Source of the DNA: Clostridia bacterium
Lineage (GTDB): Bacteria; CBDUZB01; JAGLHV01
Direction: 5' to 3'
Length of the DNA: 61,161 bases
Assembly: GCA_030637025.1 (NCBI GenBank)
Contig: DAOVVV010000013.1
Location: 1 to 61,161, forward strand
Positions 1-61,161 of the stretch are shown here, one piece after another. A program made the translations under genes and the position numbers. The notes under the pieces were generated by a model. It saw only the letters and a list, made by a program, of their open reading frames with translations. It was not told the origin of the DNA and did no database searches. Every line of letters begins with the position of its first letter. Position 1 is the stretch's first letter.

Positions 1-157
1 CGCAGAATATCTACAACGATTAAAGGTTTGGTCCATTTATGGTGAAAGACCATCGGTTACTTAAAGCTATATTACTCTATTTTTGCGGGTTTTTACCCGA
101 CAGGTGAATTATGCTCTTGACAACTTATTGTAGTATGTCCCTCATGTTTTCCAAAAC

Positions 158-901
158 TTAATTCGTTTTCTGCATAATATAAAAGCCATAACCATAGTAT
201 TCACTATATTTTTTATGCATATCCATTTCGAGTTGTAATATATCAAATACCGCCCGAGCATCCTTATCTCCTCTATATTTGATTCTCTTTTCAGCGATTA
301 CCTTTTCTATCGGTGTATAGTAATCTATCCACCACGATTTATCCGGCAATTGGAAATAATCAATAGCTTTATATCCAGCCAACTCAATGATAGGATAGAT
401 GTCTTTATAATACTTCATAGCGGGATATTCTCCGGCAAAAAAATCTTTTATTTCTTTCGGTGCGTTCTCTTTAAACCAAACAAGTTCGCTCACAACCATA
501 TATCCATTAGGCCGCAACAATCTTTTCCAAGATTTAAGCGCATTTTCAAATCCCATCATATACGCAGCACCTTCAGACCACACCAAATCAAAGCTTTCAT
601 CCGCAAAATCCATCGAGGACATATCCCCAACAACACATTTAATCCTATCTGAATAATCGGCTTGGTTAATATTACGCTTAAGTATCTCAATAAACGGTGA
701 ATGATTATCCATCGCAGTAATGTTGCCTGGTGTTAACTTCGCCAATGCTATAGTTTGCTTACCCGCTCCGCATCCTACATCCAGTATTTCGGGATGCTTA
801 GGCAATTCAGTAAGCTTTTGGAAAGCATTCCTCGTTGAAACCTCATCGCCAGGCCCTTGCCTGGGCAATAACTCAAATATCTCGAAGAAAAGTTTTTCCA
901 T
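158..901 (-). CDS. Class I SAM-dependent methyltransferase
   Basis: ILDVGCGAG motif I, GDMSSMDFADESFDLVWSEGA and LLRPNG motifs; RBS GGAG upstream. Confidence 0.9.
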   Translation of the reverse strand: MEKLFFEIFELLPRQGPGDEVSTRNAFQKLTELPKHPEILDVGCGAGKQTIALAKLTPGNITAMDNHSPFIEILKRNINQADYSDRIKCVVGDMSSMDFADESFDLVWSEGAAYMMGFENALKSWKRLLRPNGYMVVSELVWFKENAPKEIKDFFAGEYPAMKYYKDIYPIIELAGYKAIDYFQLPDKSWWIDYYTPIEKVIAEKRIKYRGDKDARAVFDILQLEMDMHKKYSEYYGYGFYIMQKTN

Positions 902-1046
902 TGATAACTCCTTTATTATTTATTCTTTCATAAATTACTCTCAAAAAAGCTAATTATTATTGAGTCATAAAATAAACTGGACCCCATTAACAAAAAGGAC
1001 GGTTCCCAGCTCTTGAAGTTCGTTAACCGTCCAACCTGAAAACAAA

Positions 1047-1272
1047 CTCCCCGGGTAGGATTCCCTTCGTCGCTTTGCTCCTCAGGACAAGCTCACTTTG
1101 TCTCTCGCCTGAGACCAAATTAATCCCAGGGTAGGACTTCCTTCGTCGTTTCTCTCCTCAGGACAAGCTCACATTGTCTCTCGCCTGCGACTGAATTAAA
1201 TTCAGGGTAGGACTTCCTTCGTCGCTTTGCTCCTCAGGATAAACTCACATTATTTCTCGCCTGAGACTGAAG
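1047..1272 (-). repeat. Three tandem 76-bp tRNA-linked repeat units, each ending (on - strand) in a copy of the tRNA-Asn 3' end
   Basis: GGGTAGGA recurs at 1053, 1129, 1205 (period 76); core CCTTCGTCGCTTTGCTCCTCAGGACAAGCTCAC..TCTCGCCTG conserved; CTCCCCGGGTAGGA at 1047 matches the tRNA end at 1317. Confidence 0.9.
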
Positions 1273-1274
1273 AG

Positions 1275-1315
1275 TTATTTTTCAAGGGAGGATAAAATCC
1301 CCCCTTGAAAAATAA
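1275..1315 (-). other. 41-nt hairpin directly 3' of tRNA-Asn (copy 1)
   Basis: TTATTTTTCAAGGGAGGAT-AAA-ATCCCCCCTTGAAAAATAA, 19-bp stem with one G.U on the - strand. Confidence 0.8.
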
Positions 1316-1316
1316 A

Positions 1317-1388
1317 CTCCCCGGGTAGGACTCGAACCTACAACCTAGCGGTTAACAGCCGCTCGCTCCACCGTTGAGCTACCGAGGA
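1317..1388 (-). tRNA. tRNA-Asn(GTT), CCA not encoded
   Basis: Reverse complement TCCTCGGTAGCTCAACGGTGGAGCGAGCGGCTGTTAACCGCTAGGTTGTAGGTTCGAGTCCTACCCGGGGAG folds as a cloverleaf with anticodon GTT. Confidence 0.97.
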
Positions 1389-1412
1389 ATATATTATTTT
1401 ATTTTCATTTCT

Positions 1413-3107
1413 TTATTGATCGTCATATCTATTTGCCCAGATGTTAAGCGTTGAGACACCAAACTGTCCCCACACGGCAATAGCATTATTGTCTCCCCCT
1501 ATCACAACTTGAGGAGCTGTAGCACTTCCGTCATCCGTCTCAATAAGTTCTGCCGTCTTCCAAACTCCGGATACATATCTATTTGCCCAGATGTTCTCCC
1601 TTGTGCCATCATCTTGTCCCCACACGGCAATAGCATTATTGTCTGGCCCTATCGCAACTTGAGGATAAATAGCATAAAATCCTGTATTATCCGTCTCAAT
1701 CAGTTCTGCTCCCCGCCAACTTCCGGATACATAGCTATTTGCCCAAATGTTCTCCCTTGTGCCATCATACTGATGCCACACAGCAAGTGCATTACCGTCT
1801 TGCCCTATCGCAATTTGAGGAGAAATAGCATCTCCTGCATTATCCGTTTCAATCAATTCTGCTCCCTGCCAACTTCCGGATACATAGCTATTTGCATAGA
1901 TACTAAATCTTGTGCCATCATCTTGTCCCCACACAACAATAGCATTATTATCTTGCCCTATCGCAACCTGAGGATCTGAAGCACTTCCAGCATCCAGTTC
2001 AATCTGTTCTGCCGTCTGCCAAACTCCGGATACATATCTATTTGCCCAGATGTTATCCCTTGAGCCGTCATACTGTCCCCACACAGCAAGGGCATTGCCG
2101 TTTGGCCCTATGGCAACTTGAGGATTACCAGCACCCCCGGTATCATCCGTCTCAATCAGTTCTGCCGTCCCCCAACCTGAACCGGATACATATCTATTTG
2201 CCCAGATGTTATACCTTGAGCCATCATACTGTCTCCACACAGCAAGGGCATTGCCGTCTGGCCCTATCGCAATTTGAGGAGCATACGTAGTTTCGTCATT
2301 CGTCTCAATCAGTTCTGCCGTCTGCCAACCCGAACCGGACACATATCTATTTGCCCAAATGTTACGTCTTGTACCCTCTTGCTGATGCCACACAGCAATC
2401 GCACTTCCGTCTGGCCCTATCGCAATTTGAGGATAAGCAGCAGCTCCTGTATTATCCGTTTCAATCAGTTCTACCGTCTGCCAACCTGAACCGGATACAT
2501 ATCTATTTGCATAAATGTTATTATTTGTGCCATCATTCTGACTCCATACGGCAACAGCATTACCGTCTTGCCCTATCGCAATTTGAGGATAAACAGCATG
2601 TCCTGTATTATCTTCCTCAATCAGTTCTGCTGTCTTCCAACTTCTGATAATTACAGTTTCAAAAGACCATACTTCTCCTATTACTGATGCACCGTAGTTG
2701 TCTTTTGCCACAATTTTCCAGTAATAAACCGTATTATTATTTAGAGTTCCGGGGTCATAGGTTGTTCCTGTTTGATCAGCAGAAACAAGGGAAGGTGATA
2801 TTGAATCACCAAAATACACATCATACACCACACTATCTCCGACATCCGGATCCCCTCCATTCCAACTTATATCCTGAGTAACAGGACATCCTTTTGCCCC
2901 ATCCGTTGGTGCAGGATTTGACGGAACATTAGGACTATGGTTTTCGACTCCCTGTTCCTCTTCTTTTTTATCTTCTACTTTTTTATCCAAATCCTCTACC
3001 CTTTGTTTAATTATCGATGGGAGCCCTATTCCAAATTCTGCATGACAAACAGAGAAAGGTATTCCTATCAACATTAATGTAATTAAAATTGTAGTGATTC
3101 TTTTCAT
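1413..3107 (-). CDS. Secreted protein: Fn3/Ig-like domain plus eight ~51-aa repeats (predicted beta-propeller)
   Basis: Signal peptide ending VCHA; DPDVGDSVVYDVYFG..YYWKIVAKD..WSF Fn3-like segment; 8 repeats of PQIAIGxDGNAxAVWxQxDGTRxNIWANRYVSGxWQTAELIETD. Confidence 0.85.
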   Translation of the reverse strand: MKRITTILITLMLIGIPFSVCHAEFGIGLPSIIKQRVEDLDKKVEDKKEEEQGVENHSPNVPSNPAPTDGAKGCPVTQDISWNGGDPDVGDSVVYDVYFGDSISPSLVSADQTGTTYDPGTLNNNTVYYWKIVAKDNYGASVIGEVWSFETVIIRSWKTAELIEEDNTGHAVYPQIAIGQDGNAVAVWSQNDGTNNNIYANRYVSGSGWQTVELIETDNTGAAAYPQIAIGPDGSAIAVWHQQEGTRRNIWANRYVSGSGWQTAELIETNDETTYAPQIAIGPDGNALAVWRQYDGSRYNIWANRYVSGSGWGTAELIETDDTGGAGNPQVAIGPNGNALAVWGQYDGSRDNIWANRYVSGVWQTAEQIELDAGSASDPQVAIGQDNNAIVVWGQDDGTRFSIYANSYVSGSWQGAELIETDNAGDAISPQIAIGQDGNALAVWHQYDGTRENIWANSYVSGSWRGAELIETDNTGFYAIYPQVAIGPDNNAIAVWGQDDGTRENIWANRYVSGVWKTAELIETDDGSATAPQVVIGGDNNAIAVWGQFGVSTLNIWANRYDDQ

Positions 3108-3580
3108 TCTCCTTTACCTCCTCCGAAATAGTAGCTTAAACTTATATTAACTATATAATCAATCCCCTCTTCGTATAAGGAAGTTTCTTCGTCTTCTATA
3201 TTAACATAAACCGGACCGAAATCCAACCCTATCCCAAACTTAGCATTAATAAAATACTCACCACCTACAAAAATTCCCCCCACAAAACCCGAACCGTCAC
3301 TGGATTCCCCTTCAAAGGTTAAATAATCTACTTCTCCTCCGATATACAGGACCACCTTGTCTTGCGGATTGAAGTTATAATAATACCTCGGCCCTATTAC
3401 AAAGATGTCTTCCCCAAACTGACTTTTTATCTCTACCGCATGATTTTTACTTATTCCATATTTTACACTTACCCCAGGATAGTTTACCCCTACTCCCCAC
3501 CGTTTAGCCAATGAATCAGCTAAAACTGTTGTGCTTAAAACTAATAGCATCATTACTGATGTTACAATAGTTTTTTTCAT
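3104..3580 (-). CDS. Small outer-membrane beta-barrel protein
   Basis: Start chosen at MKKTIVTS (RBS GGAG upstream); signal peptide ending VLA; alternating aromatic/Gly strands; YYF near C-terminus; 4-bp overlap with downstream gene. Confidence 0.8.
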   Translation of the reverse strand: MKKTIVTSVMMLLVLSTTVLADSLAKRWGVGVNYPGVSVKYGISKNHAVEIKSQFGEDIFVIGPRYYYNFNPQDKVVLYIGGEVDYLTFEGESSDGSGFVGGIFVGGEYFINAKFGIGLDFGPVYVNIEDEETSLYEEGIDYIVNISLSYYFGGGKGE

Positions 3581-3600
3581 CCTCTTCTCCTCTATATTTA

Positions 3601-3616
3601 AGACTTCTGCAAAATA
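3601..3616. repeat. Solitary end of MITE-like family A
   Basis: AGACTTCTGCAAAATA is the exact reverse complement of the element end at 18963-18978. Confidence 0.6.
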
Positions 3617-3671
3617 AATACATTCGTCGTTTCGCATTCGCAAACTGGGAACGAATAAGGAACATTTTTTA

Positions 3672-3700
3672 ATTATATTTCTATTTTATTTTATTGTCAA
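3672..3700 (-). promoter_or_regulatory. Consensus sigma70 promoter for the barrel/propeller genes
   Basis: TTGACA-N17-TATAAT on the - strand. Confidence 0.75.
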
Positions 3701-3849
3701 GGCAAAAAGACAGAAAAAAATTAAATTGTTAATATTTCGTAAAAGCTTTATCATATTAAAAAATATGTAATAGATTTTTACAGAAAGGGATATCTCTTAA
3801 CGGGATTTTAAAAATTTTTAATTATGGTAAAAAGAAAGAAAAAGAAAAA

Positions 3850-3921
3850 CTCCCCGGGTAGGATTCCCTTCGTCGCTTTGCTCCTCAGGACAAGCTCACC
3901 TGTCTCTCGCCTGCGACCAAG
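3850..3921 (-). repeat. Single tRNA-linked repeat unit ending in a tRNA-Asn 3'-end copy
   Basis: Near-identical to the unit at 1047-1118. Confidence 0.9.
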
Positions 3922-3926
3922 TAGTC

Positions 3927-3967
3927 TTCTTTTTCTTGAGGGGATAAAATCCCCTCAAGAAAAAGAA
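3927..3967 (-). other. 41-nt hairpin directly 3' of tRNA-Asn (copy 2)
   Basis: TTCTTTTTCTTGAGGGGAT-AAA-ATCCCCTCAAGAAAAAGAA, perfect 19-bp stem. Confidence 0.8.
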
Positions 3968-3970
3968 AAA

Positions 3971-4042
3971 CTCCCCGGGTAGGACTCGAACCTACAACCT
4001 AGCGGTTAACAGCCGCTCGCTCCACCGTTGAGCTACCGAGGA
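3971..4042 (-). tRNA. tRNA-Asn(GTT), identical second copy, CCA not encoded
   Basis: Identical to 1317-1388. Confidence 0.97.
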
Positions 4043-4102
4043 ATATAATATATTATTTTCATTAACTAGTTTAATGTTACATATGTTATTTATATACTTA
4101 CA

Positions 4103-4133
4103 AACCCGCCTAAATGGTTAGTTTAGGCGGGTT
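4103..4133 (-). terminator. Hairpin downstream of the por operon (terminator-like)
   Basis: AACCCGCCTAAA-N7-TTTAGGCGGGTT. Confidence 0.5.
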
Positions 4134-4151
4134 GGGCTAATACCTTTATTC

Positions 4152-4346
4152 TTAATTTTTAAAGAATTTACTGGCAACGAGGATGCCTACACCACAACCC
4201 ATAGCAGTGATACTGATTAATGTTACTCCTGCCCAACCCCAGGGGGTTATTTTATCCACATTTTCAAAAGCTTTAACCAGGGCAATAATGGGAATTACCG
4301 CTCCGATACAGATACCCGCCAGTATTCCTAATATTTTGGTTAACAT
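4152..4346 (-). CDS. Small two-helix membrane protein
   Basis: 64 aa, two hydrophobic segments, starts 4 bp after the porB stop with GGAG upstream. Confidence 0.6.
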   Translation of the reverse strand: MLTKILGILAGICIGAVIPIIALVKAFENVDKITPWGWAGVTLISITAMGCGVGILVASKFFKN

Positions 4347-4350
4347 ATTT

Positions 4351-5274
4351 TTACTCCGCGTTACAAAGTTTTAACATCTTCTCCCATCGCTGATCAACTT
4401 CAGTTTGCAATTCTTCTAATAGTTTTTCTCTACCAGGTTTAAAAAGATGTTTAAAACGGGTTTGTTTTTTTAACCATTCAGTAAAAGGTTTCTTTTCTTT
4501 AGGTTTATAGTTTAATTTATATTTTCCGTTTTCTACTTCATACAAAGGCCAAAAACAAGTATCCGCGGCCAATTTGCCTATAGCTGTTGTCTCTTCCGGA
4601 GGATAGCCCCATCCCAATCGGCAGGGTTGAAGTATATTTATAAATGTCGGACCATCAATAGCCAGGGCTTTTTCTACTTTAGTGGTTAAATCCTTCCAAT
4701 CACCGACTATTGTTTGTGCTACATAAGGAATATTATGGGCAATCAGACAGGCAGTAAGATCCTTAGCAAATTGAACTTTTCCCGGAATTACCGACCCTGC
4801 CGGAGAAGTAGTGGTATGTGCTCCTCTGGATGTAGCAGAAGAACGCTGTATTCCGGTATTCATATAGGCCTCATTATTATAACAAACATAAAGCATCCGG
4901 TGCCCTCTTTCCATTGCTCCGGAAAGAGATTGAAAGCCTATGTCATAAGTTCCTCCGTCACCACCAAAAGCAATAAATCTTATATCTTCTTTTACTTTCC
5001 CTTGTTTTTTCAAAGAACGATAAGCTGTTTCTATCCCGCTGGCTGTAGCAGCTGAATTTTCAAATGCACTATGAAAAAAAGGAACTTTCCAGGCAGTATA
5101 AGGAAAAATAGTAGAAGCCACTTCCAGGCATCCGGTAGAACTGGTCACTATTACCGGTTCTTTGGCTGCCATCAATACCTGCCGGGCAACAATCCCCGCT
5201 CCACATCCGGCACAAAGCCGGTGCCCACCGGTAAAAAGTTCTTCTTTTTTTGCCAACTCTTTCAAATTAGCCAT
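4351..5274 (-). CDS. porB: Pyruvate:ferredoxin oxidoreductase beta subunit (TPP-binding)
   Basis: GHRLCAGCG, GGDGGTYDIG, YNNEAYMNTGIQRS motifs. Confidence 0.95.
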   Translation of the reverse strand: MANLKELAKKEELFTGGHRLCAGCGAGIVARQVLMAAKEPVIVTSSTGCLEVASTIFPYTAWKVPFFHSAFENSAATASGIETAYRSLKKQGKVKEDIRFIAFGGDGGTYDIGFQSLSGAMERGHRMLYVCYNNEAYMNTGIQRSSATSRGAHTTTSPAGSVIPGKVQFAKDLTACLIAHNIPYVAQTIVGDWKDLTTKVEKALAIDGPTFINILQPCRLGWGYPPEETTAIGKLAADTCFWPLYEVENGKYKLNYKPKEKKPFTEWLKKQTRFKHLFKPGREKLLEELQTEVDQRWEKMLKLCNAE

Positions 5275-5311
5275 AACTTTATAACCCCCAAGATTTTTTT
5301 ATTAATTAAAC

Positions 5312-6496
5312 TTACTCTCTCACTCCTAAATAATTCACTACCTGGGGAATTGTCCCCGTTTGAGCTATATCCTGCATCTGGGTATAAACACCTTCTATCA
5401 TTTCTAAATTTATTTCTCTACCACCCAACCCAAAAATATGATTGATTGTTTGCGGCCTGGTTTTTAAATCATACATCGCTGAACGCACCTCATCAAAAAG
5501 CGGTCCGCCAAAAGAGTCTATAGAATCAGCCCTGTCCAATACTGCTAAAACTTTAAGGTGTTCTAATTCCTGTGCTAATTCCTGGTAAGGAAAAGGCCTG
5601 AAAACCCTTAGTTTAAGTAATCCGGCTTTTATTCCTTTTTCTCTTAATCGATCAACTACAACTTTGGCTGTACCGGCGGTAGAACCCATTACCAGAATAG
5701 CAATTTCTGCATCATCTAAATGATACTTTTCGTAAAATCCATATTCTCTGCCGAATTTACTGGCAAATTCTTTCCCTATTTCTAAAATAATTTCACCGGT
5801 ATTACGCATTGCCTGGGCTAACTGCATTCTATGTTCAAAATAATAATCCTGTAAATCCAAACAACCCAGAGTAAAAGGACGTTTAATATCTAAAAGATAA
5901 CGCTCCGGTTTATATTCTCCAATAAAATCTTTTACTTCCTGATCTGAAATCATATTCATTCTTTCCATACAGTGACTGATAATAAAACCATCGGTGGTAA
6001 CCATCCCGGGAATTTTTACTTCCGGATGTTCACATATTCTCACTGCCTGAAGGACATTATCGTATGCTTCCTGGGAATTTTCCGAATAAATCTGTATCCA
6101 CCCGGTATCCCTTGCTCCCATAGTATCACTATGGTCGCAATGTATATTTATCGGTGAAGAAAGAGCTCTGTTTACTTCCGGCATTACTATGGGTAAACGC
6201 AATCCGGAAGCAATATAAAGCATTTCGTACATTAAAGCCAATCCCTGAGAAGAAGTAACGGTCATTGATCTGGCTCCGGCTGTTGAAGCCGCTATAGTAG
6301 CACTCATGGCACTATGTTCTGATTCTACAGTTACAAATTCTGTTTTCACCTTGCCATCGGCTACAAACTGGGAAAAAAGCTGAACGACTTCTGTGGCCGG
6401 AGTAATGGGATAAGCAGCTACAACATCAGGATTTATTTGCCGCATTGCCTCAGCCATTGCTTCATTTCCGGTCTTAGCAACTATATTTTTAGACAT
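5312..6496 (-). CDS. porA: Pyruvate:ferredoxin oxidoreductase alpha subunit
   Basis: AAYPITP, VESEHSAMS, TSSQGL motifs. Confidence 0.95.
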   Translation of the reverse strand: MSKNIVAKTGNEAMAEAMRQINPDVVAAYPITPATEVVQLFSQFVADGKVKTEFVTVESEHSAMSATIAASTAGARSMTVTSSQGLALMYEMLYIASGLRLPIVMPEVNRALSSPINIHCDHSDTMGARDTGWIQIYSENSQEAYDNVLQAVRICEHPEVKIPGMVTTDGFIISHCMERMNMISDQEVKDFIGEYKPERYLLDIKRPFTLGCLDLQDYYFEHRMQLAQAMRNTGEIILEIGKEFASKFGREYGFYEKYHLDDAEIAILVMGSTAGTAKVVVDRLREKGIKAGLLKLRVFRPFPYQELAQELEHLKVLAVLDRADSIDSFGGPLFDEVRSAMYDLKTRPQTINHIFGLGGREINLEMIEGVYTQMQDIAQTGTIPQVVNYLGVRE

Positions 6497-6536
6497 TTTT
6501 TATCTCCTCATCTTTTTCTTTCTTAAAACTCTTCAG

Positions 6537-6836
6537 TTATTCTTTTTCCTCATTTTCTTCAATCATAGTTATTGCTTTTATTTTAGAAGGGCAAACCTGA
6601 GCACAAATACCACAACCTTTGCAATATTTCAAGTCTATCCCTTTGACTTTTCCGTTTTCCACTTTTATAGCGGAATCCGGACAATAAGCCCAGCAAATAA
6701 GGCAATTAATACATTTCTTTTCATCATGGATAGGCCGTTGACTACGCCAGCTTCCCGTCTCAAAATCTAATGCTGTTCCTGCTTCTAATAAATCTCCGGC
6801 TGGTAATTCCTTATACCCTAATTTCTTTTTCGTCAC
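6537..6836 (-). CDS. porD: Pyruvate:ferredoxin oxidoreductase delta subunit (2x[4Fe-4S])
   Basis: TGSWRSQRP, CINCLICWAYCPD and CKGCGICAQVCP; GTG at 6836 lies 8 nt after GGAGGTGA (ORF track starts at 6848). Confidence 0.92.
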   Translation of the reverse strand: MTKKKLGYKELPAGDLLEAGTALDFETGSWRSQRPIHDEKKCINCLICWAYCPDSAIKVENGKVKGIDLKYCKGCGICAQVCPSKIKAITMIEENEEKE

Positions 6837-6900
6837 CCTTTGATTCACCTCCTGTATTTCTTACGCTGTCTTATTTTTTCTACAAAATAAAGAACAAAAA

Positions 6901-7479
6901 TTATTCTCCCTTAACTTCTTCATATGCTCTTTTAATAGACAGAATATTACCTTCAATAACTTCCGGCTTATGCACAAACTTCTTTTCCAGCTTTTTGTGT
7001 GTATCTTTCAAGACTCCTTCCAGCTCCAGAAACCCTGTTGCTTTTACCAAAGCCCCCATCATTGGAGTATTTGGTTTATTTAAACCAAAACACTCTTTAG
7101 CAATATTGCCGGCATCTACGGTATATACTTTGCCTTTTTTTAACCCTAATGTTTTCCGCATTTGCTGAGGAGGAAGGTTACTATTTACAATTATAATTCC
7201 GTTTTCCCCCAAACCGGCAGTGACTTCTACCTGACCAATCAACGTTGCATCCAATATTACCACCACTTCCGGAGCAGTTACTCCGCAATGTAGCGTTATT
7301 GGATTATTACTCAACCGGTTAAACGCTTGCACCGGAGCCCCCATTCTTTCCGGTCCGTATTCCGGAAAAGCCTGAACATATTTTCCTGTAGATAATGCGG
7401 CCTCTGCAAAAAGCAAAGATACTGTCTTTGCCCCCTGTCCTCCCCGGCCGTGCCATCGAATTTCTATTAAATCTTTCAT
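6901..7479 (-). CDS. porC: Pyruvate:ferredoxin oxidoreductase gamma subunit
   Basis: EIRWHGRGGQGAKT, FPEYGPERMGAP. Confidence 0.95.
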   Translation of the reverse strand: MKDLIEIRWHGRGGQGAKTVSLLFAEAALSTGKYVQAFPEYGPERMGAPVQAFNRLSNNPITLHCGVTAPEVVVILDATLIGQVEVTAGLGENGIIIVNSNLPPQQMRKTLGLKKGKVYTVDAGNIAKECFGLNKPNTPMMGALVKATGFLELEGVLKDTHKKLEKKFVHKPEVIEGNILSIKRAYEEVKGE

Positions 7480-7534
7480 TCTTTTTTCTCCTCAACATAT
7501 AGAACTATCTACTTTTAATTAAAAACAATATTTT

Positions 7535-7750
7535 CCCTCCCCGCAGCAAGGCTCCGGGGTATCAATCAAACTCACTCCTGCGAAAGCAGAAGTACCTATT
7601 CCTGTAGATTCCCGCTTTCGCGGGAATGAGACGCAGCAAGCTGCGGAAAATTCGACCCAAGACCCTTCGACTCCCTTTAAGAGAATTTATGCTGAACCCT
7701 TCGACTACGCTCAGGGTAAACTCAGCTGAAAAGCTCAGAGCCAATTCGAA
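7535..7750. repeat. Composite of nested palindromic repeats
   Basis: CCCCGCAGCAAG..CGGGG, CCTGCGAAAGCAG..ATTCCCGCTTTCGCGGGAAT, GCAGCAAGCTGC and CCCTTCGACTACGCTCAGGGTAAACT within 215 bp. Confidence 0.75.
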
Positions 7751-7834
7751 TATTTACTCTTTCTCTACAGTTAATAAAAAAGATCTTTTTTTGTTTTTTC
7801 TTATTTATTATTTTATAGACAATTTAATATAATT

Positions 7835-8647
7835 TTACTCTGAGATAATAGTTGTTTCTTTGTTAGCACCACTCAAAGCCAAATAAAAACTTATCCAGGA
7901 ACCGGTTATACAAACCATCATATAACTACCTATTGCCCCATTTAATACAGAACCTATTATTCTCTGTAAGGAAACATTCCCTATATTTCCTAGAAGTAAA
8001 GCAATTAAGCCGATAACCAAAGAAATCCCTAAATAAATAAGTAACCATAAAACCAACAACCCCATCACTTTACCAAAAAACTTCTTTACAAAAGAAATAC
8101 TGATTTTTACCGCTTTCATAATACCTGTTTCTTCTACTACCAGGATAAAATAAGCAGGAAAAAGGAAGAGCATAATAGCTACAATACCTACTACACCCAA
8201 AAGCAAAAGGATAGTAGAAACAATTCCTCCGATATCTACTCCCACTATCAAAGTAACCAGTGCACTAGAACCTCCCGCTACTAATAAGACCGCTAAAACA
8301 ACTCCCATCATTAAAAAGCCCAGTCCCAACAACCGGGTGAAAAACTTTTTAGCATAACTTACAAAAAATTTACTTAGTTTAACCCGCTCGTTCCATTTAA
8401 CAAAATCTCTGATTACTCCTAATACTCCCCCCTGAATAAAAATACCTACTCCCATCGCCAAAAGAATAAAAATACCTACCGGTAAAAAATTTATTTCATC
8501 TAACGGCCTGGGGGTAGACGTTGGCCCTAACCCAAATAAAAAACCTATCCCGCTCATCAACAAATTAACAACAAACAATAACCCAATCACTTTGATGTTT
8601 TGCTTCCCAATGGTAAACCCTTTTTTAATCGCTTCTACTGTTTTCAT
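7835..8647 (-). CDS. Multi-pass membrane protein of unknown function
   Basis: About 6 hydrophobic helices; start at MKTVEAIKKG after AAGGAG; similar layout to 58097-58948. Confidence 0.75.
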   Translation of the reverse strand: MKTVEAIKKGFTIGKQNIKVIGLLFVVNLLMSGIGFLFGLGPTSTPRPLDEINFLPVGIFILLAMGVGIFIQGGVLGVIRDFVKWNERVKLSKFFVSYAKKFFTRLLGLGFLMMGVVLAVLLVAGGSSALVTLIVGVDIGGIVSTILLLLGVVGIVAIMLFLFPAYFILVVEETGIMKAVKISISFVKKFFGKVMGLLVLWLLIYLGISLVIGLIALLLGNIGNVSLQRIIGSVLNGAIGSYMMVCITGSWISFYLALSGANKETTIISE

Positions 8648-8753
8648 TTTTTTCTCCTTTCTTATTAATTTAATTACCTTTTTTATTTTTTTTAAAAACA
8701 ATCCCCCTTTCTTTGACAAAATTGTTTTTTAAAGAATTTGTCTTAAAGAAAAT

Positions 8754-8782
8754 ATTTTACAATATTTAGTACTGCCTGTCAA
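8754..8782 (-). promoter_or_regulatory. Sigma70-like promoter
   Basis: TTGACA-N17-TAAAAT on the - strand. Confidence 0.6.
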
Positions 8783-8820
8783 CCTTCCTGGAATATTTTT
8801 TTTATTTTTTTATCTGTTTA

Positions 8821-9420
8821 TTACATCTCTCTTCTGCCTTCTATCGATTTGGCTAAAGTTCTTGCATCTGTATATTCCAGAGCACTTCCTATAGAAATAC
8901 CCTGGGCTAAGCGGGTAACTTTTACTCCCAGAGGTTTTATTAATTCCGACAGATATACTGCTGTCGCTTCCCCGGTAACATTAGGATTCGTTGCAATAAT
9001 TACTTCGGAAATTTGTTCTGTCTGAATCCTTTTGATTAAGTCTGTTATTTTAAGATCGTCCGGACCTATTGCCTCTAAAGGAGACAGTGCTCCCATTAAA
9101 ACATGATATATTCCCTTATATCCTCCCCCTTTTTCTATTGCGGAAATATCATGCGTTCTCTCTACAACACAAAGCACTGTTTTATCCCGTTGGGGATTCC
9201 TGCAAATCGAACAGATTTCATCCTCCGTAATATTAAAGCAACGGGAACAATAATGTATTTTGTTTTTTACTTCTCTTATTACACTGATCAGCCTTTCTAT
9301 CTCTCCCGGAGACATCTTAAAAACATGAAACCCTATTCTTTCTGCCATTCGGGACCCAACTCCGGGCAAACTACGTAATACTTTTATTAAGTTTTCCATA
9401 GACGAAATATTAGAATTCAT
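8821..9420 (-). CDS. recR: Recombination mediator RecR
   Basis: LPGVG HhH, C4 zinc finger, Toprim motif IIATNPNVTGEATA. Confidence 0.97.
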   Translation of the reverse strand: MNSNISSMENLIKVLRSLPGVGSRMAERIGFHVFKMSPGEIERLISVIREVKNKIHYCSRCFNITEDEICSICRNPQRDKTVLCVVERTHDISAIEKGGGYKGIYHVLMGALSPLEAIGPDDLKITDLIKRIQTEQISEVIIATNPNVTGEATAVYLSELIKPLGVKVTRLAQGISIGSALEYTDARTLAKSIEGRREM

Positions 9421-11112
9421 TTAGTTTGTTCTCTCTATTACTCTTCCGTTAAAAATATTCAGCACTTTTTGAGTATACGGATCTATTTCTTCTTTTTCTG
9501 TTTTTTCCTCTGCCGGAAAAGAAGGAGCAATCATTTCTTCTCCTACAACACATCTCATTTTAGCTTTTTCTCCGGTTATTTTTTCTATTGCTTTTGTAAT
9601 CAATTTAGAATTTTTTTCTACCCCTTTTAAAAAAAACTTTTCTTTTGGGGAAAATTCCAGAAGATAAGTATTCCCTTCTGTTTTCTTAATTTTTGCCCTG
9701 GTTAAAAAAGACCCTACTGATTGTTTCTGTGAAATAATTTCCTTAATAATTCCATTCCATGTGCTCTCTGAAAATTTCTCTTCTATTTTGTTTTCCGTTG
9801 TTTTCATCGTTAATGTTTGTTTTTTTTCTTCCCGGGGAAGGGAAATACTTTTTATTTCTTTCTTGTCTTTTCCTATTTGTTCCGTTGTTTGTTCCGTTGT
9901 TTGTTCCGTTGTTTGTTCTGTTGCTTGTTCTGTTGCTTGTTCCGTTGTTTCCCCTGTAATTTCATCGGATGTTTCTTCTAATCGTTGTTGTAAAAGGGTA
10001 ATCTTCTTAATGATTTCATCAATATTTACATAAGGCTGGCCTAACTTAATCAGGTTTATTTCTAAAACCAACTGCGGATCATCACTCCATTTCATCCGTT
10101 CCTGACAGATAGAAATCAATTCTATAATATATAAAAGCCGTTCAACAGAAAACAATTTTTTCTTTTCGTTTAACACTTCCCGGTCTTTATCTGATTTTTC
10201 TTCCAAAATAATACTATCTTCTCCGGTTGTCTTAGCCATTAATAAATCACGAAAATATCGTTTTAACTCCGAACTCAATTGATGGACATCATATCCTTTA
10301 TTTATTACTTCTTTCAGTAAGGCCAGCAATTCCCGGGAACGGTTTTGGCTAATTAAATCGGAAAATTTAAATAATATTTCTCCGGGTAAAATACCCAGAA
10401 AAGCAATTACCGCCTTCTCTTCTTTTTCTTCCAAAGAAATAACCTGTTCAAAAACACTCAACGCATCTCGTAAACTCCCTGCTCCCTGCTTAGCCACCAG
10501 ACTAATCGCTCCGGATTCTATTAAAATTTTTTCTTTCTCAACTATAGAGGTTAAATGTTTTTTTATTTCATTAAAAGAAATTAACTTAAAATTAAAGCGT
10601 TGGCAACGAGATAAAATAGTTGCCGGAATTTTATGGGGTTCGGTAGTGGCCAGAATAAAAATGACATGAGAGGGCGGTTCTTCTAATGTTTTAAGTAAAG
10701 CATTAAAAGCATCCGTGGTTAACATATGTACTTCATCAATAATATATATTTTATAGTGCTTCCCAGTGGGAGCAAACTTTACATTTTCCTTTAAACTCCT
10801 GATTTCGTCAATTCCCCGATTAGAAGCCCCGTCTATTTCCAAAACATCTAATGCCCTGCCCTCTGTTATTTCCTGACAGTATACACATTTATTGCAAGGT
10901 TGAGCAGTCGGGCCTTCTTTACAGTTTAATGCTTTAGCTAAAATTCTAGCCATAGTCGTTTTTCCCACACCCCGCGACCCGGAAAATAAAAATGCATGTG
11001 CAATTCTCTTTGTTTTAATACTATTTTGTAAAACCCGGGCAATATGTTCCTGGCCAAGAACCTCTTCGAATCTCTGCGGACGATATTTACGAGCTAAAAC
11101 CAAATAAGACAT
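9421..11112 (-). CDS. dnaX: DNA polymerase III subunit gamma/tau
   Basis: LARKYRPQ, GSRGVGKTT, IIDEVHML, SRC motifs. Confidence 0.97.
   Translation of the reverse strand: MSYLVLARKYRPQRFEEVLGQEHIARVLQNSIKTKRIAHAFLFSGSRGVGKTTMARILAKALNCKEGPTAQPCNKCVYCQEITEGRALDVLEIDGASNRGIDEIRSLKENVKFAPTGKHYKIYIIDEVHMLTTDAFNALLKTLEEPPSHVIFILATTEPHKIPATILSRCQRFNFKLISFNEIKKHLTSIVEKEKILIESGAISLVAKQGAGSLRDALSVFEQVISLEEKEEKAVIAFLGILPGEILFKFSDLISQNRSRELLALLKEVINKGYDVHQLSSELKRYFRDLLMAKTTGEDSIILEEKSDKDREVLNEKKKLFSVERLLYIIELISICQERMKWSDDPQLVLEINLIKLGQPYVNIDEIIKKITLLQQRLEETSDEITGETTEQATEQATEQTTEQTTEQTTEQIGKDKKEIKSISLPREEKKQTLTMKTTENKIEEKFSESTWNGIIKEIISQKQSVGSFLTRAKIKKTEGNTYLLEFSPKEKFFLKGVEKNSKLITKAIEKITGEKAKMRCVVGEEMIAPSFPAEEKTEKEEIDPYTQKVLNIFNGRVIERTN
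9876..9947. repeat. 12-bp in-frame tandem repeat (6 units) in dnaX
   Basis: (T/C)TTGTTC(C/T)GTTG x6, encoding TEQA/TEQT units. Confidence 0.9.
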
Positions 11113-11137
11113 TACTTTCCCCTTTTAAAAAGCTTTC

Positions 11138-11213
11138 TGGTGGAGCAGGCGGGAATCGAACCCGCGGCCTCACCCGTGCGAGGGGTGCGCTCTCCCATCT
11201 GAGCTACTGCCCC
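11138..11213 (-). tRNA. tRNA-Ala(CGC)
   Basis: GGGGCAGTAGCTCAGATGGGAGAGCGCACCCCTCGCACGGGTGAGGCCGCGGGTTCGATTCCCGCCTGCTCCACCA; G3.U70 identity pair; CCA encoded. Confidence 0.97.
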
Positions 11214-11262
11214 TGGAAATAAAATCTACTTCTTTTGCTTATTATAATAAACTATTGCTTAC

Positions 11263-12267
11263 CTAAAATTGAAAGCGAAAATTTCCAGCCAGGGCATAAT
11301 TATCTTCACTGTATTCACCGGATACCCCTAATTTAAATAAAGTAAGCCCGAACTCTATTCCTCCAACCAAACGAAAATTAGATTTGTCCGGATCACAGGA
11401 AGAGGTTCCCCTGATAAGCATATCATCAGAAAGAGTAACAGTAGGCATCGCAGTTTCGGTTAAAGTAATTGTTCCCCCGGTTTCTAATGTAGTATCTATA
11501 CTTCCCGAATTTTGATCTATTCCGGCACCTAAAAACAAATTAACCATAGCCAGTTTTTTACTATACATCGCCATAATTCCTATAGAATTAATATCCCACT
11601 CCGTTTCCCAGGAAGAAACAGACTCTACCTTTTGCTCATAATTAACCGGACCGTATGTTTCCTGTGAAATATGGTTATAGTCCCGGCTGATTTCTATTGA
11701 CCCGGTTAATTTATTAAAAGACAAATTTATAGCCACTCCTCCCGGACTGGCAATTCCATCTTTCCATATTTCTTTACGCAGTTGAATTCCATAAAGGGTA
11801 TGCTTTATCTCGCAATCATTTATATCGTAGGAAAAAGCTCCCAATTTTATTCCGATATCCGTATCCCCTAACACCGGTAAAGAAGGAAGCCCCAGTTTAG
11901 CCTGAAGCATCGGCACCGGTATAAGTACAGTTTTAGGAATATCTATTTGAGTTGAATCGACTGTATCCGTAGGAAGAGCATCGAAAGAACTTTCATCTAA
12001 TTTTCTTATTGCTGTAGCCAAAGAAATTCCTAACTCAAAGTGAGGCAAAGAAAGGACGTTAGCGGGTAAATCAGGGCCTATTCCCGGTAAAAAAGATAAC
12101 GGCTTACTCAATTCACTTCCTATCCAATCACTCAGCACTTCATAATCTCCCTCTAAGCTTTCTGTAGCCATCACCAAATCCCCGGCAACATCAGCAAAAA
12201 GAAAAGCATTACATCCCCAACAAACCATCAATACTACAACTAAACATAAAAAACTTTTTCTTTTCAT
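11263..12267 (-). CDS. Exported protein, probable outer-membrane beta-barrel
   Basis: Signal peptide, amphipathic strands, C-terminal FRFQF; AGGAGG RBS. Confidence 0.7.
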   Translation of the reverse strand: MKRKSFLCLVVVLMVCWGCNAFLFADVAGDLVMATESLEGDYEVLSDWIGSELSKPLSFLPGIGPDLPANVLSLPHFELGISLATAIRKLDESSFDALPTDTVDSTQIDIPKTVLIPVPMLQAKLGLPSLPVLGDTDIGIKLGAFSYDINDCEIKHTLYGIQLRKEIWKDGIASPGGVAINLSFNKLTGSIEISRDYNHISQETYGPVNYEQKVESVSSWETEWDINSIGIMAMYSKKLAMVNLFLGAGIDQNSGSIDTTLETGGTITLTETAMPTVTLSDDMLIRGTSSCDPDKSNFRLVGGIEFGLTLFKLGVSGEYSEDNYALAGNFRFQF

Positions 12268-12297
12268 ACCCTTTCCTCCTTTGATAAAAAGTATTTT

Positions 12298-12465
12298 AGA
12301 CTTCTACAAAATAGCCTTTTTCCCTTTATTGTCATTCCTGCGAAAGAAGGAATCTATTGATATCTTAAGCACATTATAGATTCCGCATCATCCGCCTTAG
12401 GCGGAGCGGAATGACCCGCCTTATGAACTGACGGACAGGCAGAATGTGTTCTTTTGCTGAACTTT
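12298..12465. mobile_element. MITE-like family A copy carrying nested palindromes
   Basis: Ends AGACTTCTACAAAATA / CTTTTGCTGAACTTT; internal GTCATTCCTGCGAAAGAAGGAATC..GATTCCGC..GCGGAATGAC shared with 18825 and 44600. Confidence 0.75.
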
Positions 12466-12495
12466 TATAAAAGTATTTAAGACTCCCTATAAAAT

Positions 12496-14931
<2,436 letters not shown>

Positions 14932-15231
14932 TCAAATGTTTTTTATTGTAAACTTAATCTCTTTTATGTCTTCTTTACCTATATGTTTATTTATTTCTTT
15001 TATAAGCTCTCTTTTTTTAAAAATAAGTTCCTGAAGATAGACAGGAGATTCCACTGTTATCCACATTTTACCCTGCTTTACCTTAACCACCTGAGTATGC
15101 TTAGCACTTTTTCCGGATACTTTTTCCCATATCCGGTGCAATTGATAATTTTCTTCTTTTAGCCCTATTTTGTTTTTTATTATTTTAATAATTTCTTCGG
15201 AAGAAAAAAAACCCATCTTTTCCTCTATCAA
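14932..15231 (-). CDS. DUF721 / DciA-family protein
   Basis: WEKVSG..HT..ITVESPVYLQEL pattern; position between dnaN and gyrB. Confidence 0.75.
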   Translation of the reverse strand: MIEEKMGFFSSEEIIKIIKNKIGLKEENYQLHRIWEKVSGKSAKHTQVVKVKQGKMWITVESPVYLQELIFKKRELIKEINKHIGKEDIKEIKFTIKNI

Positions 15232-15243
15232 GCATAAAAATAT

Positions 15244-16359
15244 TTATATTTTCATCGGCATAATTACGCAAAGATAATCTTCATTTTCTACAGGCTTAAT
15301 CACCCCGGGGCTAAGAGGTTCATTAAGTTCAAGATAAATTTCGTCAACATTAATATTTTTTAGAATATCCATTACATAATTAGGATTATAAGCAATTTCT
15401 ATTTGTTCATTATCATAATCAATATTAATTTCATCCTCTGCTTCTCCCAAACCAATAGTATTTGCCAATATTTTTAATTTATCTTTTTCCAATATATACT
15501 TTACGGAATTACTTCTTTCATTAGTTAAAACAGCAACCCTTTTTGTAGACCTAAAAAACTTCTCAACATCCAGCTTAACTTTCAATTTACTGGATACAGG
15601 AATTACCTGTTCATAATTGGGAAATCTCCCTTCTATTAACCGTGAAATTAAAATAGTATCGTCTAATTTAAAAATAATTTGGTTTTCTTCTATAGATATT
15701 TTTATTATCTTATCCTTTTCCTCTGTAACAGTAGTCAATAAATTTTTTAACTCATTCACTGCTTTACTGGGAATAATTATCTCTATTTTTTCTTTTTTGC
15801 AAGTAGAATTATCAAGTTCTTTAGTAATAAAACACAACCTTCTTCCATCCGTAGCCACCATCTTTATTTTTTTCCCTTCTATAACTAAATAGATACCGTT
15901 TAATACATACCGGCTTTCATCACGGGAAGTAGCAAAAATTGTTTTCTGAATCATTTCTTTTAATATTTCGGCCTTTATTTCTATGTATTCTTTTTGAGTA
16001 AATCCGGGCAAAACCGGAAATTCTTCGCTGGAAATACCGGTAATGGAAAATTTAGCCTGCCCGCTGGTTATATTTATTTGATTGTCTTTCACATTTATAA
16101 GGACTTCGTTCTTTGGTAGTTCACGGATAATATCCATGAATTTCTTAGCAGGAATAGAAATCGACCCTTTTTTTATAATTTCTCCTTTTATAAAACACTT
16201 AATTCCTACTTCTAAATCAGTAGCAGCCATTTTTATTTTATCTTTTTGAGTCTCCATCAGAAAATTAGTTAAAATAGGAAGATTGGTTTTACTACTTATG
16301 GCTAATTGTACAATTTGAAGGCCTTTTAGTAATTCATCTTTTGAACAGATTATTTTCAT
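15244..16359 (-). CDS. dnaN: DNA polymerase III beta clamp
   Basis: ATDLE, ATDGRRL, GRFPNYEQVIP, C-terminal VIMPMKI. Confidence 0.97.
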   Translation of the reverse strand: MKIICSKDELLKGLQIVQLAISSKTNLPILTNFLMETQKDKIKMAATDLEVGIKCFIKGEIIKKGSISIPAKKFMDIIRELPKNEVLINVKDNQINITSGQAKFSITGISSEEFPVLPGFTQKEYIEIKAEILKEMIQKTIFATSRDESRYVLNGIYLVIEGKKIKMVATDGRRLCFITKELDNSTCKKEKIEIIIPSKAVNELKNLLTTVTEEKDKIIKISIEENQIIFKLDDTILISRLIEGRFPNYEQVIPVSSKLKVKLDVEKFFRSTKRVAVLTNERSNSVKYILEKDKLKILANTIGLGEAEDEINIDYDNEQIEIAYNPNYVMDILKNINVDEIYLELNEPLSPGVIKPVENEDYLCVIMPMKI

Positions 16360-16369
16360 TGGCGTTCTC

Positions 16370-16615
16370 CTTTATAATAGTTTATTATTATTATTTTTTA
16401 AGTATTTAAGTAATAATCATCATAATAAGGGTTGTTAATATGTTAGTAAACGGGCCTAAATTCATTTATTTGTATATATAATAAAAAAAAATGTAATTTA
16501 AAATATCTAGTATCCTGTTAGTATAAATAAAAACATATTACCATTATTAAGAAAGAATTAAGAAAGTTCAAAAGTATTAACAGAATTAAGAAGTTACTAT
16601 AATAATATCCACAAG
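16370..16615. other. oriC part between dnaA and dnaN (AT-rich unwinding region, degenerate DnaA boxes)
   Basis: Very AT-rich; ATATCCACA 16605-16613; degenerate boxes at ~16432-16449 next to the trinucleotide run TAATAATCATCATAATAA. Confidence 0.65.
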
Positions 16616-17986
16616 TTATGCCTGATAATCTTTTCCTGTTTTTATTTCCTTAATAATTTTATTAACTAAAGCAGTAAAATAAGGATCTTTTGTTAATTTT
16701 TTCTTTATTTTTTCACAAGCATACATTACCGTTGTATGGTCTCTTTTTCCAAAGAATTCTCCGATTTCCGTAGTAGATAATTCTGTCAGTGAACGGGCTA
16801 AATACATAGCGATTTGGCGGGGAAATGCTATTGCATCAGTCCTTTTTTTACTTTTTATATCGGCAACAGCTAAATTAAAATGTTTACAAATTACTTCCTG
16901 AATAGAAGGAAGAGTTATAGGAATTAAAATTTCTTCTTTGGTAATAATATCTTTTAATATTTCTTTAGTTTTTTCTACAGTAATATCATTTTCGGTAAGA
17001 GAAGCAAAAGCGACTATTCTAATTAAAGATCCTTCTAGTTTTCTAATATTTGACTTTATTTGAGAAGCTATAAAAAAAATAACATCTTCCGGAACAAAAA
17101 GTCTTTCATTTTCAGCTTTTTTACGTAAAATAGCAATTCTTGTTTCTAAATCAGGAGGTTGAATATCAGCAATTACACCCCATTCAAACCGGGAACGGAG
17201 ACGTTCTTCAATAGTAGGTAGTTCTTTAGGAACAGAATCGGAAGTAATAACAATTTGTTTATGGGCGTCATAAAGAGCATTAAAAGTGTGAAAGAAAATT
17301 TCCTGAGTACTTTCTTTGCCTGCTAAAAATTGAATATCATCGATTAATAAAGCGTCCAGTCCTCTGAATTTTTGATGAAATTTACCCATTCTGTCATTTC
17401 GCAGGGCATCTATCATTTCATTAGTAAATTTCTCACAGCTTAAGTAACAAACTTTAGCCTGAGGGTTTTGTTCTTTTATATAATATCCGATAGCATGTAA
17501 TAGATGAGTTTTTCCCAGGCCTACTCCTCCGTAAAAAAATAATGGATTATATGCCCGTCCGGGAGAATTAGCTACTGCTTCGGCAGCAGCCTGAGCAAAA
17601 CGATTGGAAGGGCCGACAACAAAGCTGGAAAAGGTATATTTTGGGTTAAAGTCGTTACCTATAAAAGTAGGTGGTTTTAGTTCTGTTTTTTTTATAGACT
17701 CAAGGTCTGTATCGTGTTTTTGTTCAATATCTTCTTCCTTCGAAATAATAAAACGAACGGTAATAGGTTGGTTGGTCATGGTTACCAGGAGGGTTTCTAT
17801 TTTTTCTAAATAATGTTGTTTTAACCAATCAGAAAAGAATTTATTAGGGACCTGGATAAGAAAGATGTTTTCCTTAAGAGATAATGGCTCTAAAGGTTTA
17901 AACCATAAAGAAAAACTCTCTTCATTTATATCCTTTTTTATCGTCTCTAAAGCCTTTATCCATAAATTATTCACAGTGTTAGGCAT
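16616..17986 (-). CDS. dnaA: Chromosomal replication initiator DnaA
   Basis: YGGVGLGKTHL, LLIDDIQF, RLRSRFEWG, RDHTTV. Confidence 0.98.
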   Translation of the reverse strand: MPNTVNNLWIKALETIKKDINEESFSLWFKPLEPLSLKENIFLIQVPNKFFSDWLKQHYLEKIETLLVTMTNQPITVRFIISKEEDIEQKHDTDLESIKKTELKPPTFIGNDFNPKYTFSSFVVGPSNRFAQAAAEAVANSPGRAYNPLFFYGGVGLGKTHLLHAIGYYIKEQNPQAKVCYLSCEKFTNEMIDALRNDRMGKFHQKFRGLDALLIDDIQFLAGKESTQEIFFHTFNALYDAHKQIVITSDSVPKELPTIEERLRSRFEWGVIADIQPPDLETRIAILRKKAENERLFVPEDVIFFIASQIKSNIRKLEGSLIRIVAFASLTENDITVEKTKEILKDIITKEEILIPITLPSIQEVICKHFNLAVADIKSKKRTDAIAFPRQIAMYLARSLTELSTTEIGEFFGKRDHTTVMYACEKIKKKLTKDPYFTALVNKIIKEIKTGKDYQA

Positions 17987-18110
17987 AATTAAGACCCCTT
18001 CAAATATTAAATGGTGTTTTTTAGTATCTTTTTTTATCCGACTAAAAAAGACGGGAATAGAAAAAAAGATGTTAAAGCATAATGGAGAAAGTGGTTAAGA
18101 ATGTTAAAAG

Positions 18111-18141
18111 TTATCCACAGGTTATTAACAAAAGTGGATAA
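18111..18141. promoter_or_regulatory. DnaA-box cluster upstream of dnaA
   Basis: Perfect TTATCCACA 18111-18119, TTATTAACA, AGTGGATAA 18133-18141; further boxes at 17956 and 17967 inside the dnaA 5' end. Confidence 0.8.
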
Positions 18142-18244
18142 CTTTGTTTTTTCCAAAACAGCCATTTTTGCCTGAATTGTTTTTACTGCGAAAGAAAAGG
18201 ATAAAAAAAAGAAAAACAAACAAAATGCAAAAAAGGACTCCTAA

Positions 18245-18273
18245 AGTGTAATCTAAAAAGGACAAAAAGTCAA
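18245..18273 (-). promoter_or_regulatory. Probable dnaA promoter
   Basis: TTGACT-N17-TACACT on the - strand. Confidence 0.55.
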
Positions 18274-18293
18274 GAAAAAAGAAAGTGTCTTAA

Positions 18294-18794
18294 TTACTTA
18301 CCGGTAATGTAATAGCTAATTCTTAAAAATTTGGTATATTTACGAAGAGTTTGAGCTTTTAATTGTTTCTTTTTTAGATCGTCCGGAGCATCTTGAAACG
18401 CAGGGAGATCATTAAGAAGTTTTTCTAAATATTCTGTTTCTTACTCGGGAGTCATAAAATTATCCCGGATTTCTTTAAATTCACCGGAATCTAGAAAAAA
18501 ACCGCCGCAGGTACAACATTCGTCAATAGTAATTTCTTTTTGAGAAGGATATCTAAGTATGTGCATGGGAATGTTGCATTTTGGACAATTAATTTTTCCC
18601 CGGGAGTCAGTATTTAGTCTCGGAAAAAGGAGGGTCTCTTTAAGCGCACCACCAAATCCTTCATTTTTTTCATCAAGTTTCCTTAATTTCAACCAATCAA
18701 ACCAGATTCCCTTACAGCCGCTTTCACAGATGTCAACCAAGACTGCTCCTAAATCTTTTTCTGTCATCATTTTTTGACAAAGAGGACAATTCAT
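18294..18794 (-). pseudogene. zf-TFIIB-type double zinc-ribbon protein interrupted by an in-frame TAA at 18441-18443
   Basis: CPLC..VDICESGCKGIWFD and CPKC..IDECCTCGGFFLDSGE; frame stays open for 48 more codons after the TAA. Confidence 0.7.
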
Positions 18795-18824
18795 AGCATT
18801 CCTCCTTTAATATAAAAAGGCAAA

Positions 18825-18978
18825 AGAGTTCTGCAAAATACAATATTCTGTCATTCCGCTCCGCCTCATCCGCCTGAGGCGGAGGATGATGCGGAATCTA
18901 TAATGTTTTTAAATATCAATAGATTCCTGCTTTCGCAGGAATGACAATCAAGGTAAAAAGGCTATTTTGCAGAAGTCT
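18825..18978. mobile_element. MITE-like family A copy (reverse orientation) with doubly nested palindrome
   Basis: 16-bp terminal inverted repeats AGAGTTCTGCAAAATA / TATTTTGCAGAAGTCT; body is the reverse complement of 44600-44729. Confidence 0.8.
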
Positions 18979-19177
18979 AATAAAAAGATAATGTTAAAAA
19001 TAGCTGCATATTTCTGTTCTGATTTTTGAAAAATAGTTTTTTTAGCAGGTCATCTTTTTTAATACTACCGATAAGATTTTTGATAAATAAAACATTTTAC
19101 ATTATTAGGTATAATTATAAAGAGAAAAAATAAAAAGTCAAGAAAGTTCTTAAAGATTCTTTTATATTTTTATTTTC

Positions 19178-19206
19178 TTGACAAAGGGTAATTGATAAAG
19201 TATAAT
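19178..19206 (+). promoter_or_regulatory. rpmH operon promoter
   Basis: Perfect TTGACA-N17-TATAAT. Confidence 0.8.
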
Positions 19207-19256
19207 CAAACCCAAATTTCAAAGGGTGTAACTATTTTAGGATTCAGGAGAAAAAG

Positions 19257-19391
19257 ATGAAAAGGACTTTTCAACCAAATATAAGAAAAAGAAAAAAGAA
19301 ACACGGTTTCAGGAAAAGAATGAGCACACAAGAAGGACAGGCAATTTTAAGCCGAAGAAGGAAAAAAGGAAGAAAAAAATTATCTGCATAA
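19257..19391 (+). CDS. rpmH: 50S ribosomal protein L34
   Basis: Manual translation [52 protein letters not shown]; too short for the ORF track. Confidence 0.97.
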
Positions 19392-19407
19392 AGATAAATA
19401 AAATGAA

Positions 19408-19788
19408 ATGAAGAAAGAATTTTCTTTCCCCAAAGAAGAACACCTGAGATTAAAAAAAGAGTTTAATGCTGTTTTTCAGGCAAAAGAAACATGCGTCAGC
19501 ACAGAATTAGTGATTTATATAAAAAAAAGAAATTCTTTGACCGAAAGCGGAAATGAGAAAAAAAAACTAAATTCACGCATAGGAATTATCCTGAAAAGGA
19601 AAGTAGGTAAGGCAGTAAGACGAAATCGTATCAAAAGATTAATTAGAGAAGTTTTTCGTTTAAATAAAGGGAAACTTATTATAGCTGTAGATATGATTGT
19701 AATTGCCCGGATGAAGATAAAAGAGATGGATTATTTTCAGATGGAAAAAGAAATTCTTTCTTTGTGGAAAAAGGCAAAAATAATTTAG
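19408..19788 (+). CDS. rnpA: Ribonuclease P protein component
   Basis: KVGKAVRRNRIKRLIRE RNR motif; follows rpmH. Confidence 0.95.
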   Translation: MKKEFSFPKEEHLRLKKEFNAVFQAKETCVSTELVIYIKKRNSLTESGNEKKKLNSRIGIILKRKVGKAVRRNRIKRLIREVFRLNKGKLIIAVDMIVIARMKIKEMDYFQMEKEILSLWKKAKII

Positions 19789-19823
19789 AAGATAAAATTA
19801 ATTAAGTTTAATAAAAAACGTCA

Positions 19824-20033
19824 ATGGTAAAAAAAAGCATTTTAGCATTAATAAGAAACTATCAAAAACTATCCTTGCTCTGGCCTAAAACCTGCCGTTT
19901 TTATCCAACATGCTCGGCATATACAGCCGAAGCAATACAGAAATACGGGGTGAAAAAAGGATGCTTTTTGGGGATAAGAAGAATTATTAAATGTCATCCC
20001 TTTTATTCCGGGGGATATGATCCGGTAATTTAA
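19824..20033 (+). CDS. yidD: Membrane protein insertion efficiency factor YidD
   Basis: [21 protein letters not shown]. Confidence 0.95.
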
Positions 20034-20063
20034 AATAAAAAGGAAACAAAAGGAAAAGAAGTT

Positions 20064-21653
20064 ATGGAAAAGAGAGCCGTTATTGCAGTAATTTTGTCCG
20101 TATTAGTTATGGGAATTTGGTTAAAGCTTTTTCCTCCTCAAAAAAAACTGCCTGAAGAAATATCTAAACAAGAGATACAAAAAAAAGTAACAGTAGTAGG
20201 AGAGACAGTAAAGAGAAAAGAAATAAAAGCAGCAACAGAACCGGTTGCGGAAGAAAGACAAATACGGGAAGAAGGAAAGGACATAATTGTTCAAACAGAT
20301 AACATTTTAGTGTCTTTTTCCACGATAGGGGGAGGAATAAAGGATTGGAGCATTAAAGAAAAAGGTGCGTGGACCAGTTTAGTTTTAAAAGAAGGAGAAT
20401 CAGCACCTTTAGATTTTTATAAGGAAGCTCTTTTCGAAGCAAATAGAGAAAAGCTGGTATTAGATGAAACTTATCCCCAGGGAGAAATTATTTTTACTTA
20501 CATCTCTCAGGGAGAGGATTTATCCGTTGTTAAAACTTATAAATTTGAAAAGGATAGCTATTTAGTAAGATTAAGTATAGAAATAACTAATAATTCAAAG
20601 ATACAAGAAAGAATTGAAACATTTACTCTGGGATGGGAAGCCGGTATAGGACCCGAAGAGGTATCTATGAAAAAAGGCCGGGGTGTAAGAGGAATAAGGC
20701 CTTTATTATTTATTGAGGAAAAAATAGAAAAAAAGATAAAGATAAAAGATGATGAAATAAAAGAATATAAAGGAAAAATAAAGTGGATAGGAATAGATAA
20801 TAGTTATTTTCTAATTGCTCTGATTCCTCAGGAAAAGATTTTTTCTAAAGCAAGCATTGAAATAGAAGAAAATATTCCTCAGGTAAAAACAAATACTGTT
20901 TTCGATTTAAAACCCGGGGAAACGAAAAATATCAATTTAAATATTTATTTAGGACCGAAAGAATATAACCGGCTGAAAAAATTAGGAAATAATTTAGAAG
21001 AAACAATCGACTTTGGTTTTTTTGGAACTATTGGAAAAGGGGTATTGTTTACTTTGAAATTTTTCTATAAAATTACCGGTAATTTTGGCTGGTCAATAGT
21101 CTTCCTGACGATGGTCTTGCAGGTTATTTTGTTGCCTTTGACTATGAAAAGTTTTAAATCAATGCAATCATTAAAAAAGATACAACCTCAAATAAATACG
21201 CTGAGGGAGAATTATAAAGACGATTCTAAACGGTTAAACGTAGAAATGATGAATCTTTATAAAACCAGGAAAGTCAATCCTTTTGGGGGTTGTTTACCCA
21301 TGATTTTACAAATTCCTATTTTTTGGGCACTTTTTACTACCTTGCGGAATACTGTTGAGCTCAGACATGCACCATTTATTTTTTGGATAAAAGACCTTTC
21401 TGCTTATGATCCGTTATATATTTTACCTGTACTTATGGGAATAGTTATGTTTCTGCAGCAAAAGATGACTACTACTGACCCGAAACAGGCAAAGATGGTG
21501 GTTTTTATGCCGGTAATTTTTGTTGTGTTATTTTTAAAGTTTCCGGCAGGATTGGTATTGTACTGGTTTGTGAATAATGTTTTAAACTTAACCATGCAAT
21601 TAGTGATAATTAAACAAGGTGAGAAGAAAGAAATAATTCAGATATCTAAATAA
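20064..21653 (+). CDS. yidC: Membrane protein insertase YidC
   Basis: Periplasmic domain, NPFGGCLPMILQIPIF, PAGLVLYW. Confidence 0.96.
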   Translation: MEKRAVIAVILSVLVMGIWLKLFPPQKKLPEEISKQEIQKKVTVVGETVKRKEIKAATEPVAEERQIREEGKDIIVQTDNILVSFSTIGGGIKDWSIKEKGAWTSLVLKEGESAPLDFYKEALFEANREKLVLDETYPQGEIIFTYISQGEDLSVVKTYKFEKDSYLVRLSIEITNNSKIQERIETFTLGWEAGIGPEEVSMKKGRGVRGIRPLLFIEEKIEKKIKIKDDEIKEYKGKIKWIGIDNSYFLIALIPQEKIFSKASIEIEENIPQVKTNTVFDLKPGETKNINLNIYLGPKEYNRLKKLGNNLEETIDFGFFGTIGKGVLFTLKFFYKITGNFGWSIVFLTMVLQVILLPLTMKSFKSMQSLKKIQPQINTLRENYKDDSKRLNVEMMNLYKTRKVNPFGGCLPMILQIPIFWALFTTLRNTVELRHAPFIFWIKDLSAYDPLYILPVLMGIVMFLQQKMTTTDPKQAKMVVFMPVIFVVLFLKFPAGLVLYWFVNNVLNLTMQLVIIKQGEKKEIIQISK

Positions 21654-21662
21654 AAACTTTAA

Positions 21663-21792
21663 AAAGTTATGCAAAATAGAATGAAATATACCCTGTCATT
21701 CCCCTGCTTGACAGGGGAATCCAGTAAAATCAATGTTTTTAGATTGTTCGATCAAGTAGGACAATGACATTGTTCTTGTTTTGCAGAAGTCT
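21663..21792. mobile_element. MITE-like family A variant
   Basis: Ends AAAGTTATGCAAAATA / TTTTGCAGAAGTCT; internal GTCATTCCCCTGCTTGACAGGGGAATCC..AATGAC. Confidence 0.7.
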
Positions 21793-21823
21793 AAAATAAA
21801 AACTTTATAAAAAGGAGGCAGAA

Positions 21824-22807
21824 ATGTCAGACAAAAAAGTATCTTATAAGGAATTAGGATTAGTAAATACCAGGGAAATGTTTGCCGAGGCAAATAAAGG
21901 AGGCTATGCTATTCCTGCTTATAATTTTAATAATATGGAGCAATTGCAAGCTATTATTACCGCTTGTGTAAAAAGTAAATCACCGGTAATTTTACAAATT
22001 TCCAAAGGAGCACGAAATTATGCCAATCAGATTCTTCTTCGTTATATGGCGGGGGGGGTCCTGGAAATGGCAAAAGAAATGGGAGAAGATATTCCTATAG
22101 CTTTACACCTTGATCACGGAGATACTTTTGAACTGGCCAAGTCTTGTATAGATTCCGGGTTTTCTTCAGTGATGATAGATGGTTCTTCCCTTCCTTACGA
22201 GGAAAATATAAAATTAACCAGGCAAGTGGTGGAATATGCCCATCCCCTGGATGTGACAGTAGAAGGGGAGCTGGGAGTCTTAGCAGGAATAGAAGATGAG
22301 GTCTCCAGCGAAGAAACGCACTATACCCAGCCGGAAGAGGTAGAGGATTTTGTAAAAAGAACCAATGTAGATTCTTTAGCTATATCTATAGGAACAAGTC
22401 ATGGTGCTTATAAATTTAAACTTAAACCGGGAGAGAGTGTTCCTCCGTTACGCTTTGATATTTTGGAAGAAATAGAAAAAAGAATCCCGGGTTTTCCTAT
22501 TGTATTGCACGGAGCATCTTCGGTTCTTCCTGAGTATATAGAAATGATTAATAAATTCGGGGGAAAGATGGATAATGCTGTGGGAATTCCGGAAGAACAA
22601 TTACGTAAGGCGGCAAAAAGTGCTGTTTGTAAAATAAATATTGATTCTGATGGCCGGTTGGCTATGACAGCTACTATCCGCCGGGTTTTTGCGGAAAAGC
22701 CGGGAGAATTTGACCCGCGCAAATATTTAGGACCTGCCCGGGAAGAATTAATCAAAATGTATAGACATAAGAACGAAAATGTTCTGGGTAGTTCCGGAAA
22801 AGCATAA
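21824..22807 (+). CDS. fba: Class II fructose-1,6-bisphosphate aldolase
   Basis: ALHLDHG, SVMIDGS, GTSHGAYK, VLHGAS, KINIDSD. Confidence 0.95.
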   Translation: MSDKKVSYKELGLVNTREMFAEANKGGYAIPAYNFNNMEQLQAIITACVKSKSPVILQISKGARNYANQILLRYMAGGVLEMAKEMGEDIPIALHLDHGDTFELAKSCIDSGFSSVMIDGSSLPYEENIKLTRQVVEYAHPLDVTVEGELGVLAGIEDEVSSEETHYTQPEEVEDFVKRTNVDSLAISIGTSHGAYKFKLKPGESVPPLRFDILEEIEKRIPGFPIVLHGASSVLPEYIEMINKFGGKMDNAVGIPEEQLRKAAKSAVCKINIDSDGRLAMTATIRRVFAEKPGEFDPRKYLGPAREELIKMYRHKNENVLGSSGKA

Positions 22808-22821
22808 AGAGATAAAGAAGG

Positions 22822-23745
22822 CTAAAAAGAGGAAAGATTTTCATATATTTCCAGGAACTCCTGAAAGTCCAGACTATTTCTGATTCCATCAAAGTCTTTG
22901 TCTTTTTCTATTTTTTCTTTCCAGACATCCGGGGCCGTAGGGATATATTTTTTTAAGTTTTCCATGGCTCCGTAGACATCTTCAAGGAGAGCACTCATAC
23001 AAGCTGTATTGTAGTAAGTTATGGGGAGTTTTTCATGTTGAGCACAAAAAAAGTAATCATAAGCTTTCTGGTAGTTTTCCTTTCTATAAAAAGACATTCC
23101 GATGTTGTTTAATAATTTACAGATTTTTAAAATAATGGTATTATAAAAATTATCCCAGGAATAGATTTGAACCAGGGGGATTCTTTCCTTAAAATCCGTG
23201 GGTTGAAAAACTTTAATCAGAGAAAGCATTACAAAATTATGCGGCGGGAATAAATAAGAGGAGAAATCTTCAATGGCTACCGGCTGATTAAGAGCTTTTT
23301 CATAGTTGTTAAGGGGGAAATCAATTACTGCAATTTTTTTATCTACTATTTGCGAGGATAAAAATAAATTACAGGTGTTTTTCTTTGAGTCTGTTTCAAA
23401 TATCCATTCTAAAGGAAAAGAGGATAGATTTTGTGGAAAAAATCGATTTAGTACATTTAATTTGATATCGGAATATTCTAAATTTGCAGGGATATCCGAT
23501 GGATTTATTTTCGTTTCCTGATTTGTATCGACAACTATTTTAAAGAAGTTTAATTGTAATTTGTCCAGGGAGATAGGATTTTCATTTTTTTCAACAATTT
23601 TAATCAGATAGTAAATAGAGTCCCCTTTACAACCAAGAGGGCAAACAAGATAACTGTTTACTGAATTATCGTCTGTTACCTCTGCAAGAGATAAGCAGGG
23701 AGACAGAATAAAAAAAAGGGAAATAATTAATAGTTTCTTATACAT
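22822..23745 (-). CDS. Exported protein with C-terminal TPR-like helices
   Basis: Signal peptide; LNNIGMSFY..YYNTACMSAL..KDKDFDGIR. Confidence 0.7.
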   Translation of the reverse strand: MYKKLLIISLFFILSPCLSLAEVTDDNSVNSYLVCPLGCKGDSIYYLIKIVEKNENPISLDKLQLNFFKIVVDTNQETKINPSDIPANLEYSDIKLNVLNRFFPQNLSSFPLEWIFETDSKKNTCNLFLSSQIVDKKIAVIDFPLNNYEKALNQPVAIEDFSSYLFPPHNFVMLSLIKVFQPTDFKERIPLVQIYSWDNFYNTIILKICKLLNNIGMSFYRKENYQKAYDYFFCAQHEKLPITYYNTACMSALLEDVYGAMENLKKYIPTAPDVWKEKIEKDKDFDGIRNSLDFQEFLEIYENLSSF

Positions 23746-23928
23746 AGATATTTTAAAAAGACTGAATAAAAAAAGATAATTTTTTGAATTTTCGTAAATA
23801 TTATAACTTTTAGTTGTTTAAAGGTCAATATAAATCTTTATTACTATCGGTTGCGAATAAGAGACTAAAAGCACATCATCAAATTAGCAATTTGTGTTCA
23901 TATTTATAAAAGGAGAAGTGTTTATAAA

Positions 23929-24085
23929 AAAGGCAGAGAGAAAAGAATAAATTCACAAAAATAAGCTTTTTTGGAGTGCATTGACCATGGCAAGACATGC
24001 ATCATCGTGGAAGAGGTACTCCATCTTTTTAAAAAACTAATTTATGCTAAAATGTACTAAATCGGGCAAAACATATTTTGCCTTT
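23929..24085 (+). repeat. Degenerate copy of repeat family B
   Basis: 3' end CTAATTTATGCTAAAATGTACTAAATCGGGCAAAACATATTTTGCCTT resembles 60945-60992. Confidence 0.55.
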
Positions 24086-24204
24086 CGTTTTTTAAAAACA
24101 ATAAATCTTGACGAAAAAGTAAAAGTGTAGTAAGATAAAAAACCAAATAAAAAAAAATTTGGAGGGTATCTTTTAGATAATAAAAAAAAGGGGAAGGAGA
24201 AAAA

Positions 24205-24858
24205 ATGCTAAAAAATATTAGAAGTGCTGTTAAAAGGCAATTTTTTACAGGAATAGCTTTGCTTTTACCGTTAGGATTGACTTTGTATGTGGGCTGGATT
24301 CTTTTTAATTTAGTAGGGAAGGTTTTTCTTCCTTTTGTAGAAAAAAATTCTTTTCTTTCCTCTTATGATTTGCCACCCTTGTGTAGTAAGGGAATAAGTT
24401 TTGCCATCACTTTAGTAATTATTTGGATTATCGGAGTAATCGGGGCCAACATTGTTGGACGGAAATTTCTGCAGTTGCTGGAAGTCTTAATTGTTAAGGT
24501 TCCCCTCTTGGACAGCATTTATCAGGCAATACGGCAGATTATTCACGCTATGATTTTTTCTAAAACTGCTTTTCGCCAGGTGGTAATGATAGAATATCCG
24601 CGAAAGGGGATTTATACATTAGCTTTTGTAACCAATAGTTACCAGGGAAAAGAAGAAGGAAAAGGGAAAATTTTAACTTTATTTATTCCTACTACCCCAA
24701 ATCCTACTTCCGGGTGGTTTCTAATTATTCCGGAAGAAGAAGTAATGAAAATAGATTTACCGGTAGAAGAAGGAATGAAAGTGATTATTTCCGGAGGGGT
24801 GATTACCCCGGATAGGTTTTTTGAACGATTAGAAATAGGGGGAAAGAGAAAAGAGTGA
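24205..24858 (+). CDS. DUF502 family membrane protein
   Basis: VVMIEYPRKGIY, FIPTTPNPTSG, MKVIISGG. Confidence 0.9.
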   Translation: MLKNIRSAVKRQFFTGIALLLPLGLTLYVGWILFNLVGKVFLPFVEKNSFLSSYDLPPLCSKGISFAITLVIIWIIGVIGANIVGRKFLQLLEVLIVKVPLLDSIYQAIRQIIHAMIFSKTAFRQVVMIEYPRKGIYTLAFVTNSYQGKEEGKGKILTLFIPTTPNPTSGWFLIIPEEEVMKIDLPVEEGMKVIISGGVITPDRFFERLEIGGKRKE

Positions 24859-26066
24859 AGAGATTGTTAAGAGGAATCGGGAGAAATATTATTCTTTTAG
24901 GAGTAGCAAGTTTTTTTAATGACATAAGCAGTGAAATGATTATTGCCATTTTTCCGATGTTTATTGTTTTTTTAGGCGGGGGAGGAATGGCAATAGGTTT
25001 AATCGGCGGTTTGGGTAATTCTCTTTCCAGTATATTAAAGGTTTTTTCAGGTTATTGGTCGGATAGAATAGGAAGGAAAAAAAGTTTTGTTTTTTGGGGT
25101 TATTTTTCTTCTGCAGTGGCAAAAGTGTTTTTTCCTTTTTGTTATAATTGGGGCGAAGTGTTGTTTTTAAGGATGGCGGAAAGAATAGGGAAAGGAATTA
25201 GAACTGCTCCTCGCGATGCGTTGTTATCGATTTCGGCAGACCATAAAGTCAGAGGTAAAGCCTTTGGTATTCATCGGGCAATGGATTCTTTGGGAGCGGT
25301 AATAGGGGCTTTAGGCGCGTTCTTTTTATTCTGGACCCTGGACTTTTCGTTCAGACAAATAATGGGGATTGCAGCAATTATCGGTTTTATTTCACTCATT
25401 CCTGTTTTTATGGTCGAAGAGGAAAAGAAAGAGCGTAATAATTATAAGGTAAAGATAGGATTAAATCATTTACCCAGGGAATTCAAAAAATATTTGATAG
25501 TAGCTGCGGTTTTTTCTTTAAGTAATTTTACTTATATGTTTTTGATTTTAAAAGCAAAATTAGTTATGGATAATCTTTTTTCTCCACGGTTGGCAATTGC
25601 AGTTCCTATTTTGCTGTATGCCTGGTTTAATGTTGTTTATTCCTTTTTTTCTGTTCCTGCCGGAATATTTTCAGATAAAATAGGGAGAAGAGAGGCTCTT
25701 TTTTTAGGATATTTTATTTATGCGTTAACTTATTTTAGTTTTGTAAAAGTGCAGTCTCTGGGTGTATTTATTTTATTTTTTGCCCTATATGGATTGGCTT
25801 TTGCTTTAATCGAGGGGAATCAGCGGGCTTTTGCCAGTGATTTTGTAGAAGAAGAAAGGAGAGGAGTTGCTTTGGGAATGTTTCATACGGTAATTTCTCT
25901 GACTACTCTTTGTGCCAGTTTGATTGCCGGATATTTGTGGAATATAAATTCCGCGGCTCCTTTTATGTACGGAGCAGGAGTAAGTTTGTTTTCCGCAATA
26001 ATAATTTTTTGGGTGAAACCTCATCAGATAAAAAAGGAAAGAGGGGGAGGAGAAAAATGTCTTTAA
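24855..26066 (+). CDS. MFS transporter
   Basis: GYWSDRIGRK motif A, ERIGKGIRTAPRDAL, about 12 TM helices. Confidence 0.92.
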   Translation: MKRLLRGIGRNIILLGVASFFNDISSEMIIAIFPMFIVFLGGGGMAIGLIGGLGNSLSSILKVFSGYWSDRIGRKKSFVFWGYFSSAVAKVFFPFCYNWGEVLFLRMAERIGKGIRTAPRDALLSISADHKVRGKAFGIHRAMDSLGAVIGALGAFFLFWTLDFSFRQIMGIAAIIGFISLIPVFMVEEEKKERNNYKVKIGLNHLPREFKKYLIVAAVFSLSNFTYMFLILKAKLVMDNLFSPRLAIAVPILLYAWFNVVYSFFSVPAGIFSDKIGRREALFLGYFIYALTYFSFVKVQSLGVFILFFALYGLAFALIEGNQRAFASDFVEEERRGVALGMFHTVISLTTLCASLIAGYLWNINSAAPFMYGAGVSLFSAIIIFWVKPHQIKKERGGGEKCL

Positions 26067-27313
26067 AAGAAGAAATGAAAGAAAAAGCTTCCCAGTCAAA
26101 GGTAGCAGCAGTAAAAATGAAAAATCTTTCTACAGCAAAAAAAAATAGAATTTTAGAAACAATAGCAACTGCTTTAGAAAAAAAAGAAGAAGAAATTATT
26201 AAGGTAAACAAAAAAGATTTAGATTTGGCTAAAGAAAAAAAGATTTCTTCGGCATTTATTGAAAGAATGACTTTGTCGAAAGAGCGGATAAAAAGCATGG
26301 TTAAAGGATTAAGAACAGTTGCTTCTTTACCGGATCCGGTAGGAGGAGTGATGGAAGAGATAATTAGATATAACGGCTTGAGGATAAAGAAAGTACGGGT
26401 TCCTTTAGGGGTAATTTGTATTATCTACGAATCACGACCCAATGTTACTTGTGATGCAGCAGCATTATGTTTAAAAGCAGGCAATGCAGTTTTGTTGAGA
26501 GGGGGGTCACAAGCTTTTAATTCCAATCTCCTCCTGGCTAAAATAATGATAGAGGCTGCTTTATCAGAAGGGATGCCCCAGGGAGGCATACAGTTTATAG
26601 AAACTACCGACCGGGAAGCAATAAAAGAGTTGATTCGTCTGGATAGGTTTATTGATGTAATTATTCCTCGCGGGGGAGAGGAAATGATTAGTAATATTAA
26701 AGCCAATGCAACTGTTCCGGTAATTAGCCATGGTAAAGGACTTTGCCATACTTATGTCGATAAGGAAGCAAACATAGAACAGGCAAGTGAAATTTGCTTT
26801 AATGCCAAGGTGCAAAGACCGGGAGTGTGTAATGCTATGGAAACATTATTGGTTCATAAAGATATAGCAAATGATTTTCTTCCGCAAATGGTTAAAAGGT
26901 TTGAGAAAGAGGGAGTAGAAGTGAGAGGATGTATAGAAACGCAAAAACTAATTCCTTCTATAAAAATAGCTACCGACCAGGATTGGGAGACAGAATATTT
27001 ATCTTTAATTCTTTCAATAAAAATTGTGGATAGTTTGGATACGGCGATAGAGCATATAAATCAATATGGTTCTTTTCATTCTGAAGCAATAATTTCTGAA
27101 AACAAAGACAGAGCAGAACAATTTTTGTCCCGGGTTGATGCTGCCAGTGTTTTCTGGAATGCATCTACCCGTTTTAGTGACGGAGGGGAGTTTGGATTAG
27201 GTGCGGAAATAGGTATTTCTACGCAGAAATTACATGCGAGAGGACCAATGGGGTTACAAGAATTAACCAGTTATAAATTTATAATTTATGGAAACGGGCA
27301 GATAAAAAAATAA
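26057..27313 (+). CDS. proA: Gamma-glutamyl phosphate reductase
   Basis: IYESRPNVT, VCNAMETLL, EIGISTQKLHARGPMG; start MSLKEE after GGAGG. Confidence 0.96.
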   Translation: MSLKEEMKEKASQSKVAAVKMKNLSTAKKNRILETIATALEKKEEEIIKVNKKDLDLAKEKKISSAFIERMTLSKERIKSMVKGLRTVASLPDPVGGVMEEIIRYNGLRIKKVRVPLGVICIIYESRPNVTCDAAALCLKAGNAVLLRGGSQAFNSNLLLAKIMIEAALSEGMPQGGIQFIETTDREAIKELIRLDRFIDVIIPRGGEEMISNIKANATVPVISHGKGLCHTYVDKEANIEQASEICFNAKVQRPGVCNAMETLLVHKDIANDFLPQMVKRFEKEGVEVRGCIETQKLIPSIKIATDQDWETEYLSLILSIKIVDSLDTAIEHINQYGSFHSEAIISENKDRAEQFLSRVDAASVFWNASTRFSDGGEFGLGAEIGISTQKLHARGPMGLQELTSYKFIIYGNGQIKK

Positions 27314-27420
27314 ACATTGAAAAGAATAATACCGGAAGAAATGTTACCGGTTTAACTTAATAAGATAAAAAAGATGCGGTTTTTGTTAAAAAAAAGAAAA
27401 GTTAAGAGGTTTAGTGAAAG

Positions 27421-27996
27421 ATGCGGATTGGGTTATTAGGAGGGACATTTAATCCTGTTCATTATGGGCATTTAGTTTTAGCTGAAGAATGCCTAAAAAA
27501 ATTCTGCTTAAAAAAAATAATATTTATTCCTTCAGCAATTCCTCCCCATAAAAAGGGGAAAATCGCAGGGGCGGAGCATAGATATAATATGGTTGAGAGG
27601 GCGATCCGGGGGAATAAAAATTTTGTAGTTTCCAGGATAGAATTGGATAGAAAGGAAATATCATTTACTTATAAAACGATTCAATATTTTAAAAGAAAAT
27701 ATGCACAAGGCCAGGTGTTTTTTATTTTAGGAATAGATAGTGTTCTTGAAATTGATAAGTGGAAAAAGAAAAACAAAATTTTGGAATTTTGCCCGTTTAT
27801 AGTAGCTACTCGTCCAGGTTACCAAATACAAAAAATTCCTTCTTCAATAAAAAAAATAATAAAGATTATAAAAATTCCTAAAATTAACATTTCTTCTTCT
27901 TTCATTAGGGAAGAAATAAAAAAGGGTAAATCAATAAAGGATTTACTGCCTTTATCCGTAGAAAAATATATTAATAGATATCAATTATATCAATAA
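27421..27996 (+). CDS. nadD: Nicotinate-nucleotide adenylyltransferase
   Basis: GGTFNPVHYGH, PPHK, ISSSFIR. Confidence 0.95.
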   Translation: MRIGLLGGTFNPVHYGHLVLAEECLKKFCLKKIIFIPSAIPPHKKGKIAGAEHRYNMVERAIRGNKNFVVSRIELDRKEISFTYKTIQYFKRKYAQGQVFFILGIDSVLEIDKWKKKNKILEFCPFIVATRPGYQIQKIPSSIKKIIKIIKIPKINISSSFIREEIKKGKSIKDLLPLSVEKYINRYQLYQ

Positions 27997-28001
27997 AAAA
28001 A

Positions 28002-29132
28002 ATGAGTGAATGGGTGTTTAAAATAAATAATAAAAAATGGTTTTTTTCGGGAAGTCTTTTATTTTTAATGCTCTCTTCCTTAATTTTGGGCGGACAAAGC
28101 CGAATAGCAAGTAATATTCGCAAAGAAGAACGAATAAATTTACTGCTATTGGAATGCAACCCAAACGGGAAGTCAGAATATCCCGGAACTATTTTATGGT
28201 TAAGTTATCATCCTGTAAGGCGGTTTTTGGATGTAGTAACTATTCCTTCGGCTACGAAAATTAAAAAAGTTCATCCAAAGAGGAACAAAATAGAAACGAT
28301 TTATGGAAATATTTATAAAAGAGAACAAAACAGAAAAAAAGCAAGTCAGGCCGTAAAGAAAAAAACCGAAGAAATATTAGGAGTAACAATTCCTTTTTAT
28401 GTTCAAATGGAAGATGAGGAATTTATAAAAGCAATTGATTTGTTAGGTGGAATAAAAGAACCGGAAAATAAACAGGCGCATTTAAAAGGAAAAGAAGCAT
28501 TAAAAGCTCTTTACCGTGGAGAAGAAGGAAATTATAAAAGAATAGTACAACATCAAAAGCTACTAAAAGAAATTATAAAGAAATTTAAGAGTTCTTTAAA
28601 TCTTTTTAAAATTCCTCAATTGAAAAAACACAATATGGTTTCTAATCTTACTTTAACAGATATGTTGGCTATATTTTATGAAGTAAAAAAAATTCCGGAA
28701 GAAAATATCCGTTTTCAAAATTTACCGGGAACCTTGCAGAAAAAAAAATATTTTTATTGGATAATAGATAGAGAGAAAGTAGAACAGGAAGTAAAATGTA
28801 TTTTATCTTCCGGTGATATAAAAAAAGAAGATTTGGGAAGAATGCCGGCAATAGCTGTATGGAATGCAGCCGGGGTTAAAGGATTAGCCCGGCAGATAAG
28901 AACAATGTTTAAATCTGAGGGAGTAGATGTTGTTCGCTGGGGGAATTATATTAGTCAGGAAGAATATACTGTGGTTATAGATCAATGTGGAAATTTTTCT
29001 TTAGCCGGGAAGATAGCTAAAATCATAAACTGTGATAAAATAATATCCCAAAAAGAGAAATTTCCTTTACAAGATATTTCAATAATTGTTGGGAAAGATT
29101 TTAATCGGTTAATGAAAGACAAAAAGAATTAA
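28002..29132 (+). CDS. LCP (LytR-CpsA-Psr) family protein with LytR C-terminal domain
   Basis: INLLLL..VTIP..IDLLGGI; C-terminal VWNAAGVKGLA..DISIIVGKDF; typical nadD-LCP-rsfS context. Confidence 0.75.
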   Translation: MSEWVFKINNKKWFFSGSLLFLMLSSLILGGQSRIASNIRKEERINLLLLECNPNGKSEYPGTILWLSYHPVRRFLDVVTIPSATKIKKVHPKRNKIETIYGNIYKREQNRKKASQAVKKKTEEILGVTIPFYVQMEDEEFIKAIDLLGGIKEPENKQAHLKGKEALKALYRGEEGNYKRIVQHQKLLKEIIKKFKSSLNLFKIPQLKKHNMVSNLTLTDMLAIFYEVKKIPEENIRFQNLPGTLQKKKYFYWIIDREKVEQEVKCILSSGDIKKEDLGRMPAIAVWNAAGVKGLARQIRTMFKSEGVDVVRWGNYISQEEYTVVIDQCGNFSLAGKIAKIINCDKIISQKEKFPLQDISIIVGKDFNRLMKDKKN

Positions 29133-29201
29133 AAAAGGGGGTAGTTGTAAATAATTAATATTATATATCATAATAAAACGGCGGAATAAAGGAGAGAAAA
29201 A

Positions 29202-29615
29202 TTGGATTCTAAAAAATTGGCAAATGATTGTGCAAAAAGCGCTAAAAAAAAGAAAGCATTGAAAGTGTTAGTGTTGGATGTTAGAAAATTGACTCCTTAT
29301 TTTGATTATCTGGTTATTTGCAGTGGTCGTTCAACAACACAGGTAAGGGCAATAAGTGAAGAAATCGAAATGTCTCTTAAAAAAGAAAAAAAATTTAATT
29401 TACACCGGGAAGGAGAAAAATTTGCTCACTGGATATTAATGGATTATGGTGGAGTAGTGGTACATATTTTTCATGAAGAGGAAAGAAAGTTTTATAATCT
29501 GGAAAAAATTTGGGGAGAAGGAGAAAAAGTAAGAATTATAAAAACCAAAAGAGAAACTACAACAAATACGAAGAGGAAAGTCCATGTTAAAAAAAGAGAT
29601 AGAAGTAATAATTAA
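29202..29615 (+). CDS. rsfS: Ribosome silencing factor
   Basis: DYLVICSG..WILMDYGGVVVHIF..RKFYNLEKIW. Confidence 0.95.
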   Translation: MDSKKLANDCAKSAKKKKALKVLVLDVRKLTPYFDYLVICSGRSTTQVRAISEEIEMSLKKEKKFNLHREGEKFAHWILMDYGGVVVHIFHEEERKFYNLEKIWGEGEKVRIIKTKRETTTNTKRKVHVKKRDRSNN

Positions 29616-31290
29616 TAAAGCCGTAAAACAATGGATAGAAGAAGGGCAGTTAAAGATAAAACAAATTCCTTCTTTTCTTATTGAAGCTCCTCCTCCTAAT
29701 ATTTCCGGGGATTTTTCCTGTAATGTGGCGATGATAATGGCAAAAGAAGTAAAAACATCGCCTTATAAAGTAGCTCAGAAAATTACAGCACTTATTGATA
29801 CAGTAAATATTTGTAGCAAAGTAGAAATAGCCGGGGCAGGATTTATTAATTTTTTTGTGTCTTCCGGGCGGCTTTATAAAGAATTGGAAATAATTTGTAA
29901 ACAAGGAAAAGTGTATGGAAAGGAAAATATAGGAAAAAAGGAATTAGTCCAGATAGAATTTGTTTCAGCTAACCCTACGGGGCCGTTGCATATTGGACAT
30001 GGGCGAGGGGCAGCGATAGGGGATGCACTGGCTAATATTTTGAGTTTTACAGGATATAAAGTAGAGAAAGAATATTATTTAAATGACAGGGGAAAACAAA
30101 TTGAAGTATTGGGATGTTCTGTAATGTTACAATATGATAAAATTTCAGGGCAGCAACTTGACCGGAAGGAAGAAGAATATCTCCAGGAAAAGAAATCGGA
30201 AGATATGTATAAAGGGGAATACATTGAAGAAATAGCCCGCAAGATTTTTAAAGATAAAAAATATGATAAAATAAAAGGGCGAGAGGATGCTGGACATTGG
30301 TTTTTTGAAAAAGAGGCAATAAAGATAATTCAGGGGTGGATAGAGCAGGTACTTAAGGATTTAGGGGTAGAATTTAATACCTGGTTTCAGGAATCAAAAC
30401 TCTATGAAAAAAAAGGAAGACAAACCCAGATAGATAAAGTAATAACCCTTTTAAAAAAGAAAGGATACCTTTATGATAAGGATGAAGCTGTATGGTTTGC
30501 TTCTTCTAAATTAGGCGATGAAAAAGATCGTGTGGTAATCAGGAAAAACAACGAACCAACTTATTTAGCTTCGGACATAGCATATCATTATAATAAATTT
30601 ATACAAAGAAAATTTAAAAAAGTAATTAATATTTGGGGAGCGGACCATCATGGGTATGTTGCCCGGTTAAAGGGAGTAATTACAGCATTAGGGTGTAATC
30701 CCCAGGACCTTCAAGTTATTTTATACCAATTGGTGAGTTTATACCGGGGAGGAAAACAAATTGCTATGTCTACGCGTAAAGGGGAATTTGTTACCTTGAG
30801 TGAAGTTATAAATGAAGTAGGGGCGGATGTTTGCCGGTTTTTCTTTTTAATGAGAGGGGCTAATAGTTCGTTGGATTTTGATTTGGAAATAGCAAAAAAA
30901 CAATCACCGGAAAATCCGGTATATTATATTCAATATGCACACGCCCGAATTTGCAGTATCTTTAAAGAAGCGAAAAAAAGGAAATATTCTTTCCGGAAAA
31001 ACAATATTCACCTTGAATCATTAAAAGAGCCGGAAGAGATGGAATTGATAAAAAGATTAGCTTTTTATCCGGATATAATTGAGCTTTGTACCCGTAAACT
31101 GGAGCCGCACCATTTGGTAATTTATTTACAGGATTTAGCTAAAAAATTTCATAGTTATTATAATAAATTTCGTATTTTATCCAATGATACCGTTTTAAGC
31201 CAGGCAAGGCTGGAATTAGTAAAAGGAGTGAAAATTATTATTAATAATGGACTTAGTTTACTGGGAGTCGGGGTGCCGGAGAAGATGTAA
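29584..31290 (+). CDS. argS: Arginine--tRNA ligase
   Basis: EFVSANPTGPLHIGHGR, GADHHGY, MSTRKG, YIQYAHARI. Confidence 0.97.
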   Translation: MLKKEIEVIINKAVKQWIEEGQLKIKQIPSFLIEAPPPNISGDFSCNVAMIMAKEVKTSPYKVAQKITALIDTVNICSKVEIAGAGFINFFVSSGRLYKELEIICKQGKVYGKENIGKKELVQIEFVSANPTGPLHIGHGRGAAIGDALANILSFTGYKVEKEYYLNDRGKQIEVLGCSVMLQYDKISGQQLDRKEEEYLQEKKSEDMYKGEYIEEIARKIFKDKKYDKIKGREDAGHWFFEKEAIKIIQGWIEQVLKDLGVEFNTWFQESKLYEKKGRQTQIDKVITLLKKKGYLYDKDEAVWFASSKLGDEKDRVVIRKNNEPTYLASDIAYHYNKFIQRKFKKVINIWGADHHGYVARLKGVITALGCNPQDLQVILYQLVSLYRGGKQIAMSTRKGEFVTLSEVINEVGADVCRFFFLMRGANSSLDFDLEIAKKQSPENPVYYIQYAHARICSIFKEAKKRKYSFRKNNIHLESLKEPEEMELIKRLAFYPDIIELCTRKLEPHHLVIYLQDLAKKFHSYYNKFRILSNDTVLSQARLELVKGVKIIINNGLSLLGVGVPEKM

Positions 31291-31318
31291 AAAGGTAAGT
31301 TTCAGGAAAGGATAAAAA

Positions 31319-32170
31319 ATGGGTTTTGATTTTCCGGCAGAACTGATTATTAAGGGTTATCAACAGGTAATAAATTTTTATGTTGATTTTAGAGTAATGC
31401 AGCACGTTGTTTTATTTATTATTTTAGCCTGGTGGTTCACTCATCCGAATACTCAAGGAAAACGTTTTCTTTGTGGATACTTGTCTTTAACTTTTTTAGG
31501 GTTAACCGGGGCAATGGCTCATACAGTGAACTTAATCGGAGTGGTTGATGGTGAAATAAGTTTGTATTTAAGGGTTTTTGAGTTTTTGTTATTTGTTTTA
31601 TTTTTAATTTTGCTAATAGATGCGGTAAGAGGGAAAAGTCTATTGCATTTACCGGGCGGTACCCTTCGGTGGATAGGCTTGGTGCCCATAATGATTATTT
31701 TTTGGTATATTGACCGGAGTAAATGTCCGGGAGGATATCTTTTTAAATTTTTTGAACGAATAGCGTTTTTCCTTTGTATTGCGACGATGGTGGAGTCTTT
31801 GAAAAATAAAGGGAATTATCAATTGACTAAACAAATCTGGAAATGGTGGGTAATTATTCCTTTAAGTATAGGGATTTGGTATCCTGTATATTCAATGAAG
31901 GGATTGAAAACAATTATTTTTTCTCCTTACGGGCTTTTACCCGTACCAACCTTGCTGGTGGCTGTTTCTTTAATAACCCTGGCTAAAGAAATAAATAAGC
32001 TTACTTTTTGGATAATAACCCTGGCTGGTTTTTATTTTGGGTTGGTTGGCTGGCTGAAGTTAAAAATCGGATGGGATTTTGTTTTAGTGATTACTTGTAT
32101 ATATTCTTTTATTTTGTTATTGTTACCAAAATCAGGGTCTTTTGTAAATAATAATGATAAAATCAAGTAA
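31319..32170 (+). CDS. Integral membrane protein of unknown function
   Basis: Multiple hydrophobic helices; SPYGLLPVPT motif. Confidence 0.65.
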   Translation: MGFDFPAELIIKGYQQVINFYVDFRVMQHVVLFIILAWWFTHPNTQGKRFLCGYLSLTFLGLTGAMAHTVNLIGVVDGEISLYLRVFEFLLFVLFLILLIDAVRGKSLLHLPGGTLRWIGLVPIMIIFWYIDRSKCPGGYLFKFFERIAFFLCIATMVESLKNKGNYQLTKQIWKWWVIIPLSIGIWYPVYSMKGLKTIIFSPYGLLPVPTLLVAVSLITLAKEINKLTFWIITLAGFYFGLVGWLKLKIGWDFVLVITCIYSFILLLLPKSGSFVNNNDKIK

Positions 32171-32884
32171 TCATTTAGGCTGAGATTTATTTATTAAAAC
32201 TACTAATTCTCCTTTTAGAGATCTTTCTTTAATTTTTTCTATAACATCATCTATTTCTCCTCTAATTATTTCTTCGAATTTTTTGGTTAATTCCCGGGCA
32301 AGAACTGTTTGTACCTCTCCCATTACTTCCCGGACTATTTCCAGGGTCTTATTTATGCGATAACAGGATTCATAAAAAATCAAAGTTTTTTCACAAAGGA
32401 GTGCTTTATTTAATTGTTTTTTTATTTTACCTTTTTTTCTGGGTAAGAAACCTAAAAAAAGAAAACCGTCGATTGGTAGACCCGAAAGAGTAAGGCCGCA
32501 AATTATTGCCGAAGGGCCGGGAAGAGCAGTTACAATAATTTTTTCAGCAAGGGCTTGTTGAATAAGGACACTCCCCGGATCTGATATTCCCGGGGTCCCG
32601 CTATCGGAAACCAGTGCGACATTTTTTCCTTCTTTTAAGAATTTAATTAGGTAGATTCCTTTATTTAGGCGATTATGCTGATGGTAACTTGTTAAAGAAG
32701 TATGAATATTATAGTGACTTAATAATTTTCTGGTGTGTCTGGTATCTTCTGCCGCAATTAAATTTACTTCTTTTAAAATACGCAGGGCACGCAGGGTAAT
32801 ATCCTCTAAATTTCCGATAGGAGTGGCTACTATATAGAGAGTACCGTAAAGAGAAACAGATTTATTGGAAGAAATATTTTTCAT
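32171..32884 (-). CDS. rsmI: 16S rRNA C1402 2'-O-methyltransferase
   Basis: LYIVATPIGNLEDIT, AAEDTR, SDSGTPGISDPG, ARELTKKFEE. Confidence 0.96.
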   Translation of the reverse strand: MKNISSNKSVSLYGTLYIVATPIGNLEDITLRALRILKEVNLIAAEDTRHTRKLLSHYNIHTSLTSYHQHNRLNKGIYLIKFLKEGKNVALVSDSGTPGISDPGSVLIQQALAEKIIVTALPGPSAIICGLTLSGLPIDGFLFLGFLPRKKGKIKKQLNKALLCEKTLIFYESCYRINKTLEIVREVMGEVQTVLARELTKKFEEIIRGEIDDVIEKIKERSLKGELVVLINKSQPK

Positions 32885-32888
32885 AGGA

Positions 32889-35000
32889 TTAAAATTGAAT
32901 TCTTGTTTCTATAGAAGTATTTTCTGTTGGATTTCCGTATAAGTCAAAGGTTTGCTGATAAATTATTAATAAACAAATATGAGTATCGACGAAATAACCG
33001 ATTTCTGTTTTTAAAATTGTGTTAGGCCCCTTTATTTTTTCCAAATCATTCCACTTTTCTACATCCCGTTTATCGTAAGAGAAAGACAGAGAACCTTTAT
33101 TCATTAAAAGAGAAGGGTCTATTTTGAGTTCCCCGTGAATATGAGGATAGTTAAGATTACCGGACGGAAGGTTAAAATCTTCATAAGTAATAAGTGTTTC
33201 CAAGCCCTGGATTAAATTACAGCTTAATTCTAAATAAGGTCCTTCTTTTATAGGGCCGGAAGTTGGGGATACAGTAAAACATTTTGTAGAACGGTCTATA
33301 TCATAGTAACTGTCAAAATAAGAAGCAATAAAATTATTTTCCAATCTTCTGTATGCTCCCTGGAAATGGATGCCGAGATTTTTTAGGGAACCGGTTATTC
33401 CGGAAGAATAACCAATGCCCTTATTTTTACTTCCGGCGATGATATATTGTTTTCCGATATTCATCTGGGCCCCTTCTGCATAAGTGGTAAAAGTAAAAAG
33501 ATTGTTTTCAAAAATAGGAATGTCTAAATCTGCCCCAAAAATCGTGATTTTATCGTCTTTGGTATCTTTGTTTAAGTCTGGGTTTTGGTCGCTGGCAACA
33601 GAAAAGCCCAAACCGGCATTGGTTAATAAAGGGAACCCGCTGCTATACATTGGCCGGAAGAAAATCCTTCCTCCTAAAATACCGTTGCTGTCGATATCAC
33701 TGATTATTGTTTCAAATCCACCCCAGCCAAAATTTAAATCTAATTCTGCCCCGATTTGTTTGACCTCGGGATATTGTAACATATTAGAATAACGGTTGAT
33801 AATTAGGCCGTGGCCTAAACTAATGTCTTTAAATCCTCCTAAATAAGCGAAAAGAATTTCTTTTTTACGGCCGTAACGGATATACCATAATTTATCAAGG
33901 ATATCTTTTGTATCATCCCAGTCAACATCTCTTAATTTGTTGTTTTCGTCAAAATAAAAGACAATATTTAACCCGACACCAAACTTCCCAAAACATATTT
34001 CAGGTAAAAGACTAAATTTATAATAGACTTTTTGTTGATTAGTATCCGGGTCAATTAATGCAGTAGCCCCAAGGGTTCCGTACATGGTAAAATCCAAAGC
34101 TTTTTTTTGTGGTTTGACTTTTTTCGTAGGAAAAGGAATAGCCGTATCTGTAGTAACCGGTGTTTGTTTTTCGACAGAAGAGGAGCTATCAGGCAAAGGT
34201 TCGGCCTTTTTTTCCGGTAATGACTGAGAGGGAGGGATGCTTTCCGGTGCGGAAACAGGCTTTGGTGTAGAAGCAGGTTCTGAAGTGGAAATGTATTCCG
34301 AATCAGAAATATCCTCAGAAGAAGAGACAGGCTTAGCAGCAGAAACAGATTTTGAGGTAAAAACTAATTGAGGGGGTGATGGGGGAGAGTTAAGTTTTAC
34401 GATGCTTTGTTGCCCGTCTTTAACCAACACTTCTTTTTCTAAGCCGGAACTTTTTTTTACACCGACAATCCCTTTTAGTGTCCTTACAAGGGTTTCGCCT
34501 TTTCTATTTACCCGTACCGAAAAAGTAGTTCCTTTTACGGTACAAATAGCAGTGGGAGTATATATTTGGAAATTATCCTGAGGGAGGAGATTTTTTGTTT
34601 TTATTGAGATGATTCCTCTCCACAGCACTAATTGAATTATTTCGTTGTTTTTATTTTCTGTCCAGGCTAATTTTTTTATAGTGAGCACAGAATTTTCTTT
34701 TACTTTTATAATAGTACCATTTTCTAAAACCAGTATAATCCAGGATTTAGGGTGGACAGTAATATTATCCCCTTCTTGTAAAGACATACCGGTATAAGCG
34801 AGACTTTCTGTTTCGGATAGGGCAATAGTTGCTTCAATTTTTCCGTAAAGAGTTCGGACTTTAATAGTACGTGCAGTATGATGTATCTCTTGATTCTTTA
34901 TTTCTTGATAATTTGTCTCTTGTGCCGGAATGGGAGTTTTAAGTCCGAAAAGCAAATAAAAAAAAGCAGTTAAAAAAAGAAAATGTTTTAATTTACACAT
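32889..35000 (-). CDS. FecR-domain protein with Pro/Ser linker and probable C-terminal beta-barrel
   Basis: Signal peptide, FQIYTPTAICTVKGTTF FecR motif, low-complexity linker, C-terminal TRIQF; start MCKLK after AGGAG. Confidence 0.75.
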   Translation of the reverse strand: MCKLKHFLFLTAFFYLLFGLKTPIPAQETNYQEIKNQEIHHTARTIKVRTLYGKIEATIALSETESLAYTGMSLQEGDNITVHPKSWIILVLENGTIIKVKENSVLTIKKLAWTENKNNEIIQLVLWRGIISIKTKNLLPQDNFQIYTPTAICTVKGTTFSVRVNRKGETLVRTLKGIVGVKKSSGLEKEVLVKDGQQSIVKLNSPPSPPQLVFTSKSVSAAKPVSSSEDISDSEYISTSEPASTPKPVSAPESIPPSQSLPEKKAEPLPDSSSSVEKQTPVTTDTAIPFPTKKVKPQKKALDFTMYGTLGATALIDPDTNQQKVYYKFSLLPEICFGKFGVGLNIVFYFDENNKLRDVDWDDTKDILDKLWYIRYGRKKEILFAYLGGFKDISLGHGLIINRYSNMLQYPEVKQIGAELDLNFGWGGFETIISDIDSNGILGGRIFFRPMYSSGFPLLTNAGLGFSVASDQNPDLNKDTKDDKITIFGADLDIPIFENNLFTFTTYAEGAQMNIGKQYIIAGSKNKGIGYSSGITGSLKNLGIHFQGAYRRLENNFIASYFDSYYDIDRSTKCFTVSPTSGPIKEGPYLELSCNLIQGLETLITYEDFNLPSGNLNYPHIHGELKIDPSLLMNKGSLSFSYDKRDVEKWNDLEKIKGPNTILKTEIGYFVDTHICLLIIYQQTFDLYGNPTENTSIETRIQF

Positions 35001-35094
35001 TTTTTCTCCTGAAAAAATTTGTTTAATCCCCCTCACTTTGTTGCGGGGGTAGTTTCTTTATAAAAAATAAAAAGACTAATGTCCGGGAAAGGAA

Positions 35095-35943
35095 TTAGTA
35101 TTCGTATGTTAACCATTTGAGAGGATCTACCGTAACGCCATAAATGTATAATCCCCAGTGGAGATGTGCTCCGGTGGATAAACCTGTAGACCCTACTTCT
35201 CCGATGTGCTCTCCTTTTTTTACCATTTTTCCCGGCTGAACGGTTATAGAAGAAAGATGCATGTAAATAGTTTGTATTCCTTCCCCATGGTCCAACAAAA
35301 CTAACTTCCCTTGAAGGGAAAATTTTTCAGCCAGAACAACTATTCCCTTATTAGAGGCAAAGACAGGGGTACCCCGGGGAGCACCAAAATCAACCCCTTT
35401 ATGTTGATTCCATGGTGTAGTTTTATTTATTGTCCGGTAAGTTCCGTATCCATCGGTAATTCTACCTTTCACCGGCCGCAGGAATTTTCCTTGCCACAGG
35501 GGAAAAGGAATGCCCCTTTTTAAAAATCGATAAAGTTTTTTTCTTTCCACCTTGTTTTGCGGAAGGGAGATTAAGTTGCTCTTTTTGCGCTTGAGGTTGA
35601 GATTAACAGTGCGAAACCTTCCCGGCTTTATTTCTATTTTCCTGCTCCAAAACTTTATTTTCTTTTTATTTTGTAATTGAAAAATATTGAGTTTATATTT
35701 CCCGGGAGGTAGCTGGCAGGAAAGGCCGATAAGACAGCATTGGTTTTTTTGTTTTACCGGATAGAAAGGATATTCTTTTTGATTAAAGGCGGCTATAAAT
35801 TTTTTACGGGAAGAAGTTTGAGTAATAGTTATTTTTAAGGTATCACCACTTTTAGGGCTAAAGGGGAAAAGAAAAACTTTTTCTGTACTCCATGAACAAA
35901 ACAGAAGAAAACAAAACAGAAAAATTGTTTTTTTAAGACGCAT
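35095..35943 (-). CDS. M23 family metallopeptidase
   Basis: HKGVD, YMHL, GSTGLSTGAHLHW. Confidence 0.92.
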   Translation of the reverse strand: MRLKKTIFLFCFLLFCSWSTEKVFLFPFSPKSGDTLKITITQTSSRKKFIAAFNQKEYPFYPVKQKNQCCLIGLSCQLPPGKYKLNIFQLQNKKKIKFWSRKIEIKPGRFRTVNLNLKRKKSNLISLPQNKVERKKLYRFLKRGIPFPLWQGKFLRPVKGRITDGYGTYRTINKTTPWNQHKGVDFGAPRGTPVFASNKGIVVLAEKFSLQGKLVLLDHGEGIQTIYMHLSSITVQPGKMVKKGEHIGEVGSTGLSTGAHLHWGLYIYGVTVDPLKWLTYEY

Positions 35944-35993
35944 AAAATCCTCAATAAAAAGTTGAATAAATGTCCAATACCCGAAAATAAAAA

Positions 35994-37403
35994 TTATTTA
36001 CCAATACAAAAAGTAGAAAAAATTTTCTCCAAAAGATCCGCGGATACATTTTTCCCCGTTAATTCCCCTAAAGAATTTAAAGCATTTCTCATATCCATAC
36101 TGATAAATTCTTCGGATTGTTCTTGAATAATAGAGTCCCTGGCTAAGATTATGAATTTTTTTGTTTGTAAGAGAATATTTTTATGGCGGATATTAGTAAT
36201 GCAGGTATTTTCCCTTACAGCAATATTCTCGTTAATAAATAAAGAATAAATAAGTTCTTTAAGTTTATTTATTCCGATTAATCGGGTAGCAGAAGTTTTT
36301 ATTATAGGCGGAGAAAAAGAAAATAAACTTTTAATTTTTTCTTCGGTAAATTTTTGTTTTAAATCACATTTATTGGCAACAACAATAATTTTTTTCTCCA
36401 GGGACGGAAGAGATAATTCAGACAAAATAGAAAAATCTTCTTTGGTTAAATTTCCGGAAGAATCTAAAACCAGCAGGATTAGGTCCGCAGACTGAATTGA
36501 TTTTTTACTTTGTTTGATGCTTTTTTCTTCAATCTCATTTTGTCCGGAAGATTTTATTCCGGCAGTATCAGTAATTTTTACCAGTAGTCCGGAAATATTT
36601 ATTTCTTTTTCTATAGCATCTCTGGTAGTTCCGGGGGTAGAAGAAACTATTACCTGTTCATCCTCAAGAAGGGCATTTAACAGGGAAGATTTTCCTACGT
36701 TCGGTTTTCCTATAAAGGTTGTTTTTAATCCGTTACTTAAAATTTTTCCTGTAAAAGTAGTGGCTATCAAATCCTCTATTTGGGCTAAAATCAAATCTAT
36801 ATTTTTTAGCATTTCTGCACTGTTAAGTTGGGGAATATCTTCTTGTGCAAAGTCTAAAAGCGCTTCTAAATGAGCGGTTAAATCAAATATTTTTTGCCAG
36901 ATAGAATTTACTTTATTAGATAAAGAGCCTTTTAGTTGTTTTGTTGCAGAGGAAAGAGAGAGTTCTGTTTTTGCTCGAATGATATCGCATACTGCTTCTG
37001 CTTGAATTAAATCTATTCGTCCGTTGAGAAATGCCCGTTTGGTAAACTCTCCTGGGTCGGCTAAGCGTAAACCTTTTTTTAAGCAAGCTTCTAATATTTT
37101 CTTTACCGGGATAGTTCCTCCGTGGCAGGAGATTTCAACAATGTCTTCTCCTGTGTAAGTGTGGGGTGCTCGCATTATTGTTACCAGGGCTTGATCCAGA
37201 ATTTCTCCTTTTCCCTTTTGGTCAGGATAAATATATCCGTAATGAACAGTATGGCTGGGAACAGTAGAAAGTGTTTTTCCCTTATTAGAAGATTGAAAAA
37301 GTTCTTCCACCCGGGCGATAACATTTTTTCCACTTAAACGAACAATCCCGATACCCCCCTCTCCCGAAGGGGTGGAAATAGCAACAATGGCATCATTAAA
37401 CAT
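35994..37403 (-). CDS. mnmE: tRNA modification GTPase MnmE
   Basis: GKPNVGKSS, GTTRD, DTAG, NKCD, C-terminal FCIGK. Confidence 0.97.
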   Translation of the reverse strand: MFNDAIVAISTPSGEGGIGIVRLSGKNVIARVEELFQSSNKGKTLSTVPSHTVHYGYIYPDQKGKGEILDQALVTIMRAPHTYTGEDIVEISCHGGTIPVKKILEACLKKGLRLADPGEFTKRAFLNGRIDLIQAEAVCDIIRAKTELSLSSATKQLKGSLSNKVNSIWQKIFDLTAHLEALLDFAQEDIPQLNSAEMLKNIDLILAQIEDLIATTFTGKILSNGLKTTFIGKPNVGKSSLLNALLEDEQVIVSSTPGTTRDAIEKEINISGLLVKITDTAGIKSSGQNEIEEKSIKQSKKSIQSADLILLVLDSSGNLTKEDFSILSELSLPSLEKKIIVVANKCDLKQKFTEEKIKSLFSFSPPIIKTSATRLIGINKLKELIYSLFINENIAVRENTCITNIRHKNILLQTKKFIILARDSIIQEQSEEFISMDMRNALNSLGELTGKNVSADLLEKIFSTFCIGK

Positions 37404-37481
37404 AGAAAAATCCTTAACCTGATTAAAAAATATACCTTTTTAGACATTAGGTAATCGATAACTTTAGAATCGACTTATACC

Positions 37482-38150
37482 TTATTTATTCTCTTTTAAA
37501 CTAATAGTAATTCTGCGAAAGGGTCCTTCCCCATGAGATACAGTTTGTACAAAAGGGTCAGATTGAAGGGTTGAATGAATTATTTTCCTCTCCGGAGGAG
37601 AGAGAGGGGCTAAAATTATTTTTTCTCTGGAGGTTTTTACCTTTTCAGCAGAATTTTGTGCTAAACAGACAAGTTTTTCTTTTTGCCGGGTACGATAGCC
37701 TTCGATATCCAGGATTATTTTTTGCTGATAGCTTTTACCCACGCTTAAATTAACTAAAAATTGCAATGAATCCAGAAGCTGTCCTTTTTTTTCGAGTAAA
37801 AGAGAACTGTCTTTAGTTTTTATATCCAGGAATACTTGTTGTTCTTGCAGGAAAGATTCTACCTTGCTCTCAATTTTCATAAGACATAGAGTTTTTTCCA
37901 AAATTTGTTTTGCTTGAATCACCGAAGTAGAAGTTAAACTCTCCTGAGAGATTCCCTCTCCTGTTTTTTTTTGAGAGATTTTTACCTTTGCCGGACTGGC
38001 TCCCATTAATCCAAATAATCCTGCTTTTCCTTCATCGAGGATTTTTATTTCTACCTCGTTATGTTCTAATGCCAATTTTCTTAAACCCTTTTGGATTGCT
38101 TCTTCTACAGTTCTTCCTGTTATCTCTAAACCCTTCATTAAAATATTCAT
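37482..38150 (-). CDS. jag: RNA-binding protein Jag/KhpB/EloR
   Basis: Jag_N (GRTVEEAI..GLFG), KH-like domain, R3H motif ERKIIH. Confidence 0.92.
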   Translation of the reverse strand: MNILMKGLEITGRTVEEAIQKGLRKLALEHNEVEIKILDEGKAGLFGLMGASPAKVKISQKKTGEGISQESLTSTSVIQAKQILEKTLCLMKIESKVESFLQEQQVFLDIKTKDSSLLLEKKGQLLDSLQFLVNLSVGKSYQQKIILDIEGYRTRQKEKLVCLAQNSAEKVKTSREKIILAPLSPPERKIIHSTLQSDPFVQTVSHGEGPFRRITISLKENK

Positions 38151-38207
38151 CCTCTCTCTAAATCCTTTTTAACCCGAGTTTTAATAAACCGGAAAGATAG
38201 CAAAAAT

Positions 38208-38236
38208 ATTATATATTATATAAAAAAAGAAGTCAA
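38208..38236 (-). promoter_or_regulatory. Promoter for jag-mnmE block
   Basis: TTGACT-N17-TATAAT on the - strand. Confidence 0.6.
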
Positions 38237-38445
38237 TTTAAATTTCAAGGAAAGCATTTTAGCAGACTTACAATCCGCCGTTATGGTTGGCGGAAAGAGG
38301 AAAATATTGAAAGAGTAAGGTAAAATTTTTGGGAGGACGGTAAGGGATAGAGAAAGAACTTGAAGTTATGTTAAATTTGTGATATTATAAAAAAATAGGT
38401 CTAAAAAAAAGAGTGTTTTTTTTAAGAAAACAAAAGGGAAAAAAG

Positions 38446-38682
38446 ATGTTTCCTGTAACTATTGATGAAAAAATGGTGATTTTGATTGGATTATTTATTA
38501 TTATTATGGCATTAGTATTTCGGAAAAGAGTAGAAACAACTTTTGATTTTAAAAAATGGGTTATTCTTTTAGTTTTAGGAATTATTATTTTTGCTATCCA
38601 TAATAACCCGGGTAATCCTTTCCCTAAATTAAGCATACCAATATTAGCAATGGTGGGTCTTTTTATCCTGATACATTTCTGA
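38446..38682 (+). CDS. Small membrane protein
   Basis: Three hydrophobic segments; start MFPVT. Confidence 0.55.
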   Translation: MFPVTIDEKMVILIGLFIIIMALVFRKRVETTFDFKKWVILLVLGIIIFAIHNNPGNPFPKLSIPILAMVGLFILIHF

Positions 38683-38907
38683 CGAAATGATTGGGGAAAA
38701 TTTATTTTTACTTTAAAGATAATACTTCTTTGAATTAGAATAAATATTTGTTATAATATTTCTTTAAAATCCGTTTAATTTTATGCTTAAATTCGGAAAA
38801 ATTAACAGCAGCCGGTTCCCGGACAAATTAAATAGTAGAGTAAAAAAACAAAATTAGTCTAAATTTTATCAGGATAAAAAATTATTAAAAACGAAAGAAG
38901 AAAAATA

Positions 38908-40584
38908 ATGCTTAAAAATATAAAATATTTGGTTTTTGTATTAATGATGATGTTTTGTTTAACTGGGTTTAATCATAGGGTTAAAGCGAAAGAACCATTA
39001 GCAAAAGGAAATTTTTTTTGGCATTGGCATCGAAAAACCTGCCTAAACAGTAAAAATGTAAAAAAGATTTTACAATGGAAAAGCAAAGGAATATTTTTTC
39101 ATATGGGGCTATTTGATTATTATCGGGACGAGCCGCAATTTAATGGGTTTGTGATTCAAAGTGATACCTTTAGAAGGCTTAGAGATTTAAATTTGATGCA
39201 AATCCACCTTGTTTATACTTTTTCCGGAACCAAAAAAAGTGCTTTTATTAAATATTTTCATGAGGAGACAGAAAAGGCGATATGTTTTATCCTGGAAAGA
39301 ATAGAATCTGATCTAAATGTTGTCCATGGGAAAGGGTTAAACATATCCGGAATTCAATTAGATATGGAAACAAATGTACAGTTTGACAAGTATAAAAAGT
39401 TAATAGACTCTGTGGTGCGGAGGTATGGGGAGGAGTATTTAATTTCTATTACTCCCCAGGTTTATTGGTATAAAAGAAAAGGTTTTAAGAGGTTAATCGA
39501 AAATGTCGATTTTATTGTGCCTATGATGTATGATTATGCTATTGGAAAAAACGTTAAAAGTTTGATGAAGGTGTCTGATAGCACGTGGATAAAATCTGTA
39601 TTAAGAAAATATAAATCAGTAAAGAAACCTTTTTATGCCGGTATTCCTACCTATAGTTATTGTAAAATATATAATAAAAGGGGAAAAAGAACAGAATCAT
39701 GGGCGAAGCTTTCCGTAGAAGAAGTATCGGAGAACAAAGATTTTAAATTAATTAAAGCGAAAAGAAAGAAAGGGCAAAATACTTATGTTTTTAGGGCTTT
39801 GCGCAGGACAAAGTTATATAATTATCAATTTGACCGGGGATGGACGGTAAAATTTAACCTTATTACTCCGGAAGCCGTGAGAAATTATGTTAAAGCGGTT
39901 AATAAGGTAAATCCGGAAAACTTGTTAGGTGTTGCTTTTTTTAGGTACGGATATTTTAAAGAGAATCTGGTGCTTAATGAACAGGAAATAGATCAGGTGT
40001 TAGGGCATAGTAAAACTCAAGGGTGCCGTCCTAAAGGAGAAATTTTAATTAATAGGAAAAAATATTTGCAACTTGCTGTTGGAGAAGAAGTGAAATTAAA
40101 TTTGGTTTTAATGAACGAAGGAGATCAGAGTAGTTATGTAGCAAGGACAGCAAATCAGTTCCATTTTGAAGTGGAAAACGGAGAAATTATAAAATACGAT
40201 GGTGGTGGATTTGACAGTATAAAAGAGAAAGAAAATAAATTAATTTTTAGCGAAGAACAGTTGTCAAAAAACGAAGCGGTATATTCAGGGTTGATTAAAA
40301 TAGAAGTAACATCGCTTCCTCTAATTTTAAAGTTTTCAACAAAATCCATGCAATTAAATAGAAAGGTATGGTTTCGGAGTGAAAAAAAAGTAATAGAGTT
40401 GTTTTCCCGGGAAGAGGAAATAGAACCGATAATACAAGTAGAACTAAAAACGGAGCCCGAAACGAATGAAGAAAAGGAAGAAAAAACACCAAATTCAATC
40501 CAAAACGAAGCTGATATAAAAATAAAAACAGGAAATAAAATGCAAGCCGAAAAAGGGGAAGACGTAAAAAGTATAGTCCCTTAA
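38908..40584 (+). CDS. Exported DUF3142/GH18-like TIM-barrel protein
   Basis: Signal peptide; GIQLDME, VDFIVPMMYD, PFYAGIPTY motifs. Confidence 0.65.
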   Translation: MLKNIKYLVFVLMMMFCLTGFNHRVKAKEPLAKGNFFWHWHRKTCLNSKNVKKILQWKSKGIFFHMGLFDYYRDEPQFNGFVIQSDTFRRLRDLNLMQIHLVYTFSGTKKSAFIKYFHEETEKAICFILERIESDLNVVHGKGLNISGIQLDMETNVQFDKYKKLIDSVVRRYGEEYLISITPQVYWYKRKGFKRLIENVDFIVPMMYDYAIGKNVKSLMKVSDSTWIKSVLRKYKSVKKPFYAGIPTYSYCKIYNKRGKRTESWAKLSVEEVSENKDFKLIKAKRKKGQNTYVFRALRRTKLYNYQFDRGWTVKFNLITPEAVRNYVKAVNKVNPENLLGVAFFRYGYFKENLVLNEQEIDQVLGHSKTQGCRPKGEILINRKKYLQLAVGEEVKLNLVLMNEGDQSSYVARTANQFHFEVENGEIIKYDGGGFDSIKEKENKLIFSEEQLSKNEAVYSGLIKIEVTSLPLILKFSTKSMQLNRKVWFRSEKKVIELFSREEEIEPIIQVELKTEPETNEEKEEKTPNSIQNEADIKIKTGNKMQAEKGEDVKSIVP

Positions 40585-40659
40585 TAGTGTAAACGTAACT
40601 TTGGAGAAGAAGAGTTGTTATCCTAAAAGATTAAGAAAAATTTTTAACAAGGTGAAGAA

Positions 40660-40974
40660 ATGATAAATTCCATACAAAAGATAAAAGAAGCAGAAAAAAA
40701 CGGCGAAAGACAGATTGAGAAAGCAGAGGAAGAAGCTAAAAATATTATTGAAAAAGCAGGTCAGAAGGAAAAAGAAATTATCAGTTTGGCAGAAAAACAG
40801 GCAGAAGAAGAAATAAAAGTTTTAATGGAAAAAGCAGAAAAGCAAGGAAGTATAGAGGAAGAAAAAAAATTAGAAGAAACTGAAAGAATAAGAAAAATAA
40901 TAAAAGAGAAAATAAAAGAAAATTTTTCTAATGCCAAAAAAATAATAAAAGAGAAATTGGGGATAACGGAATAA
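40660..40974 (+). CDS. V/A-type ATP synthase subunit H/G
   Basis: IQKIKEAE coiled coil; first gene of the operon. Confidence 0.8.
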   Translation: MINSIQKIKEAEKNGERQIEKAEEEAKNIIEKAGQKEKEIISLAEKQAEEEIKVLMEKAEKQGSIEEEKKLEETERIRKIIKEKIKENFSNAKKIIKEKLGITE

Positions 40975-40975
40975 A

Positions 40976-43093
40976 ATGGCCATTGCCGAAGTAAAGAAAA
41001 TAGAAATTATTGCTCATCTTTGCTGGGTGGATAAATTACTGGAAAGATTACGTAAGCACGGAGTAGTTGAAATTAAAAAAGCCGGGGAAGAGGAATTAAC
41101 TGCGAGCTGTTCCTGTTTTAAAGAATTCCTGCGTGATTCCGAAGAGAAACTCAAAGGAATAAAATATGTTGTTGGGTATTTAAAAAATTTTGTTCCTGCT
41201 AAAATGGTTAAGGAAAAGATAAAAGCAGGAAAACTTATTTTAAAAAAGAAAGAAATAGCTCAATTAATTAAGTCTATAGATGTTTTTAGTGTCGAGGAAG
41301 AATGCCGGGTTTTGGAAAAAGAAAGCCAGGAATTACAAAGAGAAAAAAACAATTTAAAACTACAAATTGAGCAACTCCGTCCCTGGAAAAAGTTGATGGT
41401 ACCCTTGAAAGAATTAACCGACACTAAGTATGTCCGGTTTTTACTTGGAGGATTACCGCAGGATAAATATGACCTTTTGGTAAGTGAGCTAAGTAACTAT
41501 GAAGGAGTGCTGGTACATGAAATTTATACGGAAAAAAAGATCAAATATGGATTGGTTATTTTTCTGAAGGAAGATACAGAGATTATACAAAAGGTGTTAA
41601 AAAAATACTCATTTAATCAAGTGGGTTTACCCTCTGTTCCTGTTATGTGTGAAGAATTAATTTCTCAGAAAGAACATTTGTCGGAGAAGGTAAGAATTAA
41701 ACAAAAACAAGTAGAAGAAAAAGCAAAAAATAAGGCTAAGGATTTTATTAATTTTGTGATTTTATCTGATTACTACGAAAATATGCAAAAGAAAGAGGAA
41801 GTGAAAAAAAAATTTTTAAAAACGAAATCCGTTTTTTATTTAACCGGCTGGATTTTGGCCAGAAAACAAAAAGAAGTAAAAGAAGATTTGGAAAATAAAT
41901 TTCCGGAAATCGAAATAGATTTTAAGGTTCCCGGAAAAAACGAAGATATTCCGGTTGCTCTGGAAAATAAGAAAATAGTAGAACCCTTTGAAGTAATTAC
42001 CGATTTATATGGACGGCCTTTTTATTCGGGAATGGATCCTACGCCGGTATTAGCTTTGTTTTATGCTTTGTTTTTTGGGTTATGCATAACGGATGCCGGA
42101 TATGGAATAATAATTTGTCTTATTACTTCTTTCAGTTTGGTTTATTTTAGAAAAAAAATGGATGAGCAACTGCGCAAATTTATTGCGTTATTTTTGTTAG
42201 GAGGAGTTTGTACTATTTTAATGGGGATGATGACCGGCGGGTGGTTTGGAATGACCGTGAAATGGAAGTTATTTGATCCCCTTAACGATTTACAGATATT
42301 TTTTGCTATAGCCTTGAGTTTAGGAGTAATTCATGTTATTTGCGGTCTGGGAATGAAAATATATGAAAATATCGGTTATAAACAATGGCAGGCGGCAATT
42401 TGGGATCAGGGACTATGGATTTTGCTTATTCTTTCTTCAATAGGATGGGCAATAACAAAAATGGGAATAATTTCTGGGGGTATGTGTTTATTATTTAAAG
42501 TAGGAATTTTTGTGGCGGTATTCGGAATAATTTGTTTTCAGGGAAGAACTGTAGATAAAAACCTGGGAGAAAAAACAGACAAAGAGTATACTCTTTTATG
42601 GATAACCCTGATTATTAGTTGTTCTCTTCTGATATCCGGGATATTTAAATTTATAAGTGCGTTTTGTTTGGTTTTTTCTTTTTTAGGAATAATTTATTTA
42701 GGACGGAGAAATATTCTTTCTCTCCTGGGACGGATAGGGTTAGGATGCTATGCTTTATATGGAAGTACAGCTTATTTAGGAGATATTCTTTCTTATTCCC
42801 GTTTGGTAGCCCTGGGCTTAGGTACGGGAATTGTAGGGTTGGTGGTTAATAAAATGGCCGGGGTTGCGGCGCAAACTCCTATTTATATAAGCATTATTTT
42901 AGTTCCCTTGATTTTGTTATTAGGTCATACTTTTAATTTGGCAATAAACATCCTCAGTGCGTTTGTTCATTCCTGCCGGTTGCAGTATGTAGAGTTTTTT
43001 ACTAAATTTTACCAGTCGGGAGGAAAGTTTTTTAAACCATTTAAAGAAGAATATAAATATATTACCATACAGTCAGATGATATGCCTGATTAA
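40976..43093 (+). CDS. atpI: V/A-type ATP synthase subunit I
   Basis: DPTP..FFG..DAGYG, DILSYSRL, RLQYVEFF. Confidence 0.95.
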   Translation: MAIAEVKKIEIIAHLCWVDKLLERLRKHGVVEIKKAGEEELTASCSCFKEFLRDSEEKLKGIKYVVGYLKNFVPAKMVKEKIKAGKLILKKKEIAQLIKSIDVFSVEEECRVLEKESQELQREKNNLKLQIEQLRPWKKLMVPLKELTDTKYVRFLLGGLPQDKYDLLVSELSNYEGVLVHEIYTEKKIKYGLVIFLKEDTEIIQKVLKKYSFNQVGLPSVPVMCEELISQKEHLSEKVRIKQKQVEEKAKNKAKDFINFVILSDYYENMQKKEEVKKKFLKTKSVFYLTGWILARKQKEVKEDLENKFPEIEIDFKVPGKNEDIPVALENKKIVEPFEVITDLYGRPFYSGMDPTPVLALFYALFFGLCITDAGYGIIICLITSFSLVYFRKKMDEQLRKFIALFLLGGVCTILMGMMTGGWFGMTVKWKLFDPLNDLQIFFAIALSLGVIHVICGLGMKIYENIGYKQWQAAIWDQGLWILLILSSIGWAITKMGIISGGMCLLFKVGIFVAVFGIICFQGRTVDKNLGEKTDKEYTLLWITLIISCSLLISGIFKFISAFCLVFSFLGIIYLGRRNILSLLGRIGLGCYALYGSTAYLGDILSYSRLVALGLGTGIVGLVVNKMAGVAAQTPIYISIILVPLILLLGHTFNLAINILSAFVHSCRLQYVEFFTKFYQSGGKFFKPFKEEYKYITIQSDDMPD

Positions 43094-43094
43094 T

Positions 43095-43310
43095 CTCAAT
43101 GAGACTTAGAGTTTTTATCAGCTAAGCTGATAAAAACTCTGTAGTCGAATTGATTCCGAGCGACCGAAGGGAAGCGAAGGGGCGCGTGTGTAAACTCCTT
43201 CAGCTAAGCTGATAAAAACTCTGTAGTCGAATTGATCCTGAGCACTTATGCAGGAAGTGCGAAGGGTCGTGGGTATAATTCCCAGCAGCTATGCTGCGGG
43301 GAGAATTCAT
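43095..43310. repeat. Composite nested palindromic repeat between atpI and atpK
   Basis: Palindrome AGAGTTTTTATCAGC-TAA-GCTGATAAAAACTCT 43108-43140; 36-bp direct repeat at 43119 and 43201; CCTGAGC..GCGAAGGG and GCAGCTATGCTGCGGGG motifs related to 7535-7750. Confidence 0.75.
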
Positions 43311-43438
43311 TAGAGCTGTAGTTGTATTCTAAGGTGGAAAGTGTATTAAGACCATCGTTTTAATAAAGCAAGATTGTTTATCAAAGGGGTCTAAATTATT
43401 TACGAAAGAAAAAAAAATTATATAGAGGAGGATAAAAA

Positions 43439-43921
43439 ATGTCTTTGGGAATGATGTTATCTCTTTTGGGGGCCATTATTGTGTCCACTATTTCCGGGAT
43501 CGGTTCTGCTTTAGGAATCTCAATTTCCGGGTCAGCGGCTAATGGGTTGCTTAGTGAAGAACCGGAAAAATTTGGAAAAAGTCTTATTTTAGTAGCTTTA
43601 CCGGGAACGCAGGGTATCTATGGGCTTGTTTCCGGGGTAGTAATTCTTATTGTTTTAGGTTTTTTTGGAGAGGTTAGAGATCCCAGCACTATGCAGGGTT
43701 TGGCTATTTTAGGGGTTGGGGTATTTGAAGCTTTAGTATTATGGTGGTCGGGAATATTTCAGGGAAAAACCTGTGCTGCAGGTATGGGCATTGTAGCTAA
43801 AAACCCTGAACATGCAATGAAAGGGGTCATTAATGCCATTATGGTGGAAACTTATGCTGTTTTTGGCTTTTTGGCGGCAGTATTAATTCTTTTTGTGGCT
43901 ATTGCCCCGGGGTTAAATTAA
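43439..43921 (+). CDS. atpK: V/A-type ATP synthase subunit K (c-ring, four TM)
   Basis: LPGTQGIYG, IFQGK, MVETYA; NtpK-like. Confidence 0.95.
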   Translation: MSLGMMLSLLGAIIVSTISGIGSALGISISGSAANGLLSEEPEKFGKSLILVALPGTQGIYGLVSGVVILIVLGFFGEVRDPSTMQGLAILGVGVFEALVLWWSGIFQGKTCAAGMGIVAKNPEHAMKGVINAIMVETYAVFGFLAAVLILFVAIAPGLN

Positions 43922-43959
43922 GTTAGAATAAAGGAAAAATAAGGTGAGGACCTAAAATT

Positions 43960-44565
43960 ATGTCTTTAGAAAAAATTATTGAACGAATAAATCATGAAAT
44001 AAAAAAAAAGGTGGAGGCTATTTTAGATACGGCAAGGAAAAAAGAAAAAGATATTTTAGCCGAAGCCCATAAAAAAGCACAGGGAAAGTACGAACAAAAA
44101 ATAAAAAAGGGCAAAGAAAAAGGGCAGGCAGTGAAAAATAATCTTTTAGCTGAGGGACGCTTAGAACAAAGGAAAGCAATTTTGGAAACTAAGCAGGAAC
44201 AGATAGAGAATATTTATCAGTCAATATTTAACCAGGTGTTAGATGGACCGGTAGAAAAATACCAGAATTTTATAAAGAAAATTATTTTAGAAATTATGGA
44301 GTCGCAAGATGGGGAGATTTTTATTTCTTCCCGGGATGCTGATAAAATTACTCCCCGGTTTATTGAGAAGGTAAATAAAGAATTAAAAATAAAGCAAAAA
44401 GGAAAATTAAAACTTTCCGGACAAACAGTAGATATAAACGGGGGATTTATTTTAAGACAGGGAAAGATAGAAATAGATAATTCTTTTAATACCTGGAATA
44501 AGTTAATAAGAGAAGAAACCCTGGAGGAAGTAAGTAGCCGGTTGTTTAATAAGGTGGATTATTGA
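43960..44565 (+). CDS. atpE: V/A-type ATP synthase subunit E
   Basis: MSLEKIIERI, INGGFIL..IEIDNSF. Confidence 0.9.
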   Translation: MSLEKIIERINHEIKKKVEAILDTARKKEKDILAEAHKKAQGKYEQKIKKGKEKGQAVKNNLLAEGRLEQRKAILETKQEQIENIYQSIFNQVLDGPVEKYQNFIKKIILEIMESQDGEIFISSRDADKITPRFIEKVNKELKIKQKGKLKLSGQTVDINGGFILRQGKIEIDNSFNTWNKLIREETLEEVSSRLFNKVDY

Positions 44566-44599
44566 TGGCTGAACCGGAAATGGACAAAGAGTATATAAA

Positions 44600-44729
44600 A
44601 GAGTTCTGCAAAATAGCCTTTTTACCTTGATTGTCATTCCTGCGAAAGAAGGAATCTATTGATATTTAAAAATATTATAGATTCCGCATCAAGTGCGGAA
44701 TGACAGAATATTGTATTTTACTGAACTCT
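44600..44729. mobile_element. MITE-like family A copy (no nested insertion)
   Basis: Ends AGAGTTCTGCAAAATA / TATTTTACTGAACTCT; two internal ATTCC..GGAAT hairpins. Confidence 0.8.
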
Positions 44730-44755
44730 TAGTACATAAAGTAAAAGAGGAAGAA

Positions 44756-45772
44756 ATGAAAACGGAATATGCGTATGCATCAGGGAAGATTAGGGCGTTA
44801 GAAAACAAATTTTTTAATAAACCGGAATTAGCCGGGTTGTTGGAAATGCCTTTTAGCAGTATTGTAGAAGAGCTGGAGAACCGGGGATATCCAGGAGTAG
44901 AAAAAGAAAAAAATATCATTGGGAAGGAAGAAGAAATAATCATTTTAGAGGAAATGATCGACACCCGGTTAAGTAAAGCGTATAAAATGGTTAGAGAGTT
45001 GTCTTTGGATCCTGCGATTACAGATGCTTTTATTTTACTTAATGACGGACATAATTTGAAAGGTTTAATCAAATTAAAATATACTCAAATAAAAAAAAAG
45101 AAAAAAGTTTTTTTAAAAAAAAGCCTTTTCGGAGAGGAAGAATTAAAAAAAATGGTGGAAAGTAATAATTTTTCTGCTTTTCCGCTAAGTTTACAAGGTC
45201 TTCCCCATGAAGCAGTAGAAGCTTATAAGCGGTGGAAAAATCCGCAAAATATAGATTTTATTCTGGACAGAGGGTTTTGGGAGTATTTTAAAACTCAGAC
45301 CGAAGAAAATGTGTTTGTAAACGAAGTAAGGAAAATTAGAATTGATTTAATTAATATTTTGATTTTTTTACGGCTTAAAGAGAAAAAACAGAAAGAAACT
45401 ATTTTAACGAAGTCTTTAATTTCCGGGGGGACAATAACAAAAGATAAGTTTTTAGAAAATTTTTCGGATCAAAAAAATATAAATGATTTTATCGGAAAGA
45501 TAAAATTTTCACCTTATAAAGAAATAGTCAGAGAAGGTTATAATTACTGGGAAAAAGAACGTTCTTTTTCCTTTTTAGAAAAATTAGGGGATGATTTTTT
45601 AATAAATTATATAAAAAAAGCAAAGTATTCTTTTTTGAGTATAAATCTTTTAATCGGTTATCTTTTAGCCCGGGAAAATGAAGCTAAAAATTTACGCATC
45701 CTGCTTTATGGGAAATATTCTGATTTAAGCAAAGAAATAATCGAGGGTGAATTGAGGGAAACCTATGTCTGA
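44756..45772 (+). CDS. atpC: V/A-type ATP synthase subunit C
   Basis: YAYASGKIRALE, IDLINI, GYLLARENEAKNLR; start MKTEY after GAGG (ORF-track extension runs into the MITE). Confidence 0.9.
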   Translation: MKTEYAYASGKIRALENKFFNKPELAGLLEMPFSSIVEELENRGYPGVEKEKNIIGKEEEIIILEEMIDTRLSKAYKMVRELSLDPAITDAFILLNDGHNLKGLIKLKYTQIKKKKKVFLKKSLFGEEELKKMVESNNFSAFPLSLQGLPHEAVEAYKRWKNPQNIDFILDRGFWEYFKTQTEENVFVNEVRKIRIDLINILIFLRLKEKKQKETILTKSLISGGTITKDKFLENFSDQKNINDFIGKIKFSPYKEIVREGYNYWEKERSFSFLEKLGDDFLINYIKKAKYSFLSINLLIGYLLARENEAKNLRILLYGKYSDLSKEIIEGELRETYV

Positions 45773-46076
45773 AATTTGTATCATCGGAGAAAAAGAATTT
45801 ATTTCCGGCTTTGAAAGTCTGGGGTTTTCTGTTTTTCCGGTAAAAAATAATGTAGAAACCGAAGAAGCATTAAAAAAAGTTATAGAACAAAAATTCTCTA
45901 TTATTTATTTAATGGAAGATTTTTTGGAAAATTTTGAAAAAACAAGAGAAATAAGTAAGACTTTTACGGGGACAATAATAACTATTCCCGGTCAAAAAAA
46001 GGGGAAAAATATAGGGTGGATGAGATTGAAAAAAATGGTAGAAGAAGCTACAGGGGTTGATTTATTAAAAGAGTAA
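45765..46076 (+). CDS. atpF: V/A-type ATP synthase subunit F
   Basis: [24 protein letters not shown]. Confidence 0.9.
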
Positions 46077-46104
46077 AAAAGAGATAAGGTTAAAGGAGAA
46101 TATA

Positions 46105-47892
46105 GTGAAAATAAAAGGAAAAATAATAAAAGTATCCGGTCCTTTGGTAGTAGCTACGGATTTACCGGGGGTAAAGATGTACGAAGTCGTCCGGGTGGGA
46201 GCAGAAGGGTTAATAGGGGAGGTAGTGGAGTTAAAAGGAGACCATGTTTCCATTCAGGTTTATGAAGAAACTACCGGGATAGGTCCGGGAGAGGTTGTGG
46301 TTGCTACCGGACAACCTTTATCAGTAGAATTAGGTCCGGGATTGGTTACTTCTATTTATGACGGAATTCAACGGCCCCTGGAGGTAATAAGCCAAAAAGT
46401 AGGGGATTATATTTCCCGGGGGATAGATTTTCCCAAAATTAATCGGGAGAAAAAATGGAAATTTATTCCACTGGCCAAGAAGGGAGAAAAGGTTAAAGCC
46501 GGAGATATTTTAGGGCAGGTTAATGAAACCGAATTAGTAATACATAAGATTATGGTTTCTCCCGGGGTAGAAGGAACTATAAAAAATATTTTTGCCGGAG
46601 AATTTACCGTAGAAGAGACTATTGTGGAGTTGAATGTTGAAGATGAAAAGCAAATAAAAAAGCTTTGTATGTTACAGCACTGGCCGGTAAGGCAAGCACG
46701 GCCTTACCGGAAAAAACTTAGTCCCCATGAACCATTAATTACCGGGACACGGGTAATCGATACTTTTTTTCCCATAGCCAAGGGAGGAACAGCCTGTATC
46801 CCGGGCCCTTTTGGATCAGGAAAAACGGTTGTCCTTCACCAATTAGCCAAATGGTCGGATGCGGATATTATTGTTTATGTGGGATGTGGTGAGCGGGGAA
46901 ATGAAATGACCGATGTTTTATTAGAATTTCCGGCCTTGAAGGATCCTCACACCGGGGAATCATTAATTAAAAGAACAATTTTAATTGCTAATACCTCTAA
47001 TATGCCGGTGGCGGCACGGGAAGCTTCTATTTATACCGGGATTACACTGGCTGAATATTTTCGGGATATGGGCTATAAAGTAGCTTTAATGGCTGATTCC
47101 ACTTCCCGCTGGGCTGAGGCATTAAGGGAAATGTCCGGAAGATTGGAAGAAATGCCGGGAGAAGAAGGTTATCCTGCTTATTTAGCCTCAAGAATAGCTT
47201 CTTTTTATGAAAGAGCCGGAATGGTAGCCTGTTTAGGCTCTGATAATCGCATTGCTTCTCTTTCTATTATTGGGGCGGTTTCTCCTCCCGGAGGAGATTT
47301 GGCTGACCCGGTAGTACAGAATACTTTGCGTATTGTAAAAGTTTTTTGGGGGTTGGAAGACCGTTTAGCTTATATGAGGCATTTTCCGGCAATAAACTGG
47401 TTGCGCAGTTATTCGTTATATTTAGATAATCTTTATGGGTTTATGGAAAAAGAAGTAGCCCCTGATTTTATGAAAATGCGTAATGAAGCTCTGAAGATTT
47501 TACAGAAAGTGGCCAATCTGGAAGAAATTGTCCGTCTGGTAGGATTAGAAGCTTTGTCAGCAGAGGATAGATTAATTTTAGAGATGGGGAAAACAATAAA
47601 AGAAGATTTCTTGCATCAACATGCTTTTGATGAGGTAGATACTTATACTTCTTTAAAAAAACAGTATCTGATGCTTAAGATTATTATGCGGTTATATTAT
47701 TTAGTGCGGGAATTAGTAGATAAAATTCCTTTTGAACAATTAATAGAGTTAAAAGTCAGGGAAGAGATAAGTAAAATGAAATTTATAGATGAAAAAGAAA
47801 TCAATCGGTTTGAAGACATTGAAAAACAATTGGAAAAAGAGATAAAAATGAAAAAGGATTCTTTGGAAAAAGAAAGCGTATTAAGTGAATAA
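46105..47892 (+). CDS. atpA: V/A-type ATP synthase subunit A
   Basis: [30 protein letters not shown]. Confidence 0.97.
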
Positions 47893-47912
47893 ATAAAGGG
47901 TGGTTACTTGAA

Positions 47913-49526
47913 ATGCTTAGCCAAATACTAAATTTTGAAAGAAAGAAAAGTTATTGGATTATCGGATTGGTGCTGTTTTGTGGTTTAGTTTTATCTTGCA
48001 GTAAGGGAGAAGACGCGGTTAGCAAAACGATAAAGGAAAGCGAACATTTAATTCAGGCAAAAGAGGCTTTTTTGCAAGGCGATTGGGATAAAGTAATTCA
48101 ATACGGGGAAGAAGGAATAAAAAAAGAGCCGGATGATGCTATTCTGAGTCAATTATTGTTGGCTGCTTATGTATTGAAAGGAGACGATTTTTATAAAAAG
48201 GCGATAGAGTTTACAATAAAAAAAGAAGTACTATTAGAAAAGAATGAAAAAAAATTTTTGAATTGGGCCCGAAATTTGGTTAAAAATAATTCTCAGAACA
48301 GCTATTCTCATTATTGTTTAAGTAAATCAATGGGGAAAAAGAAAAAGGCAATCGGACCTTTGAAAAAAGCAATAGAAATTAATTCTCAATTTAGTGAGGC
48401 TTATTCCAGATTGGGAATGATTTTTGAAGAGAAAAAAGCATGGGATAAAGCCGAGTTTTATCTAAAAAAAGCATTGGAAAACAGCCAAAATTCAAAGGCT
48501 ATAAATTTGTGGCGTTTATCTTTTATGTATTTGTCGTCAAAAAAATATGAATTGGCTGAATCCTATGCATTAAAGGCTATTGAAAAAAAAACCGATTTTG
48601 AAATGGCGTATCTTACTTTAGGGGCTATTTATTTCCGAATGAATGAATTAGGAAAGGCAATCAATTCCTGGAAGGAATTTGTTCGCCTGGATCCTGAGGA
48701 AAAAATAGGAAAAGGGATAAAAGAACAGATTTTATTATTAGAAAAAATGCTTAAAAATAAAGAGATATTACTGAAAAGCGTTTCTATGGATGAAGAAAAG
48801 ATTTCGATATTAAAAGAAGCTTTATTGCAAGGGGATTGGAATAAATTGATTGAATTTGGAGAAAAAGAAATAAAAGAAAACCCCCATAATTTGCTGCTTT
48901 GTCATTTGCTCCATTCAGCTTATGAGTTTAAAGGGGATCCTTTTTTGGAAAAAGTTCAAGATTTCCTGGCTGAAATAGAACCATTGTTTAAAAATAAAAA
49001 GAATATGAATAAAGTTTTTACCTGGGCGGAAGAGTTAACTAAAAAATATCCCCAAAATTGTTATGCGCATTTTCATTTGGGCAAAAGTTCTCTGGGAATG
49101 GGTAAAAGTGGAAAAGCAATTGAGTCCTTTAAAAAAGCAATAGAGATTAATCCAACGTTTAGCGAAGCTTATTTTCGACTAGGAGCTATTTATGAGCAGG
49201 TAAATTCATTGAATAAAGCTGAATATTATCTGAAAAAAGCCCTTGAAAATCCGCAAAATTCAGAAGCTAAATATTCTATAAGTCTTGCAGATATTTATGA
49301 GTCTTTGAAAGAGTACAACCTTGCTATGGATTATGCACTAAGGGCTATCGAAAAAAAACCTGATTATACAGGAGCATATGTTTTTATTGGGACTCTTTAT
49401 ACAAAAAAGGGCAATTATAATTTAGAAATGGCGAAAAATTACTGGGAAAAAGCTGTTCAATTAGATCCTAATGGAGAAAATGGGAAATTGGCACAGGAAT
49501 GGATTTTATCATTACCAAAGAAATAA
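47913..49526 (+). CDS. TPR-repeat lipoprotein with internal duplication
   Basis: Lipobox VLSC; TPR motifs KKAIEIN..SEAY.RLG; two homologous halves. Confidence 0.85.
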   Translation: MLSQILNFERKKSYWIIGLVLFCGLVLSCSKGEDAVSKTIKESEHLIQAKEAFLQGDWDKVIQYGEEGIKKEPDDAILSQLLLAAYVLKGDDFYKKAIEFTIKKEVLLEKNEKKFLNWARNLVKNNSQNSYSHYCLSKSMGKKKKAIGPLKKAIEINSQFSEAYSRLGMIFEEKKAWDKAEFYLKKALENSQNSKAINLWRLSFMYLSSKKYELAESYALKAIEKKTDFEMAYLTLGAIYFRMNELGKAINSWKEFVRLDPEEKIGKGIKEQILLLEKMLKNKEILLKSVSMDEEKISILKEALLQGDWNKLIEFGEKEIKENPHNLLLCHLLHSAYEFKGDPFLEKVQDFLAEIEPLFKNKKNMNKVFTWAEELTKKYPQNCYAHFHLGKSSLGMGKSGKAIESFKKAIEINPTFSEAYFRLGAIYEQVNSLNKAEYYLKKALENPQNSEAKYSISLADIYESLKEYNLAMDYALRAIEKKPDYTGAYVFIGTLYTKKGNYNLEMAKNYWEKAVQLDPNGENGKLAQEWILSLPKK

Positions 49527-49583
49527 ACACTTACAATTGGGTTTGTATCATGAATCCTGTATCGTGAAAAAGAGGAGGAAACA

Positions 49584-50978
49584 TTGAAAGTTAAAGAATA
49601 TAGAACTATTTCCGGGATGGCCGGTCCGTTGATTTTCGTAGAAGGCACTGAAGGAATAAAATATGGAGAAATCGTGGAAGTGCGCTTAGGCCTTGCCGGT
49701 AGTAATAAGAGGGAAAAAGTTCGCACCGGAAAAGTTTTGGAAGTCATAAATGATAAGGTTTTAGTCCAGTTATTTGAAGGAAGTGCCGGGTTAAATCTAA
49801 ATGAGAGCCGTATAAAATTTTTAGGGAGGGGGGTTGAATTAGCCGTTTCCCCTGATATGTTGGGAAGAATTTTTGACGGGATGGGAAAACCTATTGATGG
49901 AGGCCCGGAGATTATACCGGAGAAAAAACTGGACATAAACGGAGAATCGATTAATCCGGCTGCCCGGGATTATCCTAATGAATTTATTCAAACAGGGGTT
50001 TCTGCTATTGATGGGATGAATACACTGGTACGGGGACAGAAATTGCCTATTTTTACCGGTTCAGGACTTCCTCATAATGAATTGGCTGCCCAGATAACCC
50101 GACAGGCAAAAATTTTAGGCAAAGATGAAAAATTTGCGGTAATTTTTGCGGCTATGGGTATTACTTTCGAAGAAGCGGATTATTTTATTAATGATTTTAA
50201 AAAAACAGGGGCTATTGAAAGAGCAGTTCTTTTTGTTAATTTGGCTAATGACCCGGCGATAGAAAGATTGGCTACGCCCCGGATAGCTTTGACGGCGGCA
50301 GAATACCTGGCTTTTAGTCAGGGAATGCATGTATTAGTCATTCTCACCGATATGACCAACTATGGGGAAGCCTTACGGGAAGTTTCTGCAGCCAGAAAAG
50401 AAATTCCGGCTCGCAGAGGATACCCGGGATATATGTATACTGATTTATCTACTATTTACGAACGGGCAGGAAGGATAAAAGGAAAGAAAGGCTCCATTAC
50501 CCAAATTCCTATTTTAACTATGCCCGAAGATGATAAAACCCATCCTTTACCGGATCTTACCGGATATATTACCGAAGGACAGATTATTTTAAGCCGGGAA
50601 TTGTACCATAAAGGGGTTTATCCCCCGGTAGATGTTTTACCCTCTCTTTCCCGGTTGAAAGAAAAAGGCATTGGACAAGGTAAAACCAGAGAAGACCATG
50701 CAGATGTAACTTCTCAGCTTTTTGCTTCTTATGCCCGGGGAAAAGAAGTTAAGGAATTAGCCGTGATATTAGGGGAAGCAGCTCTTTCTCCCGTAGATAA
50801 ATTGTTTGCCCGCTTTGCCGATATTTACGAAAATGAATTTATTAAACAGGAAGAAGAGGACAATAGGACTATTGAAGATTCTTTAGATTTGGCCTGGCAG
50901 CTCTTAAAAACACTTCCCAGAAACGAATTAAAAAGAGTAAAGGATGCTATGGTAGAAAAATATATGCGGAAAGAGTAA
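49584..50978 (+). CDS. atpB: V/A-type ATP synthase subunit B
   Basis: [35 protein letters not shown]. Confidence 0.97.
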
Positions 50979-50982
50979 AGTA

Positions 50983-51603
50983 ATGCGTTTAAATGTTAAT
51001 CCCAATAGAATGGAATTACTGAAGTTAAAAAAGCGGATAGTTCTGGCTCATCGCGGGCATAAACTATTAAAAGATAAACAAGATGAATTAATGCGTTATT
51101 TTTTAAGCCGGTTGACCGAAGTTAAAAAACTGCGAAAGGAAGTAGAAAAGGCTTTAAAAGAAGCACATCAATATCTTCTTCGTGCCCGGGCGATTAGTTC
51201 TTCCCAGGTAATAGAAGAGGCATTGCTTTTTCCTACGGTTAAAATTGAGCTGGAAAGTTTTTTTACTCCTTTGATGAATTTAAGGTTGGTTAATTATCGG
51301 TTGAAAATAGAAGAGAAGGAAGGTTCTTATGGTTTGGTGAATACTTCCAGTGGTTTAGATGATGCGGTAGAGCATTATAAGCAGGGTTTACCTAAAATGA
51401 TAAAATTAGCTGAATTAGAAAAAAATTTGGAGATTATAGCTAAAGAAATCACCCTTACCCGCCGCCGGGTCAATGCTTTGGAATATATATTAATTCCGGA
51501 CCTTAAAGAAACCATAAGGTATATTTCTATGAAACTGGTGGAAATAGAGCGGGGAAATCTGGTGCGATTGATGAAAGTAAAAGAAATAGTCAGGGAACAT
51601 TAG
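50983..51603 (+). CDS. atpD: V/A-type ATP synthase subunit D
   Basis: NPNRMEL, GHKLLKDKQDEL, TRRRVNALEY. Confidence 0.96.
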   Translation: MRLNVNPNRMELLKLKKRIVLAHRGHKLLKDKQDELMRYFLSRLTEVKKLRKEVEKALKEAHQYLLRARAISSSQVIEEALLFPTVKIELESFFTPLMNLRLVNYRLKIEEKEGSYGLVNTSSGLDDAVEHYKQGLPKMIKLAELEKNLEIIAKEITLTRRRVNALEYILIPDLKETIRYISMKLVEIERGNLVRLMKVKEIVREH

Positions 51604-51620
51604 AGACTAAAAACTTGTTA

Positions 51621-51656
51621 AATTGGTTGAATTGGTTTGATTGGTTGAATTGGTGA
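51621..51656. repeat. 9-bp tandem repeat (4 units)
   Basis: AATTGGTTG AATTGGTTT GATTGGTTG AATTGGTGA; degenerate second tract at ~55958-55997. Confidence 0.7.
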
Positions 51657-51703
51657 AAAAGGATAAAAAGGGAGAGTCTATAATTTTTTTTGTATGATAA
51701 AAT

Positions 51704-52630
51704 ATGAGTAAAGACAATAAAATATTAAAAGTATATGATGTAATTTACCCCGAGGAAGAAAAAAATATTCCTGCTATCTATGAAAAGGATAAACAATTCT
51801 TTGATATGGCAGTGAAACTATTAAAATTATTCAGTCTTTTGAAAGAGATAATTAAACCGGAGAATAGTAGTAAGGAAGTTATAGAAGCACTTTTTGGATT
51901 GCACACGCAATCATTTAGATTATTTCGTTCTATTGTGATATTATGTAAATCCGGTCTTGCATCAGAAGCCTGCATACAACTTCGTTCTTTATTAGAAGTA
52001 ATAAGTTATTTGCTTTATATTGCTGAAAAAGATCACAGGGAACGATTAGCACATTATCAACATTCCAGAAATTTATCGGAAGAAGTTGCTATGGATAAAT
52101 TTTTATTTTGTTTCCCTGAGGATAAAAAAGAACAAAATGAAAAACGGCAGCAAATATTAAAAAAAAAGGAAGAAGCAATACAATATTTTCGAAAAAAACA
52201 TTCTGAAAATTTATCGGAAAAAATTAAAGAGGAAATAAAAAAATTAGCGTGTATTAATCCCAAAAATAAAAATATAAAAATAGAAAAAATAGAACTTAAA
52301 ATTATCAAAAGAGATTATTGTTTGAAACCACAAGAAGCAGGTGAATCCTTAAGAGATAACAAGTTTTTTATTAAGAATTACAAGGTTCTTTATCCTCGTG
52401 CATCGGCTATAAGTCATGGTGAAAAAATAAATGAGTTTAGTTGTTCTACTGATAATCCGACAGAATTTCGAGGCCGATTGATGGGAGGACATAGAAGAGA
52501 GTGTTTAATTTGTTCCTGTACTCTTTTTTTCTTGGGTATCCAAAAGATAAATGAGTTATTTCAAATAGGAAAAGAGGATAGAATAAACGAGATGGATAAT
52601 GAGTTAGATGAGTATTATGAAAAACAATAA
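51704..52630 (+). CDS. DUF5677-like all-helical protein
   Basis: EACIQLRSLLE and YPRASAISHG motifs. Confidence 0.6.
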   Translation: MSKDNKILKVYDVIYPEEEKNIPAIYEKDKQFFDMAVKLLKLFSLLKEIIKPENSSKEVIEALFGLHTQSFRLFRSIVILCKSGLASEACIQLRSLLEVISYLLYIAEKDHRERLAHYQHSRNLSEEVAMDKFLFCFPEDKKEQNEKRQQILKKKEEAIQYFRKKHSENLSEKIKEEIKKLACINPKNKNIKIEKIELKIIKRDYCLKPQEAGESLRDNKFFIKNYKVLYPRASAISHGEKINEFSCSTDNPTEFRGRLMGGHRRECLICSCTLFFLGIQKINELFQIGKEDRINEMDNELDEYYEKQ

Positions 52631-52695
52631 TAAGCAAGTAATAAAGGGATGATAGACCCTTATTTCTTTATAGGTGGGATAAAGTTCAAAAAGAG

Positions 52696-53514
52696 GTGAT
52701 TAAAATGCCGGTAATCGGGATGGCTACCAGTAATTTTTTTATGGAGAAAGATATTTTTGAATCAATAAAATTTGCCCGGGATAATGAGTTTTCCGGAGTA
52801 GAAATATGGAGTGATGTTCCTCATTGTTATGTTGACGAGTTTAGTAAGGGTAAAGAGCAGTGGGGTAAATTAAAAGAACTTTTAACTAAAAGTAAATTGC
52901 AAAGTGCTTTCCATGCTCCTATGTTTGGAATAAATATTGCCTCGGTAAATCATGGTATACGGAAAGAATCAATACGCCAGGTAATGGCTGCAATAGATTT
53001 GGCCCAGACTGTAGGAAGTGAAATAGTAGTTTTTCATTCCGGTAAAAGGCCGGCGGTAATAACTTCTTCCAGGGTAAAAGAGGTAACTTTTAGTTTGAAT
53101 AAAGAAGCAATTATTGCCATAAAAAAATATGCTCAGGGAAAAAAAGTGCATGCAGTACTGGAAAATTGTGGAGTCGATAAAGATGATTACGAGGAAAGTT
53201 TACCTGATTTTATGTACTTAGTTGAAAGTTGTGAAATAGATGTATGCTGGGATGTGGGTCATTCCCACTGTTCCTGGGGGGTAAAAGAGACCTTTGAGTC
53301 CTTAAAAGACAAAATTAAGCATATTCATATTCACGATAATGATCGTACTTATGATCAACATTTACCTGTGGGGATGGGAAATATTGATTACCAGCTGGTG
53401 TTTCCTTTTTTGAAAAAATTTTCCGGGATGATTGTTCATGAAATTCAAAGTATAGATAATTGCGAGGAAAAAACAATTCAGAGTAAAAAGGAATTGGATA
53501 AATTGTTAAGGTAG
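52696..53514 (+). CDS. Sugar phosphate isomerase/epimerase (AP endonuclease 2 TIM barrel)
   Basis: FHAP, VVFHSG, LEN, DVGHSH, HIHIHDN..DQHLPVG. Confidence 0.88.
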   Translation: MIKMPVIGMATSNFFMEKDIFESIKFARDNEFSGVEIWSDVPHCYVDEFSKGKEQWGKLKELLTKSKLQSAFHAPMFGINIASVNHGIRKESIRQVMAAIDLAQTVGSEIVVFHSGKRPAVITSSRVKEVTFSLNKEAIIAIKKYAQGKKVHAVLENCGVDKDDYEESLPDFMYLVESCEIDVCWDVGHSHCSWGVKETFESLKDKIKHIHIHDNDRTYDQHLPVGMGNIDYQLVFPFLKKFSGMIVHEIQSIDNCEEKTIQSKKELDKLLR

Positions 53515-53582
53515 AGAAAACAGCAAACATTAATGTAAGATGGATTTATTTTAAAAATACTGTAATATTTTTAAGTAATAGT

Positions 53583-53630
53583 TCATAAAGGCATAAAGGC
53601 ACAGAGGCACAAAGTTAAAAGATAAAAGAC
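53583..53630. repeat. 8-bp repeat tract with inverted partners at ~54005-54056 and ~54464-54515
   Basis: AAGGCATAAAGGCACAGAGGCACAAAGTTAAAAG vs CTTTTAACTTTGTGCCTCTGTGCCTTGATGCCTT. Confidence 0.7.
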
Positions 53631-53773
53631 TGCTAACGGCAAAAAATAGTCCATAGTCAGAAATTACAGTTATTAGTTACGAGTTATAAATTATTAGTTA
53701 AAAAAAAGTTTAAATTTTGCTTGTTCGCTCCGCCTGAGGCGGATAAGGCGGGAAGTTGGGAGTTTGAACGAGG

Positions 53774-53941
53774 AAAATGAAGGCAAAACATATTTTTCTC
53801 TAGATGCATAATTTTACCCTATGGGCACGCAAAAACAAGCTAAAAATGGAAAACTCGCTTTGCTCAGACAGTTCCATTTTTTTAACGCTTGTTTCTGCTA
53901 AAATTTGCTATATCGTTCAAAACACATTTTCCCTTCATTTT
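53774..53941 (+). repeat. Structured repeat family B copy
   Basis: AAGGCAAAA..ACCCT..GGGCACGCAAAAACAAGCT..AACTCGCTTTGCTC..TCGTTCAAAAC..CCTT. Confidence 0.85.
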
Positions 53942-54185
53942 TTTGTTTGTAATTGTTCCGTTTATAGAGGTGTTTTTTCGTGTTTATTCTTTGTCTCTGT
54001 TTTTGTCTTTTTCTTTTAACTTTGTGCCTCTGTGCCTTGATGCCTTTGTGCCTGTCTTTAACTGTATTTTGAAGTTGGGAGTTGGGAATTTGAAATAATA
54101 GTCAAGTATAGTTTATGACACGAACGGAGTGAGTCTGTGACTGTTTGTGATACAGTATTTATGAGTTGGGGGTTTGGAACGAGGT

Positions 54186-54400
54186 AAAAGGAAGGCAAAA
54201 TATGTTTTTCATAGGATGGCATAGTTTTACCCTATGGGCATGCAAAAACAGGCTAAAAATGGCTTAGACAGGCTTATTTTTTTTACGCGAATTTAATTTG
54301 GGGCGAGACCTTGGTTGCCCAAAAGACTTAAAGGGTGGGTAAGCCCACCCCTACGCAAAAAATTTGCTATATCGTTCAAATCACATTTTCCCTTCATTTT
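54186..54400 (+). repeat. Family B copy carrying a GTAG-type REP-like doublet
   Basis: Same ends as 53774; extra GGGGCGAGACCTTGGTTGCCC..AGGGTGGGTAAGCCCACCCCTAC at ~54300-54354. Confidence 0.75.
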
Positions 54401-54633
54401 TTTGTTTGTAATTGCTCTGTTTATAGAGGTGTTTTTTCGTGTTTATTCTTTGTCTCTGTTTTTGTCTTTTTCTTTTAACTTTGTGCCTCTGTGCCTTGAT
54501 GCCTTTGTGCCTGTCTTTAACTGTATTTTGAAGTTGGGAGTTGGGAATTTGAAAAAGTAGTCAAAAATAGTTTGTGATATAGTATTTATGTACGGATTAT
54601 TTAACACTATTTACGAAGGGAGCGAAATAATCT

Positions 54634-55947
54634 ATGAATCGAATATTAGAAAAAATTTTTAAATTAAAAGTTCATAGAACAACGATAAAAACAGAAATAT
54701 TGGCGGGTCTGGTTACTTTTATGACTATGGCTTACATTATTATCGTTAATCCGGCTATTCTACAAAGGGCTGGAATACCTATCGGTCCCTCAATGGTGGC
54801 TACGATAATTGCTGCCTTTTTTGGAACAATATTAATGGCTTTTTATGCTAATAGACCTTTTGCCATTGCCCCTTATATGGGTGAAAATGCTTTTATTGCT
54901 TTTACAGTAGTAGGTGTATTGGGCTATTCCTGGCAAACGGCTCTGGGAGCTGTTTTTATCGGGGGCGTAATTTTTACCTTACTTACCGTTTTTAAACTGC
55001 GGGGTTGGTTAGCCAATGCTATTCCGTTAGGACTTAAATATAGTTTTGCCGCTGGAATAGGATTGTTTTTAACTTTTATTGGATTAAATGAAACAGGCAT
55101 TGTTTGTTTAGGGGTTCCCGGTGCACCGGTTCATCTGGGGAAGGTTACCAGTACGCCTGTATTGTTATCTATATTTTGTTTTGTTTTGATATCTGCCTTA
55201 ATGATTAAGAAGATAAAAGGATCCATAATTATTGGAATATTAGCAACGACTTTTTTGTCTTTTATTTTTGGAGTAGCAGAAGTTCCTTCCCGTTGGATTA
55301 GTTCTCCCCCCAGTCTTGCCCCTATTTTTCTTAAAATAGATTTTTTAGGTGCTTTAAAATGGGGATTTGTTCCTATAATCCTTACTTTATTTATTATGGA
55401 TTTTGTAGACACTATTGGAACATTGATTGGGGTCTCTGCCCGGGCTGGATTTTTGGACAAACAAGGAAATCTTTCGGAAATAGAAAAACCGATGTTAGCG
55501 GATGCCTTAGCTACTATTGTTGGTTCATTAGTAGGAACTACAACCACTGGGACTTATATTGAATCGGCTGCAGGAATTGAAGAAGGTGGGCGGACAGGAT
55601 TGAGTTCTTTGATTGTAGCTCTGTTGTTTTTAAGTAGTCTTTTTTTTGTTCCTTTTCTTACCGCAATTCCTTCTCTGGCTTATGGTCCGGTTTTAATTAT
55701 TGTTGGTCTTTTAATGTTAGAGTCAATAACTAAAATTAATTTTAGCGATTATACAGAATCTATCCCTGCTTTTGTAGTTATAATTTTGATGAGTTTTACT
55801 TATAATATAGGAGTGGGAATAACCGGGGGTTTTGTTCTGTATCCTTTTTTTAAAATTGTTGCAGGGAGATATAAAGAAATTCATCCGGCAATGTGGATAT
55901 TAACCGGGATGTCTCTTTTGTTTTTTATATTTTATCCTTATGGATGA
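54634..55947 (+). CDS. NCS2 family (AzgA/PbuG-like) purine permease
   Basis: TFMTMAYII.VNP, APYMGENAF, YIESAAGI..GGRTGL. Confidence 0.93.
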   Translation: MNRILEKIFKLKVHRTTIKTEILAGLVTFMTMAYIIIVNPAILQRAGIPIGPSMVATIIAAFFGTILMAFYANRPFAIAPYMGENAFIAFTVVGVLGYSWQTALGAVFIGGVIFTLLTVFKLRGWLANAIPLGLKYSFAAGIGLFLTFIGLNETGIVCLGVPGAPVHLGKVTSTPVLLSIFCFVLISALMIKKIKGSIIIGILATTFLSFIFGVAEVPSRWISSPPSLAPIFLKIDFLGALKWGFVPIILTLFIMDFVDTIGTLIGVSARAGFLDKQGNLSEIEKPMLADALATIVGSLVGTTTTGTYIESAAGIEEGGRTGLSSLIVALLFLSSLFFVPFLTAIPSLAYGPVLIIVGLLMLESITKINFSDYTESIPAFVVIILMSFTYNIGVGITGGFVLYPFFKIVAGRYKEIHPAMWILTGMSLLFFIFYPYG

Positions 55948-56041
55948 AAAAAACTGTTTAATTAGTTAAATTTGTTTTATTCGTTGAATTGGTTAAAAGG
56001 ACAAACAGATACGGATGTATGATTTTTAAAACTTAAGAAAA

Positions 56042-56057
56042 TGTTTCACGTGAAACA
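56042..56057. promoter_or_regulatory. parS centromere site
   Basis: Perfect TGTTTCACGTGAAACA. Confidence 0.92.
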
Positions 56058-56135
56058 TTTTTAAGATGATTCTACGATTTTTGGTAATATTTTGCGAAAG
56101 AGATTTTATAAGAAAGCACAAAAAGGAAAAAATAA

Positions 56136-57074
56136 ATGCGTAAGTTAAAAGTGGGATTAGCTTTGGGTGGAGGTGGAGCAAGGGGATTCGCTCATTTGGG
56201 AATCTTAAAAGTCTTTCAACATCATAAAATTCCCATTGACATTATTGCCGGAACAAGTATGGGTGCGATGATTGGAGGATTGTATGCTTTACATCCGGAT
56301 ATTGATTTTTTGGAAAATAAAATACAAAATAATTTAAAAAGCGATTTATTTGGTGAACTGAGTAGAAATCTTTTAAAACAAGATGAGAATATTCAAATCA
56401 GGCCATTTCATCGTTTTATTAGTTATATTAAACAGTTATACCTTTATTATAATTTATATAAAAAGAAAGATTCTCTCCTGGAAGAAAAACAAATAGAAAA
56501 GATTTTAGAGGTGCTTTTTTCCGAAAAGAATATAGAAGACACAAAAATTCCTTTTGTCTGTGTGGCCGCAGATCTTTGCAAGGGAGAAGAGATTACTTTT
56601 TTTAGGGGTTCAATGAGAGAAGCTGTTCAGGCCAGTATGACTATTCCCGGGGTTTTTCCTCCTTTACGATGGAAAGAGAAATTACTGGTGGATGGAGCGG
56701 TGGTAGAGACGGTACCTGTTTCTGCGGCTTTTAAATTGGGAGCGGATATAGTAATTGCGGTAGATGTGAGGAGTAAGTTACGACATACAAGCAGTATAGA
56801 TAATGGACTCGCTATTATTTTTAGAGCAAATAAAATTACTGGAATAAAATTTTCTGATTTGCAATTAAAGGAAGCGGATTTTATACTTAGTCCCGGAATA
56901 AAAAATATTTCCTGGATGAGTTTTAAAAAAGCTGGTTATTGTATTCAACAAGGGGAAAAAGAGGCAAATTTGAAGATAGAGGAAATAAAAACCTTAATTA
57001 AGAGAATGAGAAAAAAGACATTTTTAAAAAGACTCCTGGGAGGGGAGAGAAATAAAAAGAGGATTGGTGAATAA
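56136..57074 (+). CDS. Patatin-like phospholipase
   Basis: GGGGARG, GTSMG, VDGA. Confidence 0.92.
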   Translation: MRKLKVGLALGGGGARGFAHLGILKVFQHHKIPIDIIAGTSMGAMIGGLYALHPDIDFLENKIQNNLKSDLFGELSRNLLKQDENIQIRPFHRFISYIKQLYLYYNLYKKKDSLLEEKQIEKILEVLFSEKNIEDTKIPFVCVAADLCKGEEITFFRGSMREAVQASMTIPGVFPPLRWKEKLLVDGAVVETVPVSAAFKLGADIVIAVDVRSKLRHTSSIDNGLAIIFRANKITGIKFSDLQLKEADFILSPGIKNISWMSFKKAGYCIQQGEKEANLKIEEIKTLIKRMRKKTFLKRLLGGERNKKRIGE

Positions 57075-57085
57075 GGGTGGGGATG

Positions 57086-57168
57086 AATAAAGGCAAAATA
57101 TGTTTTTCTCTAAACGCTTATTTTCGCTAAAATTTGCTAAGTCGTTCAAAACATATTTTACCTTTATT
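57086..57168 (+). repeat. Internally deleted family B copy
   Basis: Both ends of 60829-60998 joined at AACGC; outer stem AATAAAGG/CCTTTATT. Confidence 0.8.
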
Positions 57169-57237
57169 TTTTAGTAGTTATTTTACATTAGAGCGAATAA
57201 AAATGTCAAATAAGAGTGGAGTAAATAGTTTAATTTC

Positions 57238-58020
57238 ATGAAAAAAATAGAAAATTTATTTAAAAGCGGACTGGGTCCATTAGGAATAGAAATTGAGACA
57301 GAGCAATTAAATAACTTTCTAATTTATTTGGAACAATTAAAAGAATGGAATAATCAATTTAATTTAACATCCATAGTTCAGGAAAAAGATATTATCATCA
57401 AGCATTTTATTGATTCGCTTACTTGTTTTTTATGTTTTCCCAATATTTTTAAACAGCGGTTTGGAAAAGGGTTTATTTTATCACCTTCTTCAAATTTATT
57501 GAAAGATTGGAAAATCATGGATGTTGGTTCGGGGGCCGGATTTCCCGGATTACCGCTTAAAATTTGTGTTCCGGAAATAAAATTGACTTTATTAGAGAGT
57601 TCAAGAAAAAAAGCATTGTTTTTAAAACATATTTGTAAAAAATTACAACTAAGGGATGTTTTAGTCCTTTATAATCGGGCAGAAATTTGTGGAAGGGATT
57701 TGCAGTATAGAGAAAAATATGAAATAGTAGTTTCCCGTGCTGTAGGGAAACTATCTTTTTTAGCAGAATATTGTTTGCCTTTTGTAAAAGTAAATGGTAT
57801 AATGATAGCTCAAAAGGGACCGGCAGTGGAAGAGGAATTAAAAGGAGCTGAAAAAGCAATCAATATTTTGGGAGGGAAGATCAAAGAAATAAAGGAAATA
57901 GACCTTAAATTTGAAAAAATAGAATTGAAAAGAAATTTGGTGGTTATTGAAAAAATATTTACTACTCCGGAAAAGTATCCCAGAAAACCCGGGATGCCTT
58001 CCAAGAGGCCGATAAAATAA
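57238..58020 (+). CDS. rsmG: 16S rRNA m7G527 methyltransferase
   Basis: WNNQFNLT, KHFIDSL, DVGSGAGFPG, VSRAV, YPRKPG. Confidence 0.96.
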   Translation: MKKIENLFKSGLGPLGIEIETEQLNNFLIYLEQLKEWNNQFNLTSIVQEKDIIIKHFIDSLTCFLCFPNIFKQRFGKGFILSPSSNLLKDWKIMDVGSGAGFPGLPLKICVPEIKLTLLESSRKKALFLKHICKKLQLRDVLVLYNRAEICGRDLQYREKYEIVVSRAVGKLSFLAEYCLPFVKVNGIMIAQKGPAVEEELKGAEKAINILGGKIKEIKEIDLKFEKIELKRNLVVIEKIFTTPEKYPRKPGMPSKRPIK

Positions 58021-58059
58021 TAACTATTCCCCTGTGAGGTGAGAAAGGGTTTGATAAAT

Positions 58060-58075
58060 TGTTTCACGTGAAACA
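58060..58075. promoter_or_regulatory. parS centromere site
   Basis: Perfect TGTTTCACGTGAAACA. Confidence 0.92.
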
Positions 58076-58096
58076 ATTTGGAAAAGGAGGGAAGGG

Positions 58097-58948
58097 ATGG
58101 TTAAGGAAATTATATTGAAGCATTTGTTTGATATAATAAAAAAAGGAGCTAAAATTACTTATGCAAATATTAAGTATGGTTTAATTTTCGCGTTAGTAAA
58201 TTTTATTTGGATTTTTTATCTTGGAAAAGAAAGATATGGCCTGATTGAAATAATGGGGGTCTTGTCCGGAGGGATTTTAATAATATTTGTTTTCGCAGGT
58301 ATGGTAAGTGTAATAAAAGATAATTTAAAAAATTTACCGGTTAATTTTAGAGAAGGAGGAAAAAAGTACTTTTTTAAAGTTTTAGGTTGGGTAATTTTAG
58401 GAATATGGTTAAATGTTATAAATAGCTGTATTTTTGCCCTTTTGCCTTTCTGTTTCGCTAATATTTACTTGTTGTTGCCCCTAGGAATAATAATGGCTAT
58501 AATAATAGCCATATATCTTCTTTCTTTAATAAATATATTTGTATACGAAGATACATCTATGTTTAATAGTGTTTATGCAACATTGCAATTTGTTAGGTGT
58601 TATTTTTCTCAAATCCTTTATTTGTTTTTTATACTTTCCCTTGTTGGAATGGGAATAGAAGGAATTTATTTAGGAATTAGATTTTTGGCAACACTGGTGA
58701 AAGATATTAATTATGTTAATATTGTAATTTTAAGTGTAGGAAAAATTTTAAAAGAAATTTTTTATGCTATATTTATTTTTTTGGTAAGCACTGTTTTAAT
58801 GGGATTTTACCACTCAAAAAAAGAGGAATTTTTTCCAAAGGGTTGGAAAACAACCTGGAAGAAATCAGTTGTTGTTTCTATAGCAGTGATTGTAAGTAGT
58901 TTATTAGTTATCGGTGTTTTGTGGGGCTATACACAAAACGTCCGATAA
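58097..58948 (+). CDS. Multi-pass membrane protein of unknown function
   Basis: Hydrophobic helices; GGKKYFFKVLG resembles 7835-8647; AGGAGG RBS. Confidence 0.7.
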   Translation: MVKEIILKHLFDIIKKGAKITYANIKYGLIFALVNFIWIFYLGKERYGLIEIMGVLSGGILIIFVFAGMVSVIKDNLKNLPVNFREGGKKYFFKVLGWVILGIWLNVINSCIFALLPFCFANIYLLLPLGIIMAIIIAIYLLSLINIFVYEDTSMFNSVYATLQFVRCYFSQILYLFFILSLVGMGIEGIYLGIRFLATLVKDINYVNIVILSVGKILKEIFYAIFIFLVSTVLMGFYHSKKEEFFPKGWKTTWKKSVVVSIAVIVSSLLVIGVLWGYTQNVR

Positions 58949-59174
58949 AAAAAGATATAATATTTTGAAAGATGCACAAATCCTTGAGAAGTGGCAAAGA
59001 AAAACTTTTGGATAAAAATATGCAGGTTGAAGGAGACTTAGTTTGTATTGTAAATTTAGAGGTTGATTTTGAAAAACAAATTAAACAGATTCTTTGTAGT
59101 TTGAAGGAAGAGGAATAAAGATGTGTTCGGTAAGACCTTATTTTACCTGCGAGATGGGATAAGAGCAAAAAAAA

Positions 59175-59190
59175 TGTTTCACGTGAAACA
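59175..59190. promoter_or_regulatory. parS centromere site
   Basis: Perfect TGTTTCACGTGAAACA. Confidence 0.92.
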
Positions 59191-59250
59191 TTTTAGTGGT
59201 AGGTTTTAGTTTTTTTATGTGATGTACACAGGAATAAAGGTGAAAAGAGA

Positions 59251-60759
59251 ATGATTGAGCAGAATGATATTATTTATTTTATGCTTACCGATAGGTTTTG
59301 TGATGGGGATTCTCAGAATAATTCAAGCGTGGACAAGGAGAACCTTTATCGTTATCACGGAGGAGATTTTGCCGGAATAGTAAAGAAGATTCCCTATTTT
59401 ACAAATTTGGGGATTACTGCTTTATGGATTACTCCGGTTTATCTTAATATTGGAAATTTTTATGGGACTGATAGCTATCATGGATATTGGGCATTGGATT
59501 TTGAAAAAGTAGATTCTCATCTTTATTCTCATAATCCGGAATTAGTAGAAGGGAGTAAAGAATATCTTAAAGAATTAGTTAATCAATTACATCAAGCAGG
59601 AATAAAGGTAATTTTAGATGTAGTAGTAAATCATACCGGGTATCACAATGAAAAGTATTTTAATTATCCGGATAAGAAAATAAAAAATGAATGGTTTAAT
59701 CAAGGACTGGCAGGAGATGAAATCGAAGGATGTTTGGCTGGTTTACCGGATTTAGACCATGACCAACCGGATGTAGTAGATTATTTTGTCAATAATATTG
59801 TGGATTGGATAGAAGAAACCCGAATAGATGGTATTCGTATGGATACAGTAAAACATGTAGAAAAGAAATTCTGGTATTTTTTTAAATCCTATGTCAAAGG
59901 GAAACACCGCAATATTACTCTGATTGGAGAAAATCTTGAATATAATGTAAATAATATTGCTCGATACCAGAAAGACTATGATTTTGATAGCTTATTTAAC
60001 TTTCCCTTGTGTAGAGAGATTAAGAAAACATTTATTTATAATGAAAGCATGACCCAACTTGCCCGTCCTCGTCTTAGTAATGATGAACCCCAGGGAATTT
60101 TAGACAGGGATGCTTGTTATACCAACGCTAATCGTTTGGTCAATTTATTAGATAATCATGATCTTTCCAAAAGATTTATGACTGAAATTCTTGATTGTTA
60201 TGGCCATTGGGATAGATGGCTTGCTCTTAAAATATTTAAATTAGCCCTTTCTTTTTTATTTACCGGGAGAGGGATCCCTCAAGTTTATTATGGAACAGAA
60301 ATTGGACTGGAGGGTTATGCTGATCCGGACAACCGTAGATTTATGCCCTGGAAAAAGGTTTTTGGCGAAAATCCGGATTTTGAACCATTAAACCAATGTT
60401 CAGAGCAAAGAGAAATTTTTTTGCATACAAAGCAATTAATTAAGATTAGAAAAGAAAATGAAGCCCTGACCTGGGGGTATTTGTTTACCCTTTATGCCGA
60501 CCATTTTATATATGCTTTTATACGGGAATATCGAGGAAATATAGTTATAGTAGTAATTAATAACGGCCTCCGGGAAATGTCCTATCCTTTATTTATCCCT
60601 ATTGCGGTTAATGGTAATATTCCTTTTCGGATAAAAGAAAAAATACAAAGCAAAAAATTAATTAATTTACTTAATGCCTCTGATGAAATAAAAGAGGAAA
60701 GAGGGGGGCTTTCAGTAATACTGGGGGGAAAGACAGCCAAGATATATAAGTTAGAATAA
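59251..60759 (+). CDS. GH13 alpha-amylase family glycoside hydrolase (no signal peptide)
   Basis: TDRF.DGD, YHGYW, DVVVNH, GIRMDTVKH, LLDNHD, GIPQVYYG. Confidence 0.93.
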   Translation: MIEQNDIIYFMLTDRFCDGDSQNNSSVDKENLYRYHGGDFAGIVKKIPYFTNLGITALWITPVYLNIGNFYGTDSYHGYWALDFEKVDSHLYSHNPELVEGSKEYLKELVNQLHQAGIKVILDVVVNHTGYHNEKYFNYPDKKIKNEWFNQGLAGDEIEGCLAGLPDLDHDQPDVVDYFVNNIVDWIEETRIDGIRMDTVKHVEKKFWYFFKSYVKGKHRNITLIGENLEYNVNNIARYQKDYDFDSLFNFPLCREIKKTFIYNESMTQLARPRLSNDEPQGILDRDACYTNANRLVNLLDNHDLSKRFMTEILDCYGHWDRWLALKIFKLALSFLFTGRGIPQVYYGTEIGLEGYADPDNRRFMPWKKVFGENPDFEPLNQCSEQREIFLHTKQLIKIRKENEALTWGYLFTLYADHFIYAFIREYRGNIVIVVINNGLREMSYPLFIPIAVNGNIPFRIKEKIQSKKLINLLNASDEIKEERGGLSVILGGKTAKIYKLE

Positions 60760-60828
60760 AGGGTATATCAAAAATAGTCAGATATATAGTTTATGGCAAG
60801 GTATGACGCGGAAGAAGTGAGGGGGGGG

Positions 60829-60998
60829 TAGAACAAAGGCAAAATATGTTTTTCTCTAAACGCATAATTTTACCCTTCGGGCACGCAAAAACAAGCTAAA
60901 AATAAGCAACTCGCTTTGCTCAAACAAGCTTATTTTTTTAACGCTAATTTTTGCTAAAATTTGCTAAATCGTTCAAAACATATTGTGCCTTTGTTCTA
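60829..60998 (+). repeat. Structured repeat family B copy
   Basis: Outer stem TAGAACAAAGGC/GCCTTTGTTCTA; inner stem AAAAATAAGC/GCTTATTTTT. Confidence 0.88.
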
Positions 60999-61020
60999 AA
61001 GAATAGGGGTGAAGAAGGAT

Positions 61021-61161
61021 AGGCAAAATATGTTTTTCTCTAAACGCATAATTTTACCCTTCGGGCACGCAAAAACAAGCTAAAAATAAGCAACTCGCTT
61101 TGCTCAGACAAGCTTATTTTTTTAACGCTAATTTTTGCTAAAATTTGCTAAGTCGTTCAAA
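61021..61161 (+). repeat. Family B copy, tandem, cut by the window end
   Basis: Near-identical to 60837-60977. Confidence 0.88.

Follow-up and report, generated by a model that had tools for sequence, protein, structure and literature searches.

Very small palindromic repeats are widespread, and their mode of spread is largely unknown. IS200/IS605 elements move by a hairpin-based, single-strand mechanism without target duplication; they have two different subterminal hairpins and a fixed target of 4-5 nt immediately 5' of the insertion, and no target bases are deleted. In Nostoc/Anabaena, Elhai et al. (2008) reportedly described SDRs, hairpin repeats of 21-27 nt whose mobility is said to have been inferred from nested and strain-specific insertions. 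In the parts of PMC3733652 and PMC3116915 that deal with them, REPs are short, GC-rich, dispersed palindromes with variable self-complementary loops, sometimes located inside small palindromes or genes. The former source also mentions Rickettsia palindromic elements, which are palindromic repeats present in frame in functional genes. The GC clusters of yeast mitochondria, as presented in part of PMC4478555, are GC-rich palindromes that proliferate in an AT-rich genome, with constrained stems and variable loops, and that merge and shuffle. Finally, Ssn (GIY-YIG) cuts single-stranded DNA upstream of the NTS hairpin; the passages of PMC11893778 (Chenal et al. 2025) that concern the hairpin indicate that it tolerates extensions at the loop and that the identity of the loop is non-essential.

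Here we analyse a stretch of 61,161 nucleotides from a Clostridia bacterium (contig DAOVVV010000013.1 of assembly GCA_030637025.1), hereinafter designated the window, which is also contained in cold-seep and marine-sediment metagenome runs. An earlier, sequence-only reading had noticed in it a 15-bp palindrome in empty, single and double insertion states, together with a fourth copy elsewhere, and all of the coordinates and strings that it gave for them are correct on re-reading. The palindrome, TCCGCCTNAGGCGGA, is perfect and is designated E15.

E15 is reminiscent of REPs as they are portrayed in those passages: it is also short, GC-rich, palindromic, multi-copy, nested and present in genes. 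However, REPs are imperfect palindromes of 20-40 bp with a GTAG or CGTC tag, whereas E15 is a perfect palindrome of 15 bp without a tag; and the RAYT gene is flanked by REPs, whereas no cognate transposase gene is flanked by E15. In addition, replacement of target bases is seen for E15, while the REP passages of PMC3733652 do not describe it. E15 and the GC clusters, as far as the latter are covered above, are both GC-rich palindromes in AT-rich genomes, but GC42 is 42 nt long and E15 15 nt, and the flanks of E15 are variable and unduplicated, with target bases removed instead. Because no duplication is observed at 12 filled/empty contexts, E15 is neither a MITE nor a GC-cluster-type element. 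Specifically, a MITE needs terminal inverted repeats from an IS and a target-site duplication, whereas E15 loses target bases. The same loss sets it apart from IS200/IS605, and its variable flanks, with T-N-A adjacent in only 22 of 62 contexts, may do so too. The "Ssn-related motif" NTS/dRS3 resembles the hairpins (GTCATTCC..GGAATC) of the MITE that hosts E15, judged by the NTS consensus; Ssn, however, is described in those passages as cutting upstream of the hairpin and not in the loop, E15 is not itself an NTS, and there is no link between Ssn and E15. SDRs, as reportedly described, are longer than E15, which moreover occurs in unrelated lineages; PMC3184786 does not mention SDRs. Rickettsia palindromic elements are about ten times longer than E15. 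Thus, E15 differs from the described systems in size, perfect symmetry, target-base replacement and presence in two unrelated lineages. None of the literature searched, an incomplete sample, describes a palindrome of 15 bp that inserts by replacement, a statement on which the SDR work could bear.

Results

Loop states of the host MITE

The host MITE is ~125 bp long. It has terminal inverted repeats TTCTGCAAAATA...TATTTTGCAGAA and two hairpins, GTCATTCC-TGCGAAAGCA-GGAATC and GATTCC-GCATCAAGTGC-GGAATGAC, and its identity to the query copy is 81-97% for the alignments of at least ~90 nt among the first 80 of 115. Three copies are located in the window (Table 1). In copy 1, a 25-nt hairpin module (12416-12440) follows immediately after GGAATGAC, and the flanks of this locus are 80 bp apart in the congeneric genome G003 vs 287 bp here. 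At the site of copy 3, the flanks abut in G002 and G003, with subject ranges overlapping by 7 nt; the absence of the MITE from these orthologous sites is based on match coordinates, in a region where the multiple alignment is poor. The abutting flanks indicate that the host MITE is recently mobile.

Table 1. Positions of the host MITE copies and of E15 in the window.
Feature	Position	Strand	Description
MITE copy 1	12298..12462 (ends approximate)	+	terminal inverted repeats (TTCTRCAAAATA...), two NTS/dRS3-like hairpins
E15 (TCCGCCTTAGGCGGA), single state	12391..12405		right-hairpin loop of MITE copy 1; AGT of empty copies replaced
MITE copy 2	18824..18978	-	hosts the double state
Double state, 27-mer	18860..18886	-	TCC-[TCCGCCTCAGGCGGA]-TGAGGCGGA; inner E15 at 18869-18883; same loop position, MITE copy 2
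MITE copy 3, empty loop	44600..44729	+	insertion specific to this genome
E15 (53729-53743) plus TAAGGCGGG	53729..53752		adjoins a ~185-bp repeat of a family other than the MITE

The right hairpin of copy 3, GATTCCGC-ATCAAGT-GCGGAATGAC, defines the empty state ATCA-AGT-GCGG, in which AGT corresponds to 44692-44694. The double state, read on the minus strand, is ATCA-TCC-[TCCGCCTCAGGCGGA]-TGAGGCGGA-GCGG. From AGT to E15 to the 27-mer, each step adds 12 nt, and target duplication is absent. The filled state of copy 1 is confirmed by a contig of an independent assembly, which matches 12365-12705 with 0 differences. The window contains three E15 matches vs 0.05 expected, more than chance accounts for: three were reached in 0 of 100 shuffles. 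Folded as DNA, the MITE hairpin has predicted energies that decrease stepwise, from -8.3 kcal/mol in the empty state to -13.0 in the single and -16.2 in the double state, and each added stem is stacked against its parent stem, on the 3' side of the latter.

Genome-wide, 32 right hairpins comprise 15 empty (AGT), nine single and seven double states and one chimera (AGTGCCTTAGGCGGA). Both main MITE subfamilies show all three states, and a third subfamily shows a single as well. All seven doubles have one orientation relative to the MITE. The state also differs between orthologous MITE copies, with a double in one case and a single in another in G001 where this genome (G000) is empty. Because loop identity is non-essential and extensions are tolerated in the Ssn system, according to the passages cited above (PMC11893778), the MITE loop is a plausible harmless landing site.

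At one filled MITE loop, the arms TCTGCC..GGCAGA in G000 (C4:22620-22634) correspond to TCCGCC..GGCGGA in the G001 orthologue (L016:~1001). This compensatory pair of changes keeps the palindrome, and the variant arm recurs elsewhere. Outside the window, a second MITE is inserted in each of the two hairpin loops of the first (G000 C34:36971-37269, C65:6654-6931, C19:374-565 and C42:695-910). It has a terminal inverted repeat CAGACTGTGTCATAAC..., internal GC-rich hairpins and an ordinary 3-bp target duplication (CAA or GAA). In the left MITE hairpin, a ~47-nt composite hairpin (CCCCTGCGGAAGCAGGGG...CCCCGTGAAAACGGGG) of sequence unrelated to E15 replaces the GAAA loop without duplication (G000 C23:1913-2043; G001 L027:4290-4340 and 920-970); the left-hairpin loop is plain in an orthologous G000 MITE copy. 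Since this composite replaces a loop as E15 does, it hints at a process that is general to hairpins and not specific to E15.

In paralogues of the repeat at 53729, the 7-mer CAGTTCG or CAGTCAG is present where E15 stands. The ~185-bp repeat (53766-53948) has many copies of ~90% identity in this genome and its congeners, and the 2 kb around it yields more than 60 matches in each congener.

Abundance and distribution

The genome (2.36 Mb, 77 contigs, 33.5% G+C) contains 37 exact copies of E15 and none of a reversed-pattern control, so the palindrome is not confined to a few copies or to a local accident, an outcome that the sequence-only reading had itself raised. Every CCGCC-N3-GGCGG site found genome-wide, 37 in all, is a full E15 whose loop fits T-N-A, namely TGA (15), TCA (11), TTA (6) or TAA (5). 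Of the GC-rich stems that form perfect 6-3-6 hairpins, TCCGCC leads clearly with 37 copies, and the next has 26. Exact copies outnumber decayed ones, with 10 copies at one mismatch and 19 at two, and E15 is more uniform than its host repeats. The stem core CCGCC/GGCGG is shared by a longer hairpin with a loop of 9 nt (TTAAGGACT-like), which is present in 25 copies; E15 equals this hairpin minus six loop bases.

E15 is also present in the congeners G001, G002 and G003 (28, 13 and 5 copies) and in a distantly related genus of another phylum-level group, represented by G010, G041 and G042 (22, 7 and 1 copies). Little weight attaches to the three copies in G005, a genome whose 28 CCGCC-N3-GGCGG sites have loops of all kinds. 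E15 is absent from 35 other relatives of G000 and from three other members of the G010 group; the phylum-level groups searched comprise four genomes for the G000 lineage and six for that of G010. The 116 exact copies in eight genomes fall into 62 flank contexts, which bears out the claim that the palindrome has dispersed independently. Most copies in G000 lie within repeat modules. In G010, nearly all copies have unique flanks, and some are held by terminator-like stems (AAAAAGCCA-E15-TGGCTTTTTT) followed by T runs.

Also in G010, the 3' ends of tRNA-Ser(CGA) and tRNA-His(GTG) are followed after 1-2 nt by E15 (L057:301-315 and L058:301-315), which may act there as a terminator or processing hairpin. 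A ~31-nt composite, E15 immediately followed by TCTGCCTCAGGCATGA, is common to three genomes of different lineages (L011:1001-1035 in G001, L004:~1480-1515 in G005 and L050:~285-315 in G010). The G001 example is in the loop of a GTAG REP adjoining a RAYT-like gene.

A scan of 2.9 million viral contigs found E15 in 89 stretches, which is near chance by a rough estimate and gives no sign of a phage vector; the flanks at the 80 loci listed are mostly GC-rich, with a median of 57% GC. The idea that GGCGGA is an unusual hexamer, as a restriction site might be, was rejected: at rank 25 among 192 hexamers of similar composition, it is unexceptional.

Filled and empty sites

Twelve contexts could be compared in filled and empty form. 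The grpE tail reads AAT-CCGCCTAAGGCGGAG-CAG in G001 and AAT-ATG (or GTG)-CAG in G000, G002 and G003, a 15-for-3 replacement (+12) that changes NMQ to NPPKAEQ in the protein. As all three congeners are empty, the insertion is derived in G001, and here the direction of change is established. In a giant protein with FN3 repeats, GAA-E15-GGA in G010 corresponds to GAA-GTT-GGA in G042 (15-for-3, +12; V to SASGG). A second FN3 protein has GGGA-E15-GGAC in G041 vs GGGA-AAAACCTTC-GGAT in G010 (15-for-9, +6), with both G010 and G042 used for comparison. In a gene of 477 aa in G010 (C41), E15 stands in place of TCCCAAYCGGATGGA of G041 and G042; the exchange is 15-for-15 with no change in length, 7 of 15 bases are shared, and PNRMD becomes PPKAD. 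The length of this segment is kept within one residue in distant homologues. The tRNA-Leu(TAG) of G010 is 88 nt long vs 85 nt in G042 and is identical to it outside the variable arm, where E15 is found instead of 12 nt (TAGCTAAAACTG). A repeat loop differs by 16-for-11 between G001 and contig 77 of G000.

The other comparisons are between paralogues, from which the ancestral state is not decidable. They show 15-for-3 replacement in the MITE loop, in E15 nested in E15 and in a hairpin loop inside one G002 locus, where AGA is replaced. They also show 15-for-7 replacement in the 25-nt module beside the MITE hairpins and in the repeat family at 53729, and 15-for-6 in a further repeat family.

No target duplication is present in any of the 12 contexts or at any other junction examined, as had been claimed. 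The proposed rule that exactly 3 nt are replaced does not hold: 3 nt is the commonest outcome (5 of 12 contexts), and 6, 7, 7, 9, 11, 12 and 15 nt are replaced in the other seven. Within genes, the anticipated preservation of the reading frame is observed (+12 in grpE, +12 and +6 in the two FN3 genes, 0 in the fourth gene); the copies there are in frame, and two of three reading frames are used.

Target context

E15 nests in itself and in other hairpins, in agreement with the earlier description. Flanking stems of at least 4 bp surround E15 in 13 of the 62 contexts vs a mean of 6.6 with shuffled flanks, and 13 was reached in 8 of 1000 shuffles; stems of at least 5 bp are present in six contexts vs 2.6. 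Thus, hairpins are a preferred target, and the proposed targeting of them is not obligatory. T-N-A adjoins one side of E15 in 22 of 62 contexts vs ~17% expected from a background frequency of 0.091, which is an enrichment and not a rule. On the strand that has T-N-A 5' of E15, the 3' flank often starts with GCGG, GCAGG or GGA.

Y1 transposase genes

The search for a co-occurring HUH/Y1 gene, suggested by the sequence-only reading, did not single one out. Y1_Tnp proteins are encoded in 28 of the 41 genomes searched, including six of six that bear E15 and 22 of 35 without it, so their presence does not track E15; over these 41 genomes, the profile points to no enzyme linked to E15 and, as a marker, does not separate E15-bearing genomes from the rest. 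Three Y1_Tnp proteins are encoded in G000. E15 abuts none of their genes; the nearest copy, part of a MITE fragment, is found ~300 bp downstream of the C26 gene. The C6 gene is flanked by inverted repeats of its own and the C73 gene by GTAG hairpins of its own. The latter is a RAYT-like gene of 178 aa with GTAG-type hairpins on both sides, and partial duplicates of its own coding sequence flank it (L003:1080-1320 and 1830-2060).

Discussion

On balance, and by a modest preference, we regard E15 as a REP-like hairpin repeat of very small size, which spreads as a unit of its own and overwrites target bases. It would be the minimal, perfectly palindromic member of a GC-rich hairpin repeat family with the stem TCCGCC/GGCGGA, propagating as a unit in two small lineages of uncultured bacteria. 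New copies would overwrite a short target stretch, most often 3 nt and up to 15 nt, without target duplication. Insertion would favour the tips of existing hairpins, namely the NTS/dRS3-like hairpin of the MITE, a REP, terminator-like stems, the tRNA variable arm and E15 itself, and copies would likewise persist in the loops and tails of proteins if the change in length preserves the reading frame. We infer that E15 is copied in on single-stranded DNA, with donor and target both being extruded hairpins. The likeliest setting would be single-stranded DNA at replication or repair, and homology of the flanks would not be needed. The agent could be template switching during replication or a trans-acting enzyme that acts on single-strand hairpins, and stacking of the new stem on the parent stem would stabilize the product. 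The spread of replaced lengths, 3-15 nt, counts against this reading, as it fits imprecise repair or conversion no less than a defined transposition chemistry.

Alternatively, E15 is a passenger without mobility of its own, which rides in MITEs and other repeats and is moved between copies by template switching and by gene conversion, paralogous or ectopic, the copies at unique sites being rare ectopic patches. This is a serious rival for the MITE-borne copies; as an account of E15 as a whole, we consider it unlikely. Because most copies in G000 lie inside larger repeats, conversion between MITE paralogues could explain the recurrent junctions and the common orientation of the seven doubles. 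The chimera AGTGCCTTAGGCGGA looks like the end point of a conversion, orthologous MITE copies differ at several modules simultaneously, and the overwritten segment in the G010 gene on C41 matches E15 in length and at 7 of 15 bases. However, E15 at the unique sites in grpE, the FN3 genes and the tRNA arm has no flank homology to other copies, of the 19 flank contexts with a G010 copy, 17 consist of that copy alone, and the junction in the MITE loop leaves an available GCGGA microhomology unused. The unique sites also bear on the idea that each copy arises on site, by hairpin-templated strand switching from a neighbouring TCCGC/GCGGA stem. Although the inner 5 bp of the MITE stem (TCCGC/GCGGA) recur in the arms of E15, which also resemble the CCGCC/GGCGG stem of the 25-nt module, the same 15-mer is present in grpE, the FN3 genes, the tRNA arm and terminator-like stems without such a neighbour, and in the distantly related genus. 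Local origin is thus disfavoured for the spread, for which we judge it quite improbable; it would survive only as the origin of the first copy.

That E15 is an ordinary REP moved by a RAYT (HUH Y1) transposase seems improbable. Three Y1_Tnp proteins are encoded in the genome, a GTAG-tagged REP in G001 that adjoins a RAYT-like gene carries one copy in its loop, and REPs, in the account of PMC3733652 used here, likewise nest and occur in genes. Against this, E15 has no GTAG or CGTC tag, its flanks are variable over the 62 contexts, none of the three Y1 genes is flanked by E15, two of them having hairpins or inverted repeats of their own, and the presence of Y1_Tnp does not follow that of E15. 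It is very improbable that E15 is instead a motif that selection keeps for its function, for instance as the target of a dimeric protein or as a hairpin for termination or processing, and not selfish DNA. Its high uniformity, the compensatory pair TCTGCC..GGCAGA in one orthologous copy and the G010 copies just past the tRNA-Ser and tRNA-His 3' ends or in terminator-like stems with T runs are what such a motif would show, but E15 is also found in frame within genes in two of three reading frames, in MITE loops and nested in itself, and the eight simultaneous base changes in the G010 gene on C41 need a template.

Returning to E15 as a hairpin repeat that spreads as its own unit, its junctions are unusually clean in the tail of a chaperone gene, the loops of two surface proteins, the variable arm of a tRNA, other repeats and E15 itself. 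The absence of duplication together with the loss of target bases rules out ordinary cut-and-paste transposition, and the pattern points to a replacement-type process on hairpin DNA. Selfish hairpins can thereby add or rewrite short peptide segments in functional genes, such as PPKAE, SASGG and PPEAE. Present at dozens of unrelated sites in a few uncultured sediment bacteria, E15 would be among the smallest DNA repeats that seemingly spread by themselves. A more speculative and, in our estimate, doubtful proposal is that E15 marks an undescribed "hairpin writer", a trans-acting single-stranded-DNA enzyme shared horizontally by unrelated sediment bacteria. Such an enzyme would overwrite the tip of a target hairpin with the 15-nt hairpin, so that a few bases are lost and nothing is duplicated. 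If this were true, E15 would be the smallest known mobile DNA unit, one that rewrites tRNA arms and protein loops.
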